Origin: Nitrospinales bacterium
GTDB taxonomy: Bacteria > Nitrospinota > Nitrospinia > Nitrospinales > VA-1
Direction: 5' to 3'
Length of the DNA: 64,000 bases
Assembly (NCBI GenBank): GCA_965262115.1
Contig: OZ253496.1
Span: 1,632,001 to 1,696,000 of the forward strand
A model generated the notes under the pieces. That model was given only the letters and a program-made list of their open reading frames with translations. It made no database searches and was not told the origin of the DNA. A program made the translations under genes and the position numbers. Position 1 is the stretch's first letter. Every line of letters starts with the position of its first letter. Positions 1 through 64,000 of the stretch are shown here, piece by piece.

Positions 1-1062
1 AAGTTTCTGTCGGAATCGGCGAAAAACTTTCAGGAGCTTGCAAAAGCGGGGCCGGAAGGCTATTTCGGAGTTTACCGCAACCACTCGGCTTGCCTGTGGC
101 GGACGGTGGATCTACTGGATGACCGGGAGGAGGGGCAAGTCTCGGAACAGAACTCTTCGACCTCCCTGTTTGTCAATCTGGCCGTTCCCCTGGCTTTGTT
201 TCAGGGCAAATGGTCCAAAACTCTGGCGAGGCAATGTTTTGATGCTTGCCTGTTGATGAGCCGGAACCGGTTTGAAGTAGTGGGAACCGTGTTAACCGGA
301 TTTTTAGTGACTCGGTTTCTGGCTTTAAGTCCCGAAGAGATTTCCCTATCTGATATTTTGCGGGAGGCGGAAGAAATATGTCGTCAGGCGGAAGCGGACT
401 ATCAGTCGAGATTCCCGGAATCGGAAGACGGTGGGCTTAAGGACTCCAACGCTTTTAGCGGAGCCCTTAAGGGAATGGAGGAAAAATTTAACGAACCGGA
501 TCTTTTGCAATGGCTCCCGGAATATTCTAACTCTTTCACCAAATTGGAAATCCGTCACCCTTCGCAAGGGTTTGTGATGACTTTGCTGCCGCTGGCTTTG
601 TACTGCGTGCTTCACCCGCCGGAGCCGGGTTTCGCTTCCACTCTCACGCATTCTCTGGGTCATGGGCGGGAGACGGAAATGCTGGGGGCCTTGGTGGGAG
701 CTTGGGCCGGAGCGCTGTATGGATTCGATAACATCCCGGCTTCCTGGAAAAGCGGATTGGTCAATGCCAGGGAAATCCGACTGCGGGCAGAGGCTTTATC
801 GGTTCAGCGCAGGAAAAAGGAGCAAAAAGACCTGTTCGATATGGAAGCGGGGCTGACCGCCAAGGAGTTTGAAGAGGGCAAACGCAACCTGCCGAAAGAA
901 ACGAAGAAAGGGATTCAGATAAAATTGCAGGATCTCTGGGATGAGGAGGAAGCTCCCCTCCCCTCGAAAGAGGACAGGGCGGAATGGAGAAAATTCCAGA
1001 AGGAAAAAACCAAGTCAAAGCGGGACCGCCGCAAAAATATCCCCTCAGCGGACGATTTTTAG
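1..1062 (+). CDS. ADP-ribosylglycohydrolase family protein (5' partial)
   Basis: Frame is open from base 1. C-terminal family motif 'GALVGAWAGALYGFDNIPASW', followed by a charged tail. Confidence 0.75.
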   Translation, partial: KFLSESAKNFQELAKAGPEGYFGVYRNHSACLWRTVDLLDDREEGQVSEQNSSTSLFVNLAVPLALFQGKWSKTLARQCFDACLLMSRNRFEVVGTVLTGFLVTRFLALSPEEISLSDILREAEEICRQAEADYQSRFPESEDGGLKDSNAFSGALKGMEEKFNEPDLLQWLPEYSNSFTKLEIRHPSQGFVMTLLPLALYCVLHPPEPGFASTLTHSLGHGRETEMLGALVGAWAGALYGFDNIPASWKSGLVNAREIRLRAEALSVQRRKKEQKDLFDMEAGLTAKEFEEGKRNLPKETKKGIQIKLQDLWDEEEAPLPSKEDRAEWRKFQKEKTKSKRDRRKNIPSADDF

Positions 1063-1239
1063 CCCCCTCCGAGCCTAAAACTGGCGCAAAATCAAATCTC
1101 CCCCTGATCGGGCATAATCCCTTAAATGATTGAAAATAAATGTTTAATTTTTTGCGTTTGGGGTATAATGAGGCATCCCAATTCTGGCTGACTATTAGAT
1201 CGTTGCCTTCTGATTTTCTGATTTTGAAAGGAGAACCTG

Positions 1240-1860
1240 GTGAATATTTTTAAGGTTGCAGCTTTATTTATCTTTTGTTTGGCGCTCCCCACAGGGGTGT
1301 TGGCGGATACGCTGCCGACTGAAAAGCAAATCGCGAAACCTGCAGTGAAAGCTGAAACGGCAAACCCTGCGGCTAAGGCTGGAAAAGCCAAACCCGCCAC
1401 GATGGCCAAGGTAGAGACCGCAAAACCTGTCACTCCAGTGAAGGCAGAGCCAGCCAAAAAGAAGGCAAATCAAGTTGCTACTTCGGCTAACAAAAATGCG
1501 AAAAAATCCAAAGCCCCTGCCAGGGCCAGAAAGAAAAAACCGAAAGGCCTGGTCATCGGCAAAAACCTCAAAGTAGGGATGTCTCTGAGCGAGGCGATCA
1601 AATTGCTCGGCATCACCGGCTCCATAAAGATCAAGCGTGGAACGGAATCCAAACTCGACAGCATTTCCATTGAGTACGCCAACCACGGAATCGTTATTCA
1701 TTCCCTGAATGGCAAAAGGCAGATTGAGGCTTTGGAAATTCTGCCCACGTTTAAGGGAAGCTTTGCTGAAGGTGTTAAAATAGGAGCAAAGGTCTCCCTC
1801 GGAGGGGAGAGGAACTTAATAGTTGAGGAGTACATCCACCTACGGAAAAATATAACATGA
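1240..1860 (+). pseudogene. Secreted Ala/Lys-rich protein, N-terminal part, interrupted by IS3
   Basis: Signal peptide and AKP-rich linker. The stop codon is the TGA of the IS3 left end. A plausible C-terminal remainder (VPQSMNDSLAKYPERG...LYKKR*) lies at 4337-4480. Confidence 0.6.
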
Positions 1861-1922
1861 TCTTCCCCTGAATTGGTGGACACATCGAAAAGTGTGGATA
1901 ATACACTTTTGGAGGTGTTTTT

Positions 1923-2197
1923 ATGGGAACCAAACGCAGGAGTTTCAGTAAAGAATTCAAGTTAGAAGCGGTTCGATTGGTTATTGAAGTAGGCGATAGC
2001 ATTGCCCGGGTGTCCCGGGATCTGGGAATCCGTTCTGCCCTTCTGGGTCGCTGGAAACAGGAGTATGAGGAGGATCAGGGGAATGCGTTTCCCGGCAAAG
2101 GACAGCTTAAGCCGGGAGATGAGTTGCAGCAGTTGCGGCGAGAAAACGCTCGCCTTCGTATGGAGCGGGACATATTAAAAAAGGCGGCAGTTATCTT
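1923..2197 (+). pseudogene. IS3 transposase OrfA
   Basis: 'RRSFSKEFKLEAVRLV...LRRENARLRMERDILKKAA', A6G slippery site; the 3' end is disrupted by the 41-bp insert. Confidence 0.9.
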
Positions 2198-2248
2198 TGT
2201 GATGTCCTCTTCATTTGTCTTCATGCCCCGAAGCAACTGTGTTAAATG

Positions 2249-3390
<1,142 letters not shown>

Positions 3391-3442
3391 ACTACAAATT
3401 CCCCTTATGAACAACATACAAGGGGTACTCGAAGGGTTCCCA

Positions 3443-4252
3443 ATGAGATATCGGTTTATACGGGATCATCGAGAAGCATTTCCGGTAAGCCCGATGTGCC
3501 GGGTTCTGGAAGTGGGACGAAGTGGGTTCTATGCCTGGCTGAGCCGCCCCGAGAGCCTGAGGAGCCGTGAGAAGCAGCGATGGGTTGATGAGATCAAAAC
3601 CGTTTATAAGAAGAGTCGCCAGACTTATGGCAGTCCCAGAATTCATGAGGACTTGAAAGACAAGGGATATGCCATTGGCAGGCATCGTATTGCCTGTCTT
3701 ATGCGCGAGCATGGAATCGTTGCCAAGCACAAAAGAAAGTTCAGGGTGACAACCGATTCCAAACATAATCACCCGGTGGCAAAAAACAAACTGCAACGGC
3801 GGTTTAATGTTGCTGAGCCCGGTCAATGCTGGGTTTCGGATATCACCTATATCCCGACTCAAGAGGGCTGGTTATACCTTGCGGTGACGCTGGATTTATT
3901 CCACCGTAAAGTTATTGGTTGGGCCATGGATCGTTGGATAACCCGTTGGTTGGTAATGAGAGCTTTAAATATGGCAATGAAGAACGGCGGCATGAAACCG
4001 GGATTGATTCACCATTCTGACCGGGGGGTTCAATATGCCTGCAACGATTTTCAAGCCTTGCTCAATGTTCATGGGATAGAGTGCAGTATGAGCCGGAAGG
4101 GCGATTGCTGGGATAACGCCGTGGCGGAGAGTTTTTTCCATACTCTCAAAGTGGAACTCATTCATAACCGGAACTACAAAACCCGTCAGCAAGCAAAGAA
4201 GGATATTTTTGAATATATCGAAGTGTTTTATAATCGGCAACGCCGTCACTAA
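3443..4252 (+). pseudogene. IS3 transposase OrfB (integrase core) with premature stop
   Basis: [15 protein letters not shown] and AVAESFF DDE motifs; RRH-TAA-YLGYLSP. Confidence 0.9.
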
Positions 4253-4559
4253 TATCTCGGCTATCTCAGCCCTGCCGAATTCGAGAAACAGGCCTATGCC
4301 TCTTAACTAACTGTCCACTAAAACAGGGGAAGATCAGTGCCCCAGTCGATGAATGACAGCCTGGCTAAATACCCTGAAAGGGGAATGTATTTTTCCCTCA
4401 AGTAAAACGTGCTGGTTTCGGCGCATGTCTTCGCCAAAAACAGCAAGCTCATCAGCCATCAACTCTACAAAAAGCGCTAGGCGCGCGGCCAACTTGCAAT
4501 AGCTAAGACTGCTGGCAATAATACTCTTGGCTTGCCCGGTTGCTTCTCGAGGCCATTTT

Positions 4560-4637
4560 GTCATTCTGAGGAACAACGTGACGAAGAATCTCGCCTTGCG
4601 CTAACCTGGAGATTCTTCGCTATCGCTCAGAATGACA
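4560..4637. repeat. GTCATTCTGAG...GAATCT / AGATTC...CTCAGAATGAC palindromic REP-like element
   Basis: Inverted arms; related half-copies near 11734, 22770, 25240 and 26898. Confidence 0.8.
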
Positions 4638-4799
4638 GACAACGAGATCACCCCTTCGGAGCAAAAAGGCAAATGAGGGGACATAACACGTACCGCGACT
4701 TGGACAGGTTTAACCACCTCCTTGACAAAGAGGGGTCCTAGAGTTTTCCAGCACACCTTCTTAAGCCGATATAAAGATTACCAGCCAGAAATGCTATTG

Positions 4800-6026
4800 C
4801 TAGCTGGCCCCACGCCGAGTGGAGAGGGCGAAGATGGCGTCGCGGGCTAGTTCAAAGGTTTTAGTGTTATTGCCGTTTCCTGAATGCCGCGCATTTTCCA
4901 GCAACAAAGAGTGAAGTAGCGGGTGTTGGGGCAGGTTGTTCTCCAGCAGGTCTCGGGCTTTATCTTCCAACCCGTGTTCCAAATAAAAGGTAGACAATAA
5001 AAGCACCAGCAGGGATCGGTCTTTCGGGTTTGCGGCTTCCAGAGATTCTTCATAGGTGCGCAAAAGTTCCTGATAGTCATCGGATTCCCTGAGCGCGATT
5101 TGCGAACGCACCAGGCAGGCGCTATCACTGGTTTTTTGGAATCCGGTTTTCCAGATTTTTAACGCCTGCTTTTGTTTTCCGGATTCAAGATAGGCATCGC
5201 CCAATGACAAGTAGGCCGGCAGGCATTGTTCAGAAGTGCGGATTGCCTGTTTAAATTCGGAAATAGCGCTGTCCCGGTTTCCCGCTTGCAGACTTTTCTT
5301 GCCGAGCTCAAAAAGGAATTGGCCCAGATTGGTTTGCTCCTTTTCCCATTCTTCATTGTTTTCCCGTAGAAGAGGCAAAACTTTTTTCTGCAGGATGCAA
5401 ACTTTTTTCCAGTCTTCCTGTTTCAAATAAATGTCACGAAGGTGGAGTAAGGGGGCGGCCGTTCCCGGATTCATCTCTTGCATTTTCTGGAGTAGCGCGA
5501 TTTCCTCGCTTTGGCGGCCGGTTTTGGAATAGGTATCCGCCAGATCAAAGAGCGCATGGATGTTTCGCGGCTCGAGGGCAAGAGCTTTCTTATGAAAAAT
5601 TTCTGCCTGCCCGGGTTTGCCTGTGGCAGACAGGATTCGCCCTATCAGGTTGAGCGCGCCGACATGTTCTGGAGAGGTCTCGATGACCTTTTCGATGAGG
5701 TTTTGCGCTTTGCCCGTCTTGCCGCAGATAAAAAAACTTTCTCCTTTTTCGAACAGGGTTTCAATCCGGCGGTTTCTTTTCTCGATCCGGTTATTTTTAA
5801 AACCGATTTTCCAGCGCGTCAGCGCGTTTTTTAAATTAAAAGTCCAAAACAGGAAAACCGTAACCATCACACCGATAAGGATAGAACCCAATAAAAGCAG
5901 AACGGTGGGTAACTTCAGCGACTGGCTTTGGGTGATGTGAATTACCGAATCATGAGGATTCAGGAACGCCGTATAAATGGAGAGCAGTGCAAAAATCAGA
6001 AAGACGATGATTTGCTTCAAGGACAC
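4800..6026 (-). CDS. LapA-domain/TPR protein (LapB/YciM-like LPS assembly protein)
   Basis: Two N-terminal TM segments followed by multiple TPRs. Confidence 0.7.
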   Translation of the reverse strand: MSLKQIIVFLIFALLSIYTAFLNPHDSVIHITQSQSLKLPTVLLLLGSILIGVMVTVFLFWTFNLKNALTRWKIGFKNNRIEKRNRRIETLFEKGESFFICGKTGKAQNLIEKVIETSPEHVGALNLIGRILSATGKPGQAEIFHKKALALEPRNIHALFDLADTYSKTGRQSEEIALLQKMQEMNPGTAAPLLHLRDIYLKQEDWKKVCILQKKVLPLLRENNEEWEKEQTNLGQFLFELGKKSLQAGNRDSAISEFKQAIRTSEQCLPAYLSLGDAYLESGKQKQALKIWKTGFQKTSDSACLVRSQIALRESDDYQELLRTYEESLEAANPKDRSLLVLLLSTFYLEHGLEDKARDLLENNLPQHPLLHSLLLENARHSGNGNNTKTFELARDAIFALSTRRGAS

Positions 6027-6421
6027 GCCTGGTTCTCCTCGAGCGGGTTTTCGTCATTGATGCTGATGGCCTTGGGGTTCTTTTCCCTTTCGCTCAGGCA
6101 CTGGGTGCAGAATTCCGTGTAGGGGACCACTTTCAGCCGGGCTTCGGGAATAGCGCTTTCGCATTGGGCGCATATTCCATATTCCTCTTCGCTGATTTTT
6201 TCGATGGCCGTGTCAACTTGTTTGAGTTTTTGCCATCCCTGTTCGCCCAGTTCCCCTTCCATCCGACGGTTGTAAGCGCGCGCGGCATCGTCGCTGATGT
6301 CGGCCATTTGTCCGATATCGTTTTCTTTTACATTATGGTTCGACTTTTCAACACCCCCCAGTAGCTCGGACCGGATGGATTCTAATTGGGAACGAAATTG
6401 CGCTAATTTTTTTTTGTTCAT
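6017..6421 (-). CDS. TraR/DksA C4 zinc-finger protein
   Basis: YGICAQCESAIPEARL..PYTEFCTQC motif and DxxDxA. Confidence 0.9.
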   Translation of the reverse strand: MNKKKLAQFRSQLESIRSELLGGVEKSNHNVKENDIGQMADISDDAARAYNRRMEGELGEQGWQKLKQVDTAIEKISEEEYGICAQCESAIPEARLKVVPYTEFCTQCLSEREKNPKAISINDENPLEENQACP

Positions 6422-6455
6422 AGGTGTGGTTTAAAGGTGAAAGGGTAATCTCGGG

Positions 6456-6809
6456 TTACACAAAGGTCTCCTTGATAACAGGAACATCACCCCATAGACG
6501 TTCGAGGTCGTAGTGAAGGCGGACTTTTTTATGGAAAACATGCACTATTAAATCTCCAAGATCGACCACCACCCATGTGCCTCCCGAATAACCTTCTACA
6601 GCAAAGGGTTTATTGCGGGTCTGGTAATACTTGTCGAGGATGGCATCAACAATAGATTGAACGTGAACCTTGGAGTTTCCACTGCAGATCATGAAAGCAT
6701 CTGTCAGGTCCGAGCGGTTCCGCAAGTCCAGGATGAGAACGTCAAAAGCCTTTTTTTCCGCGGCAGAATCAACGGCCAGCTGTTGAAGAGCGCTTAATTT
6801 TTCTCTCAT
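6456..6809 (-). CDS. rsfS: Ribosome silencing factor
   Basis: KKAFDVLILD, WVVVDLGDLIVHVF, YDLERLW; lies downstream of nadD. Confidence 0.95.
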   Translation of the reverse strand: MREKLSALQQLAVDSAAEKKAFDVLILDLRNRSDLTDAFMICSGNSKVHVQSIVDAILDKYYQTRNKPFAVEGYSGGTWVVVDLGDLIVHVFHKKVRLHYDLERLWGDVPVIKETFV

Positions 6810-7496
6810 TCAAACCATAATTGGAGGGGACTCTGTCCGGTATAATTGATGTTTCATAATATAATGATCAACCGCAGGGGGCAACAAATTTTTGATTTCT
6901 TTTCCTGCTTGTACCTTAAGCCGGATTTCTCTGGATGAAATATCTTGTGCTGGAATTTGATATAGCTGTATGGTTTTCCCGGCAACTGGATTCAAAGTTA
7001 CAGGAAGGTTATTATTTTCCAGAGGATTTTTTTTGATTCTCAGTGCCTGGCTCAATTTAGCCGGAAGCACCAGCTGGATGCCTGGCCGTGTGCCTGCCAG
7101 CACGTGGCAAAGTTTTAATATATCGGCAAAGCTTTTCCAGGTATCCATCAACATGAAGGCATCGGCCCCAAGAATCAGAAAAAGATCCCAGTCGGGACGG
7201 CTTTCCTTTAACCGGGATAATGTTTCAATGGTATAAGAAACGCCCACTTTTTCAATTTCCAGCAAATCAATGGAAAACGCGGTTTCCCGCTCAAGGGCCA
7301 ATTCAAGCATGGTAACGCGGTGAAGCGAAGAGGCAGGCCGGTCATGCGGCTTGTGCGGAGACTGGCTCACAGGGATGAACAAAACTTTTTGTAAATCAAA
7401 GAGTTGCATTGTCTGTGTGGCCAGGCCCAGATGCCCGTGATGGACGGGGTCAAACGTTCCTCCCAGCAATCCCACTCGCTTTAATTCGCTATTCAT
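6810..7496 (-). CDS. nadD: Nicotinate-nucleotide adenylyltransferase
   Basis: GGTFDPVHHGH, SYTIETL, ISSREIR. Confidence 0.95.
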   Translation of the reverse strand: MNSELKRVGLLGGTFDPVHHGHLGLATQTMQLFDLQKVLFIPVSQSPHKPHDRPASSLHRVTMLELALERETAFSIDLLEIEKVGVSYTIETLSRLKESRPDWDLFLILGADAFMLMDTWKSFADILKLCHVLAGTRPGIQLVLPAKLSQALRIKKNPLENNNLPVTLNPVAGKTIQLYQIPAQDISSREIRLKVQAGKEIKNLLPPAVDHYIMKHQLYRTESPPIMV

Positions 7497-7594
7497 ATTG
7501 CAAATCGTTTCATAAACCTCTATATATGGCAAGGGATAATGAGTTTATGGAGCCCATTTTTTTTGAAACCCTCTCACTTTTGACAAAACCTGGC

Positions 7595-7625
7595 AATGAA
7601 ACTGACAAATTTTGTCAGTTTCATT
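7595..7625. promoter_or_regulatory. Perfect 15-bp-arm palindrome, likely enhancer-binding-protein (PilR-like) site
   Basis: AATGAAACTGACAAA-T-TTTGTCAGTTTCATT, ~100 bp upstream of a sigma54 motif. Confidence 0.6.
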
Positions 7626-7722
7626 GTGGGACCAAGGTTTAAAATTTTCCCTGAAGAAGAAAAAATTTATAACATATTCAAAGTAAAGAGGTTATAATAA
7701 ATAACCGCGATTGTCATTTAGA

Positions 7723-7738
7723 AGGCATGGGTCTTGCT
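7723..7738 (+). promoter_or_regulatory. sigma54 -24/-12 promoter of pilA
   Basis: AGGCATGGGTCTTGCT with GG-N10-GC spacing. Confidence 0.7.
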
Positions 7739-7807
7739 GAGTAAGCAGGTAACTGTAAATTTTGCCATCCCAAGTTTCTTTTGTTAAACATAACGGAGGA
7801 GTAGAAA

Positions 7808-8200
7808 ATGCTATCCAAATTTAGACGGGTTCGAGGAGAAAAGGGTTTCACCCTGATCGAGTTATTGATCGTTATTGCCATTATCGGTATTTTGTCCGCT
7901 ATCGCGATTCCCCAATTCAGTGCTTACAAGAACAGGGCTTATCAATCGGATGTAAAAGCTCATCTGCATAACCTGTTTCTGGCCTGCAAGGCTTATTGGG
8001 CAGATAAAGGTCCCACGACGGCTTGCGCTCCTACTAGTACCGGTGTTGCTAACGCGACTTATGGTTATGCCACGTCAGTAGATATTGGCTACACGACTCC
8101 TAATACCACAGAGGCTAACTTTAATGTCTCGGCTGTCCACACTGATGATGCCTCTTCTACGTCATACAGCATTGATGCAAATGGTGTGATTACCCCATAG
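7808..8200 (+). CDS. pilA: Type IV major pilin
   Basis: KG|FTLIELLIVIAIIGILSAIAIP prepilin cleavage motif; strong RBS. Confidence 0.9.
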   Translation: MLSKFRRVRGEKGFTLIELLIVIAIIGILSAIAIPQFSAYKNRAYQSDVKAHLHNLFLACKAYWADKGPTTACAPTSTGVANATYGYATSVDIGYTTPNTTEANFNVSAVHTDDASSTSYSIDANGVITP

Positions 8201-8214
8201 GTTTTTGTGACGGG

Positions 8215-8268
8215 AATCCCCCCCCCCCCCCCCCCCGCGCGCGTTGGGGGGGGGGGGGGGATTTTTTT
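8215..8268 (+). terminator. Rho-independent terminator-like hairpin (polyC/polyG stem)
   Basis: AATC(n)...G(n)ATT followed by a T-tract after pilA; homopolymer lengths are suspect. Confidence 0.6.
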
Positions 8269-8319
8269 GCTCGATCCGGTATTATTTCGTTTCAGAAAGT
8301 TAAGGCGGTCCTGGAATGA

Positions 8320-8428
8320 GAGGCCTTTGCATAACCCGAGATTTACCCCATTCTGGATTGCTTCACTACGTTCGCAATAACAGCGCAATCGTTCAGAATT
8401 TCGATTTTTCGACTTATGCAAAGCTCTC
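8320..8428. mobile_element. MITE with GAG(A/G)CCTTTGCATAA-type terminal inverted repeats
   Basis: GAGGCCTTTGCATAA ... TTATGCAAAGCTCTC. Confidence 0.75.
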
Positions 8429-8458
8429 TTAGAATGAAGGAAAACATCCTGTCCCGTT

Positions 8459-10732
8459 ATGGGGTGCCCATGCTGCCAGTCTGTTTTTATCCTGTTCTTC
8501 TACCCGGTTTTGTTTGAAAGCAATACTTTCTTCTTCCGGGACATCCAGAATTTCGCCTATCCCATGAAATGGTATCTTGCCCAGGTATGGGCAGCGGGGG
8601 AGTGGCCCTACTGGTATCCCTACCTGTTTCAGGGCATGCCTTTAATGTCGTTGATGCATCCGGGAGTGTTCTATCCGCCTTCGGTCATATTTTTATTAGA
8701 TAATTTTTCTTTCGCCTTCAACGCTTACTTTCTTTTTCATCATCTGGTCCTGATGGGGTCGGTCTATGCCCTTTGCCGGTATTGGGGCAGGTCGATTCTG
8801 GCCTCCCTCGCGGCATCGCTGACCGTCCTTTTGGGAGGCTACTTTTTGTCGCTGGCCTCGGTTTACAACCAGTTCCAGTCTGCTGTCTGGTTGCCGCTCA
8901 TTCTTATGATGTGGCAGAAGTTTGCCGCTGGCGGCAGGTTGAAATATTTTTGTGGCGCTGTGGTTTTTCTGGCTTTTCAGGTTTTAGGCGGCGGACCGGA
9001 AAACGCGATTTTTTCCGTCCTGCTGGTTTATGCCCATTCGCTTTATCTGGCGCAGGACGAAGAACGGGGGTTCAAACAAAAAAGCCTGGCCATACTGGCG
9101 CTTATTCTGGGTTCATTGGCTCTTTCGGCCCTGCAATGGGTGTCCACCTATCAGTTACTGCAAGAATTAGTGCGTGGCGAGGGACTTTCCTACCTCAACA
9201 GTACCCGATGGTCGTTAGCACCCGATGCTTTGCTCGACCTGTTCCTGCCTGAAAATTTCATGCGTTTTCTCGAAGGGGACGGAGGACCCATGAATTATTT
9301 TATACACAGTTTGTATATGGGTATTGTGCCGCTGTTTTTTTTGTCCGGTTGCCTGTTGGTAGGCAGGGAGCAAAAAGCCATCCGCTTCTGGCTGGTGGTT
9401 TTTGGCGTGGGGGTATTTTTTGCCATGGGCAGGCTCAATCCGTTCTATGCGCTGTTTCATGAATGGGTGCCCCTGTTCAATATGTTCGGTTACCCGCAAA
9501 AGTTCTTTTTCTTTTGCGCTTATGCGTTGGTGTTTCTATCCGCTTTTGCTCTGGACCGGTTTGTCCACGCTATTATCCATAAAAAACCGGAAATGAAAAA
9601 ACTTTTGCTCGCTCTCCTGGCTACTACGATGATGGTCGCTGGAATGTTTGGGGCTCACTCCAACCGCGCCGGGCTCGAAAGCCTGATGATTTTATTGCTC
9701 CTGGCGACCAGCATTTTTGCCCTGTATTTAAAAAAAATAAACCGCGCCGGATTCTTCTCTCTTCTCCTGCTTTTAATGGTGATGGACCTGATGGGCAAAA
9801 ACTCCATGCTGATGCCTATGATCGACGGGAAGTTCTATAGCGAGCCTTCTCCACTGGCAAAACGCCTGGGCGGAGAGGCTGACTCATTCCGCATTTATAA
9901 CGGAAGACTTTTGCAAAAACCGGTGCGCAAAAAGGCTTCTTCTGATCTGACAGAAGCCGGGTCGCCCCAACCCAGGCAATCCCTTTATAATAGGCTGAGT
10001 ATTCAGCTGGCCGGGCGTGACGAGATCCGTCCAAACATCGGGGCGATTTATGGGGTAGCTTATGCCCAAGGGATAGACACCATGGCTATGAAGGAAAGTT
10101 TATATTGGAATGAATTGTTTATTTTGTCTGATATCCCGAAAAAGAAAAGAATTTTAAAACGCAGTAATGTGAAATATTGGGTGACAGAAGACTACGAACA
10201 GGTTCCTTCAGACCAATACCCAAGAGGAATAAAAAAGGTGAACGTGTTTGAAGATGCCCTGCCACGTGCGTTTCTGGTCGGTCAATCCGCAACGGTGCCG
10301 AACAGGGGGAAACTACTCGATGTTTATTACAATGCGGCGTTCAATCCGCTGCGGCAGGTTCTGTTGACTGAGCCGGTCGAGATGAAACAAACAAAAAACT
10401 TTTCCGGCCAGGTTGAAAAGATCGAATATGGCCAGAATCGGGTGCATATTGAAACCAGCCAGAACGAAGAAGGCTTTCTGGTTCTGCTCGATACCTATTT
10501 CCCCGGCTGGAAGGTTGAGGTGGACGGAAAGCCCGAGCGCATCCACCGTGCCAATTATTTTTACCGGGCCGTCCGGTTAGGGCCGGGCAGCCATCACATC
10601 AAATTTTCTTATGAACCCGCAGGGCTGAGAATGGGTCTCACCATCAGTGGCGTGACATTCATGTTATTACTACTAGCCGTAGGGGTAGCGTACCGTAGCA
10701 GGAATGGAAGGCAAAGGGTTAGCGCGGCTTAA
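8459..10732 (+). CDS. YfhO-family polytopic membrane protein (GT-C-like); start uncertain
   Basis: Many TM helices, 'WPYWYPYLFQGMP', C-terminal 'LVLLDTYFPGWKVEVDG..RANY.YRAV'. Confidence 0.85.
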   Translation: MGCPCCQSVFILFFYPVLFESNTFFFRDIQNFAYPMKWYLAQVWAAGEWPYWYPYLFQGMPLMSLMHPGVFYPPSVIFLLDNFSFAFNAYFLFHHLVLMGSVYALCRYWGRSILASLAASLTVLLGGYFLSLASVYNQFQSAVWLPLILMMWQKFAAGGRLKYFCGAVVFLAFQVLGGGPENAIFSVLLVYAHSLYLAQDEERGFKQKSLAILALILGSLALSALQWVSTYQLLQELVRGEGLSYLNSTRWSLAPDALLDLFLPENFMRFLEGDGGPMNYFIHSLYMGIVPLFFLSGCLLVGREQKAIRFWLVVFGVGVFFAMGRLNPFYALFHEWVPLFNMFGYPQKFFFFCAYALVFLSAFALDRFVHAIIHKKPEMKKLLLALLATTMMVAGMFGAHSNRAGLESLMILLLLATSIFALYLKKINRAGFFSLLLLLMVMDLMGKNSMLMPMIDGKFYSEPSPLAKRLGGEADSFRIYNGRLLQKPVRKKASSDLTEAGSPQPRQSLYNRLSIQLAGRDEIRPNIGAIYGVAYAQGIDTMAMKESLYWNELFILSDIPKKKRILKRSNVKYWVTEDYEQVPSDQYPRGIKKVNVFEDALPRAFLVGQSATVPNRGKLLDVYYNAAFNPLRQVLLTEPVEMKQTKNFSGQVEKIEYGQNRVHIETSQNEEGFLVLLDTYFPGWKVEVDGKPERIHRANYFYRAVRLGPGSHHIKFSYEPAGLRMGLTISGVTFMLLLLAVGVAYRSRNGRQRVSAA

Positions 10733-10779
10733 TGAATTCGTTGAATAGAGTTTGTTTTTAAACCCGCAAGGAAAATAAG

Positions 10780-10929
10780 ATGAAGCTGGTCAGTCTACTC
10801 CCTTCGGCAACAGAGATTCTGGTAAAACTCTGGTTGGAGGAAAACCTCGTCGGCGTGTCGCATGAATGCGATTATCCCGAGACCGTCCGGTCCCTGCCTC
10901 GTCTCACTTCCACCCGTGAGTCATCCTGA
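10780..10929 (+). pseudogene. Truncated cobalamin/Fe-siderophore-binding protein (BtuF-like)
   Basis: MKLVSLLPSATEIL...LVGVSHECDYP, ending in a REP-like palindrome. Confidence 0.8.
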
Positions 10930-10994
10930 GCTTGTCGAAGAACGATGCGTAAAATTTTATACTTAGAGCCACCCTTCGACAGGCTCAGGATGAC
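10920..10994. repeat. GTCATCCTGAGCTTGTCGAAG / CTTCGACAGGCTCAGGATGAC palindromic repeat
   Basis: Inverted arms. Confidence 0.8.
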
Positions 10995-11006
10995 GGTAAA
11001 GGTTGG

Positions 11007-11554
11007 TCACAACGCCCGGAACTGGCGGCGGATGGCAAGGAGCATCAGGGCGATGATCGTGGGACCGATCAGGTGTTGCAGGGCAACGATAAACTTTGGC
11101 CCAACGAGGATGCCCCCTTGATTTGAAAGTCACGGTCCCAGCGTTGCAGGGTTAACGCCTGCAAGGTGAGCACAGCGGAACCCGTCCCCCTGAAGACGGT
11201 ATTGCGGTACCACTTCTCCGTTTGCGCGGCTTGTTGACGTGCTACGGTTTTCGGCTCGATCCAGACCCAGTTAATAGAGGCGAACACCAGCCATACCGCT
11301 ATAAAACTTACTAGCGCCTGTTGCCATTTTTCTCCGTAGCCTGAGACGATTTTGTAAAGTTGTGTCAGTGTCAGGTATTTAAAAAGTGGCAAATAGTTGG
11401 ATATAGGTTTTTCCTCCCACGCCAGCATTTGAGCTTTACGGTGTTTTTTCGAAGCGACGGCCTTTGAAATTGACATCGCCGATCTCTTCTCCGTAAAGCG
11501 ATTCCCTCTAGCGAGTTTGTTAAGCGCTTCTTTCTGGGTCAGGGGTTCGGGCAT
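11007..11554 (-). pseudogene. Membrane C-terminal remnant (pentapeptide-repeat/ion-channel-like), frameshifted
   Basis: 'LYKIVSGYGEKWQQAL', with 'IIALMLLAIRRQF' in a different frame. Confidence 0.5.
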
Positions 11555-11646
11555 GGTTGTGGGTTGTTTTAATTCCCCTCCTGACAAGGAGGGGTTAGGG
11601 GAGGTTTATCAAATAAACCCCCTCAATCCCCCTTATCAGGGGGAAG

Positions 11647-11865
11647 TTTGCATAACCCCGGATTACCCCCCTCCGGGGCAAGAATTCAAAGGTCAAATAT
11701 CACTAGCTCAGCATGACAATAAAGGGCTGTTTTGTCATTCTGAGGAACAACGTGACGAAGACGTGATATTCGTGATGGCCTCTTCCTTAAACTTCATGCC
11801 CGGCACGGATATTTCCTTAAACTTTGTGCCCCGCAGGGGTAATCTCGGGGTTATGCAAAGGTCTC
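11647..11865. mobile_element. Composite MITE containing nested 39-41-bp units
   Basis: TTTGCATAACC ... GGTTATGCAAAGGTCTC ends; internal sequence shared with the copies at 22648, 25240 and 26778. Confidence 0.8.
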
Positions 11866-11931
11866 TTAAGGCGGGGGGGGGGCTGGAATTATCTATTTGA
11901 AAATAAAGGAGCAATTCGATACAATCCGGGC

Positions 11932-13593
11932 ATGGGTATCGAAAAAGATTTCATTGTAATTGGTTCTGGTGTGGCGGGGCTGACCTTTGCGCTCAAGGTC
12001 TGCAAGTTCGGTTCGGTGGGAATCGTTACCAAGGACGCTTTGGAGGAGTCGGCGACCAAATATGCCCAGGGCGGTATCGCCTCGGTGATGGCCGGGGACG
12101 ATTCGTTCGAGTTGCATGTTCAGGACACGGTGGAAACCGGGCGCGGACTCTGCCACGAAGACTTCGTGCGCATCGCCTGCCGCGAGGGTCCGGCACGAGT
12201 GCGTGAGTTGATCGACCTCGGCGCCCAGTTCGACCGCGTGGGCGGTGCCGAGTTTGATCTGGGAAAAGAAGGCGGACACTCCAAACGTCGCATTCTGCAT
12301 GCGAATGACCTGACGGGCTGGGAGATTGAACGCACCCTCATCAAAGCGGTTCACGCTCATGACAATATAGAAATATTTGAACACCATATGGCTATCGACC
12401 TCATCACCCGGGCTAGGCTCGAGGAGAAAATTCAGCCGGGTAGCGACCAGGACGAGGTGTTGGGACTTTATGTCCTGAACCACCCGACGCAAAAGGTCGA
12501 GACGATGGTGGGCCGGGTCATTCTCATGGCCACCGGCGGCGCGGGCAAGGTTTATCTTTATACATCGAATCCGGACACGGCTACCGGTGATGGTGTTGCG
12601 GTGGCTTATCGGGCCGGAGCGCAAATCGCCAATATGGAATTTTTCCAGTTCCATCCGACCTGCCTGTTTCACCCGAAAGCGAAATCGTTTCTCATTTCGG
12701 AGACGGTGCGGGGCGAGGGCGGAATCCTGCGTTTGCAAAACGGCGACACGTTCATGGAGAATTACCATTCTTTGGGTTGCCTGGCTCCCCGTGATGTGGT
12801 GGCGCGGGCCATCGACTACGAAATGAAAATGAACGGCGACGACTACGTCCTTCTCGATGCGACGCATCTTGAGGGTTATCGCATTCGTGAGCGCTTCCCA
12901 AATATTTATAAAACCTGTCTGGAATTCGGATTTGATATGTCGCAGGAGCCTGTTCCCGTTGTGCCGGCGGCGCATTATATGTGTGGTGGACTGGTGGTGG
13001 ATGTCAACGGTCAGACCAATATTAAAAGGCTTTTTGCCAGCGGGGAGGTGTGTTTCTCCGGTTTGCATGGCGCCAATCGGCTGGCCTCCAACTCCCTGCT
13101 GGAAGGACTGGTGCTCTCGCACCGTGCAGTGGAAAAAGCGGTGAAGTTGTTTAAGGAAACCAAAAATTCTAAAAGCCCGTTGGAGCGGATTCCTGAATGG
13201 GACCCCGGAAGCGCGGTGGACAGTGACGAGTCGGTCGTTGTATCACACAACTGGGACGAAATCCGCCGGTTGATGTGGAACTATGTTGGCATTGTTCGTT
13301 CCGACAAGCGTCTAAAACGGGCTGAGCGCCGCATTCAACTTCTGCTGGAGGAGATTCAGGAATATTACTGGAAATTTAAAATTACCAAGGACACCCTGGA
13401 ACTGAGAAACATCGCTATCACGGCGCGGTTGATCATTCAGGGGGCGATGACCCGAAAAGAAAGCCGGGGTTTGCACTATAACCTCGACTACCCGGAACCC
13501 GATGACGCGAACTGGAAACAGGACACGGTTTTCCAGAGTACGGTTCATCGATTGATAACCAAAACCAACCCGAGAATTGTGACCCATGAGTGA
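11932..13593 (+). CDS. nadB: L-aspartate oxidase
   Basis: GSGVAG, AQGGIA, QFHPT, GLHGANRLASNSLLEG, ESRGLH. Confidence 0.97.
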   Translation: MGIEKDFIVIGSGVAGLTFALKVCKFGSVGIVTKDALEESATKYAQGGIASVMAGDDSFELHVQDTVETGRGLCHEDFVRIACREGPARVRELIDLGAQFDRVGGAEFDLGKEGGHSKRRILHANDLTGWEIERTLIKAVHAHDNIEIFEHHMAIDLITRARLEEKIQPGSDQDEVLGLYVLNHPTQKVETMVGRVILMATGGAGKVYLYTSNPDTATGDGVAVAYRAGAQIANMEFFQFHPTCLFHPKAKSFLISETVRGEGGILRLQNGDTFMENYHSLGCLAPRDVVARAIDYEMKMNGDDYVLLDATHLEGYRIRERFPNIYKTCLEFGFDMSQEPVPVVPAAHYMCGGLVVDVNGQTNIKRLFASGEVCFSGLHGANRLASNSLLEGLVLSHRAVEKAVKLFKETKNSKSPLERIPEWDPGSAVDSDESVVVSHNWDEIRRLMWNYVGIVRSDKRLKRAERRIQLLLEEIQEYYWKFKITKDTLELRNIAITARLIIQGAMTRKESRGLHYNLDYPEPDDANWKQDTVFQSTVHRLITKTNPRIVTHE

Positions 13594-15916
13594 AGAAAAA
13601 ACAGTACATATACTAATCCGAGATTTTTTTGGTGTGATTGCGCTCGCCTTCACTGTATTTAGCTTGATGGCGTTGACGACTTTTTCCCCCGATGACCCGT
13701 CTTTCAATAAAAGCATTACCGGGGTGAACGTGGCAAACTCTGCCGGCAGGGTCGGAGCTTATTTTTCCGATGGACTGGTCCGCGTCTTTGGCAGTGGTTC
13801 ATTTTTCTTTCCGGTGATCACGGCGCTTTTAGGTTGGGCTTTGATTCGGGGAAAAGATTTTCACAACTGGGTGTTGATTTTAAGTTCGGGGGTTTTATTT
13901 TTGATCGGACTATGTTCTCTGCTCGCGATCCAGTTCGAGGTCGATCCGTTTTTTGGTTCAGCGGTTCCGGTCGGCGGTTTGGTCGGCCATGGCCTTGGTG
14001 GATTTCTGATGACATGGTTGAATGCTTCAGGAGCAGTGCTGACCTTGATCACTTTATTGTTCGTGGCCTTTCTGGTGATGACGCGCATTCCGGTCAACGC
14101 TCTGGTGGAGTGGATCGGAAAAATATTCCAAGCCCTGGCTGCAGTGTCAATATTGGGGGCGAATGCAATAAAAAATATGACTTTGAAAAGCTTGTTGGCC
14201 ACCCGGACTTTGATGGAAAAATTTCAAACGGTGCGAGAGGGGATGCAAAAAATTAATAAAGCGGCGCCGGTGATCGTCACCCGTACCCGGCCTGAACCGG
14301 TGGTGAAGATTGTAGAGAAGACAAAGAAAACCAGGGAAGAAAAAGTCGAGTTTGTTGTTCAGGATCATTTTGCTTTCATGAGTTCATCTGGTAAATATCA
14401 GGTTCCTCCACTTTCCTTGTTGGAAGACCCTCCACCGGATAAAGATGTTCGGGCGGATAAAACCCGCGACGAGATTCTTGCCAGCAGTGCCATTCTGGAA
14501 AAAAAGTTGTCCGACTTTGGCATTGAGGGGCGGGTGGTTCAGGTTCTGCCGGGTCCGGTCATCACTTTGTTTGAGTATGAGCCGGCGCCGGGGGTCAAGG
14601 TCAGCCGCATCGTATCTCTGGCGGACGACCTGTCGTTGGCTATGCGTTGTGTAGGGCTCCGCATTCTGGCTCCTGTACCGGGCAAGCCGGTGGTGGGCAT
14701 TGAGATTCCCAACCTGCGGCGCGAGACCATTTATTTTAAAGATGTCATGACATCAGATGTGTTTCAGGAGTCGGAATCCAACCTCACTCTGGCGATTGGC
14801 AAAGATGTTACCGGCGAACCGGCGGTGCAGGATCTGGCGACCACGCCGCATTTACTCATGGCGGGTTCGACCGGGTCGGGTAAAAGTGTCGGGCTCAACG
14901 CCATGATCTGCAGCATCCTTTTGAATGCCACGCCAGATGAAGTCAAAATGATCATGATTGATCCGAAGATGCTGGAGTTGTCTATCTATGATGGTATTCC
15001 GCATCTTATTTCCCCAGTGGTCACCAATCCTAAAAAAGCTGCCGCCGCACTGCAGTGGGCGGTCAACGAAATGGAATCGCGTTACAAAATGATGGCCGAG
15101 TGCGGAGTGCGCAATATCGGCGGCTTCAACGAGCTTGCGGAGAAACTGCAAAAGGAATATGAACTGGAACTGAAAAAACGCGAAAAAGCCAATAAAGGGT
15201 TCAAGCCTACAAATGATGAGGGCGAGGAAGAAGAGGAGATAATGCCGGAACCGCCCACGAAACTCCCCTGCATTGTTGTGCTGATCGATGAGTTGGCTGA
15301 CCTCATGATGGTTGCATCCAAAGGGGTGGAAGACTCGTTGACCCGGCTGGCGCAGATGGCACGGGCCGCCGGCATTCATCTGATCGTGGCCACGCAACGA
15401 CCTTCAGTGGATGTCTTGACGGGAATCATCAAGGCTAATTTCCCCGCACGTATGTCTTATAAAGTCACCTCTCGGGTGGACTCCAGAACCATTCTGGATG
15501 CTATGGGTGCCGACAAACTTCTCGGTAAAGGCGATATGCTGTTTCTGCCTCCTGGGACTTCCAAACTTCACCGATTACATGGGGTAATGGTCAGCGATGC
15601 GGAAATTCAACGCATTGTGGACTTTATCAAGAAGCAGGCGAAACCGCATTATCAGGAAGATATTTTCGAGTCGGTGGTTCAGGAAGAGAAGGGCGGAGGA
15701 GAAGAGGAAGAACCGTTTGACGAAAAATATGATGAAGCTCTCGCCATTGTTGCGAAAGACCGGCAGGCTTCCATTTCTTACATACAGCGGCGATTAAGAA
15801 TAGGCTATAATCGGGCAGCTCGAATCATTGAAACCATGGAGAGAGAAGGGGTGGTGGGCCCATCTGATGGAGTTAAACCCCGCGAAGTCTATGTCAGCCC
15901 GATCAAAATTGAATAG
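13586..15916 (+). CDS. ftsK: DNA translocase FtsK
   Basis: 4TM N-terminus, AGSTGSGKS Walker A, gamma domain 'RIGYNRAARII'. Confidence 0.97.
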   Translation: MSEEKTVHILIRDFFGVIALAFTVFSLMALTTFSPDDPSFNKSITGVNVANSAGRVGAYFSDGLVRVFGSGSFFFPVITALLGWALIRGKDFHNWVLILSSGVLFLIGLCSLLAIQFEVDPFFGSAVPVGGLVGHGLGGFLMTWLNASGAVLTLITLLFVAFLVMTRIPVNALVEWIGKIFQALAAVSILGANAIKNMTLKSLLATRTLMEKFQTVREGMQKINKAAPVIVTRTRPEPVVKIVEKTKKTREEKVEFVVQDHFAFMSSSGKYQVPPLSLLEDPPPDKDVRADKTRDEILASSAILEKKLSDFGIEGRVVQVLPGPVITLFEYEPAPGVKVSRIVSLADDLSLAMRCVGLRILAPVPGKPVVGIEIPNLRRETIYFKDVMTSDVFQESESNLTLAIGKDVTGEPAVQDLATTPHLLMAGSTGSGKSVGLNAMICSILLNATPDEVKMIMIDPKMLELSIYDGIPHLISPVVTNPKKAAAALQWAVNEMESRYKMMAECGVRNIGGFNELAEKLQKEYELELKKREKANKGFKPTNDEGEEEEEIMPEPPTKLPCIVVLIDELADLMMVASKGVEDSLTRLAQMARAAGIHLIVATQRPSVDVLTGIIKANFPARMSYKVTSRVDSRTILDAMGADKLLGKGDMLFLPPGTSKLHRLHGVMVSDAEIQRIVDFIKKQAKPHYQEDIFESVVQEEKGGGEEEEPFDEKYDEALAIVAKDRQASISYIQRRLRIGYNRAARIIETMEREGVVGPSDGVKPREVYVSPIKIE

Positions 15917-15932
15917 GGTTTTCGGAAAGAAT

Positions 15933-16802
15933 TTGGTTATCCTGCTGGTGCTGTTTCTTTTGGTTACTTTTTGCGCAACGCAGGTCAGTTTTGCGGGGAT
16001 TTACTCCTACCGGGACGACAAGGGCAAAACCCATTTTGTCGATAGCCTCTCCAAGATTCCCAAAAAGTATCGCAAAAAAGAAAAAGGGGTTCGCAAGCTT
16101 CCTGATGCGCGGAAAGTGGCTCCCCAGACTTCTTCCGCTTCAGGACATCATATGGAACTTCCGGGAGCGGTTACATCAAATGAAGAAATCCAGGTTCCCC
16201 TTATTCCCACTGGTAGTGGGAATTTTCTCGTCGATATCGTTATCAATGGAAATATCGATGCGCGGTTAATGCTCGATACCGGTGCCTCCTTCATCACCCT
16301 TACTGAAGATATTGGTGCTAAATTGGGGATCACGCCTTACTCCGACAATGCCGAGATGCCTTTCAACACTGCGGGCGGAGTAAATTGGATGCCGCTGGTG
16401 GCGCTGGAAACGGTTACGATGGGCGGCGCCAAAGCCCGGTGGGTTGAAGCGTCTATCAACAGCCATATCAAGGATATTGATGGACTGTTGGGAATGAGCT
16501 TTCTTGGGGACTTACGCTTTGCAATCGACCGCGTCAACGAACGTCTCACTTTAAAACCTTTGCAGGGTCCTGACGAACTGACGTGGGATGACAAGCCGGG
16601 GAACTGGTGGAAAAGCCGGTTCGATCATTATAAAAAGTCCCTGCTGAGTTTTTTTGCCCAGGCAAGAACCTACAAGCGCAAGGGACATGAAAAGGCAGGG
16701 AGCCTGGAGAAGGCTGCAGATTTTTATAAGGACCTGAAGAAGAAACTTTTATTCAGGGCTTCCACTTCCGGCCTGCCAAACCGTTTTCGGCCGTCGTCAT
16801 AA
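15933..16802 (+). CDS. DUF4124 + retropepsin-like aspartyl protease (start approximate)
   Basis: IYSYRDDKGKTHFVD; MLDTGAS; DGLLGMSFL. Confidence 0.85.
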   Translation: MVILLVLFLLVTFCATQVSFAGIYSYRDDKGKTHFVDSLSKIPKKYRKKEKGVRKLPDARKVAPQTSSASGHHMELPGAVTSNEEIQVPLIPTGSGNFLVDIVINGNIDARLMLDTGASFITLTEDIGAKLGITPYSDNAEMPFNTAGGVNWMPLVALETVTMGGAKARWVEASINSHIKDIDGLLGMSFLGDLRFAIDRVNERLTLKPLQGPDELTWDDKPGNWWKSRFDHYKKSLLSFFAQARTYKRKGHEKAGSLEKAADFYKDLKKKLLFRASTSGLPNRFRPSS

Positions 16803-16812
16803 TTGGTGAGCC

Positions 16813-17586
16813 ATGCAAGGTTCCACTGCCGCTGACCAGGACGATTTTCTCTTTATCCTGTTAGGGGCCAGCAACCTGGCGCGGGGCTACTCTGCCCTGA
16901 CCCGAAAAATTTCCCAAAATATTTCACGAGTCGAGTTTGTCAACGCGATGGGACCAGGCCGAGGTTATTGCGCCCGAGGAGGATTGTTTAATTTCACCTA
17001 TTCTCCCATTGGTGAATGCCGGGTCATGGAATCTGCCAAAGCTTATGCGGAACGTGGTTCTCGAATAGCGGTACTATTGACCGATATCGGCAATGACATC
17101 ATGTATGGAGTGCCCGACCCATCTCTCATTAAATGCCTGGACAGACTGATCGAAAAATCCCTGCAATGGAACGCCGAGGTCTTTGTGACTTCCATTCATG
17201 TGGATGTGTCCAAAGATATAGGAAAGGCCTCCTTCAAATTATTGAAGGCCATCTTTTATCCAAAAAGTCCGGTGACTTTTGAGCAGGCCGATGCGGCGGT
17301 AAAAAAGGTAAATCATTACCTTGAAGAAAAATCACGGCAGAACGAGCGGGTTCATTGTGTGAGTGGACTGGGCGCATTCTGCGGCATGGATAAAATCCAC
17401 TACAGCCTGCAAAAAAGTCATCTTGCCTGGTCGCGTATTGCCGATGCAATGCTTTCGGCGCTGGGTGTGGCCTCCGCTGGGAATGTTGGTCCGGGTTCCG
17501 TGATAGTTTCTCTTTTCCAGGGCCTGAACCACCTGATAGCTTCTGATATGCTGAGGATCAGAAAAAAGCCAAAAGGGTTTTTCTAG
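16813..17586 (+). CDS. SGNH/GDSL-like hypothetical protein
   Basis: LGASNL, DIGND, DKIH motifs. Confidence 0.6.
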   Translation: MQGSTAADQDDFLFILLGASNLARGYSALTRKISQNISRVEFVNAMGPGRGYCARGGLFNFTYSPIGECRVMESAKAYAERGSRIAVLLTDIGNDIMYGVPDPSLIKCLDRLIEKSLQWNAEVFVTSIHVDVSKDIGKASFKLLKAIFYPKSPVTFEQADAAVKKVNHYLEEKSRQNERVHCVSGLGAFCGMDKIHYSLQKSHLAWSRIADAMLSALGVASAGNVGPGSVIVSLFQGLNHLIASDMLRIRKKPKGFF

Positions 17587-17624
17587 AAATTTTTATTGGC
17601 ATTTCAGGATGCCGGGGATCTTTT

Positions 17625-18365
17625 ATGGGACATTGTCTTGCCATTATCCGGATAGGGGCGTACATCGTTGTGTTTGTTGTGTTCGTGATGATCGGTGTGT
17701 TCGGGCATGTTTTGTTTTTCATGTCACCACCACGACTTTTAAGATGGATCGTTTTCTTCGAGCAATGGTGGGCCCGCGTGACTTGCAGGGTCTTCAATAT
17801 TCATGTGCGGATTGAAGGAAACGCAAAGATAAAACCGGGATCGCTGATTGTCGCCAACCATGTCGGCTCGCCGGATATTTTTGTTTTGAGCGCATGCTTT
17901 AAAGGGTTCTTTGTTTCCAAAGCCGAGATCGCCGATTGGCCCCTGTTCAGCTGGCTGGCCCGATTGGGGATGACCATTTTTGCAGACCGGAGCAAACGCC
18001 ATCAGGTGAAAGCTGTCATCGGGGAAATTGAGGCACGATTAAAAAGCGGGCATTCCGTGATTCTGTTTCCCGAAGCCCGGGCGACCGATGGAACCGATGT
18101 GGTGCCCTTCAAGTCGGCGGTCTTCGAGGCAGCGGTTCTTGCTGGCCGACCTGTTGTGCCTGTAGAGATTCACTATCATGACGGCCATCAGCCAACGATT
18201 GCCTATTATGGAGATAGTTTCATCAGCCATATTATGACATTGTTAAAAACACCCAGGCTTTCAGTGACGGTAACGGTGCTGCCGGAAATTTCAGCGGGCG
18301 CAGATCGGCAAACCCTGGCGGCAAAAAGTTATCGGGCCATTCGCGATCAACACATCCACCCCTAG
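17625..18365 (+). CDS. Lysophospholipid acyltransferase (PlsC family)
   Basis: NHxxxxD and LFPE motifs. Confidence 0.9.
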   Translation: MGHCLAIIRIGAYIVVFVVFVMIGVFGHVLFFMSPPRLLRWIVFFEQWWARVTCRVFNIHVRIEGNAKIKPGSLIVANHVGSPDIFVLSACFKGFFVSKAEIADWPLFSWLARLGMTIFADRSKRHQVKAVIGEIEARLKSGHSVILFPEARATDGTDVVPFKSAVFEAAVLAGRPVVPVEIHYHDGHQPTIAYYGDSFISHIMTLLKTPRLSVTVTVLPEISAGADRQTLAAKSYRAIRDQHIHP

Positions 18366-18390
18366 CCGCCGGGCAACGCCCGGTGGTAAG

Positions 18391-18570
18391 GAGAGCTTTG
18401 CATAAGTCGAAAAATCGAAGAATCGAGATGCTTCGACATACCCCTCCGGGGCAAGAAAGCTAATGAAGGGATAACACAAGGGCAGTAGCCGTGATATTTT
18501 TCCTCAGTTTTTACCCGTTCCGGGCATGAAGACAAATGAAGAGGACATCACACGTGCCCCGCAAGGGTTA
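18391..18570. repeat. MITE end plus nested 40-41-bp units
   Basis: GAGAGCTTTGCATAA end; units at 18439, 18490 (outer) and 18512 (inner). Confidence 0.75.
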
Positions 18571-18663
18571 AATAGCATATTGCGCCGAGATGCCGATTGA
18601 AGGTAAGATTAAGCCATTGCCATTTACCCGTGGAGGAACTCCACTTTTTGTAAAGGATTCAAC

Positions 18664-19170
18664 ATGATTCATCCTTTTAAAGGTCGGAAACCGGAGATTG
18701 ACGATTCTTCCCTGGTGGTAGAAAGCGCACAGGTCATCGGTGATGTGAAGATTGGCGAAGAGAGCAGTGTGTGGTTCAACGCGGTGATTCGCGGGGATGT
18801 CCATCACATCCGCATCGGCAAGCGCACTAATATTCAGGATGGTTGTGTCCTGCATGTGGCGCGCAAAACCCTGCCGCTGATTGTCGGCGATGAAGTGACG
18901 GTGGGCCATAACGTCACCCTGCACGCCTGTACCATTGGTTCGCAATGTCTAATCGGTATGGGAGCGATTGTTATGGATGGCGCGGAAGTGGGGGGACAGT
19001 CCATCGTTGGTGCCGGTTCCCTGGTGACCCCGAACACGAAGATTCCGCCGAAGAGCCTGGTGCTGGGTACGCCGGCGAAAGTAAAACGGGAACTGACTGA
19101 AGAAGAAATTCGCGGTATCCGCGAATCGGCCGCCAATTATGTCGGCGATATTGAAACTTACCTCGATTAA
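18664..19170 (+). CDS. Gamma carbonic anhydrase family protein
   Basis: SVWFNAVIRGD, TNIQDG, VGH..LH hexapeptide repeats. Confidence 0.95.
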   Translation: MIHPFKGRKPEIDDSSLVVESAQVIGDVKIGEESSVWFNAVIRGDVHHIRIGKRTNIQDGCVLHVARKTLPLIVGDEVTVGHNVTLHACTIGSQCLIGMGAIVMDGAEVGGQSIVGAGSLVTPNTKIPPKSLVLGTPAKVKRELTEEEIRGIRESAANYVGDIETYLD

Positions 19171-19175
19171 GACGG

Positions 19176-20069
19176 ATGACTGAATCTGCCCCGTTCAAGG
19201 TTCCCATTGCGGTGCTGGGCGGTAGTGGGGCCTATCATCTTCTCACTGGGCAGGTCCTTGGTCAGGAAAAAGACTGTCAAGTTCTTCAAACCCCTTATGG
19301 CGAAAGCGCACCGATTCATCACTTCAGTTCTAAAAGCCGGGACTTTTTATTTTTATCCCGCCACGGTGAAACCGATTATTCCATCACCGCTCCTTTTGTC
19401 AATTACCGCGCCAACATTCACGCCTTGAAAAAATGCGGGGTCGAGAGGGTCATTTCCTGGTCCGGTCCGGGAATCATCAACACCACCTTCAAGCCGGGAG
19501 ATTTTGTGGTTCCGCATGATATCATCGATGAAACGCGCAACCGCGAGACCACGTTTTTTAAGAATACGGGAATCGGGTTCATCCGCATGAACCAACCCTT
19601 CTGTCCGCAGATCGCCAGCGCCCTGCACGACACCCTGCACTCGAGCGGACTACCCCATCATGAACAGGCGGTCTATGCCTGCACCGAAGGGCCGCGTCTG
19701 GAAACCCCGGCGGAGATCCGCAAACTGCGCCTGTCGGGCGCCGACCTGGTGGGCATGACCCTTGCCCCGGAAGCCTTCCTGGCTCGGGAAATGGAAATGT
19801 GCTACACGCCGTTCTGCTACCTGACCAATTATGCCGAGGGGGTAAAGCCTGGAGAATTTAAAAAGGGGGAATTGTTTGAAGGCATGCAGACGGAAGAAGA
19901 ACGAAAGCAGGTCGATGCAGCAATACAAAAATTTCCTCAACTGATCGGCGCAGTGTTTGAAAATTTGGATGGCGTCCCACGTACCTGCGATTGCCCGGAA
20001 GCAATGCGTCGCTACAAAGACAAAGGCCTGCTCGGCGCAGGGCCAATGGGCCAAGACCCGAAAAGCTGA
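19176..20069 (+). CDS. MTAP-family purine nucleoside phosphorylase
   Basis: GGSG, SRHG, EGPRLETPAE, VGMT. Confidence 0.9.
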   Translation: MTESAPFKVPIAVLGGSGAYHLLTGQVLGQEKDCQVLQTPYGESAPIHHFSSKSRDFLFLSRHGETDYSITAPFVNYRANIHALKKCGVERVISWSGPGIINTTFKPGDFVVPHDIIDETRNRETTFFKNTGIGFIRMNQPFCPQIASALHDTLHSSGLPHHEQAVYACTEGPRLETPAEIRKLRLSGADLVGMTLAPEAFLAREMEMCYTPFCYLTNYAEGVKPGEFKKGELFEGMQTEEERKQVDAAIQKFPQLIGAVFENLDGVPRTCDCPEAMRRYKDKGLLGAGPMGQDPKS

Positions 20070-20164
20070 TGAAAAAACGTTTGCTCGCCACTCACTCCCG
20101 TGGGAGGAAATATAGCAAGGCTTGATTAGGCCGAGATAACTCTTTGCCAGTGGATAGAGCCATT

Positions 20165-20378
20165 TACCCCTTCTGGGCACGTGTAATATTTCTTCATTTG
20201 CCTTCATACCCCGAAAGAGTAATCTCGGGTCATACAAAGCTCTCCTTTGTGGGAGGGGAAGCATTATTGAATCTAGTTCCTCCCCTCTCATGAGGGGAGG
20301 CAAGGCGTAGCCGCGGAGGGGTGTGGATTTTTCTGATGAAATTCCTGTTTCCGCATTTTCGACTTATGCAAAGGTCTC
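20165..20378. repeat. Cluster of 41-bp unit, MITE ends and palindromes
   Basis: Unit at 20181-20221; MITE ends at ~20244 and 20378. Confidence 0.7.
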
Positions 20379-20524
20379 TACGGCTAGTAGCCGTGACCGG
20401 CGAGCCGCCGGTGGCTGTTAGATGCCTCCTTAGCCTCGTGTATCACCAGGGGGATGAGCAATTATTTTTTAAGCCGAGATAACCGGTTGAATGCTCAATA
20501 ATGTTATTGCAGTCGCCTCCCTCG

Positions 20525-20815
20525 TCAGAGGGGCCAGGCTTCGAATCCACCGGTCATGCTGTAGACCTCTTTGAATCCATTTTGTGAGAGGTATTCGGCG
20601 GCACTGCGGCTGGAGATGCCGTGGTAGCAGCAAACAATCAGAGGTTTTTCCTTGTCCGCCGATTCGATGTACTCTTTAACATTTCCATCGTTCAGAGAAA
20701 CGGCGTTGGGGATGTGACCGGCGGAGTAAGACCCTGGATCGCGGATATCGACCACATTCGCAGAATCTTCTTCAACCATTGCCTGTGCTTTGTGAGGATC
20801 CAGTTCCTTAAACAT
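20525..20815 (-). CDS. glpE: Thiosulfate sulfurtransferase (single-domain rhodanese)
   Basis: VDIRD..SY..GHIP, CYHGISS, GGFEAW. Confidence 0.9.
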   Translation of the reverse strand: MFKELDPHKAQAMVEEDSANVVDIRDPGSYSAGHIPNAVSLNDGNVKEYIESADKEKPLIVCCYHGISSRSAAEYLSQNGFKEVYSMTGGFEAWPL

Positions 20816-20907
20816 GGTTTGCAATCCTTTATTAAGGTTCGGACATCTATATATAGGATGACCAATATACATATAAGATGACCAACCCGAAAAAAAGTTC
20901 CAATTAA

Positions 20908-21600
20908 ATGCCACTCTCTGAACTGGAAAAATCTTTTAATAGCGCCAAAGAAAATGCTTCACCGGTTGAGACGGTGGCGGCGATCATTCCATTGGCCGAT
21001 GCTTACCAGCAGGTTCGAAAATATGATTCGGCAGTGCGTTGCTTGCGGGAAGCGTTATCCGTAATTCGGGAAAAAGGAGAGGCCGGTCAGGAGGCGGTGG
21101 TTTTGACTGCGCTCGGCACCGCTTTCTGGGAAAAGGCGCAGCTGCAAAAAGCTTTGGACCAGTTCAGTCCGGCTCTGGACCTGTTTAAACAGTCCGGTGA
21201 CAAGACGGCGGAACGAGTCATTCTGGCGATGGTGGGCATTACTTTCTGGCGCAAATGCGAATGGCAAAGAGCGCTGGAAATCCTGGCCGATGTTTTTTGC
21301 GAGGCGGATAAACTGATCGTTGATGACAGGTTCATGTCGGTGCAAGGAGCGTTGGAGAGAGGCGTTGCTACTTTGCAGAACCGGGTGCGCATGGGGCGCG
21401 AGCTTCAAGACCCTTTAAAAATTTTGCAGCCGTTGTTTTCTGGTTGCGTTTTGTATCGAGTTTTGGGAAACCGCGAGCAGTTTGAACTTTGTCTGGATGA
21501 AGCGGTGACTTTGGCGGAATCGTTAAATAAAACCGACATTCTCGATGCCGCCCGGATTATTAGGCAGCTCGGCGCAGGGCCAGCAAGTCAAGGCCCATAG
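20908..21600 (+). CDS. TPR protein
   Basis: TPR-like helical repeats. Confidence 0.7.
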   Translation: MPLSELEKSFNSAKENASPVETVAAIIPLADAYQQVRKYDSAVRCLREALSVIREKGEAGQEAVVLTALGTAFWEKAQLQKALDQFSPALDLFKQSGDKTAERVILAMVGITFWRKCEWQRALEILADVFCEADKLIVDDRFMSVQGALERGVATLQNRVRMGRELQDPLKILQPLFSGCVLYRVLGNREQFELCLDEAVTLAESLNKTDILDAARIIRQLGAGPASQGP

Positions 21601-21670
21601 TGTCCTAAGAAAAAATTTTCTTGCCGGAGAAATTATTTTTCGTTGCCCCTACTGCCTATTGAGCCCAGCG

Positions 21671-22633
21671 TCATACTGGCTGGGCGTGACCCGGTTTAAG
21701 CCAGGTCAATTCGTTTTTGTTGTGGAACAGGTGCAGAACCCGGCTATCAGGAATGGCGGCAAATTTGTCCGCGATGGCAAGGTCGGGTTCGCCTTTGAAC
21801 TTGATCGTGCAGATGAAGTTTTTGCAGATGCCCGATTCCATCCATTTTAGAATCCATTCATAAAGTTTGTCCGGGTAACAGATCACATCCGAGAACAGCC
21901 AGTCGATGGGCCGTTCCTCAAACTCCTCCGGCACCAGCGTGAACGCATCGCGTTTCTGAAACGAGACGCCTTTTAATTCGGCAACCGATTGAGATAAGGG
22001 TGATCGGTCGATGCTCAAAACCTCTGCTCCGCATTGTTGAATCACCCAGGCCCAGCCCCCCGGACTGCCCCCAACATCTATACAGAACTCGCCAGGTTGC
22101 GGTGTCATGCCGGTGAGAGTGAGAGCTTCATAAAGTTTTAAATAAGCGCGGTTGGGCGGCCCCTTTTTGTCTTCGACAAAATGCGCTTCGCCGTTCGGGA
22201 ATGGACTGGAACACTCTGCTGATGCGAGCAGGGTGTTTTCATCCAGCAGGGTGAAGGTCCCTGGCGGGACTTGCGGTAAAGAAGCAGGAAAACTCAGGGG
22301 TTTAGAATTCACCGACGGCAGTTTTTCCAGAATCAGTTTGGCGCGGCGGTGCAGGGTGTGCGAATAGAGGCACCAGTTGCGTTGCAGGGATTTTAGTTTG
22401 TTGGCGGCGTCGTTGATCGAGTCGATTTCAAGGACGACAGGATTTTCCCAGATATTCTGCGCCCAGTGCGCCTTCCTGGCAGGTTGAGAGGAAAGCACCA
22501 GTTGGCCGTGCACCGCAACTGCTCCATTAAGTTCTTTCAATAGAGGTTCGGTGAACCCCTCCGCCGCAAGATAAGCCGATTTTATTTCGGAGGTCATTGA
22601 CGGGATCATACCGGTTGGCATGGATCGGCTCAA
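21671..22633 (-). CDS. RlmM/FtsJ-like SAM-dependent RNA methyltransferase
   Basis: PNRAYLKL, DVGGSPGGW, SDVIC, HNKNE. Confidence 0.8.
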   Translation of the reverse strand: MSRSMPTGMIPSMTSEIKSAYLAAEGFTEPLLKELNGAVAVHGQLVLSSQPARKAHWAQNIWENPVVLEIDSINDAANKLKSLQRNWCLYSHTLHRRAKLILEKLPSVNSKPLSFPASLPQVPPGTFTLLDENTLLASAECSSPFPNGEAHFVEDKKGPPNRAYLKLYEALTLTGMTPQPGEFCIDVGGSPGGWAWVIQQCGAEVLSIDRSPLSQSVAELKGVSFQKRDAFTLVPEEFEERPIDWLFSDVICYPDKLYEWILKWMESGICKNFICTIKFKGEPDLAIADKFAAIPDSRVLHLFHNKNELTWLKPGHAQPV

Positions 22634-22647
22634 GCGTTAAAGCGTAA

Positions 22648-22900
22648 AGCCGGGATTACCCCTTCTACCCGTTCCGGGCATGAAGTTTAAGGAAGAGGAC
22701 ATCACATACCCGTGCCGGGCATGAAGACTAATGTTGGGGATATTACAAACATCACGTCTTCGTCACCTTGTTCCTCAGAATGACAAAATAGCCTTTTATT
22801 GTCATGCTGAGCTAGTGATATTTGACCTTTGAATTCTTGCCCCGTAGGGGTATCTCGAAGCATCTCGCTTTTCTGTTTTTTTAAGCTTACGCAAAGGTTT
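22648..22900. mobile_element. Composite MITE with tandem 41-bp units
   Basis: Units at 22666-22706, 22707-22747 and 22814-22852; degenerate TTACGCAAAGG end. Confidence 0.8.
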
Positions 22901-23116
22901 CGGAGGATTGGCTTTTTCTTTGCGGGTTTCGGGCTGTTTTTGAAGGAATCCGAGCGGCGTTTTACCCCCCCCCTCCCCACCAGCATGATTAAGGAATATA
23001 AAACAGTAGGTTAGAGGATTTTTGAGTTGCTTGCAAAGACATGCCTTTGATGCTAGAATCATCAAAGCTTGTAATTAAAGAGTTAGAGTTAATCAGATTT
23101 CAAAACTAGGAGGTAA

Positions 23117-25131
23117 GTGATTGTGTCGTAATCGAATAGCAGGATAGGAAGAAATATTGAACAGAGCGGGATATTTTGGTTGTTTTGCGCCGTAGCCTGT
23201 ACGCTTGCCCTGACCGTTGGGGAGGTGCTGGCGCAATCCGTCACCATTGACGAGGGTGATACTCACACGACTCGGATTGTATCAATGCGCACTGACGATG
23301 CCATCATCAACAATGGCACAATAATGACGCCGGATTCCTCCGGCATTTTCTCGACGGGTGATGGCGCGACCATCACCAACATCGGCACAATAGAAGCGAG
23401 ATGGGTTCATTCTGAGGGCATTTACTCGGATGCCGCTAACGCGGTGATCAGCAATAGCGGCACAATAACGGCGACGGGCGAAGCCATTTCCGCACATGGC
23501 GATGACATGACCATCACCAGCAGCGGCTCAGTATCAACCACAGGGGTTGTTGCTCACGGTATTTTTGTGGGTGGTGATGACGCGAGCGTAATCAGCAGCG
23601 GCTCAATCTCAACGTCAGGCGGGGATTCTGAGGGTATTTTTTCGAGGGGTGATAATACGATGATCACCCATAGCGGTTCAATCTCAACCACAGGCTCTAC
23701 ATCTGAAGGCATTTTCTCGCAGGGTGTCGGCGCAACTATTACCAGTAGCGGCTCAATCACAACCGCAGGGATAGAGGCTCACGGCATTTTATCGGTGGGC
23801 TCTGGCGCGGCCATCACCAATGACGGCACAATCACAACGACTGGCGATGACGCTCACGGTATTTTTGCCGGGGGTGGTGGCACGGAGATTACCATCAGCG
23901 GCCGTGTGTCTGTCAGTGGCGAGGGTTCCTATGTGGTGAAAGGCTCCGATGCGGGAGATCAAACGCTGAACCTGCTTCGTGGGGCGATGACGAACGGGGA
24001 GTTTAGTCTGGGAGAAAGCAGCGGCGATAATGATATTGCCAACATTTATGTGGATGACATCTCAAGGTCGTCGACTTACACTATCGGCGGGGCCGAGACC
24101 ATCAACCTGTTCAGAGGAGAGGGAAATGCGCAGATATCTCTTCCACTGCCGTGGGTAGCGAATGCTGATGGCGATACTGCGGCTGTGCTCGACCCGACGG
24201 GCTCGTCCGCCGAACGCATGGTGCTGGGTACGGCTACAAGTCAGCTCCACCAGTTGGTGTTTCAGCGGTTGGCAGACACGCGGCAGTCGGCGGGGATGGG
24301 TAGCGGTGCGTCTGATGGGACAACCGGCGGGTCGGGCTGGGGCACTTTTTTTGGTGCCGGGCGCGAGCGTGACGCTGACGGCCTGGCGCAGGCTTGGTCG
24401 AGCCACCGTTTTGGCGCGGTCGGGGGCTACGACATCCGCCTGGACAGCGGCCAGCGTGTTGGTCTGTTTGCCGGGGGCAGCCGTGGGCACATTGAAACCG
24501 ATGCCAGATCGATTGAGACCGACACCAACAGCGGGTTTGTCGGCGCTTACGGGCAGAGCGGATTCTGGGTGGTGGCTGGGGCTTGAGCGGATCGGTGGTC
24601 GGCGGCTATGAAAGCCATAACAGCGACCGCTCCGTGTTCGACAACCTCGAAGGGGATGGAACCGCTGACGGGGGTTACCACAGCTTCTATGTCAGTCCGT
24701 CTCTGGCCCTTGCGTGGTACCATGATCTGGGAGACGGCCTTGAGTTCCGGCCCAGCGCGCAGATTGCTTATACTACGGTGAGCGGCACGACAAACTCCGA
24801 TTTACGCTTCGATGACCGGGATGTGCATATTTTTGACGGCCGCCTGCAACTGGCGCTGGCGCAATCCTACGACCGGGGAGAGATTGAGTTGCGTGGCGGC
24901 GCTACGCTCACCCATTATGGTGATGACAATGTCGATGTCAGCCTGGGCGGAGGTGATCCGATCTCTTACCGGGTGCCGGGTAACGAGACCATCCCCGCCG
25001 GGTATGTGGGTGCCAGTCTGCGTTATGTTGTCAGGGACAATGTCAACCTGGTTGGCGATGTGGAATATCACAATGGCACGGGCGGCACGGAATCCATATC
25101 GGGTTATCTGGGGCTGAGGGTTCGGTTTTAG
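23117..25131 (+). pseudogene. Autotransporter (beta-helical passenger + beta-barrel), disrupted
   Basis: Repeated 'SGSISTTG..HGIF'; C-terminal YLGLRVRF. Frameshift at ~24583 and an in-frame stop shortly after the RBS-linked GTG. Confidence 0.8.
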
Positions 25132-25209
25132 GTTTTAATTTGAGGACGCGAAGAGAGTGTTTGGGCGGTGCGGCTAAAGCTGCGCTTCCGGCAACCCCCA
25201 GCCTTGTAT

Positions 25210-25429
25210 CGTCATTCTGAACGATTGCATTGTCATGCGGAGATTCTTCGTCACGTTGTTCCTCAGAATGACAAAATGGCCTTGTATTGTCATGCTGAGC
25301 TAGTGATATTTGACCTTTGAATTCTTGCCCCGTAGGGGTATGTGATATCCTCTTCCTTAAACTTCATGCCCCGTAGGGGTATCTCGAAGCATATCGCTTT
25401 TCTGCTTTATAGACTTACGCAAAGGTCTC
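25210..25429. mobile_element. Composite MITE with tandem 39+41-bp units
   Basis: Units at 25302-25340 and 25341-25381; GACTTACGCAAAGGTCTC end. Confidence 0.8.
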
Positions 25430-25487
25430 CCTGACAATGGGGGACTTTTATGAATTCCAATCCACACCCCTCCGCGGCTACGCCTTG

Positions 25488-26777
25488 TGATCTTCCCCTG
25501 TTTTAGTGGACAGTTAGTTAAGAGGCATAGGCCTGTTTCTCGAATTCGGCAGGGCTGAGATAGCCGAGATATTAGTGACGGCGTTGCCGATTATAAAACA
25601 CTTCGATATATTCAAAAATATCCTTCTTTGCTTGCTGACGGGTTTTGTAGTTCCGGTTATGAATGAGTTCCACTTTGAGAGTATGGAAAAAACTCTCCGC
25701 CACGGCGTTATCCCAGCAATCGCCCTTCCGGCTCATACTGCACTCTATCCCATGAACATTGAGCAAGGCTTGAAAATCGTTGCAGGCATATTGAACCCCC
25801 CGGTCAGAATGGTGAATCAATCCCGGTTTCATGCCGCCGTTCTTCATTGCCATATTTAAAGCTCTCATTACCAACCAACGGGTTATCCAACGATCCATGG
25901 CCCAACCAATAACTTTACGGTGGAATAAATCCAGCGTCACCGCAAGGTATAACCAGCCCTCTTGAGTCGGGATATAGGTGATATCCGAAACCCAGCATTG
26001 ACCGGGCTCAGCAACATTAAACCGCCGTTGCAGTTTGTTTTTTGCCACCGGGTGATTATGTTTGGAATCGGTTGTCACCCTGAACTTTCTTTTGTGCTTG
26101 GCAACGATTCCATGCTCGCGCATAAGACAGGCAATACGATGCCTGCCAATGGCATATCCCTTGTCTTTCAAGTCCTCATGAATTCTGGGACTGCCATAAG
26201 TCTGGCGACTCTTCTTATAAACGGTTTTGATCTCATCAACCCATCGCTGCTTCTCACGGCTCCTCAGGCTCTCGGGGCGGCTCAGCCAGGCATAGAACCC
26301 ACTTCGTCCCACTTCCAGAACCCGGCACATCGGGCTTACCGGAAATGCTTCTCGATGATCCCGTATAAACCGATATCTCATTGGGAACCCTTCGAGTACC
26401 CCTTCGTGGCATGAAGACAAATGAAGAGGACATCACAAAGATAACTGCCGCCTTTTTTAATATGTCCCGCTCCATACGAAGGCGAGCGTTTTCTCGCCGC
26501 AACTGCTGCAACTCATCTCCCGGCTTAAGCTGTCCTTTGCCGGGAAACGCATTCCCCTGATCCTCCTCATACTCCTGTTTCCAGCGACCCAGAAGGGCAG
26601 AACGGATTCCCAGATCCCGGGACACCCGGGCAATGCTATCGCCTACTTCAATAACCAATCGAACCGCTTCTAACTTGAATTCTTTACTGAAACTCCTGCG
26701 TTTGGTTCCCATAAAAACACCTCCAAAAGTGTATTATCCACACTTTTCGATGTGTCCACCAATTCAGGGGAAGATCA
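25488..26777 (-). mobile_element. IS3-family insertion sequence, copy 2
   Basis: Same IRs, orfA and orfB; 41-bp insert at 26397-26437. Confidence 0.97.
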
Positions 26778-26988
26778 AGATGCTTCGAGATACCCCTACG
26801 GGGCATGAAGTTTAATGGAGAGGGTATCACATACCCCTACGGGGCAAGAATTCAAAGGTCAAATCACTAGCTCAGCATGACAATAAAAGGCTATTTTGTC
26901 ATTCTGAGGAGCTATTGCAACGAAGACGTGATATTTCACCAAAACTTTCGTGCCCTGAAAGGGTAATCTTGGGTTATGCAAAGCTCTC
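26778..26988. mobile_element. Composite MITE, half cut by IS3
   Basis: Units at 26791, 26832 and 26927; GGTTATGCAAAGCTCTC end. The missing part matches 36600-36637. Confidence 0.8.
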
Positions 26989-27312
26989 CTGATAGGAGGG
27001 CTAGATATGGAGGCACACGACTGGCGCAACCTGTTCAATCGCTTTGATTTATGGGGCGTCGATCAAATGCTCTCAAACATTATGTTTTACCTGGGCTGGT
27101 TGAGCATTTTCCTGGCCTGGGTCTGGTTATATAAAGTTGGCGGACCAACCCCAAAAAGGGATAAAATGATTCTAAATACCTGATCGTAAAAAATCATTAA
27201 TGGACATAAACAGGCTCTTAAATTATCCTAAGCAAAAATAATTTGTGATTTTTGTTTTAAATCGATAACTCTAAAATTTTTGCCTCATCAACAATTTTTT
27301 CAGGAGGCTCCC

Positions 27313-27727
27313 ATGACAGGAATTCCGCAATCTGAACACCCAAAAGAAAAGTTAGGGGATTTCATGACCACCCCCGTCATCGCCATCGATGTGAAAGCCA
27401 CCGTTCAAGAGGCCGCCCACATGATGGATGAGCAAAATGCCAGTGCCATTCTCACCACTGAAAATGAAAAGCATATTAGGAATCATCACGGAAAGGGATT
27501 TTACACGCAAGGTGGGGGGGCTCCTGTTATCCACTCTTGTCTCCGAGATCATGATCTGCCCTCTCTACACTCTGGACCGCGATAACCATATTCTTGAAGC
27601 CGCAGAATTTATGACGGACCATTACCCGGCATATCACCGTCACAGATCAGGGCAAAGTGGTGGGCATTATCACCGTAAAAAATACATTTTCTTATTACAT
27701 GAATCTGTTCGGCCTGGGGAGTTATGA
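27313..27727 (+). pseudogene. CBS-domain protein, frameshifted
   Basis: DFMTTPVI..ATVQEAA and GIITERDF lie in different frames. Confidence 0.75.
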
Positions 27728-27839
27728 TCCGTCGACCTCTGCGGATTGAGTGCTTTCTTCAACTGGCAAGAATCTGCTCTCTGAGGGGTGGTTTATAGAG
27801 GCCCTCTTCATCCCTCCTTCTAAGGAAAATCTATAAAAA

Positions 27840-28446
27840 ATGGATGACCTTACAGAGTTGATTAAAACTTTTGTGATTTTACTGGCCATCATCGATCCCA
27901 TCGGGAACCTTCCTATTTACATTTCCCTGGCCGCCAATAAAACCGATGCGGAGCATAAAGCAATAATTTTAAAAACCAGTTGCGCTTCGGTGGCGTTATT
28001 AACCGTATCTTTCTTGTTCGGAAAATATATTGTGGTGTTTTTCGGCATTCAAATTAATAGGGGGGGGTTTTCCTGGTCTATATCGCTTTCACCATGCTTA
28101 CCGACAACAAGACCTCCCATTCACTTTCCGAAGAGGGGGCGTTAAAGATGATATTGCTTTTATGCCCATGACCTTTCCCCTTTTTATTGGGCCAGCTGCC
28201 ATAAGCCTGGTGATAATTCAATCCACCGAATTCACTCTATGGTCGGCCAAACTAATATCTATTGCAGAATTTGTCCTGATAGGCGTTCTGATCTGGATCT
28301 CTTTAAAACTCGCTAACAGGATTTTAAAATTCCTGGGAAAGGGGAGCATCAAATTCATCACTCAGGTCATGGGTTTGCTCCTGGGTAGCATGGCGATAGG
28401 GATCATTGCCGATGAATTAAAAGTTCTTCTACCCGGCCTGTCTTAG
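27840..28446 (+). pseudogene. MarC family membrane protein, frameshifted
   Basis: IIDPIGNLP and PMTFPLFIGPAAI lie in different frames. Confidence 0.8.
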
Positions 28447-28490
28447 AACCGGCCTCGTTCAGTAATAAAAACACTCTTAATTCCGGAAAA

Positions 28491-28694
28491 ATGGACATGG
28501 CCACTCTCATCACCACAAGCGTTGTTGTTATTCTTCTTTTAGGCTTTGTGGTGAACTACCTTCTCGAGCCCGACATCCGCAAAAGTTCCGTCAATATTGT
28601 GTTTTTTGCGTTTGCAATACTATTATCTTTTCCAGTTTTAAAATGCTTTATACCGGAGAGATGGGGTCGTTTGATGTCCATGAGGGGGAAGTGA
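28491..28694 (+). CDS. Small membrane protein, hypothetical
   Basis: Two hydrophobic segments. Confidence 0.4.
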   Translation: MDMATLITTSVVVILLLGFVVNYLLEPDIRKSSVNIVFFAFAILLSFPVLKCFIPERWGRLMSMRGK

Positions 28695-28817
28695 AAATAC
28701 TCATGGGAACCCATCCCTTTGAGTCCTGGGGAAGCCTGATTTTTAAATTGAGCTTGGGCGGGTTTATGCTTTATGCCCTGTTCCTGAAAATAAAAAAGAG
28801 CTAGGGAGTTATTTTTT

Positions 28818-29090
28818 ATGGCAGATGAAGGTTTCGAAAAATACAATGATGTTCCGTTATATTTCTCGCATTACTACAATTTTCTATTCATTTATAAAAG
28901 TCAGAAAATGGAGAACGGCGATCAAATATTTTTACAACTCGGTGGCAACATGGAAAAAGTTTCAGCCATGGTGGTGGACGTGAACGATCCACTCACCCTT
29001 GATGAAAAATCTGATGACGAATATGCCTATATCAAAAACAAAGACAATCAAGTTGTCTGGAAACAGGGTATTCCCGCAGGGGACGAGTAA
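28818..29090 (+). CDS. Hypothetical protein
   Basis: RBS GGAG; acidic 90-aa ORF. Confidence 0.6.
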   Translation: MADEGFEKYNDVPLYFSHYYNFLFIYKSQKMENGDQIFLQLGGNMEKVSAMVVDVNDPLTLDEKSDDEYAYIKNKDNQVVWKQGIPAGDE

Positions 29091-29142
29091 CCCCGAATCT
29101 TTATGGAAACAACTCCTCATATGAAACAGGGGATAAAAAGAA

Positions 29143-29943
29143 ATGGCAAAAAAATATTTCACACCAAAATTTATTCTTTTTATCGCTCTTGCTCTTCCCA
29201 CCGCACTCCTGATATCGCTGGACAGAATTCCTCAAAACCCGGAATGGTCGCGTTTTGCAGATCACCGCAGTTGGCTCGGCATCCCTAATTTTGGCGATAT
29301 ATTCTCCAACCTTCCTTTCGTCGTTATTGGATTTATGGGCCTGTGGTTCTTGTTTCGTCTTGCCGATGACGGGGGGAACGCTTTCGAGTTTTCCTGGGAA
29401 AAAGCAGCGCCAACCATTTTTTTTACCGGTGTATTCCTGACCGGATTCGGTTCCACCTGGTTTCATCTCAATCCGGATAACGCCCGGTTGGTCTGGGATC
29501 GACTTCCTATGACCTGGGCCTTTATGGGGCTGTTCTGCCAACTCATCAGCGATCGCGTTTCGGCCCGCGCTGGATATTTACTGGTCTTTCCTCTTGCTGG
29601 CCTTGGAATGTTCAGTGTGATCTGGTGGTATTGGACAGAAGTAACGGGGGTCGGAGATTTGAGACTTTATCTCTGGATCCAGTTCGCCCCGACGCTGGCA
29701 ATCATTTTAATGCTTTTTTTATTTCCCAGCCGTTATTCTCACGGCAAAATGTACTGGGGAGTCCTGCTATGTTATATTCTGGCTAAAATATTTGAACATT
29801 TTGATGCGGCGGTCTTTCAAGCCCTTGGTTTTATCAGTGGGCACAGCCTCAAACACCTTTTCGCCGGAGGGGCGGCCTGGATTATTTTTCAAATGCTGGC
29901 ACAGCGACAAACCACTTACGGCACAAAAGATGCTAAAAGGTGA
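29143..29943 (+). CDS. Alkaline phytoceramidase-like membrane protein
   Basis: FADHR, SNLPF, GS..FH, LVWDRLPM, SGHSLKH. Confidence 0.85.
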   Translation: MAKKYFTPKFILFIALALPTALLISLDRIPQNPEWSRFADHRSWLGIPNFGDIFSNLPFVVIGFMGLWFLFRLADDGGNAFEFSWEKAAPTIFFTGVFLTGFGSTWFHLNPDNARLVWDRLPMTWAFMGLFCQLISDRVSARAGYLLVFPLAGLGMFSVIWWYWTEVTGVGDLRLYLWIQFAPTLAIILMLFLFPSRYSHGKMYWGVLLCYILAKIFEHFDAAVFQALGFISGHSLKHLFAGGAAWIIFQMLAQRQTTYGTKDAKR

Positions 29944-30314
29944 GGCCCACATCCGCTCCGGCGACTAGATTCTCGCTCATATCAAACCTGTCACCTGTTT
30001 TGGCGGAGCGGACGGTTGCCGCTTCCAGGGGACGAACCGCCACGGTGGAAGTGCCTGAAGGCAAAGATGCTGAGGTGGTGGAAATTGACTGGGGCATTAC
30101 CGAACAGGATCACGATTTGCGGGATCGGTTTATTGAACTTCTTTTAAAAAATACTGCAGATAAGTTGAAGAACGACTATATGGTCTCGGCCAAAATGTGG
30201 AAGGGGGCCCACGACCTTATGGCCGCCTGCAAAAAAAAGGTTCGAATACTTGAAACCGAAAATGAAAAACTAAAAAAATTGAATACTGCGCTAAAGAAAA
30301 AACTAAACATATAG
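29940..30314 (+). CDS. Hypothetical coiled-coil protein (possibly a fragment)
   Basis: ORF only. Confidence 0.4.
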   Translation: MRPTSAPATRFSLISNLSPVLAERTVAASRGRTATVEVPEGKDAEVVEIDWGITEQDHDLRDRFIELLLKNTADKLKNDYMVSAKMWKGAHDLMAACKKKVRILETENEKLKKLNTALKKKLNI

Positions 30315-30395
30315 AAATCGCTTCCATTTAATCTGCATTATTTTTGTTAATGAACACGTATTGCCTATTTTCTAAATGGATGGCACAATCATTTC

Positions 30396-31397
30396 ATGGG
30401 CTCTATATGGAAAATCGGGATTGCTGAATTTTTGTCCCTGTTATTTTTGGGATCGGGGCTGGCTTTTGCTGGTATGGATAAAATTCCTCTGGTGACGACT
30501 CCCTCCTTCGATAAACTCAGCCTCGCGACTCCCGGCTTGGTCTCGCCCTCTAAAACCAAACCGCTTAACTTGATTTTGGTAATTTCTACAACCCGGGACG
30601 AAGACCTTTCGGTATCTCCCGCTACCCATGAACAATTATTCAACGCCATTGAGGTAGAAGACCTGGAGCGAGCCGAGAGACTGCTCACCGGTTTAGACAT
30701 TAATTTGCAGGACAAACGCGGCATCACGCCTCTTTACAAGTCTGTCTTTCACAACCGGTTTAATTTTGTCCGTTTATTGCTCGAACGAGGGGCAGACATC
30801 AACCTCCCCGACCACGAAGGCCTGAGCCCTCTCCATGTCGTGGCACTGGAGGATCTGGATACACTGGTGCCTGTGCTCCTCGATCAGGGGGCCGAGTTGG
30901 AAGCCAAAGATAGTTTTGGCTACACCCCTCTCCACCTGGCCACCGACCAGGGCAGTGTCAAAGTCGCCCATGCGCTGATCAAAAGAGGCGCCAACGTGAA
31001 CAATAGCTCAGAGTGGGGCAACACTCCACTACATGCTTCCATCGCCCAGGGCAATATGAAGCTCATCAAACTTTTACTCAAAAGGGGGGCAGACATCGGC
31101 GCCATAGACAGGCTGGGCCGTTCGGCTCTGCACTGGGTGGCGGAAAAGGGCTATCTGAGTATTGCCAGGTTTCTAATTCTTGAAGGCGCTCCGATTCATC
31201 ATCAGGATAACGATGGCCACACTCAACTTCATGAAGCGGCAAGGTGGGATCAACAGAAAATGGCCAAGCTTTTCCTTGTTCACGGTGCCAATGTGAATGC
31301 AAAAGGCTCAGACGGTCGGGGTCCACTACATATTGCCATCGCCAATGGGAATATAGATATTGTCAATCTGCTTAAACGCCACGGCGCTAAATTGTAA
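30396..31397 (+). CDS. Ankyrin-repeat protein, secreted
   Basis: Repeated G.TPLH.A...LL..GADIN; signal peptide. Confidence 0.92.
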   Translation: MGSIWKIGIAEFLSLLFLGSGLAFAGMDKIPLVTTPSFDKLSLATPGLVSPSKTKPLNLILVISTTRDEDLSVSPATHEQLFNAIEVEDLERAERLLTGLDINLQDKRGITPLYKSVFHNRFNFVRLLLERGADINLPDHEGLSPLHVVALEDLDTLVPVLLDQGAELEAKDSFGYTPLHLATDQGSVKVAHALIKRGANVNNSSEWGNTPLHASIAQGNMKLIKLLLKRGADIGAIDRLGRSALHWVAEKGYLSIARFLILEGAPIHHQDNDGHTQLHEAARWDQQKMAKLFLVHGANVNAKGSDGRGPLHIAIANGNIDIVNLLKRHGAKL

Positions 31398-31447
31398 CAA
31401 TGCTCCGCGATGATTAAAAATTCGCTCCTGCCGACTCAACTTCTTCA

Positions 31448-31768
31448 ATGAAAAATTCCGCAATTCATTTTCTGCTTTTCGCCGTTGTTTCCTGCACCGC
31501 CTTGTTTGCCATGAAATATATTCTCTGGGCCATGTTCAAATGGGGAGGGGGCGCAGCCATTGCCTTGGCCCTGGTATTTACCTGTATTTATGTCGGGAGC
31601 TTTTTTGCGGTCATTCAAAAATGGGCTGGGCATGAACAATATATCTCTAATACAGGTCTGAGATGGATTTGGGTTCTGGGTTTCCTGCAGTTGGCCGTGC
31701 TGGGAACTCTTTATCACCTGTTGCCGCAATTTTTTCCTGCACTCATCGCAGACTTCTTCTTCGCCTGA
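31448..31768 (+). CDS. Small membrane protein
   Basis: Three TM segments. Confidence 0.6.
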   Translation: MKNSAIHFLLFAVVSCTALFAMKYILWAMFKWGGGAAIALALVFTCIYVGSFFAVIQKWAGHEQYISNTGLRWIWVLGFLQLAVLGTLYHLLPQFFPALIADFFFA

Positions 31769-31827
31769 AACCGGAAAGATTGGCAAAAATCCTCGCCCAA
31801 TTGCAAAAAAACATATAACAGGTTTCA

Positions 31828-32134
31828 TCATGCATTGGGTTCTTTACTTTTCTTCTCATCAGGAATCAAAGCATAACTCGAACCACATCCCTGCCTTTGG
31901 CCGACCATCACCATATTGTTATAGTGATTTTTTAAAACCTGTTTTTCCGTGTAATCCGCCGCATAAGAATCGGTCAAAAACAGAACCGCGTTAGGGTGGA
32001 AACCAAGGACGCCGCCATTGGAACCAGGGTTTCGGAAAACCACAATTCATGCTTGTTGAGGTTGAAAAAAAACAGGATGGGGTAAATATAGCCAGGATAA
32101 AGAGATGGATCACCAGAGTTCTTTTTTCAGGCAT
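31828..32134 (-). pseudogene. Degraded membrane protein remnant downstream of the methyltransferase
   Basis: MPEKRTLVIHLFILA / IYPILFFFNLNKHEL in shifting frames; overlaps the MTase stop. Confidence 0.45.
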
Positions 32135-33533
32135 GGCTCTTATTTTTCATGAGATAAAGGGTTCGTTCAGAATCGCCGACTTTTTCAGACTTTATGATAT
32201 TGAAAAACTGGAGGAATTCGCTTTCAAACGCTTCCTGCGTATAGTCGGGAAAGATGTCTTCCCTCGAGGCCAGTAGTTTTTGCGCCATCGGGTCTGACTT
32301 TGGAACAAATTCGATGATCAGAGATCGACAGGTGTTTCTGAAAAACCCGGCTATCTTAGCCAACGGAACATTGTTGGATATGGCCAGATGATGGATCAGA
32401 GCTAAGGCGAGTATGGTTTCTGTCGGCCCTCTTTCCTGAAGGGACATTCTTTCTTTATTCTCCCACCCAATACTAGGGCTGGGGTTGTTGAGATCAACCC
32501 ATAGGGGAAGCAGATTTTTCTCTCCATTTTTCAGCGTTTGAAGATAACTGGTCTCAACACAACCGGGGTCGGTGTCCATTGAAATCGTGGTTATGCCTCG
32601 GTCACTTGCAATCCTGCTGAAAACTCCTGTGTTGGCTCCCAAATCCCAAACGGTACCGGGTTTTAAAAAGTCCAGATAGCCTGCCACCTGTTTGATTTTT
32701 TGCTCCAAAAATTTTGGGACATGGGCACATTCGCTGTAATAGTTTACCCATTCGCTTTTCCCAGGTCTCCAATACATATTTTTAATGGCAGATTCCAAAC
32801 TATCTGTTAGTCCAAGAAGGGACTTTCTACTCATGGTCTGGTTGCTGGCAGCTGTTGAAGCTTGCTCGACATGTTTTGTTTGGTATCTGGCATGCAAATG
32901 AATATGCGTTGCCAAATGAAAATTGAAGTACGTCCTTCCAGGAAGTAACGATGAAACCAAGTCCAGTGGGATGCCGCTAATATATTCGCGTAACATCCGT
33001 CCGAGACTTATGTCCTTATAACTCATCAACGCCAGAGGGCCGAGAAAGTTTTCGCAGAACTGTTTGTAACCAGCCCAAGGTTCCCCCTCTTGATACTTTT
33101 CAAAAGAAAGAGTGTCGATCAATATAGGTTGTCCCTGGTAGAATTGGATGTTGTAAGCATTGGCATCCTTGAGAATCATGCCATGACTCAAGGTACGCTT
33201 TAAAATAGTCAGGGTTAGCAGAGCAGCATTTTTAAACTGAGTGAAACACCATTCGTAGGGATAGGATATAAATGGAATAGGCTCTGGTCGAATAGTCTGA
33301 TAGCCATCAGAAAAGGGAAAGTGGCTCGCGTCAACAGTTTCATGAGGGATCAATAATCTTTTGTTACGGAGCTTTTCATATAGCCCCGATTCTAAAAAAT
33401 AATCAAAATTTTCTTTATAAACTGGATTGATTTGACGGTAACAGACTCCTTCCCAATAAAAAACAAAGCCGCTTGGGTCACGAAAGGAACTGTTCTCAGT
33501 TTCTGGGATCATTTGTGTTGTTTTTGCCAACAA
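32127..33533 (-). CDS. Class I SAM-dependent methyltransferase, NoeA-like (kinase-like N-domain)
   Basis: SFRDPSG, ISYPYEW, LKDANAYN, WDLGANTG, LALIHHL. Confidence 0.85.
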   Translation of the reverse strand: MLAKTTQMIPETENSSFRDPSGFVFYWEGVCYRQINPVYKENFDYFLESGLYEKLRNKRLLIPHETVDASHFPFSDGYQTIRPEPIPFISYPYEWCFTQFKNAALLTLTILKRTLSHGMILKDANAYNIQFYQGQPILIDTLSFEKYQEGEPWAGYKQFCENFLGPLALMSYKDISLGRMLREYISGIPLDLVSSLLPGRTYFNFHLATHIHLHARYQTKHVEQASTAASNQTMSRKSLLGLTDSLESAIKNMYWRPGKSEWVNYYSECAHVPKFLEQKIKQVAGYLDFLKPGTVWDLGANTGVFSRIASDRGITTISMDTDPGCVETSYLQTLKNGEKNLLPLWVDLNNPSPSIGWENKERMSLQERGPTETILALALIHHLAISNNVPLAKIAGFFRNTCRSLIIEFVPKSDPMAQKLLASREDIFPDYTQEAFESEFLQFFNIIKSEKVGDSERTLYLMKNKSHA

Positions 33534-33732
33534 GATTCTTTACAAAGCTTTTAAATTTTCCCCAATAGATTTTCAAGGTGAAAAGAAATCCGAGGAGGCT
33601 CGCAATTAAGAGATGCAAAACCATGCTGCCGGTTCCAGGGTCAAAATAGGCGTGCACATCAGGAGTCCAGCCCAAAAGACAAATTAAGGTGAGAAAAAGA
33701 ACCAATGATTTTTTTGGGTGGGTACGAAGCAT
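33496..33732 (-). CDS. Small membrane protein with AYFDPGTGS motif
   Basis: Signal peptide, then YFDPGTGS and a TM helix. Confidence 0.7.
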   Translation of the reverse strand: MLRTHPKKSLVLFLTLICLLGWTPDVHAYFDPGTGSMVLHLLIASLLGFLFTLKIYWGKFKSFVKNLVGKNNTNDPRN

Positions 33733-33932
33733 GCGTTTTCCTTTTTTAGGTACAGCTTGTGAGGTTTCCGGTCTTCGGCAATAGGTTACACGTGGCTCAT
33801 ATCTTCCAGGATTTTACTGACTTACTCAGCTTAACGGGTTTATTTCCGCCAACCTTTATACATTATTGGGCCAAACACCTCAAAAATCCAGGCATATGCA
33901 CTTGAAGGGAAGGAGATACACAGCCTCCACGC

Positions 33933-34145
33933 CTAGTTGGGGGTCCAACCGCCATCCGGTCCGCAACGGATGCAACGAACACTTTGGAAGATTTCATCCC
34001 AATCCGCATCGGTGGCAATATAATCCAGGACGCATCGCAGGGCCTTGTCTTTATCTTCCAGCTTGTATTTTTTTGTGGCATACTCCAGCATTCTTACCAG
34101 ATCTTCCTGAATCTGGAACTCGACCCCGATTTTTTCACCTGCCAT
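33933..34145 (-). CDS. Small hypothetical protein with RCIRC motif
   Basis: RBS AAGGA; 70 aa. Confidence 0.6.
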   Translation of the reverse strand: MAGEKIGVEFQIQEDLVRMLEYATKKYKLEDKDKALRCVLDYIATDADWDEIFQSVRCIRCGPDGGWTPN

Positions 34146-34389
34146 ATTTATGATCCTTTCAAAAATCTATTTTGTTTGATATGAGTCTGTACACCGACTG
34201 GCTTGTTCGAATTTGTGTGACTGCAGAACTTTCTTAGTTTCCCGGGCCAGGGTTCTCAGTCATCTTCGTCAAGATTGTGCCGGAGAGGTTGGCTCCTGTC
34301 AATATGGCCTCTCGAAGGATCGATCTCGCAAATTCGGCTCTATCCCCTACCGGACGTGGCCCGGTTTTTCACTGCCTCGACGGCGAGTC

Positions 34390-34481
34390 GTGGTTTTCAT
34401 CGGCCCTGCGCCGAGCAGTGGTTTTCATCGGCCCTGCGCCGAGCAGTGGTTTTCATCGGCCCTGCGCCGAGCAGTGGTTTT
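34390..34481. repeat. 28-bp tandem repeat x3.3
   Basis: GTGGTTTTCATCGGCCCTGCGCCGAGCA, exact copies. Confidence 0.95.
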
Positions 34482-34503
34482 AGTTCGCCCCTCCGCGTAG
34501 GAG

Positions 34504-34549
34504 TGGAGCCAGCGGGCGGAATTGAACCGCCGACCTACTGATTACGAAT
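34504..34549 (-). pseudogene. 3' half of tRNA-Thr(CGT), att-like fragment
   Basis: Minus strand reads ATTCGTAATCAGTAGGTCGGCGGTTCAATTCCGCCCGCTGGCTCCA; no 5' half or D-arm. Confidence 0.85.
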
Positions 34550-34749
34550 TACAAATTGGCGTTTTTAGGAAGTTTTTGATTTCAGGCTGGCTTCCTCTAT
34601 CTGTTTATTTTTTCAAGGTTTTTAGTAAACCATTATTTCCGCCAATTCCGTTAAATCTGCTCCGGTAGGAAATTTCTATCATAAATTTATCATAGTCAAG
34701 GTCGGCTTCCGTCCTACTGGCTTTTCAATATAGGCCGCTGATTTCACCA

Positions 34750-35226
34750 CTATAGGGAAAGCTTGTGCCATGGACATTTAGATGGTTTTTTTTTATTTAA
34801 TTTTGGCTTCAAGTCATCATAAAGTGTCCTTTCATGGCAACGAGGACAATTGGCTGGTCTACTGGATTTTGATTCAGGATCAATAAGATACTTTTTCCAA
34901 CCCAAATATAAATTTAATGGATTTAGGTTTTCGTTCTTACAATCTTTGTTTATAGATCGTCCCCCTGAATGATGGCCGGTTCCTCCACCGTAAAAACCAA
35001 ACATGTCAGCAATCAGGTCGCCAATTCTTGTGGCAAACCGTTCACTTTTTCCAGTGTTTCCTCCAACATATAAAATTTTATTTGTTATTTTGGGCTCTCC
35101 TCGCCATTTCTCTTTAGAAACCACGTATACACCATTATCTTTCGCAGGCCATTCTTGAGATTTATTCATGCAATTCTCTAATAAAACTTTTACTTTAAAA
35201 GGACCTATCCATTGGGGGCTCGGCAT
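34750..35226 (-). CDS. GIY-YIG-like nuclease
   Basis: GVYVV...ILYVG, conserved R, E and PKLN; AT-rich. Confidence 0.6.
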   Translation of the reverse strand: MPSPQWIGPFKVKVLLENCMNKSQEWPAKDNGVYVVSKEKWRGEPKITNKILYVGGNTGKSERFATRIGDLIADMFGFYGGGTGHHSGGRSINKDCKNENLNPLNLYLGWKKYLIDPESKSSRPANCPRCHERTLYDDLKPKLNKKKPSKCPWHKLSL

Positions 35227-35309
35227 AACAATTCTGAGGCAAAGATTTATATTTTGTGGAGATTTCCATTATAGTTACTATCAAGTCCTAACTATATAAA
35301 AATAGGAAT

Positions 35310-36599
35310 TGATCTTCCCCTGAATTGGTGGACACATCGAAAAGTGTGGATAATACACTTTTGGAGGTGTTTTTATGGGAACCAAACGCAGGAGTTTCAG
35401 TAAAGAATTCAAGTTAGAAGCGGTTCGATTGGTTATTGAAGTAGGCGATAGCATTGCCCGGGTGTCCCGGGATCTGGGAATCCGTTCTGCCCTTCTGGGT
35501 CGCTGGAAACAGGAGTATGAGGAGGATCAGGGGAATGCGTTTCCCGGCAAAGGACAGCTTAAGCCGGGAGATGAGTTGCAGCAGTTGCGGCGAGAAAACG
35601 CTCGCCTTCGTATGGAGCGGGACATATTAAAAAAGGCGGCAGTTATCTTTGTGATGTCCTCTTCATTTGTCTTCATGCCCCGAAGGGGTACTCGAAGGGT
35701 TCCCAATGAGATATCGGTTTATACGGGATCATCGAGAAGCATTTCCGGTAAGCCCGATGTGCCGGGTTCTGGAAGTGGGACGAAGTGGGTTCTATGCCTG
35801 GCTGAGCCGCCCCGAGAGCCTGAGGAGCCGTGAGAAGCAGCGATGGGTTGATGAGATCAAAACCGTTTATAAGAAGAGTCGCCAGACTTATGGCAGTCCC
35901 AGAATTCATGAGGACTTGAAAGACAAGGGATATGCCATTGGCAGGCATCGTATTGCCTGTCTTATGCGCGAGCATGGAATCGTTGCCAAGCACAAAAGAA
36001 AGTTCAGGGTGACAACCGATTCCAAACATAATCACCCGGTGGCAAAAAACAAACTGCAACGGCGGTTTAATGTTGCTGAGCCCGGTCAATGCTGGGTTTC
36101 GGATATCACCTATATCCCGACTCAAGAGGGCTGGTTATACCTTGCGGTGACGCTGGATTTATTCCACCGTAAAGTTATTGGTTGGGCCATGGATCGTTGG
36201 ATAACCCGTTGGTTGGTAATGAGAGCTTTAAATATGGCAATGAAGAACGGCGGCATGAAACCGGGATTGATTCACCATTCTGACCGGGGGGTTCAATATG
36301 CCTGCAACGATTTTCAAGCCTTGCTCAATGTTCATGGGATAGAGTGCAGTATGAGCCGGAAGGGCGATTGCTGGGATAACGCCGTGGCGGAGAGTTTTTT
36401 CCATACTCTCAAAGTGGAACTCATTCATAACCGGAACTACAAAACCCGTCAGCAAGCAAAGAAGGATATTTTTGAATATATCGAAGTGTTTTATAATCGG
36501 CAACGCCGTCACTAATATCTCGGCTATCTCAGCCCTGCCGAATTCGAGAAACAGGCCTATGCCTCTTAACTAACTGTCCACTAAAACAGGGGAAGATCA
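35310..36599 (+). mobile_element. IS3-family insertion sequence, copy 3
   Basis: Same IRs, orfA and orfB; 41-bp insert at 35650-35690. Confidence 0.97.
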
Positions 36600-36940
36600 T
36601 CTCGCTTTTCTGCTTTATAGACTTACGCAAAGGTCTCCCTTTAACCGGAGCGGTTAAAAAAGAACTGGTATTTAATAAACATCTGTTTTATAATGGGGTA
36701 TACTTTAGCGATTTAGCCGTCTAGAGAATGACAGGTGTTTTGCCAGAACTATAATGTTTTGGTTGAGTAGCCTCCCGGAACCGCCGGTTGTCTGATTTTT
36801 CTCCCCTCGTTTTCTCATTTAAGCTCAAATCCTCTTTTATCAATTATAGCTCAAAGTTCTCTAGTATAGACTTTGAGCGCCATCTAATGGATTGGCCGAT
36901 GCTCCTATTTCGGAGTCTGCCATTCTCTAAAAGGAAAAAC

Positions 36941-38269
36941 ATGTTAATGGAATCAACAACCGTGGGCTTTGACGCCCTCAATCTTGCCGACCCTATTTGC
37001 CGCGCTGTTCGTGGTGAGAAGTATGACACTCCCACCCCGATTCAGCAGCAGGCTATCCCGCATCTTTTGCAAGGCCGGGATCTTTTGGGGTGCGCGCAAA
37101 CCGGAACGGGAAAAACAGCAGCCTTTGCATTACCCATTTTGCATCACTTGTCCGAGGGGCGTCAAGCTCCCGGATCCAAAGGCGCACGCGCGCTGGTGCT
37201 CACCCCCACCCGGGAACTGGCTGCGCAGATCAGTGACAGCTTTCGGGTTTATGGTCGGCATTTAAATTTAAAGCAGGCACTGGTGTATGGCGGGGTGAGT
37301 CCGAAACCGCAAATCACTGCCTTAAGGCGGGGAGTGGATATTTTGGTAGCCACTCCGGGCAGACTGATCGACCTGTATCAGCAGGGATGCCTTCGTCTGG
37401 ATAAAATAGAGGTGCTTGTCCTTGATGAGGCAGATCGCATGCTGGATATGGGTTTCCTGCCTGATATCAAAAAAATTTACGGGATGACACCGGGCAACCG
37501 TCAGTCGATGCTGTTTTCCGCCACGCTCCCTGATGATATTCTGCGCCTGACAAAGCATTTCCTCAAAGACCCAGTGCGGGTCTCTGTGAATCCCCCAGCC
37601 AGCACCGTGGATCGAATAGATCAGCGTGTTTTGTTTGTGGATCGCGAAAATAAAGGAGCTTTGCTGGAATCTGTGTTACAGGGAGATGGCATCGATAGAG
37701 CACTGGTGTTTTCGCGTACCAAGCATGGGGCGAATCGAATTGTCAAGAATCTGAGCAAGGCCAAAATCAAGGCGGATACGATTCATGGAAATAAATCACA
37801 AGCGGCGCGTATGGAAGCGTTGAGAAAGTTTCGTGCCGGGAAAGTCCGTGTACTGGTGGCGACCGATATCGCATCGCGGGGTTTGGATGTGGAAGGAATC
37901 ACCCATGTCATCAACTATGAGCTCCCCAATGAGGCCGAGAGTTATGTTCACCGCGTCGGCAGAACGGCCAGGGCGGGGGCGGTGGGTGTTGCCCTTTCTT
38001 TTTGTGATGCCGGAGAAAGAGGCTATCTGCACAATATTGAGAGAACCATTAACAGGACGGTGACCGTGGTGGCAGATCATCCTTATCATTCGGAATCCGT
38101 TGCCTCAAGGCCAAAACGTGGGAATACAGCGGGAAGAAAATTTTCATCCAGGCGCAATTCTAATTCCTATGGAAAACCGGGAAAAAACCAAAACAGGAAA
38201 AAATATTTTTCAGCAAAACCTGGAAAAAGGACCCGGAGCCGTAGTTCCCGGTCAGCGGTGAGCGGTTAA
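36941..38269 (+). CDS. DEAD-box RNA helicase (RhlE-like)
   Basis: AQTGTGKT, PTRELA, DEAD, SAT, HRVGRTAR; basic tail. Confidence 0.95.
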   Translation: MLMESTTVGFDALNLADPICRAVRGEKYDTPTPIQQQAIPHLLQGRDLLGCAQTGTGKTAAFALPILHHLSEGRQAPGSKGARALVLTPTRELAAQISDSFRVYGRHLNLKQALVYGGVSPKPQITALRRGVDILVATPGRLIDLYQQGCLRLDKIEVLVLDEADRMLDMGFLPDIKKIYGMTPGNRQSMLFSATLPDDILRLTKHFLKDPVRVSVNPPASTVDRIDQRVLFVDRENKGALLESVLQGDGIDRALVFSRTKHGANRIVKNLSKAKIKADTIHGNKSQAARMEALRKFRAGKVRVLVATDIASRGLDVEGITHVINYELPNEAESYVHRVGRTARAGAVGVALSFCDAGERGYLHNIERTINRTVTVVADHPYHSESVASRPKRGNTAGRKFSSRRNSNSYGKPGKNQNRKKYFSAKPGKRTRSRSSRSAVSG

Positions 38270-38480
38270 AGTACCGGGGGACTTTTAATTTTCGCCTCAC
38301 AGACCAGCGCCACGCTGGCACCTGGTGCGGAGAACCTCCGCCCACTAGCCGTGGGGGCAACTAGCAATGATCTATCACTCGAACAACAATACTCTCGGCC
38401 CAATAGGCTATTATTCTTTGGGTCCAGCGCCACGCTGGCCTGTGGTGTTTTCCTCCATGCCTCAGAGCAATAGATTTTTT

Positions 38481-38600
38481 TACCCCTGCGGGGCACATGT
38501 AATATTTCTTAATTTGCCTTCATGCCCGGAACGGGTAAAAGTTTAGGAAGTACCCGTGCCGGGCATGAAGTTTAACGAAAAGGACATCACAAATATCACG
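38481..38600. repeat. Triple-nested micro-element
   Basis: Outer unit with inserts at 38497-38537 and 38551-38591. Confidence 0.85.
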
Positions 38601-38867
38601 CCCAACGGGTGTGACCCGGTTCCTCAAACCAGGTGTCTGTCGCCCATATCCTCTTTTCAGATAAGCAGTTAAAGTTTTTGCAATATTTTCTATGAAGAAG
38701 TCCGTGCGAGCGATTAGAATAGGGGAGCCTGTTAAGGCCTTCTTTGCTTTCACTCCAATCAGGTAATGGATGATGTTTAAATTTATGGTGTGGTTTTCGG
38801 TGATTGTCACCGTAGGTTTTATAGTGTTGTTGGTGTTTGATTACGGTTAAGGTTTACCAAAAAGAAC

Positions 38868-39377
38868 ATGAAGTTATCCCTGTCTTTGATCAAGGCATTT
38901 CTGATTTTTCCGGTGAATGTGATGGGGGTGATTCCTGCCCTTCTGATCTGGTGTTCGCGGCCCGGCGGGGTGCTCGAACATTTCCCATATAGTTTTAATA
39001 GTTTTAGGTCGTTGGCTGGCATTTTGTTGATCGGTGCAGGAGCCGGACTGTGCTGGAAAACGGTTTCCCTGTTCACCGAGGTGGGTGAAGGCACCCCGGC
39101 TCCGTTTGATCCGCCCAGAAAATTGGTGATCCAGGGGCCGTATGTTCATGTGCGCAATCCCATGATGGTTGGGGTCTGGCTGGTTTTGTTGGGAGAGGCC
39201 TTAGCTTTTGGTTCGGTTCCCTTGGTGGTATGGTTTTTGGTCTTTTGTGGGCTGTGCCTGATTCTCATTCCGGTTTGGGAAGAGCCTGATCTGGAAAACA
39301 GGTTTGGCGAACCTTATCGGGAATACAAACGCAAGGTGCCCCGCTGGCTCCTTCACAGGAGAGGCGACCGGCAATAG
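38868..39377 (+). CDS. Isoprenylcysteine carboxyl methyltransferase family protein
   Basis: GPYVHVRNPM, EE..L..RFG..Y. Confidence 0.9.
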   Translation: MKLSLSLIKAFLIFPVNVMGVIPALLIWCSRPGGVLEHFPYSFNSFRSLAGILLIGAGAGLCWKTVSLFTEVGEGTPAPFDPPRKLVIQGPYVHVRNPMMVGVWLVLLGEALAFGSVPLVVWFLVFCGLCLILIPVWEEPDLENRFGEPYREYKRKVPRWLLHRRGDRQ

Positions 39378-39437
39378 CTCGTCGGGCTACCAGAAGTTAT
39401 CTCGGCAGAACACCACGGGGTTGGCCCGGATTTTTTT

Positions 39438-39605
39438 ATGAGTGATGACGAAGAAAAATACGGATTGATGGACTGGATTGGTACCGCGATTGGAATCGTG
39501 GTGGCCGGGTTCATCATTTTTATTTTGATCTGGCCCTTGATCGATCCCACACCGGACAAATCTTCTTCGCTAAAAGAAAATATTCACAAGGCCACCGGGA
39601 GATAG
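39438..39605 (+). CDS. Small single-TM protein (55 aa)
   Basis: MSDDEEKYGLMDWIGTAIGIVVAGFIIFILIWP... Confidence 0.5.
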   Translation: MSDDEEKYGLMDWIGTAIGIVVAGFIIFILIWPLIDPTPDKSSSLKENIHKATGR

Positions 39606-39611
39606 CGGTTT

Positions 39612-40343
39612 TCAGTCGAACGGGGGCTGGGTTTTGCGTTTGTAGTCTTTGTCGGTCATATCCATTCGGCCTTTTATGAAAGCCAGCTTTCTTTCAGCTA
39701 TGGCAATGGCCTGATCATTAATAGTTTCTGCTCCCAGTCGTCTGGAGATTTCAATTTCTTCAATAGCCCTTTCCCAGTCTTTCAATTTTTCGTACACACT
39801 TATTAAATTCAGATGGGTCTGCATGTGGTTTGGCTCGATAGCGAGTATTTTCTGATAGTATTCGGCCGCTTCCTTGATTTTCTGGTCGTACCAGTGTTCC
39901 AATGCGATTTTGAAAAGAAGTTCTGTATCATCCGGTTTGAGGGATTCAGCCTTTAAGAATTCTGTCACGGCCAGATCGTTCCGGGTCATTTTCGAATAAA
40001 CTTCTCCCAACCCCAATCGGGCCGGTAAATTTTCGGGTTCCATCTCAAGGGCTTTTTTAAAAGACTCAATCGCCTCATCTCTCTGATCCGCTTCACTATA
40101 GACCAATCCCATCCGGTAATAGGTGACCACCGATTCAGGGTCCAACTCTAGCACCCGGCGCAGAATTTCTATGGCTTCGTCATAAGCTCCAATTCTTTGT
40201 TTTTCAGTGGCGCTTAGGATCAGTTCCCGGGGATTTTGAGATTGGGAAGAGGGGTCGTTATTTTCCCCACAACCCAGGGACAACAGTAAAAAGGCAAAGG
40301 CGATGGTTGTGCGGCCCAAAACTTTTGGCGAAAAAACAAACAC
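39612..40343 (-). CDS. TPR lipoprotein
   Basis: SLGC lipobox; TPRs. Confidence 0.8.
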   Translation of the reverse strand: MFVFSPKVLGRTTIAFAFLLLSLGCGENNDPSSQSQNPRELILSATEKQRIGAYDEAIEILRRVLELDPESVVTYYRMGLVYSEADQRDEAIESFKKALEMEPENLPARLGLGEVYSKMTRNDLAVTEFLKAESLKPDDTELLFKIALEHWYDQKIKEAAEYYQKILAIEPNHMQTHLNLISVYEKLKDWERAIEEIEISRRLGAETINDQAIAIAERKLAFIKGRMDMTDKDYKRKTQPPFD

Positions 40344-40566
40344 GGGGTTTTAGTCCTTTATAATGAGTTACTTCCCCTTCTACCTGATCCAGACGGATTT
40401 GGCAAGCAACTCCATTGGGCGATGAACAGATGCTTTAATAATGAGGTAAGGTTTATTATAATTACGGAGTTGGGATTCGGGCTGTAGCCCATAAACCCTC
40501 CGGATAAATTTTTCGTGGGATACGCAGGTGTTTTAAAAGATGCCTTTAATAGAATAGGAAAAGACA

Positions 40567-40803
40567 ATGTCAGATGAACTTTCATATATAGAGAATGAAG
40601 AAGGGGGATTTGCAATTCCCTGCCAGATTAAAATCGCTGAAGATTGCGTGCAGGTGGGGGAATTTTGTGAAAGCAAAGAAGAAGCGTGTCACTGGGTAGA
40701 AGAGGAATGCTGGATTTCTTCCGGGGAAGGGTATTTCTGCCTGCAATGCAATGAACAGATTATGCGTAACATCGCTAAACTGGAAACCAAAAAGATGAAC
40801 TAA
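40567..40803 (+). CDS. Small Cys-rich acidic protein
   Basis: Seven Cys including CxxC; RBS present. Confidence 0.6.
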   Translation: MSDELSYIENEEGGFAIPCQIKIAEDCVQVGEFCESKEEACHWVEEECWISSGEGYFCLQCNEQIMRNIAKLETKKMN

Positions 40804-40839
40804 CCACTAGGCGTGGAGCCAGTGGGGCGGTGACGCTAT

Positions 40840-40948
40840 TACCCCTGCGGGGCATGAAGGTAAATGAAGGGATATAACACGTGACCGCAAAAAACGTGGG
40901 TCCGGTGGTCATGGTATTTTTCCTTAGCCTTTGTGCCTCGAAGGGGTA
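40840..40948. repeat. Two inverted 39-41-bp micro-element units
   Basis: Units at 40840-40880 and 40910-40948. Confidence 0.75.
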
Positions 40949-41032
40949 AATGAGCAATAGCTTGTGGAGCAAAGAAGTGATTGAGGGCAAGTTAAAGACA
41001 TTGCAATTTACCAGCGGAGGTACTCCGCTTCT

Positions 41033-42022
41033 ATGAAATTAATTGAAGTGATCACAGATGCGAAGAACCATGAACCGGTCACCAGTATCGCCAGGCAACA
41101 TGATTCGGAAGTCAACTGGGTGGGTGCAGCGGATGGAGAGGGCAGGCAGTTGATCCGCCTTCTTGTCAGCGATGAGGACCGGCAATCGGTGCTGGATGCC
41201 TTGCAGGGATTGTTGGGCGAGTCTTCGAAGATTCTTGTTCTGTCGCTGGAAGCTGTGCTCCCGAGAAAAGAACCTGAGCCTTCTGATCCGGAAGCGAAGG
41301 AAACGATCACCACCACCCGCGAAGAACTGTATAACAATATCGTCAAAAACGCGCATCTCGACGCCACTTATCTTTTGCTGGTATTTCTCTCAACGGTGGT
41401 TGTGGCTATCGGTTTGTTGGAAGACAATGTTGCGGTGGTGATCGGGGCCATGGTCATCGCCCCGCTTCTGGGGCCGAATATGGCTCTCGCTCTGGGTGCG
41501 GCTTTGGGCGATATGGCCCTGATGTGGAAAGCGACAAAAACCACAATAGTGGGAATCGTATTGGCGTTATCGCTTTCAATTGTCCTCGGATTTCTTTATC
41601 CACTCAATTTGGACAGCCATGAATTGATGGCTCGCACCGATGTGGGATTGGACTCGGTGGTCCTGGCTTTAGCTTCTGGAGCCGCCGCCGTGGTTTCTTT
41701 AACAACGGGTTTGGCGAGTGTGCTGGTAGGGGTGATGGTGGCGGTGGCTTTATTACCTCCTACTGCTACATTAGGACTGATGATCGGTGCCGGCCAGCCT
41801 AAGCTGGCTGTGGGTGCGGCCTTGCTTTTGGCGGTCAATATCGTCAGTGTGAATCTGGCCGCAAAGGTTGTATTCTGGGTTCGCGGGGTGAAACCGCGTA
41901 GCTGGTTGGAAAAACAAAAGGCCAATCAGTCTATGGTGACCTATATGGTTATGTGGGCCATCTCTCTGACGGTCCTTTTGGTGGTGATCTTCATTCGCAA
42001 GGGACTTCTAAAAGGTTTTTGA
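41033..42022 (+). CDS. TIGR00341/DUF389 family membrane protein
   Basis: VIGAMVIAPLLGP; GVMVAVALLPP. Confidence 0.9.
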   Translation: MKLIEVITDAKNHEPVTSIARQHDSEVNWVGAADGEGRQLIRLLVSDEDRQSVLDALQGLLGESSKILVLSLEAVLPRKEPEPSDPEAKETITTTREELYNNIVKNAHLDATYLLLVFLSTVVVAIGLLEDNVAVVIGAMVIAPLLGPNMALALGAALGDMALMWKATKTTIVGIVLALSLSIVLGFLYPLNLDSHELMARTDVGLDSVVLALASGAAAVVSLTTGLASVLVGVMVAVALLPPTATLGLMIGAGQPKLAVGAALLLAVNIVSVNLAAKVVFWVRGVKPRSWLEKQKANQSMVTYMVMWAISLTVLLVVIFIRKGLLKGF

Positions 42023-42298
42023 GGCTATCATTAGAATTCCGGAGATACCATATAAAATGGAGTTGGATGAAATGTTTTAAACTGCGCAAACTCTTCAGTA
42101 AGTATAGAAACTTAAATTTTATTTCTGGCTGATTCTGAGGATGCACTATGACTCGTGAAATTCGATTTGGAGACTTTGTCAGAGAGGTCAGTCTTAAGCA
42201 AAATTCCCTTTCCTATAATTTGTCAACTCCTCCCGTTTCTCTTGGGCGCGGTGCGTGATATGATACGTGCCTGAATAACTCTTCAAATAGAATAGTCC

Positions 42299-43384
42299 AT
42301 GTCAGAATCTTCTGAATACAATAAGAGCGGTGTTTCCAGTCAGGGTGCGGAGACCGCGCTTTCTGGTTTGCTCAAACATGTTTTGCCAACGCGGAAATTC
42401 AGCGAACGCTATCCGCTGGCTGCCGATATCGGTTATTTCGCCAACGTCATCGACCTGGGTAACGGAGAAGGCATTGCCTTTGGCACCGACGGGGTAGGAA
42501 CTAAAGTGATCGTCGCCGAACTGCTCGGCCGCTACGACACCATCGGCATCGACTGCGTCGCCATGAATGTCAACGATATCATTTGCGTTGGCGCACGACC
42601 GGTGAGTATGGTGGATTATATTGCCTGCTCTCACACCGATCCTGAAGTTTTTGATCAGTTAGGTCAGGGGTTGGCTGAAGGAGCGCAGCAAGCGGGCATC
42701 AGCATTTCCGGCGGCGAGATTTCTCAGATCAAGGAAATTATCTCCGGCATCGATCTCATTGGCGCCTGCATCGGCCATGTTTCTTTGGACAAGGTCAATA
42801 CCGGCCGCGGCATCAAACCGGGAAACCTGATCGTTGGCCTGGCATCCGCAGGTGTGCACTCGAACGGATTGACGTTAGCCCGCAAGGTGTTGTTGGGCGA
42901 CAGCCTCGAAGAGCAGAAATCGCGGGTCAATGATTATGAAGAATTTTTAGGCCAGACCCTGGGCGAAGCCCTGCTCGAACCCACGCGCATCTATGTCCAA
43001 CCTGTTATGGAAATGCTCGATGCAGAGATAGACCTTAAGGCAATGGTCCATATCACCAGTGGCGGATTCTGCAATCTCAATCGAGTGGCCTCTGACAACA
43101 TTCGTTTTGTGATTGATACTTTGCAACCAGTTCCTGAAATTTTTAATCTCATTCAGGATCGTGGCGGGGTGAGTGAAGCGGAAATGTTTGCAGTGTTCAA
43201 TATGGGTACGGGCTTCTGTCTCATCGTGGAGGGAACGAAGGAAGTCGAAGCCATCACAGAAATCTGCAAAGATCACGACCTTCCCTGTCAGGTGATAGGG
43301 CAGGTTGAAGGCCATCAAGGCAAAGAAGTTACTCTCCCACAAAAACAACTTACCGGCCAAGGCAGTAAATTCACAAGTGTGTGA
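42299..43384 (+). CDS. purM: Phosphoribosylformylglycinamidine cyclo-ligase
   Basis: TDGVGTK, DCVAMNVND, HSNG, HIT.GG, FNMG.G. Confidence 0.95.
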   Translation: MSESSEYNKSGVSSQGAETALSGLLKHVLPTRKFSERYPLAADIGYFANVIDLGNGEGIAFGTDGVGTKVIVAELLGRYDTIGIDCVAMNVNDIICVGARPVSMVDYIACSHTDPEVFDQLGQGLAEGAQQAGISISGGEISQIKEIISGIDLIGACIGHVSLDKVNTGRGIKPGNLIVGLASAGVHSNGLTLARKVLLGDSLEEQKSRVNDYEEFLGQTLGEALLEPTRIYVQPVMEMLDAEIDLKAMVHITSGGFCNLNRVASDNIRFVIDTLQPVPEIFNLIQDRGGVSEAEMFAVFNMGTGFCLIVEGTKEVEAITEICKDHDLPCQVIGQVEGHQGKEVTLPQKQLTGQGSKFTSV

Positions 43385-43677
43385 CGAGGAAATTCTCACA
43401 GCAATGGAGACCAGTTGAAAACATCTGTAATACTTACTTTTTTATCTTATTAGGCCCATTGGCTCTGGCAACTTAGCGGGTTCATACCTTGTTTCGAGTT
43501 ATATGGTTAGGGGGATGTGAAGTTTTTTTAGTTGTTTTGTCGTCAAATATAGGAGAAGCTTTAGCTTACAAGCAAATTTTCCGATAAAATAATTAGGATA
43601 ATTTCTTCTAAATATGATATTGTACTACCTTACCCAGAAATATTAATATACATAGAGAGTAGTTTTCCCTTCTTTTG

Positions 43678-43755
43678 TAAGACTAAATGCGCAGAAAATA
43701 CAAATACTCCCCCATATAAGACTAAATGCGCAGAAAATACAAATACTCCCCCATA
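43678..43755 (+). repeat. 39-bp exact tandem duplication spanning a start codon
   Basis: TAAGACTAAATGCGCAGAAAATACAAATACTCCCCCATA x2. Confidence 0.95.
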
Positions 43756-44457
43756 AATGAAGCTGTATGTGAATTTAGGCTGTCTCCAGAAATCCCTTGG
43801 GATATGACCTTCCCAGGTTTGCTTTTTGGGGCTGCGAAATCAAAATTTCCTGAAAAAGAGCAGATTCCAGATTTGCCTTCAAGCCCCATAGTTTTAAGTC
43901 ATGGTCAGCCTCAAAAATTAAAACTTCAATCTAATAAAATTTCTTTTTACACCAAAGACAGAAAAGGATTTATACAGGTGGGAAACCATACTGTATCGAT
44001 TCATCGTTTAAAACCTTATCCAAATTGGGAAGACTTCAAACCAGACATTAAATTCATATTTAATGAGGTTGTTAATTTGATTGGGGATTTTAAGCTTCAA
44101 AGAATAGGGCTGAGATATATTAATAAAATTGAGATTCCCGAAGCCACCATTAACTTAAGTGATTATTTCCAATTCTTACCCTCTTTTGGGAATGACTTAA
44201 AACCTAAAATAAAAACCTTTGTCATTGGGTGCGAGGATTTATGTAATGAGGATAAAGATGTTTGTAGATTTCAAATGAATCCAAATATACAAGAAAGGCC
44301 TGGACATTCCAATTTTACATTAGACATTGATTATTTTACAATGGATGGAAAAGAACTGACTGATGTGCAACCGCTAGAATGGATTGAATTAGCACATCAA
44401 AAAATTGGAGAGGTGTTTGAAGGATGTATTACTGACAAAATGAGAGAGATTTTTTAG
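43726..44457 (+). CDS. TIGR04255 family protein
   Basis: PINEAVCEFR, YPNWEDF, RIGLRYINKI, LDID. Confidence 0.85.
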   Translation: MRRKYKYSPINEAVCEFRLSPEIPWDMTFPGLLFGAAKSKFPEKEQIPDLPSSPIVLSHGQPQKLKLQSNKISFYTKDRKGFIQVGNHTVSIHRLKPYPNWEDFKPDIKFIFNEVVNLIGDFKLQRIGLRYINKIEIPEATINLSDYFQFLPSFGNDLKPKIKTFVIGCEDLCNEDKDVCRFQMNPNIQERPGHSNFTLDIDYFTMDGKELTDVQPLEWIELAHQKIGEVFEGCITDKMREIF

Positions 44458-44469
44458 GAGATCAAATAA

Positions 44470-45069
44470 ATGCCCGAACCAAGATTTATAATCTCGGATG
44501 GAGCTTTGATTCAGCCACCTGTTGAAATGGTCGCTTCAACTTCAATTGTGCAAGATATTGATCCAGATTATTATTTTCTGAAGGAAAATGAAAATAGTAT
44601 AGATAACCTAAAAAATGATTTTGGTTTAGATGATTTTATAGCTGAATTTAACCAGTATTTTAATGAGGTTTGCACACAAACACCTAATGCCGAAGTTCTA
44701 GAATGGTCTGAAACCGATCTAACTTCAAGAATTGGAACCCTTTTAGATTGCCTTAGCCAAAACACTATTTTAATTCCTCAACGGTCAAAGGTTCGAGATT
44801 ACCTCATATCTCACCTTGATTTAGCTGGTAAAATCCCTGCAATTTGCCTATTAGCAAAAAAGAGGTTTAAGACTGAGGCTCAATTATCTTTAGAAATGTA
44901 CGTTGATCCAGAAATAGATGATGGTCATCTTAAGCTATATATTCGACCAGATGAGTTCACTAAAGAGATTTTTAAAAAGATTGAAGAAGTTTCCAAAGTA
45001 TCATCGAGCTGGATAATGGGTATTTCTGGCTGGATTCACGTTTCAACTGACAAAGTTTGCCCCTCATAA
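44470..45069 (+). CDS. Hypothetical protein (possible antitoxin)
   Basis: Operonic; acidic N-terminus; 'LEMYVDPE' C-domain. Confidence 0.65.
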   Translation: MPEPRFIISDGALIQPPVEMVASTSIVQDIDPDYYFLKENENSIDNLKNDFGLDDFIAEFNQYFNEVCTQTPNAEVLEWSETDLTSRIGTLLDCLSQNTILIPQRSKVRDYLISHLDLAGKIPAICLLAKKRFKTEAQLSLEMYVDPEIDDGHLKLYIRPDEFTKEIFKKIEEVSKVSSSWIMGISGWIHVSTDKVCPS

Positions 45070-45073
45070 GCTT

Positions 45074-45445
45074 ATGGCTTTTCAGTGGATAGATTTTATT
45101 CATTTAGCCGATTCCCTTGCGAACGATAATAGTTCACCCACTTTAGACGCAGGAAGGCGAACGGCGATAAGCCGTTCCTACTTTGGAGCGTATTGCAAGG
45201 CTAGAGATTTTGCAGTTAAAGATTCCAGAGGGGCTTTTAAGCCAGAAAAAAAAGCTGATGATCACAGAAATGTAAGGCTATATTTTCTGAATCACAAGGA
45301 TGAAAATTTAAAATGTGTTGCAAATACACTACAGTCCCTGAGAGATTGGAGAAATAATTCTGATTATGATGAAAGTTGGGATTGTTTCCCTTTCGTTAAT
45401 AAATCAATTGAAGATGCAGGTAATATTTTTTCAATTTTAGCATAA
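45074..45445 (+). CDS. HEPN-like protein
   Basis: RTAISRSYFGAY and LRDWRNNSDY motifs. Confidence 0.75.
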   Translation: MAFQWIDFIHLADSLANDNSSPTLDAGRRTAISRSYFGAYCKARDFAVKDSRGAFKPEKKADDHRNVRLYFLNHKDENLKCVANTLQSLRDWRNNSDYDESWDCFPFVNKSIEDAGNIFSILA

Positions 45446-45507
45446 TGCAATTAAATGAGATCTTAAACTCATAAACACCCTGCCCCTCCTCAATATCCGC
45501 ACCCCTT

Positions 45508-46059
45508 TTAATAAACTCCTAATCCTTTCAAAAACAATCGAAAGTTATCGGTAAGCGCGGCTTCGTCTATGGTGTAGACGAAAATGTGGATCAAGGCGTA
45601 GTATTGCAAGGTTGCGCAGGCTGAAAGAACATCCCACCCTAAATGTTTATCGAGCGTCCAGGGTTTTCGTGCTGTTTTATTTTTGTGCAGGAGCCAAAAC
45701 TCGCTGGCCGTGATGCCCAGCCCGAGCAAAACAAAATAAGGCCATTGTTTAACAGATTCGGTCAGGCTATGGAATGCGATGCCTTGATAAAACCCGGCCT
45801 CGGTCATATGGTCCCAGATCAGGCTGCCGAAGCAGGCGGCGGCCATGGTTGCGGCAAAAATTCTAAGGTGCGTCCGACCACGGCGAAATTTTATTTGAGC
45901 TTTATGAAAATGGTTTTTACAAAAAAGGTACGGGTCACACTGCTCGCTATACCGATGCCTCAATACAGGTGCCTCTGATTTTAAAGTCGGCAGGATTTCA
46001 TAAATTCGAGAAAACACCCCGCTTATCGCAGATGGCTTCCAGCATCGATCTTGTTCCAA
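45508..46059 (-). CDS. Hypothetical membrane protein (start uncertain)
   Basis: Hydrophobic segments. Confidence 0.4.
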   Translation of the reverse strand: MEQDRCWKPSAISGVFSRIYEILPTLKSEAPVLRHRYSEQCDPYLFCKNHFHKAQIKFRRGRTHLRIFAATMAAACFGSLIWDHMTEAGFYQGIAFHSLTESVKQWPYFVLLGLGITASEFWLLHKNKTARKPWTLDKHLGWDVLSACATLQYYALIHIFVYTIDEAALTDNFRLFLKGLGVY

Positions 46060-46080
46060 CGCTTTTAGAGTTACTCGGAT

Positions 46081-46365
46081 TCATGGGAAGGGAAACTTTT
46101 TCTCCAGGAAATAAGGGTCATCCCCCGCCTGTCTGGCCTGCAGTTCTTCAGAAAAGAAAACATTCATAATATCCTGCGGTCTTTTGAATTCCGGCAGGCT
46201 GCCTTTTTTATTGGAGCCTGTTTGCTCCATGCTGAAAGAGGCCCTAATGATTTGCAGTTCGATGAGTAATTTAGAGAAGTTTCCCCCGGCGATGGCATCG
46301 GCCTCTTGTTTTTGCGCGGGAGTCAGATTATTCAGAAGAGAGTTTATCGGGTTCACAGGTTCCAT
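46081..46365 (-). CDS. Hypothetical protein
   Basis: ORF only. Confidence 0.45.
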   Translation of the reverse strand: MEPVNPINSLLNNLTPAQKQEADAIAGGNFSKLLIELQIIRASFSMEQTGSNKKGSLPEFKRPQDIMNVFFSEELQARQAGDDPYFLEKKFPFP

Positions 46366-46479
46366 ACCTGTATTGGCGGCCCAAACTGGGATATCTTGAC
46401 CCTAAAATAAATAAAAAAGCAGTCAGAAGCGAAAGCTATTGATTTCAGGCCTACTATTTCGAGGGCGGGTTTTTATAAT

Positions 46480-47298
46480 TTATAGATCATTGGAAAGCAA
46501 TTCAGGAGAACCACTTTCCGGGGCAGTCCTATATTCACTGCCCGGTAGTAGGGGTCGCGACTCCATCTTCTCATGGGCGTGAGAATGACTGTCTTCTGGG
46601 AATCCAAACTCATCCGGATCAACGCTGTGTGAATATCCGTGCATCTGCATTAAGAATAAAAAAACTCCTGCAACAATTAGCCCATTATTAGAGACGGTAC
46701 TTATTTGTAGAAAGGATTGGGTATGTCGCCATCTATATAGCAAGGCAACCATTAGACATAAGGCCGCAATTTGTCCTAATTCAATCCCCAGATTAAAGGA
46801 CAGGATTCGTAATACAATCCCTTCCTCTCCCAAAGGTAATTGTTGCAGTCTTGTGGACAACCCCAATCCGTGGATCAGGCCAAAAATAAATATGGCCCAA
46901 ATTAAATTCGGAGATTTTTCAAAAATTTTACGGAACCCGCCGATATTTTCATAACCGATGTAACAAACACTCAGGGCAATCACGGCATCGATTAAAAAGT
47001 AGTTAGCAGTAACCCCCATTAAGGTTGCCGTGATAAGGGTTATGCTGTGTCCTATTGTGAAGGCAGTTATATATTTGACCACATCCATGAAGGTGGTGAG
47101 AAAAAAGACAATTCCAAAGACAAATAAAAGATGGTCGTAGCCTGTCAACGTATGGCTCGCACCAATCTTCAAAAATTCAAGATTCCCTCCCTCGAGAATA
47201 GTTTGCTTTTCCGCTTCAGACATTCCATGGGCATAGGCAGAGGACACAAACGATGCCAAAAATAATATTTGTACTAAAAGAACTTTTTTCATAAACAT
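46480..47298 (-). CDS. HupE/UreJ family metal transporter
   Basis: GYDHLLF, FTIGHSITL, FGLIHG, FNLGIELGQ; His-rich tail. Confidence 0.9.
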   Translation of the reverse strand: MFMKKVLLVQILFLASFVSSAYAHGMSEAEKQTILEGGNLEFLKIGASHTLTGYDHLLFVFGIVFFLTTFMDVVKYITAFTIGHSITLITATLMGVTANYFLIDAVIALSVCYIGYENIGGFRKIFEKSPNLIWAIFIFGLIHGLGLSTRLQQLPLGEEGIVLRILSFNLGIELGQIAALCLMVALLYRWRHTQSFLQISTVSNNGLIVAGVFLFLMQMHGYSHSVDPDEFGFPEDSHSHAHEKMESRPLLPGSEYRTAPESGSPELLSNDL

Positions 47299-47388
47299 TT
47301 TTTCAAGAAATGTGTATTTGAAAAGCTGATCGCGATTTGTTGAGGATCAGAGAAATGCTCTAATTTAAAGGGGGCTAGTCACAACAGG

Positions 47389-48321
47389 TCAATCCTGTGA
47401 AACGCTAACGCAATTTCTCCCTTTACTCTTGGCATTGTAAAGTGCTTTATCAGCACTCCCGATCAGTTCTTTATAAGACGAATTTGAGTTTGGGACAATA
47501 CTGGCGGCCCCGAAGCTTGCCGTTGTGAAGGGTTTGATATTACTTGATTTGTGCTCTATTTTTAATTTCTCGATGGCAGCTCGAATTTTTTCGGACAATT
47601 TGAAAACATCCTCCGGTTCAACATTTGGCAAAATGACCGCAAATTACTCCCCGCCATAACGTGCCACCATGTCCGCAGGTCGCCGCAATGTATCAGCTAT
47701 GGCAGTCGCAACCTTTACCAGACACTCATCACCAGCCTGATGCCCGTATGTATCGTTGTATTTTTTAAAATAATCAATGTCCAGCATGACTAATGATAGA
47801 GGTGGTTTTTCCCGCATTGTCCTTTTCCATTCTACTGTTAGAAATTCATCAAAGTACCGACGATTGTATATTCCTGTCAATCCATAGTTAATCGCAAGAT
47901 CACTAAGGTATTCCTCAACATCTTCGTAGTAGGTAAAAAAATTTATGGCAGATAATAATCCTACAAATTCTCCCTTTTCTGTGACTGCAAGATGGCCAAC
48001 TCCTGACAGGCGCATCATTTTATTGGCCTCGGCCATAATAGTCGAGCCTTCGATCGTTTTGACGGGAGCCGACATGATGCAATCAACGGTGGTAGAATCT
48101 ACCGAATATTTTTTTGCAGCAACTTTACGAGTGAAGTCAGCATTTGTCACCACTCCGATGTAGTCATGAGTCTTGTTTTTCACCAGAACCACAGATGTTT
48201 TATGCGAACTCATAAACTCTGCGACTTCTTGGAGAGATGAGTTATCACTCACAAATGGGATAGGTGACGTCATGTAGTCTCTGACGTTTCTGCCCGATAT
48301 AATTTTCTTCTTATCATTCAT
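47389..48321 (-). pseudogene. CBS-pair + GGDEF diguanylate cyclase with in-frame nonsense codon
   Basis: ARYGGE-TAA-FAVIL; the downstream ORF is in the same frame. Confidence 0.9.
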
Positions 48322-48599
48322 TTTGCGGCGCCAAAATTTTGGATGTCGGCCAGCCGGATTCCAAAGCCAGAACTTTCTATTTAAGATAAAACTCTGTTAG
48401 CAAGTTCTCCTGCTTTATAAGGGCAAGATTTTCTGACTGGGATAGGCCGAAATTCTAACACCCATTTATATTTCTACAAATAAAACATCTTTCCTATACA
48501 GATATTCTAGTAAGAGCCTCTTATTAAACAGAGCTCCCCCATCTTTAAATTACAATCTTGAAAAGAGCTGTGAATTGTCCGAGAATGCGGGATTAATGT

Positions 48600-50243
48600 T
48601 TGCTCGCGTTAAACTTTTCTAGTTCCTTGAATAATGCCAAACCTAATCGGGCTTTGAAAAAAATGGGCTTATTGACTGCCAGACCTTCTTCCGCCAAATT
48701 CGTTGTGGAAGATCCCTATTTTCTCGATGTCGATGAACACCCGGATTGGCAAGGCCAATTCGGAAACAGCCAGCCGATAAAGCTGGAAATTGGCTTTGGA
48801 ATGGGAGATTTCCTGATTGAAATGGCGGCCCGGGAACCCCATAGCAATTTTGTCGGGATAGATTTTTCCCAAGATGGTATCCGCAAATTATTGTCCAGGG
48901 TAAAAGACCTTCAAATAAAGAATATTCGTGTTGTCTATGGCGATGTCCGGGAAAAAGTCCCTCTCCTTTTCCATGATGGCGAATTGAATATGGTCTATAT
49001 CAATTTCCCCGACCCCTGGCCGAGAAAAAGGCATTTTAAACGACGGCTGATCAAACCAGCATTGGTCACGCTGATCGCCAGGAAGCTGACTCTGGAAGGT
49101 CACGTTTATCTGGCCACCGACAGCGAGCCCTATGCCCATGAAATTCTTGAATATTTCAATGCTGAGCCTTTGTTGCAAAACAAAAGTCAGGAGTCTGGTT
49201 TTCTCTTTCGCCGCGACCATCTGCCCAAAACGAAATACGAAAAAAGTTTTATTTACGCTGGGGATAGAATCCATTACCTGGAATATTCCCGACTAGCGGC
49301 AAAGGGACAACCCGGGAAAAAAGTTTCTTCTGCACGAGAAGAAACCAATGAGCTTGCAGAGGAAAAAATCTTGAGCAATGACGAAATGCTGATTAAAAAA
49401 TTTGAGCGTGCTGAAGCGAAAGCTAAAGATGCCTGTGACCTTCAACAGCTTGGCGGTCATTTAGCCTCTGCAGGAGACAGGCAGTGGGCCGAAAAAGTTT
49501 ATCAAAAAGCCGAAGCCATGGCCGAAGACAGTCTGGACTTGAATTGGCTGGCCTACAGTGTTTCTGAAACACTGGGTGATAAAGACTGGGCGAAAAAATT
49601 ATACGATAAAGCCGAAGCCATGGCCGAAAGCAGTCTGGATTTGAACTGGCTGGCCTACAGTGTTTCTGAAACACTGGGCGATAAAAACCGGGCGATAAAA
49701 CTCTATGAGAAAGCTGAGAACAACCCCCAAAATATTCGTGAACTCTGTGATCTCGCTGACAGCATTTCTGAAACATTCGGCGATCAGGAATGGCAAATAA
49801 AAGTTTATAAGAAAGCCGAGGCTATGGCGAAAGAGCATTCCGACTTCTATGAACTTGCCGACAGCGTCTGTGCAAAGCTTAGCGACAAAAAATGGGCCAG
49901 AGAGCTCTATGAGAAAGCCGAGGACACGGCCCAAGACAGCAGCGACCTCCATAGTCTGGTCGAGAGCCTTGCAGAAAAGCTGGGCGATCAGGAATGGGCT
50001 AAAAAAGGTTATTTAAAGGCCGAAAGCATGGCCCAGGACAGCACTGATTTCTGCTGTCTGGCCGAGAGCCTGTTGCAAAATTTGAGTGATGAGGAATGGG
50101 CCAGGAAGTTATATAAAAAAGCCGAAGACCAAGCTGAAGAAAGTTTTGAATACCGCTGGCTGGCCGACAGCCTGAGTGAATTACTGGGTGATAAAGAATG
50201 GGCTGAACAGGTATGTCAGAAAGCGAAAAACCTTTTTAGCTGA
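48600..50243 (+). CDS. trmB: tRNA (guanine-N7) methyltransferase fused to 34-aa helical repeats (start uncertain)
   Basis: LEIGFGMG, NFPDPWP.KRH.KRR, ATD, TKYE. Confidence 0.9.
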   Translation: MLALNFSSSLNNAKPNRALKKMGLLTARPSSAKFVVEDPYFLDVDEHPDWQGQFGNSQPIKLEIGFGMGDFLIEMAAREPHSNFVGIDFSQDGIRKLLSRVKDLQIKNIRVVYGDVREKVPLLFHDGELNMVYINFPDPWPRKRHFKRRLIKPALVTLIARKLTLEGHVYLATDSEPYAHEILEYFNAEPLLQNKSQESGFLFRRDHLPKTKYEKSFIYAGDRIHYLEYSRLAAKGQPGKKVSSAREETNELAEEKILSNDEMLIKKFERAEAKAKDACDLQQLGGHLASAGDRQWAEKVYQKAEAMAEDSLDLNWLAYSVSETLGDKDWAKKLYDKAEAMAESSLDLNWLAYSVSETLGDKNRAIKLYEKAENNPQNIRELCDLADSISETFGDQEWQIKVYKKAEAMAKEHSDFYELADSVCAKLSDKKWARELYEKAEDTAQDSSDLHSLVESLAEKLGDQEWAKKGYLKAESMAQDSTDFCCLAESLLQNLSDEEWARKLYKKAEDQAEESFEYRWLADSLSELLGDKEWAEQVCQKAKNLFS

Positions 50244-50276
50244 GATACCGCAGTTGCAGTTAAGGGTGGGGTCCGC

Positions 50277-50801
50277 TCACTCGTGACATTCTTCAATGCA
50301 GGCCTCTAAACCTTTGCCAATGACTTCTATGATTTTATTTTTTAGGATTTCGCCTATCTCATTAATTCCGCCTTCATCGCAATTTTCTATTTTCCACTCA
50401 TAACCTTCAGATAGATCTTTTTCGGCGCACATTTTTTTAACTTCGGCAATAGCCTCTTCTTTTGTGTCAGATTTTAATGGGGCTTCCAGATTGGTGTTAA
50501 CTGGAATATGTCCGACATTTAAATCATAATGAGCCGTGAATCCATCCCAGAAGATATTTTCATCTGTTTCATCCTGTTCGAGTCGTTCTATGATGTTGTC
50601 TGTTAATTTATCATCAAAAGTGTTGATTCCCCCGTGCTCACATCCTTCAATTTTCCACTCATAACCTTCGAATAATTTTTTTTTGTCTATCATTCTTTCA
50701 ACTTCTTTGTTGGCCTCTTCTTTAGTGGTTCTGGATTTCAATCGTACTTCCAGATTTGTATATACATAAATATTGCGAACTTTTAATTTCAAACTACTCA
50801 T
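50277..50801 (-). CDS. Hypothetical protein with internal domain duplication
   Basis: Two copies of TNLE..LKS..TKEEA..EV...EGYEWKIE.C..GGIN. Confidence 0.65.
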   Translation of the reverse strand: MSSLKLKVRNIYVYTNLEVRLKSRTTKEEANKEVERMIDKKKLFEGYEWKIEGCEHGGINTFDDKLTDNIIERLEQDETDENIFWDGFTAHYDLNVGHIPVNTNLEAPLKSDTKEEAIAEVKKMCAEKDLSEGYEWKIENCDEGGINEIGEILKNKIIEVIGKGLEACIEECHE

Positions 50802-51032
50802 TTTTAATCCTCTATTAGCGGTTCCTGCCAAAAGGCTTTATATTTATTTAATTTTCGATCCTGCTTTCTAGGTTTAGAGTTGGAAAACAAGATAAGGATT
50901 TAATATTTTTGTCCATTTTTAAATTAATATTGGAATGGGAAAAATGTAAGTTTTTCGCGGTCTATCCGACTGATTTATAGATGATTAAGGGAAGAGGACA
51001 TCATTGCTGAGGAAGAATATTATAGTCACACC

Positions 51033-52394
51033 CTAATGGAACACTTTAGCGATGAAGACGATGCCCACCGCAACGGGGGTGATGTAGCGGATGAGGAACT
51101 CCCAGCTTTGTGCCCAAGGAAAGCCGAAAGCGTTTTCGTTTTTCTCGATTTCTTCATGCGCGTTTTTAGTGCCCCAGACCCAGCCTACGAAAATGGCGGT
51201 CAACATGCCGCCTAACGGTAAAAGGTAATTGGAAGCAATGTTGTCAATATGATCGAAGAAGGTCATGCCCAACAATTTCACATCTGCCAAAACACCAAAG
51301 GACAAACCACTGGGAATTCCTAACGCGAAGATGGTCAGGCCGACAATGAGCACGGCTCTTTTTCGCTCCCATCCCCGCTGGTCGATGAAATAGGCCACGA
51401 CCACCTCCAGCAATGATATGCCTGAGGTGATGGCGGCAATGGCCAGCAGGACAAAAAAGATCACGGCCACGCCATGGCCGAGAGGCATGCTGGCAAATAC
51501 GGTAGGCAGAACGCTGAAGACTAATCCCGGGCCTTCGGTAGGTTCGAGTCCCATCGCAAACACCGCCGGGAAAATTACCATGCCGACCATAAGAGCGATG
51601 AGGGTGTCGAACATCACAACATAAACGGTGGAAGAGGTCAGGTTTTCTTTTTCCGACAGGTAACTGCCATAAGTGATCATAGCCCCCATTCCCAGGCTGA
51701 GTGAAAAGAAGGCCTGCCCCAAAGCAATCAGCACAACATTGGCGCTGATCTTGCTGAAGTCGGGAGTTAGATAAAAGGCCACGCCTTCCATCGCTCCATT
51801 GAGAGTGAGGGAGCGCATCATTAGTAGAATCAGGATGATGACCAGAGTCGGCATGAGGATGTTGCAGGCTTTTTCGATGCCGCCATGCACGCCTCTTAAG
51901 ACGATGGCGATGCAGGTTCCCATGAACAGCGCATGATAGAAAAGCACTTCCCCGGAATTTCCTATAAAGCTTGCAAAAAACTCGCCCGCTTCCTTAGGGG
52001 AGGGAAATGCCAGCACCGAACCGGTGATGGATTTCGCGACATAAGCGAAAGTCCAACCGCCCACCACACCATAAAAGGAAAGGATGAAGAATCCGGCGAG
52101 CACGCCCATATAACCGATGGCGGTCCACGGCGATTTGGGTTGCAGTTGTTCAAAAGCGCCGACCGGATTGCGATTGGTTTTTCGGCCCAGAGTAAACTCA
52201 GCCAGCATGATGGGCGTACCGATCACGAAGATACAGACCAGATAAATGAGCACAAACGCCCCACCGCCATTCTGCCCCACTATATAAGGAAACTTCCAGA
52301 CATTGCCGAGTCCCACAGCGGAACCGGAAGCGGCCAGGATGAACCCCCAGCGACTGCCCCAGAACCCGCGCTGATTATTGCTTTCGGTCTTCAT
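51033..52394 (-). CDS. Sodium-dependent transporter (NSS/SNF family)
   Basis: GSAVGLGNVWKFPY, GQAFFSLSLG. Confidence 0.95.
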   Translation of the reverse strand: MKTESNNQRGFWGSRWGFILAASGSAVGLGNVWKFPYIVGQNGGGAFVLIYLVCIFVIGTPIMLAEFTLGRKTNRNPVGAFEQLQPKSPWTAIGYMGVLAGFFILSFYGVVGGWTFAYVAKSITGSVLAFPSPKEAGEFFASFIGNSGEVLFYHALFMGTCIAIVLRGVHGGIEKACNILMPTLVIILILLMMRSLTLNGAMEGVAFYLTPDFSKISANVVLIALGQAFFSLSLGMGAMITYGSYLSEKENLTSSTVYVVMFDTLIALMVGMVIFPAVFAMGLEPTEGPGLVFSVLPTVFASMPLGHGVAVIFFVLLAIAAITSGISLLEVVVAYFIDQRGWERKRAVLIVGLTIFALGIPSGLSFGVLADVKLLGMTFFDHIDNIASNYLLPLGGMLTAIFVGWVWGTKNAHEEIEKNENAFGFPWAQSWEFLIRYITPVAVGIVFIAKVFH

Positions 52395-52398
52395 CTAA

Positions 52399-54288
52399 AT
52401 GGGAGTATATTTTCAAGATGACTCGTTGCTGGCAACCGGGAGGTTTCCTCTGAGAAAAGTAATCAAAGATATCATAGAGAATATTCCCAAGCTACCCGGA
52501 ATTTATATCATGAAGGATTCCCGGTCGGAAATTCTTTATATCGGCAAGGCCAAAGTCCTGAGAAACCGGGTGCGTTCTTATTTCCAGAATTCCCGCACCC
52601 TCCACCCCAGGACGAGGATGTTTCTAGACAAAGTCCGCGACATCAAGTTTTTGACCACTAAGACGGAAGCCGAAGCGCTGATCTTGGAAAGTAATTTCGT
52701 CAAGAAGCATCAACCCCGCTATAACGTCCTGCTCAAAGACGACAAGCATTACCCTTATTTGCGTTTGACCACGCAGGAGAAATTTCCAAGGCTGGAGGTG
52801 GTGCGCCGGGTGCGAAAAGACAAGGCGATTTATTTCGGTCCTTATACCATGGTCAAGGAAGTCCGTGAAACGATCCGGCTGATTTATAAAATCTTTCCGC
52901 TTCGCCAGAGCAAAGACAAGCTGAGTGGAGAACCCATGCGTCGCCCCTGCCTCAACCACCAGATGGGCCGGTGCCTGGCCCCGTGCGCCGGCAAGGTTTC
53001 TCCCGACGATTATAAGAAAGTGGTTGAGGATGTGGAGCTGTTTCTCAAAGGCAAAAACGCGTCGCTCCTGAAAAACCTGAAGGCGGGTATGGAAGCGGCG
53101 TCTGCAGAGACGCGCTACGAAGAAGCCGCGATTTTCCGGGATAAAATCCAGGCTGTGCAAACGGTGCTCGACAAACAGAAAATCATCTCCACTTCTCTGC
53201 AGGATCAGGATGTCATTGCCTATTGTTCCGAAAAAGATCAGGCGATGGCGCAGGTACTGATCATCCGCGATGGAAAAATGCTGAGCGAAAAAATATTCAA
53301 GCTGAAATCGCTCAACGAAATGGAAGAAGATGAAACCCTGTCCTCTTTTCTCAAACAGTACTACGCCGAAGAGGTGGTTCTGCCCACTGAAATTTTATTG
53401 CCCCATCCTGTTGAAGATTCCGATTTGATCGCCGACTGGCTGTCAGAAAAAAAAGGCACCCAGGTGAGGCTCGAAACTCCTGTAATCGGTAAAAAACGCG
53501 ATCTCGTGAGAATGGCGGAAGAAAACGCCCGTTTTGCCATGAGAATGGAGCGCGACAAGGGCAATGTTGGCACCCGCTCGCTGGAAGAACTGCAAACGGC
53601 TCTCGGCCTGAACCATTTCCCGGAAGTGATTGAAGGGTTTGATTTGTCCAATATATCGGGAAGCCACGCGGTGGGTTCGATGGTGGTGTTTGAAAACGCC
53701 CTGGCAGAAAAATCTAAATACCGCCGCTACAAAATTGCCACGGTAAAAGGCATTGACGATTACGCCATGCTGAGAGAGGTGATGACCCGCCGTTATCGCC
53801 TACTCCTCAACGAGGGCAGTCCGTTGCCCAATCTGGTGCTCATCGATGGAGGCAAAGGCCATTTGAACTCCGGCCGGGAAGTTTTTGAGGCTTTGGGACT
53901 TCTCGACCGGGTCGACCTGGCCTGCATCGCTAAGGGGAAATATCGCAACAATCTTGATACGGATGAGGTTTATTTATTGGACAAAAAAGAACCGGTGCTG
54001 TTTAAAGAGAACTCCCCTTCCCGATTTCTCATGCAACGGATTCGTGATGAGGCGCACCGGTTTGCCATTTCCTATCACCGTAGATTACGCGGCAGGGAGG
54101 CTTTGATCTCACCGTTGGAAAACATTCCGGGTATCGGCAAAAAGCGCCGGTTACTGCTTTTAAAGCAATTTGGCAGTCTGGAAAATATCCGCAATGCTTC
54201 GGTGGAGGAACTGACCAGCCTGCCGGGCATCACCCGGTCTCTGGCAGAAAAACTGCGCCAGCGTGACGCTGGACCCAATGAGCAATAG
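52399..54288 (+). CDS. uvrC: Excinuclease ABC subunit C (start uncertain)
   Basis: PGIY..YIGKAK, DGGKG, RDEAHRFA, HhH. Confidence 0.97.
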   Translation: MGVYFQDDSLLATGRFPLRKVIKDIIENIPKLPGIYIMKDSRSEILYIGKAKVLRNRVRSYFQNSRTLHPRTRMFLDKVRDIKFLTTKTEAEALILESNFVKKHQPRYNVLLKDDKHYPYLRLTTQEKFPRLEVVRRVRKDKAIYFGPYTMVKEVRETIRLIYKIFPLRQSKDKLSGEPMRRPCLNHQMGRCLAPCAGKVSPDDYKKVVEDVELFLKGKNASLLKNLKAGMEAASAETRYEEAAIFRDKIQAVQTVLDKQKIISTSLQDQDVIAYCSEKDQAMAQVLIIRDGKMLSEKIFKLKSLNEMEEDETLSSFLKQYYAEEVVLPTEILLPHPVEDSDLIADWLSEKKGTQVRLETPVIGKKRDLVRMAEENARFAMRMERDKGNVGTRSLEELQTALGLNHFPEVIEGFDLSNISGSHAVGSMVVFENALAEKSKYRRYKIATVKGIDDYAMLREVMTRRYRLLLNEGSPLPNLVLIDGGKGHLNSGREVFEALGLLDRVDLACIAKGKYRNNLDTDEVYLLDKKEPVLFKENSPSRFLMQRIRDEAHRFAISYHRRLRGREALISPLENIPGIGKKRRLLLLKQFGSLENIRNASVEELTSLPGITRSLAEKLRQRDAGPNEQ

Positions 54289-54479
54289 CTTTTTTTGGCA
54301 AGCAAAGAGTTGTCTCGGCTTGAAGAGGTTTTGCCCATTGCCCCCACGGTTAGTGGCCAGCGGTCGGGGGCAACTAGCAATGGCTTTCATCTGCTGGCAA
54401 AGAGTTGTCTCGACCGATAAGACTATGGCCAGTTCCCTCCCACGGAAGTGGGTGGCTTTTATCTGCGCTCAATCGTGTA

Positions 54480-55279
<800 letters not shown>

Positions 55280-55453
55280 TAAGGGGTGTGGGGCCAATTT
55301 TGGCCACTCCTTAACAATTTCACCCCCTTCTGAGCTGTGAAACTTTTTAAAGATCAATACATTATTATGATATTGACTAAATTTATAATATATTATAAAT
55401 TTATATATAATGATAATAGTTCATAAAAGTTGTTCAAAAGAAAAGGTGTATTA

Positions 55454-56680
55454 ATGACAGAGCTGAATCCATTTAAACCAGGTGCGGGGCATATGCCACC
55501 CTACTTGGCAGGACGAAATGAAGAAACAGAAGAGTTCAGGAGCCTACTTAAGCAAAAAATAATCCTGAATAATATGGTGCTCACTGGATTAATGGGTGTG
55601 GGGAAGACCGTTCTTCTGGGAACATTCAAACCCCTCGCCCAAGCAGACAGATGGATATGGGTTGGAACTGATTTGTCAGAATCAGCAAGTGTGAATGAGG
55701 AAACATTTATTCTTAGATTGTTCACTGATTTGTCTGTGGTTACATCAAATGTACCGTTTGAAAAGGAACAAATTAGACGGATCGGGTTTGATTCAGAAGC
55801 AGTTTTTAAAGAGCGCTTTTTGAACTTTAATAATCTGGTGCTGCTTTACAAAACACTCCCTGGTCTCCCATCTGATAAATTAAAAAACATACTGGAATTA
55901 ATTTGGGAAAACATAAAAGATCAAGGCATCAAAGGAATTATTTTTGCGTACGACGAAGCACAAACGATGTCTAATCATCAAAAAAAAGAACAGTATCCAC
56001 TGTCACTACTTTTAGATGTTTTCCAATCCATACAAGCCAAGGATATCCCATTTATGTTAGTTCTTGCGGGTCTTCCCACACTCTTTCCTCAACTAGTTGA
56101 AGCCAGAACTTTCGCAGAAAGAATGTTCCATGTGGTTTTCCTGTCAACCTTGAAGGAACCAGAAAGTCGAGATGCAATCATAAAGCCGTTGAAGAAACAA
56201 GACCCTGATACAGGAACCTTTTTTAAAGAGGGCTCAATTAATCTGATCATTCAAACTTCAGGCGGTTATCCTTATTTCATTCAATTTATTTGCAGGGAAG
56301 TGTTTGATATTTTTTTACAGAATCGTGCCATGGGGAAATCAATGACGGTACCAATGAAAGAAATAACAAATAAATTAGACACAGATTTTTTTGCTGGCCG
56401 ATGGGGGAGAGCAACAGACAGGCAAAGGGAGTTACTATCAGTCATAGCACAATTAGAAAACTGCGACACAGAATTCAGTGTGCAGGATATTGTTGAAATC
56501 TCGAAAGAGAAATTACCAAAACCTTTCAGCAGTAGCCACGTAAATCAGATGTTATTAACTCTTAGCAATAACGGTCTCGTTTATAAAAATAGATATGGCA
56601 GGTATTCATTTGCCGTTCCATTATTAGGCGATTTTGTTTTAAGACAAGACATATCACAAACGCCCTCTTGCAATGATTGA
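55454..56680 (+). CDS. P-loop ATPase (AAA_16-like) with probable C-terminal wHTH
   Basis: NPFKPGAG..PPYLAGR, GLMGVGKT, DEAQ, GGYPYFIQ; AT-rich. Confidence 0.85.
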   Translation: MTELNPFKPGAGHMPPYLAGRNEETEEFRSLLKQKIILNNMVLTGLMGVGKTVLLGTFKPLAQADRWIWVGTDLSESASVNEETFILRLFTDLSVVTSNVPFEKEQIRRIGFDSEAVFKERFLNFNNLVLLYKTLPGLPSDKLKNILELIWENIKDQGIKGIIFAYDEAQTMSNHQKKEQYPLSLLLDVFQSIQAKDIPFMLVLAGLPTLFPQLVEARTFAERMFHVVFLSTLKEPESRDAIIKPLKKQDPDTGTFFKEGSINLIIQTSGGYPYFIQFICREVFDIFLQNRAMGKSMTVPMKEITNKLDTDFFAGRWGRATDRQRELLSVIAQLENCDTEFSVQDIVEISKEKLPKPFSSSHVNQMLLTLSNNGLVYKNRYGRYSFAVPLLGDFVLRQDISQTPSCND

Positions 56681-56772
56681 TTTTAAGAATAACCAGCAGA
56701 GATGCTGGGTTTAAAGCCAAGGTTAAAACTCTGCGAACGATCAAACACAGAAATTCAAAAACACTAATCCAA

Positions 56773-57744
56773 TTAAATATCTCTGAATATCTTTATCAAC
56801 TTCTTCACCGAGCCGGATTGCAGGGCTTTGAAAATCTTTTCCACCTGTGCGGATAATTCTTTTTCGCTCTGGAACTTCAGTTCCAGTTTCAATTCGTTAC
56901 TCTCAAACGTATCCTGAAACCGGAGCTTGGTTTTGTCGTCCAGTTCCATTTCATTGAGAGCGCGGACGACTCGCTTTCTCATGTCTGACAGAACCGGATA
57001 ACGCAGGCCATAAAGTATTTTGTGAATCTGCTCATATTTTGGCGGGGCTTGTAAATCCGATGCCGCCAGAATTTTTTGAAGTTCATCGCGGGACAAAATT
57101 TCTCCCGGCGTGGTGTTTTCTCTTGTAGCCACTTCATCGACGAGTTCCAGCAGGTCCCGCCATTTGTTGACCCCTGGTTTGAGGGCAGAAAACAAATTTT
57201 CGGCTTCCTCCAGACGGTCCCATTTATAAAAATTGCTGAAGGTTTTAACCGGAACTCCGGCCCGGTGCAGCAAGATTTGCATCTTGGGGCTTAAGGATTT
57301 GACGCTGGACAAGTCTAAAAATATTTTTTTACTGCGTTCCAGTTCCAGTAAAGGCATATACTCTTCAATAATGGTTTCATCAGAAACTCCAGAATGCGTG
57401 AGTTTGTTAAGGATGATTCCCTTTTCAATGTCGCTATAATGCCGCTGCCCGAAATTTTCGTTCAGGTTTATGACCAATCGTGATGCATTATCTATTTCAG
57501 GTATGATGAAGGCGGGGATGCTGGTTAAGCCTGATCGGGGGGCCGCCTGGAAACGTTTATGTCCACTGACGATTGCATAGCGATTCCCGGATGGACAGAC
57601 GGAAATAGGGTGCCGGATGCCGATCACTTTGATCGAGTCCGTTAACTTTTCCGGGCAGCCGTCCAGCGAGAAATCCGTCAACCGGTATTCAGGGTCGACA
57701 TCTGTTAACGGGATTTCGGAAACATCAGAAAGTTTGATTTTCAT
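56773..57744 (-). CDS. ParB N-terminal-domain protein
   Basis: SIKVIGIRHPI, IVSGHKRF, EN. Confidence 0.75.
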   Translation of the reverse strand: MKIKLSDVSEIPLTDVDPEYRLTDFSLDGCPEKLTDSIKVIGIRHPISVCPSGNRYAIVSGHKRFQAAPRSGLTSIPAFIIPEIDNASRLVINLNENFGQRHYSDIEKGIILNKLTHSGVSDETIIEEYMPLLELERSKKIFLDLSSVKSLSPKMQILLHRAGVPVKTFSNFYKWDRLEEAENLFSALKPGVNKWRDLLELVDEVATRENTTPGEILSRDELQKILAASDLQAPPKYEQIHKILYGLRYPVLSDMRKRVVRALNEMELDDKTKLRFQDTFESNELKLELKFQSEKELSAQVEKIFKALQSGSVKKLIKIFRDI

Positions 57745-58630
57745 GCAATCGATCAAAAAAATATTATGGACCCTCACCCTGGGGTTGATTCTTTCTGGTT
57801 GTCAGGAAAAAATTCCTCAAGGCATGGTTTTGATTCCGTCAGGAGAGTTTACCATTGGAACCGACCAGACAGATGAGGAAAACCACGCGCTTTCTTTAGG
57901 GCTGAACAAACCCTGGTTTGCCGACGAGTCGCCCCAGCGGCGTATCGACATCCCCGATTATTATATTGACCGGTTTGAGGTGACCAACCTCCAATATTTT
58001 ATTTTTTGCCAGGCCAGCGACCACAAACCGCCACGTTATTGGAAGGGCGAAAAGTTTCCCGAAGGGCAGCAGCGCCTCCCAGTCACGGAAGTGAATTATT
58101 TTGACGCCAGCGCCTACGCCAAATGGGTCGGCAAGCGCTTGCCCAATGAGAAGGAGTGGGAAAAAGCGGCGAGGGGTCGGGCTGGATTCATCTATCCCTG
58201 GGGCGATGATTTTTTACCGGGTGTTGCCAACCTCAGTCTTTCTCCCAGAACAAAAACAGACCAGGGATTGAAACCGGTCGGCAGTTTCCCTAAAAGCGCC
58301 AGTCCTTATAAGGTGCACGATATGATCGGCAACGCCTGGGAATGGGTCTGGGAATATTATCAGCCTTATCCTGGCAACAGGTTTAAAAATCCGGCCTATG
58401 AAAAGAAAGAGATCGTGGTGCGGGGCTTGTCGTATATGGGTGTGGGGCATTTCAGCAAAAAGGATTTTTTGAAGGTTGTCTCGCTCAAGGCCCGGGCTTC
58501 TTACCGCGCGCACCTCAACCCGCTGGCACGGAAAAAGGATGTCGGTTTTCGTTGCGCCAAAGATCGCCCGTCATTTATGGAAAGGGTTTTTGGCATCAAA
58601 TCCGCCGAGCCGAAAGAAACGGCAGTATAA
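57743..58630 (+). CDS. Formylglycine-generating-enzyme family (SUMF1/EgtB/PvdO) lipoprotein
   Basis: LSGC lipobox, FEVTN, RLPNEKEWEKAARG, DMIGNAWEW, GFRC. Confidence 0.9.
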   Translation: MQSIKKILWTLTLGLILSGCQEKIPQGMVLIPSGEFTIGTDQTDEENHALSLGLNKPWFADESPQRRIDIPDYYIDRFEVTNLQYFIFCQASDHKPPRYWKGEKFPEGQQRLPVTEVNYFDASAYAKWVGKRLPNEKEWEKAARGRAGFIYPWGDDFLPGVANLSLSPRTKTDQGLKPVGSFPKSASPYKVHDMIGNAWEWVWEYYQPYPGNRFKNPAYEKKEIVVRGLSYMGVGHFSKKDFLKVVSLKARASYRAHLNPLARKKDVGFRCAKDRPSFMERVFGIKSAEPKETAV

Positions 58631-58752
58631 AAAATTGCTTGAAATGGTGGTTGTTTTCACTGATTTTAATGGAGTAGTATAATATTATCATCCTGTTTAA
58701 TTCCCCGTTTTGTTCGGAATGTTAACTCGCAAATTTAAGGTCAGAAAACGTT

Positions 58753-61700
58753 TTGAATTTTGAAGATGTATTAGGAACCCAGGTTCTTTTTCTGGATGGT
58801 GCCATGGGCACCATGGTCCAGAACCTGGAGTTGGGAGATTCTGCTTTTGGCGGTCCCGCGTTTAAAATGCTGACCGATCTGTTGATCTTTTCTCGCCCGG
58901 ATGATCTGGAAGGTATCCACCTGAAATATTTAGAGGCCGGGGCTAACCTGATTGAGACCGATACCTTCGGCGCTTCTCCTTTGCGTCTGGCCGAATTCGA
59001 TTTCAAGGATGTCGACCTGGCCGATATAAAAGCCATCCCGAAAGAGTTGAACCTTAAAGAGTCGGACTATGACGCGATCACTCACCATTTGAATGTTGAG
59101 GGTTGCCGCATCGCCAGAAAGGCAATCGACCGCTATAAAGTCTCGCTGGATTATGACGACCGGCCCTTGTTTGTGGCCGGTTCCATCGGGCCTTCCAACT
59201 ATGTTCTTTCCAAGACCGAAGCCGATCTCAAAAAAGCGACCTGGTCGCAGATTGTGGATAACAACAAAAAGCAGGTGTTGGGTTTGATCGAAGGCGGTGC
59301 CGATGTGCTTTTGTTTGAAACGCAACAGGACATCCTGGAACTGAAAGCCTCGTTAATTGGAGCCCAAGAGGCATTTACTGAGGCCGACAGCCGGCTTCCC
59401 ATCATTGCCCAGGTCACGGTGGATGGGTTTTCCAAAATGCAGATTTTCAATACTGATATTCACGCGGCTTATGTGGCGGTGCAGGGCATGGGGATTTCCG
59501 CCTTCGGCATCAACTGCAATACCGGCCCGGAGCTGATGGAAAAAACGGTGGAAAAACTAAGCCGAGTTTGCCATCATCCGATATCTATCGTGCCCAATGC
59601 CGGGCAACCCGTCTCCGAAGATGGCAAAACCTGTTACAAGCTTCAGCCTGAAGAGATGACGGATTATATCGAACGGTTTGTGAAAGATTCTGGAGTCGCC
59701 ATTATCGGCGGTTGTTGCGGAACCACGCCGGACCATATTCGCGCTTTGTCGAACCGTTTGAAAGGTGTGGTGCCCAATAGAAAAAAAATAGAGAAGCAGG
59801 TTTATGTCTCCGGTCCGCAGGAGGCGGTGGCTCTCGACAGTTCTGGGGCATTGCTCCGCATTGGTGAAAGGCTGAACGTCAGGGGCAGTAAAAAGGTTCG
59901 CGAAGCGGTGGAGCGTGACGATGGTATCCAGATGTCGACGCTGGAAGAGGTGACCGAAGAGCAGGTCAAGGATTTGGGAATCGAAATCATCGATGTTTGT
60001 ATGGACAGCAACATCGTTGAAACCGAAGCGGCATTGACCAAAATCATTTATGAACTAACCAGCGATTTCAAGGGTGTCATGTGCATCGACTCGTTTTCGG
60101 TTGAGGCGCTCAAGATGGCCATCGAAGTTTATCCGGGCAGGCCGATCATCAACTCCATCAGTCTTGAAGAATATGAGGCTGGGGTGAGCAAGCTGGATGC
60201 CGTGTTGTCTCAAACTGCGGCACATAATCCGGTCTACATTGCTTTGGTGAATGGACCGGAGGGACCAGGCCAGACCGCTGAGGAAAAATATGAGTTGGCC
60301 GCAGAAATTGTGAAACAGGCCGGGGAAAAATTTAATGTTCTGCCCGACCAGATTATTATTGATGTCAATGCTTATCCCATCGGTTCAGAATCCGTCGAGG
60401 GTCTCAACTTTTGCGCGGAGACTTTAAAATGTCTGCCGCGTATCAAAGCCATTCATCCGGATCTTAAAACCAGTATGGGTGTGGGCAACCTGACCAACGG
60501 GCTTGCCGCCAAGCCCTATATGCGTAAAGTGCTGACCAGTGTGTTTCTCGATGAGGCTAGAAAGGCCGGGTTGGACTGTGCCATTTTGAATCCGCATCAT
60601 TATGTTCCGCTTGAAAGCCTGCCGGAAAGTGATGTGGTTCTGGCCCGCAAGGTCATTTTCGATCGCGACATGACCTCCTTTGAAGAATTGGAGGAGATTG
60701 CGTTGACCAAGAAAACAGGAGTCCAGGCCAACAAGGTTGTGTACGAAGACCTTCCTTTGGAAGAAAGCATTTGCCAGCGCATCAAGGACGGGTTCAAGCA
60801 AAAGCAGGAAGGAAACATTGAAAAAGCGGGTGGGGTTTTCCCCTATAAAGATCGCATTGTAGAGGATGTCGCCAAGGCCATAGAAACCCACGCGCCTTTG
60901 GAATTTATAAGCGGCCATCTCATGATTGCCATGCGTGAGCTGGGCGATGCTTTTGGTCGTGGGGAAGTGAGCCTGCCGCATCTTTTAAAGAGCGCCGATG
61001 TCATGCGCCATGTGATGCAGTTTCTCGAAAGCTTCATGCGGTTTCAAAGCGGCATCGAGCCCGGTGCTGAGATTGACTATAAGGGGGTAGTGGTGATTGG
61101 CACGGTCTATCAGGATGTGCATAGCATCGGTAAAGACCTGGCGAAAACCTTGCTTGAAAATTATGGTTACCGGGTGATTGACCTGGGTGTGCAGGTTCCG
61201 CTGGACCGGTTCATCGACACGGCCAAGCAAGAAAACGCCGATGCCATCGGCATGAGCGCCTTACTGGTGCAAACCTCCAACCACATGATAACGATCAGCC
61301 GCATGTTGCTCGACCGGAAATATTCCATTCCCATTCTCATTGGCGGGGCTCCGGTAAATTCCCGGCACGCCGGGTATGTGGCCATGCATGGCGGAGATGA
61401 TACGCAAGCGATTCTGGATAATGTTTTTTATTGCGGCAGTGGAATGGATGGGGTGAACACCATGGGACTTCTCATGGACAAAAATCAGCGTTCCGGTCTG
61501 CTGAAAGAAAATAAAGAAAAGTTGTTGCGTGAATATCACAAGGCAAAGGGAATTCAGAAAGAGAAAGACAAACTATTGCAGACCCTGCCCAGAAGAAAGG
61601 TCAATTTCAGGCATCATGAAAGTCCATCAGACGGATACGGAATTCACAAGGTCGAGTTCAAACTGCATAAGCTTGCAGGAAATATGGATCGCAAAAGTTT

Positions 61701-62370
61701 GTATTCGCTGAATTGGAAGTTCGGTAAAAAATCAAGCTGGATTCATAAGGGAGTGACTCTGCAACAACTTCAGGCTTTGGAAAAAACCTGGATAGAAAAA
61801 GCCGAGCAGAGAGGGTGGGTCGTTCCTAAAGCCCGGTTTGCACTTTTCCCGGCGCAATCGGATGGCGATGAGGTCATTATTTATGATCCGAAAAACCGGG
61901 AGAAGGAATTGGCCCGGCTCCGATTCGATGTCTGCATTGGCAAGGGAAGAAAAGATATCTTTTCGGTGGGGCAGTATTTTTATAGCAAAACTTCCGGGCA
62001 GTGGGATGTGGTTGGATTGCAGATATCGACCGCGGGCGACAAAGTCGAAGTGGGCATCGAAGAGTTCAAGGCGCAGAATGACAGCGAGTCGGCGTTATAC
62101 CTTCAGGGTTTGAGCGACCGCGTGGCCGAAGACCTGGCCGAATACATCCATCAATTGTTGCGTCAGAGGGTTGGGGCGAAAAAAGACAACCGGGGCCAGC
62201 GCTACAGTCCGGGTTACCCGGCCATCACCGACCTGACTTACAATCGTGTTATCTGGGAACTTCTGGGGGCCGAGGACATTGGTGTGACCCTGACCTCGGC
62301 GAATGAGTTTTACCCGCCCAGCACCACTGCCGCAGTGACCTGTTTTCACAAAGATGCCGGATACAATTAA
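58753..62370 (+). CDS. metH: Cobalamin-dependent methionine synthase
   Basis: DGAMGT, GGCCGT, IGERLN, DVHSIGK, RYSPGYP. Confidence 0.93.
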   Translation: MNFEDVLGTQVLFLDGAMGTMVQNLELGDSAFGGPAFKMLTDLLIFSRPDDLEGIHLKYLEAGANLIETDTFGASPLRLAEFDFKDVDLADIKAIPKELNLKESDYDAITHHLNVEGCRIARKAIDRYKVSLDYDDRPLFVAGSIGPSNYVLSKTEADLKKATWSQIVDNNKKQVLGLIEGGADVLLFETQQDILELKASLIGAQEAFTEADSRLPIIAQVTVDGFSKMQIFNTDIHAAYVAVQGMGISAFGINCNTGPELMEKTVEKLSRVCHHPISIVPNAGQPVSEDGKTCYKLQPEEMTDYIERFVKDSGVAIIGGCCGTTPDHIRALSNRLKGVVPNRKKIEKQVYVSGPQEAVALDSSGALLRIGERLNVRGSKKVREAVERDDGIQMSTLEEVTEEQVKDLGIEIIDVCMDSNIVETEAALTKIIYELTSDFKGVMCIDSFSVEALKMAIEVYPGRPIINSISLEEYEAGVSKLDAVLSQTAAHNPVYIALVNGPEGPGQTAEEKYELAAEIVKQAGEKFNVLPDQIIIDVNAYPIGSESVEGLNFCAETLKCLPRIKAIHPDLKTSMGVGNLTNGLAAKPYMRKVLTSVFLDEARKAGLDCAILNPHHYVPLESLPESDVVLARKVIFDRDMTSFEELEEIALTKKTGVQANKVVYEDLPLEESICQRIKDGFKQKQEGNIEKAGGVFPYKDRIVEDVAKAIETHAPLEFISGHLMIAMRELGDAFGRGEVSLPHLLKSADVMRHVMQFLESFMRFQSGIEPGAEIDYKGVVVIGTVYQDVHSIGKDLAKTLLENYGYRVIDLGVQVPLDRFIDTAKQENADAIGMSALLVQTSNHMITISRMLLDRKYSIPILIGGAPVNSRHAGYVAMHGGDDTQAILDNVFYCGSGMDGVNTMGLLMDKNQRSGLLKENKEKLLREYHKAKGIQKEKDKLLQTLPRRKVNFRHHESPSDGYGIHKVEFKLHKLAGNMDRKSLYSLNWKFGKKSSWIHKGVTLQQLQALEKTWIEKAEQRGWVVPKARFALFPAQSDGDEVIIYDPKNREKELARLRFDVCIGKGRKDIFSVGQYFYSKTSGQWDVVGLQISTAGDKVEVGIEEFKAQNDSESALYLQGLSDRVAEDLAEYIHQLLRQRVGAKKDNRGQRYSPGYPAITDLTYNRVIWELLGAEDIGVTLTSANEFYPPSTTAAVTCFHKDAGYN

Positions 62371-62749
62371 CCCCCGGCGAGCCGCCGCCGACAAATTGCC
62401 ATAACTTTCATTAGCTGGCAAAGAGTTATCTCGGCCTAAAAAGTCTTCGCCCAATTTCCACCGGGCGTTGCCCGGTCAAGTCCTTGCAATTTTTAGCCGA
62501 TAAGAAAACACTCGCCGGATCAGGATTTGCTGGTTTGGCGGGTTGTGGGATGATAAGATAAACCCATGAAACAAAAGGCCTTGGTCTATAAAGGGTAGGG
62601 GGAAATAAAACCTTTATATAATTGACATCATTTGTTAAGATGATATGGGAGTTTACCCGAATATAGAACAGAGATATTGCCCGTCAATTTTTACTCCTGT
62701 GGGCCTCTTTTCAGATTATAAATCCGCTAATTTTGAGGCAAGTTGAATC

Positions 62750-64000
62750 ATGTTTAAGCGATTCACAGAAAGGGCGCGAAGAGTCATCGTCCTTGCTCGC
62801 GAGGAAGCTGAGCTTTACCGCCATGAATATCTAGGAACAGAACATATTTTGCAGGGTGTTATTAAAGATGGCGGGGGTATTGCTGTTGCCATCGTTCAAA
62901 AAAGCGGAGTGGATCTGACTCAGTTGAAAAAGGAACTGGAGAAAAACCTGCCTCGCAGTTCAAACTCGCTGATCATTGGGGATATCCCCTTCACGTCCCG
63001 TGCTAAGAAGGTTTTGGAATTTGCGGTGGAGGAAGCGCGAGCTCTGAATCATAATTATATCGGCACCGAGCATCTTCTTCTGGGACTATTGAAGGAAAAA
63101 GAAGGTGTGGCTTGCCGGGTACTGAATAGTTTCGGAATGTTCTTTGATGATGTCCGGGAAAAAATTATGGAAATGTTCAAAGAACACACCGAGAGCAGCC
63201 GCGAAGTGGGCAAAACCCCGACGCTGGATGAATTCAGCCGTGACTTGACGAAGATGGCAATAGACGGGAAGTTGGATCCGATCATTGGCCGAGCCAAGGA
63301 AATCGAGCGGGTGATTCAGATTCTCAGCCGTCGCACCAAAAACAATCCGGTATTGATTGGCGAACCCGGTGTTGGCAAAACCGCGATCGTCGAAGGTCTG
63401 GCCCAACTTATTGTGGAACGGGAAGTACCGGATACGCTTTTTGAGAAACGCGTGGTCTCTTTGGATTTGGGTTCCCTGATTGCGGGCACCAAGTATCGCG
63501 GTCAGTTCGAAGCCCGCCTCAAAGGCATCATGAAAGAAATCATCCAGAATGACAGCGTCATTTTGTTTATCGACGAGCTGCATACCCTGGTAGGAGCGGG
63601 AGCCGCTGAGGGTTCGGTGGATGCTTCCAATATGCTCAAACCGGCTCTTTCCCGCGGTGAGATTCAGTGCATCGGCGCCACCACTCTGGAAGAATACCGA
63701 AAATACATTGAGAAGAACGGCGCGTTGGAAAGACGTTTTCAGCCCATCATTGTGAATCCACCAACAGTGGAAGAAACTATTGAGATCATCAAGGGGTTGA
63801 GGGTTCCGTATGAACTGCATCACCGGGCAAAAATCTCTGACGAAGCGATTGTCACGGCGGTTCGGTTTGCCGAGTGGTACATTAGCGACCGGTTCCTCCC
63901 CGATAAAGCTATTGATGTGATTGATGAAGCAGGGTCCCGGGTGCGTCTGCGTGAGATCACCAAATCTCCTGAGATGAAAAAAATTCAGCGCGATATAGAT
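62750..64000 (+). CDS. clpC: Clp protease ATP-binding subunit (ClpC-like), 3' partial
   Basis: [38 protein letters not shown]. Confidence 0.92.

Follow-up and report, generated by a model that had tools for sequence, protein, structure and literature searches.

A 39–41-bp repeat unit with fixed ends and a co-varying end-to-end base pair is a recently mobile micro-element of Nitrospinota

Dispersed through the genome of a Nitrospinales bacterium is a repeat unit of about 40 bp that is a real, recently mobile micro-element, kin to very small orphan repeats. Individual units are gained and lost whole at orthologous sites, and the first base of the unit co-varies with the base that precedes its hairpin, an end-to-end pair that provides a new clue on this family. 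We studied the unit in a stretch of 64,000 nucleotides (hereafter, the window), in the whole source genome (G000; 2.68 Mb, a single contig, completeness rating 94%), and in related genomes.

The unit reads n-G-T-(G/T/A)-A-T, followed by a G-poor spacer, T-T-C-N, and one hairpin, T-G-C-C-C-S-(G-any-A)-S'-G-G-G-T-A, which has a 6-bp stem with a co-varying S/S' pair, a G-any-A (GNA) triloop, and the unit's G-G-G-T-A end. A strict pattern matched 13 times in the 64-kb window vs none in each of 200 dinucleotide-preserving shuffles, and 172 times in the genome vs 0–1 in three shuffles; a chance origin of these matches is excluded. Profile searching of the genome returned 435 matches at E ≤ 10 (shuffled control: 6, the top one at 11.1 bits), with 396 reaching 12 bits. 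When units were removed from the inside outward, we arrived at 270 intact units (241 of them 39–41 bp long), compared to two in the reversed genome, and 147 decayed or split copies were left as profile matches. Genes are avoided: though predicted genes (≥120 residues) cover 77% of the genome, they contain 15 of 365 matches. Seven of these fall in an IS3, and the others are close to the predicted end of a gene or belong to a single doubtful frame.

A scan of species genomes uncovered at least 106 stretches with units, and the 80 titles listed were all Nitrospinota. An exact match to the hairpin half of the unit was present in 38 of 120 Nitrospinota genomes (reversed control: 0), namely the source genome, 35 of the 69 others in its family, and 2 of 21 from another family; in low-copy distant genomes, the units are located within host repeats. 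Three stretches on two phage contigs carry units as well, with no mobile gene seen beside them, and a tandem-junction pattern had no matches among viral sequences. Rfam and tRNA scans of the window were empty, and a literature search (in a library short of most subscription journals) returned no published description of a 39–41-bp unit, in agreement with the original prediction, which had recognised no described family.

That prediction had counted about two dozen units in the window, and the profile finds 24 matches there, some of them pieces of one split unit. Eleven places had been given as exactly 41 bp; all hold units and nine have this length, while two (20182–20221 and 38498–38537) are 40 bp long and begin one base later, the extra base being the host's. 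The proposed self-nesting is borne out at 38481–38600, which splits exactly into a 39-bp host and two inserts of 40 and 41 bp (Table 1). Likewise, the difference between 22814–22852 and 25302–25381 is one exact 41-bp unit. A further proposal, that 26927, 40910, 18490, 11762, and 38481 form a presence/absence series in one host unit, calls for a caveat: these are a set of paralogous copies, not one locus. Around the nested units (window 38270–38870), most relatives have a response-regulator-like gene between a helicase and a methyltransferase, whereas the source genome and its relative G007 have repeats in place of this gene.

Table 1 Units and associated elements in the window
Feature	Position	Strand	Evidence
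Host unit, 39 bp, in three pieces (38592–38600, 38538–38550, 38481–38497), split by two inserted units	38481..38600	-	Sequence
Insert A, 40-bp unit, T..A end pair, orientation opposite to host	38498..38537	+	Sequence; X5 and X7 contigs also join across
Insert B, 41-bp unit, T..A end pair	38551..38591	-	Missing at orthologous place in related strains (X5 5-kb contig, X7 contig)
A..T-subfamily unit within GTC-tagged palindromic host	11664..11704	-	
39-bp host unit with 41-bp insert (11771–11811) at the insert-B site	11762..11841	+	
Decayed unit	18439..18476	-	
39-bp host unit with 41-bp insert (18512–18552, -)	18490..18569	+	Insert-free host in G013; no host in G007, G003
Decayed 40-bp unit within remnant of minus-strand host (20165–20181)	20182..20221	+	Uninterrupted host in G019
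Tandem pair of 41-bp units; natural junction folds to extended 8-bp stem	22666..22747	-	
Lone 39-bp unit, A..T subfamily	22814..22852	+	
39-bp A..T unit, then 41-bp T..A unit (25341–25381)	25302..25381	+	
41-bp unit within IS3 copy (~25488–26777)	26397..26437	-	
37-bp A..T unit (26832–26868), then 41-bp unit (26791–26831)	26791..26868	-	
39-bp unit, C..G subfamily, within GTC-tagged palindromic host	26927..26965	+	
41-bp unit at orfA end of IS3 (~35310–36599)	35650..35690	+	Exactly 41 bases missing in related G016 IS3
40-bp unit common to G000 and G007	40840..40879	-	
Decayed 39-bp unit	40910..40948	+	Orthologous site empty in G007
41-bp unit in IS3 copy (~1858–4336), loop-split by IS110 (2198–2233 + 3423–3427)	2198..3427	+	
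IS621-like IS110, CT core, targets unit loop; transposase (2395–3189) shortened	2234..3422	-	
Predicted target-binding loop of IS110 bridge RNA: left guide 3299–3307, right guide 3275–3281	3275..3307	-	Both guides match unit hairpin
Strongly decayed unit, 10.8 bits	4650..4689	-	

Empty sites occur at both the paralogous and the orthologous level. Within the source genome, 74 of 139 non-tandem flank pairs have an empty look-alike, for which the best offset was 0 in 64 cases, tied in four, and elsewhere in six. For the orthologous comparison we used an anchored alignment with the relative G013 that covered 1.27 of 2.86 Mb at 94.8% identity and 196 collinear junctions; an earlier whole-block alignment broke at intergenic regions and gave just two unit indels. 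Sixteen of the 43 clean indels of 25–60 bp measured 39–41 bp, and 15 of the 43 were whole units (eight recognised by regular expression, seven by reading of the list), with 12 present only in the source genome and three only in G013. Window sites 18490 and 40910 are likewise insert-free, host-free, or empty in relatives (Table 1), and contigs from runs X5 and X7—two studies, ~95% like the window—join across insert B; a first read comparison was dominated by paralogous joints and so was uninformative on within-strain polymorphism. Lastly, in the G016 homologue of the IS3, a gap of exactly 41 bp stands where the unit lies, and orfA has a normal, intact end, so that the unit at orfA is an insertion. 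With single units gained or lost whole at 15 orthologous sites and in this IS3, the unit conforms to the original prediction, which had proposed a discrete and very small element that is non-autonomous and has conserved ends.

As also anticipated, insertion leaves no target duplication. We grouped insertions into 50 independent site classes and found no 3–5-bp duplication at any, and shorter flank matches were near chance (1 bp in 16/50, 2 bp in 5/50). Units sit mostly in other palindromic repeats or in copies of themselves, and the target preference is weak: G stands at –5 in 28 and A at –2 in one of the 50 site classes, no tetranucleotide is conserved among them, and targets resemble the 3′ arm of the hairpin modestly (1.98 vs 1.49 ± 0.14). 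Nor do the targets carry the dinucleotide A|n (A at –1 in 14/50, n at +1 in 11/50), in which they differ from Y1 targets selected by a guide, and folding of empty targets gave no clear preferred pairing state. No bias for one replichore strand was apparent, either among matches (205 vs 191) or unique sites (70 vs 87), a comparison that IS-driven rearrangements could blur. We considered whether the flanks could account for the variable middle, by complementarity or as the source of a copy, and rejected the idea as there was no diagonal signal. Composites spread units passively too—75 of 215 fall into one site class—and we infer such passive spread within larger REP-like composites and within an IS3. 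One such neighbourhood lies at G013:C1:382000-409000 (L115, L116), where long co-oriented tandem arrays of GTC-tagged repeats, with units as passengers, have expanded between housekeeping genes.

One regularity within the unit links its beginning to the foot of its hairpin. Of 149 distinct units, 137 have a first base, n, that is Watson–Crick complementary to N, the base before the hairpin, whereas shuffles average 73 and do not exceed 92; the pair is T:A in 90, C:G in 35, and A:T in 12, and these counts overstate independence because the copies are related. Reduced to one representative per site class, 44 of 50 remain paired (shuffles: mean 24.8, maximum 37). Mutual information for n:N is 0.81 bits vs 0.88 for the closing pair of the hairpin, and two-sided changes occupy 40 cells, a value reached in 0 of 500 shuffles; this last count used a separate set of units from many genomes, taken from the window and from fetched loci (150 of 153 distinct ones). 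Of the two end pairs only this one varies; G:C was never seen at n:N among these units, and C/A mismatches are fairly common. A register slid by +2 pairs 98% of cells through wobble, without two-sided changes.

The pairing extends beyond this set. In other genomes 105 of 128 new units were paired, most of them from a search that allowed only A or G at N. Between spacers differing by at most one base, both bases switched in 17 pairs, one switched in 48, and both changed without pairing in two; such co-switches are present in all three length classes. In a blind metagenome scan of 20 stretches, with N fixed as a pyrimidine and n left free, n was A in 18 of the 19 matches with N=T (7 of 8 distinct sequences, a subfamily with a different spacer), the lone N=C match being mismatched. 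At 21 tandem junctions, N and the first base of the next unit combine as A/T in 12, T/T in eight, and G/T in one; since the eight T/T neighbours mismatch while those units keep their own A:T, n pairs with N in cis. Multi-site units are not more often paired than single-site ones (12/14 vs 107/115).

This co-variation implies that joining the two ends extends the hairpin across the break, which points to a single-stranded mini-circle whose geometry resembles that of TnpA-REP. A natural tandem junction does fold to an extended stem of 8 bp, with C:G and N:n added, and the circular fold of one unit contains identical pairs at a net energy of about zero; folding energies of single units were no better than those of shuffles (z –0.3 to –1.6). 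An intermediate with paired ends, single-stranded or circular, is thus our favoured interpretation, and we hold it with good confidence. In a single strand, n-G would pair with C-N and stack on the hairpin, so bringing the 5′ end beside the terminal A. The two ends would be joined, placing the break A|n within an uninterrupted stem of 8 bp, and the circle would then be reopened at A|n and joined to a new site with weak sequence preference, mostly another palindromic repeat or a copy of the unit itself. The chemistry would probably be an HUH-type phosphotyrosine transfer by an enzyme supplied in trans, akin to the HUH/Y1 transposase of REP elements. This complete scheme, mini-circle plus trans-acting HUH-type chemistry, we judge as apt to be wrong as right because the enzyme is missing.

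The original prediction had suggested mobilisation by a single-strand HUH enzyme or a recombinase: the end-to-end pair and the GNA-triloop hairpin lend new support to single-strand processing, but no Y1/RAYT gene (PF01797) was found in G000, G013, or G007. One weak Y1 match in the source genome (E 0.02) sits in an unrelated gene and was discarded. G000 and G013 both lack PF01797 and yet differ by at least 15 units, and the 37 of 120 Nitrospinota genomes that have this family do not track the units. Among 32 fetched Y1 loci (some represented twice, out of a larger number of matches), none had a full unit within 1.5 kb and one had a partial match; subclass 1.2-like Y1 genes are accompanied by G-any-A hairpin repeats of another layout, in unit-free genomes. 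The source genome likewise gave no match for TnpB, Rep_trans, serine resolvases, or the relaxase PF03432, nor for Y2 (PF04986) and Rep_1, for which control genomes were equally silent. Three further candidates were dismissed: reverse transcriptase (two broken pieces in a 100-kb, probably non-bacterial stretch), Cas1 (three genes, all in ordinary CRISPR loci that are partly decayed and show no connection to units), and an integron-like integrase (truncated in G000, and with no third PF13495 match in G013). A scan for HUH motifs, together with reading of repeat-flanked or atypical-codon genes (part of which were scanned against Pfam), gave no candidate.

The original prediction had also raised the possibility of a transposase, RAYT, GIY-YIG, or RT gene flanked by unit ends. 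We found none: orphan half units in the source genome belong to the IS3, the IS110, or nested inserts, or have no mobile gene beside them, and the GIY-YIG genes carry a different family of flanking repeats that is itself host to units.

Measured against known systems, the unit works most like a substrate of REP/TnpA-REP yet fails REP membership. TnpA-REP cleaves at C|T (PMC3333891), this dinucleotide being selected through pairing with the last tag bases at the hairpin foot (PMC3333891, PMC8266576), and group 3 enzymes act on 5–8-bp stems with short loops (PMC8266576). The unit shares with REPs and REPINs mobilised by RAYTs, especially the short-stem, 3-nt-loop repeats of group 3, a short, extragenic, high-copy hairpin and the occurrence of tandem arrays (PMC8266576, PMC3333891, PMC3116915, PMC6006769). 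The dinucleotide across the proposed break would face hairpin-foot bases in both (A|n facing T and N in the unit), and both are targeted by IS621-like IS110 elements. A cut site chosen by foot pairing would fit the co-variation, though the targets are without the A|n dinucleotide. On the other side, the unit has T-T-C-N at its foot in place of a GTAG/GTGG tag; it moves as a single hairpin with fixed ends, not as the inverted doublet with variable ends of a REPIN; its paired base is its own first position, in three variants; and the PF01797 search of G000, G013, and G007 found no cognate RAYT.

Other families fit less well, and the unit also fails membership among IS200/IS605 derivatives, MITEs, CGTC-tagged REPs, and attC sites. 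With IS200/IS605 it has in common the lack of a target duplication, a break that lies ~25 nt to the 5′ side of a hairpin whose 5′ foot carries a pairing base, and a proposed single-stranded circle; an IS200/IS605 derivative, however, has two subterminal hairpins to the unit's one, and the unit has neither a conserved tetra- or pentanucleotide target nor a replichore bias, in a genome without TnpA or TnpB. The ends of the unit differ from each other and no 3–5-bp duplication was seen at the 50 site classes, whereas classical MITEs have terminal inverted repeats and a target duplication. As an integron attC site in a circular cassette is complete as a hairpin only once the end has joined its own start, the topology is comparable, but the unit has no R/L boxes, cargo gene, array, or conserved crossover bases at its targets, and its stem is much shorter. 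We also rejected the notion that the co-oriented units of G013 form an integron-like array, given that these units are carried by tandem GTC-tagged repeats lying between housekeeping genes.

CGTC-tagged REPs are palindromic, occupy the same intergenic clusters as the unit, and have no known transposase, but are set apart by their CGTC/TGTC tag and 8–9-bp stem, and they are its commonest hosts; their description presents the family as one without a dedicated transposase, whose spread is an open question (PMC3733652). The nearest kind are the SDR repeats of Nostoc (Elhai et al. 2008, Genome Res 18:1484): both are very small, dispersed, and precisely inserted. SDRs, too, reportedly nest in their own copies and show compensatory changes in structure, with the enzyme said to be unknown, and their reported length is 21–27 nt compared to 39–41 bp here; the two belong to different phyla. 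SDR5 has the octamer HIP1 as a fixed target (PMC4390886), and no such target exists for the unit.

Possibly, and in our estimation rather doubtfully, the unit represents a new class of minimal transposable element, a ~40-nt strand that circularises itself as its own first bases pair below its hairpin, and that is served for cutting and insertion by a resident enzyme from outside the known transposase families; that enzyme could, equally tentatively, be a small nuclease together with host enzymes or an unrecognised HUH fold. Were this reading true, the split-hairpin rule could serve as a search signature for further orphan repeats, SDRs and CGTC REPs among them. Fixed ends, insertions that can be dated by comparing closed genomes, and a pairing rule that points to a probable intermediate and site of breakage make the spread of REP-like and SDR-like repeats that lack a linked transposase testable with a 40-nt oligonucleotide. 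An enzyme able to place a short single strand without a scar, while tolerating a freely variable middle and asking little of its target, would be of interest to genome engineers.

The main rivals for the mover are small GIY-YIG genes. In the source genome and its relatives, GTC-tagged palindromic repeats regularly flank these genes, which are ~100 residues long (L120-L149; G000:C1:2573200-2573538), and genes that we take to be DUF559-like from a motif also lie among repeats. A paired-end circle could then arise without a transposase if a small GIY-YIG or DUF559-type nuclease cut the hairpin foot and host ligase sealed the ends, a scenario that we regard as unlikely but ahead of the other alternatives. 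A nick within the 8-bp stem, held by n:N and G:C, would be a natural ligase substrate, no Y1 gene would be needed, small GIY-YIG genes are common in the genus (G000 and G013 included), and units are very often found within the GTC-tagged repeats flanking them, in a distant family too. Yet the GIY-YIG genes have their own flanking repeats, in which units are inserts at one place; the unit-free genomes G009 and G017 carry such genes as well; and a nuclease plus ligase can hardly account for exact insertion in the absence of homology and duplication.

Recombination of a folded single strand by a tyrosine recombinase (XerC/D or an integron-like integrase), as for attC, we consider improbable. The split-hairpin topology is that of an integron cassette, pairing 3′ of the break would suit a 3′-phosphotyrosine chemistry, and the source genome has two XerC/D-like genes, one truncated integrase, and one fragment. 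Against this, the attC core boxes are absent, the stem probably offers too little length for two recombinase arms, no crossover bases are common to the targets, and the co-oriented G013 cluster is not a cassette array; moreover, PF13495 has just two matches each in G013 and G007, and the G000 integrase is missing the C-terminal catalytic His/Tyr region. This truncated integrase (G000:C1:2162100-2165400; L336) adjoins a DNA methylase and an HNH-like nuclease and is inserted at a spot that has none in G013.

Slightly less probable still is an RNA route, in which units would be excised from transcripts, made circular, and returned to DNA by a reverse transcriptase. Base-pair co-variation alone cannot separate RNA from DNA, and the IS3 with its frame-breaking unit has reached 14 different left flanks, as though the unit could be taken out; however, the sole RT matches are the two broken pieces mentioned above, units are nearly missing from genes, no sense/antisense preference exists, and G-any-A triloops are a feature of DNA hairpins. 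That the unit has no mobility of its own—copies being spread by hitch-hiking, gene conversion, and slippage, and n:N reflecting three founder subfamilies—is very improbable: many copies are indeed passengers of expanded composites (the one large site class and the G013 arrays) and identical tandem arrays occur, but the 50 independent non-tandem site classes lack homology to the unit ends, insertion into the IS3 reading frame is exact, n and N co-switch inside spacer lineages, and a second A..T subfamily with another spacer is present at several sites.

Two insertion sequences are closely associated with the units. The element at 2234–3422 is an IS621-like member of the IS110 family: it encodes DEDD and Transposase_20 domains, has a short core at both junctions, and possesses guides that match its target. 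Its core is CT, and sequences in its left end match both halves of the target, left and right; this is a bridge-RNA arrangement with left and right guides as in IS621 (PMC10849738). All 26 left junctions of this IS110 lie within a unit-type hairpin loop, and in the two divergent copies, a changed right guide goes with a changed target. The IS110 is present in 9 of 120 Nitrospinota genomes at E ≤ 1e-40 and was not found in most of the unit-rich ones, although multi-copy IS may be unassembled there. As it inserts into the loop, not at the ends, and was not found in most unit-rich genomes, it is a parasite of the unit rather than its mover. Related elements form a Nitrospinota clade (L258, L259, L260, L261, L262) whose guides fit the unit, GTC-tagged repeats, or DUF559-type repeats, and in G013, too, an IS110 of this clade sits within a unit. 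A clade with separate guides for each repeat family offers a clean natural example of bridge-RNA retargeting.

The IS3, by contrast with the IS110, carries the unit along. All 15 copies in the source genome that keep the orfA end contain it (in the window: 1858–4336, 25488–26777, and 35310–36599), and the unit runs the usual –1 fusion frame into a stop. With 14 different left flanks among 18 left ends, the IS3 has spread with the unit in place, whether a helper acted in trans, a different frameshift was used, or the unit was temporarily removed.

Several further observations concern the genome at large. The first ~100 kb of the contig (G000:C1:1-100000) are almost non-coding, of lower GC, and rich in tandem repeats, contain the broken RT pieces and no units, and are probably non-bacterial sequence joined to the assembly. 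Three CRISPR-Cas loci (G000:C1:765600-769600, 2120000-2128200, and 2643300-2647200) appear by eye to be I-F-like (with a 12-repeat array), I-C-like, and II-like, the last two fragmented. Finally, the window (23180–25131, 27840–28446, and 32127–33533) contains a 468-aa frame that has no Pfam match and precedes a distinct autotransporter beta-domain frame, another 468-aa frame at a different place, and a MarC gene split across two frames; the split autotransporter-type and MarC frames look like pseudogenes in an IS-rich genome.
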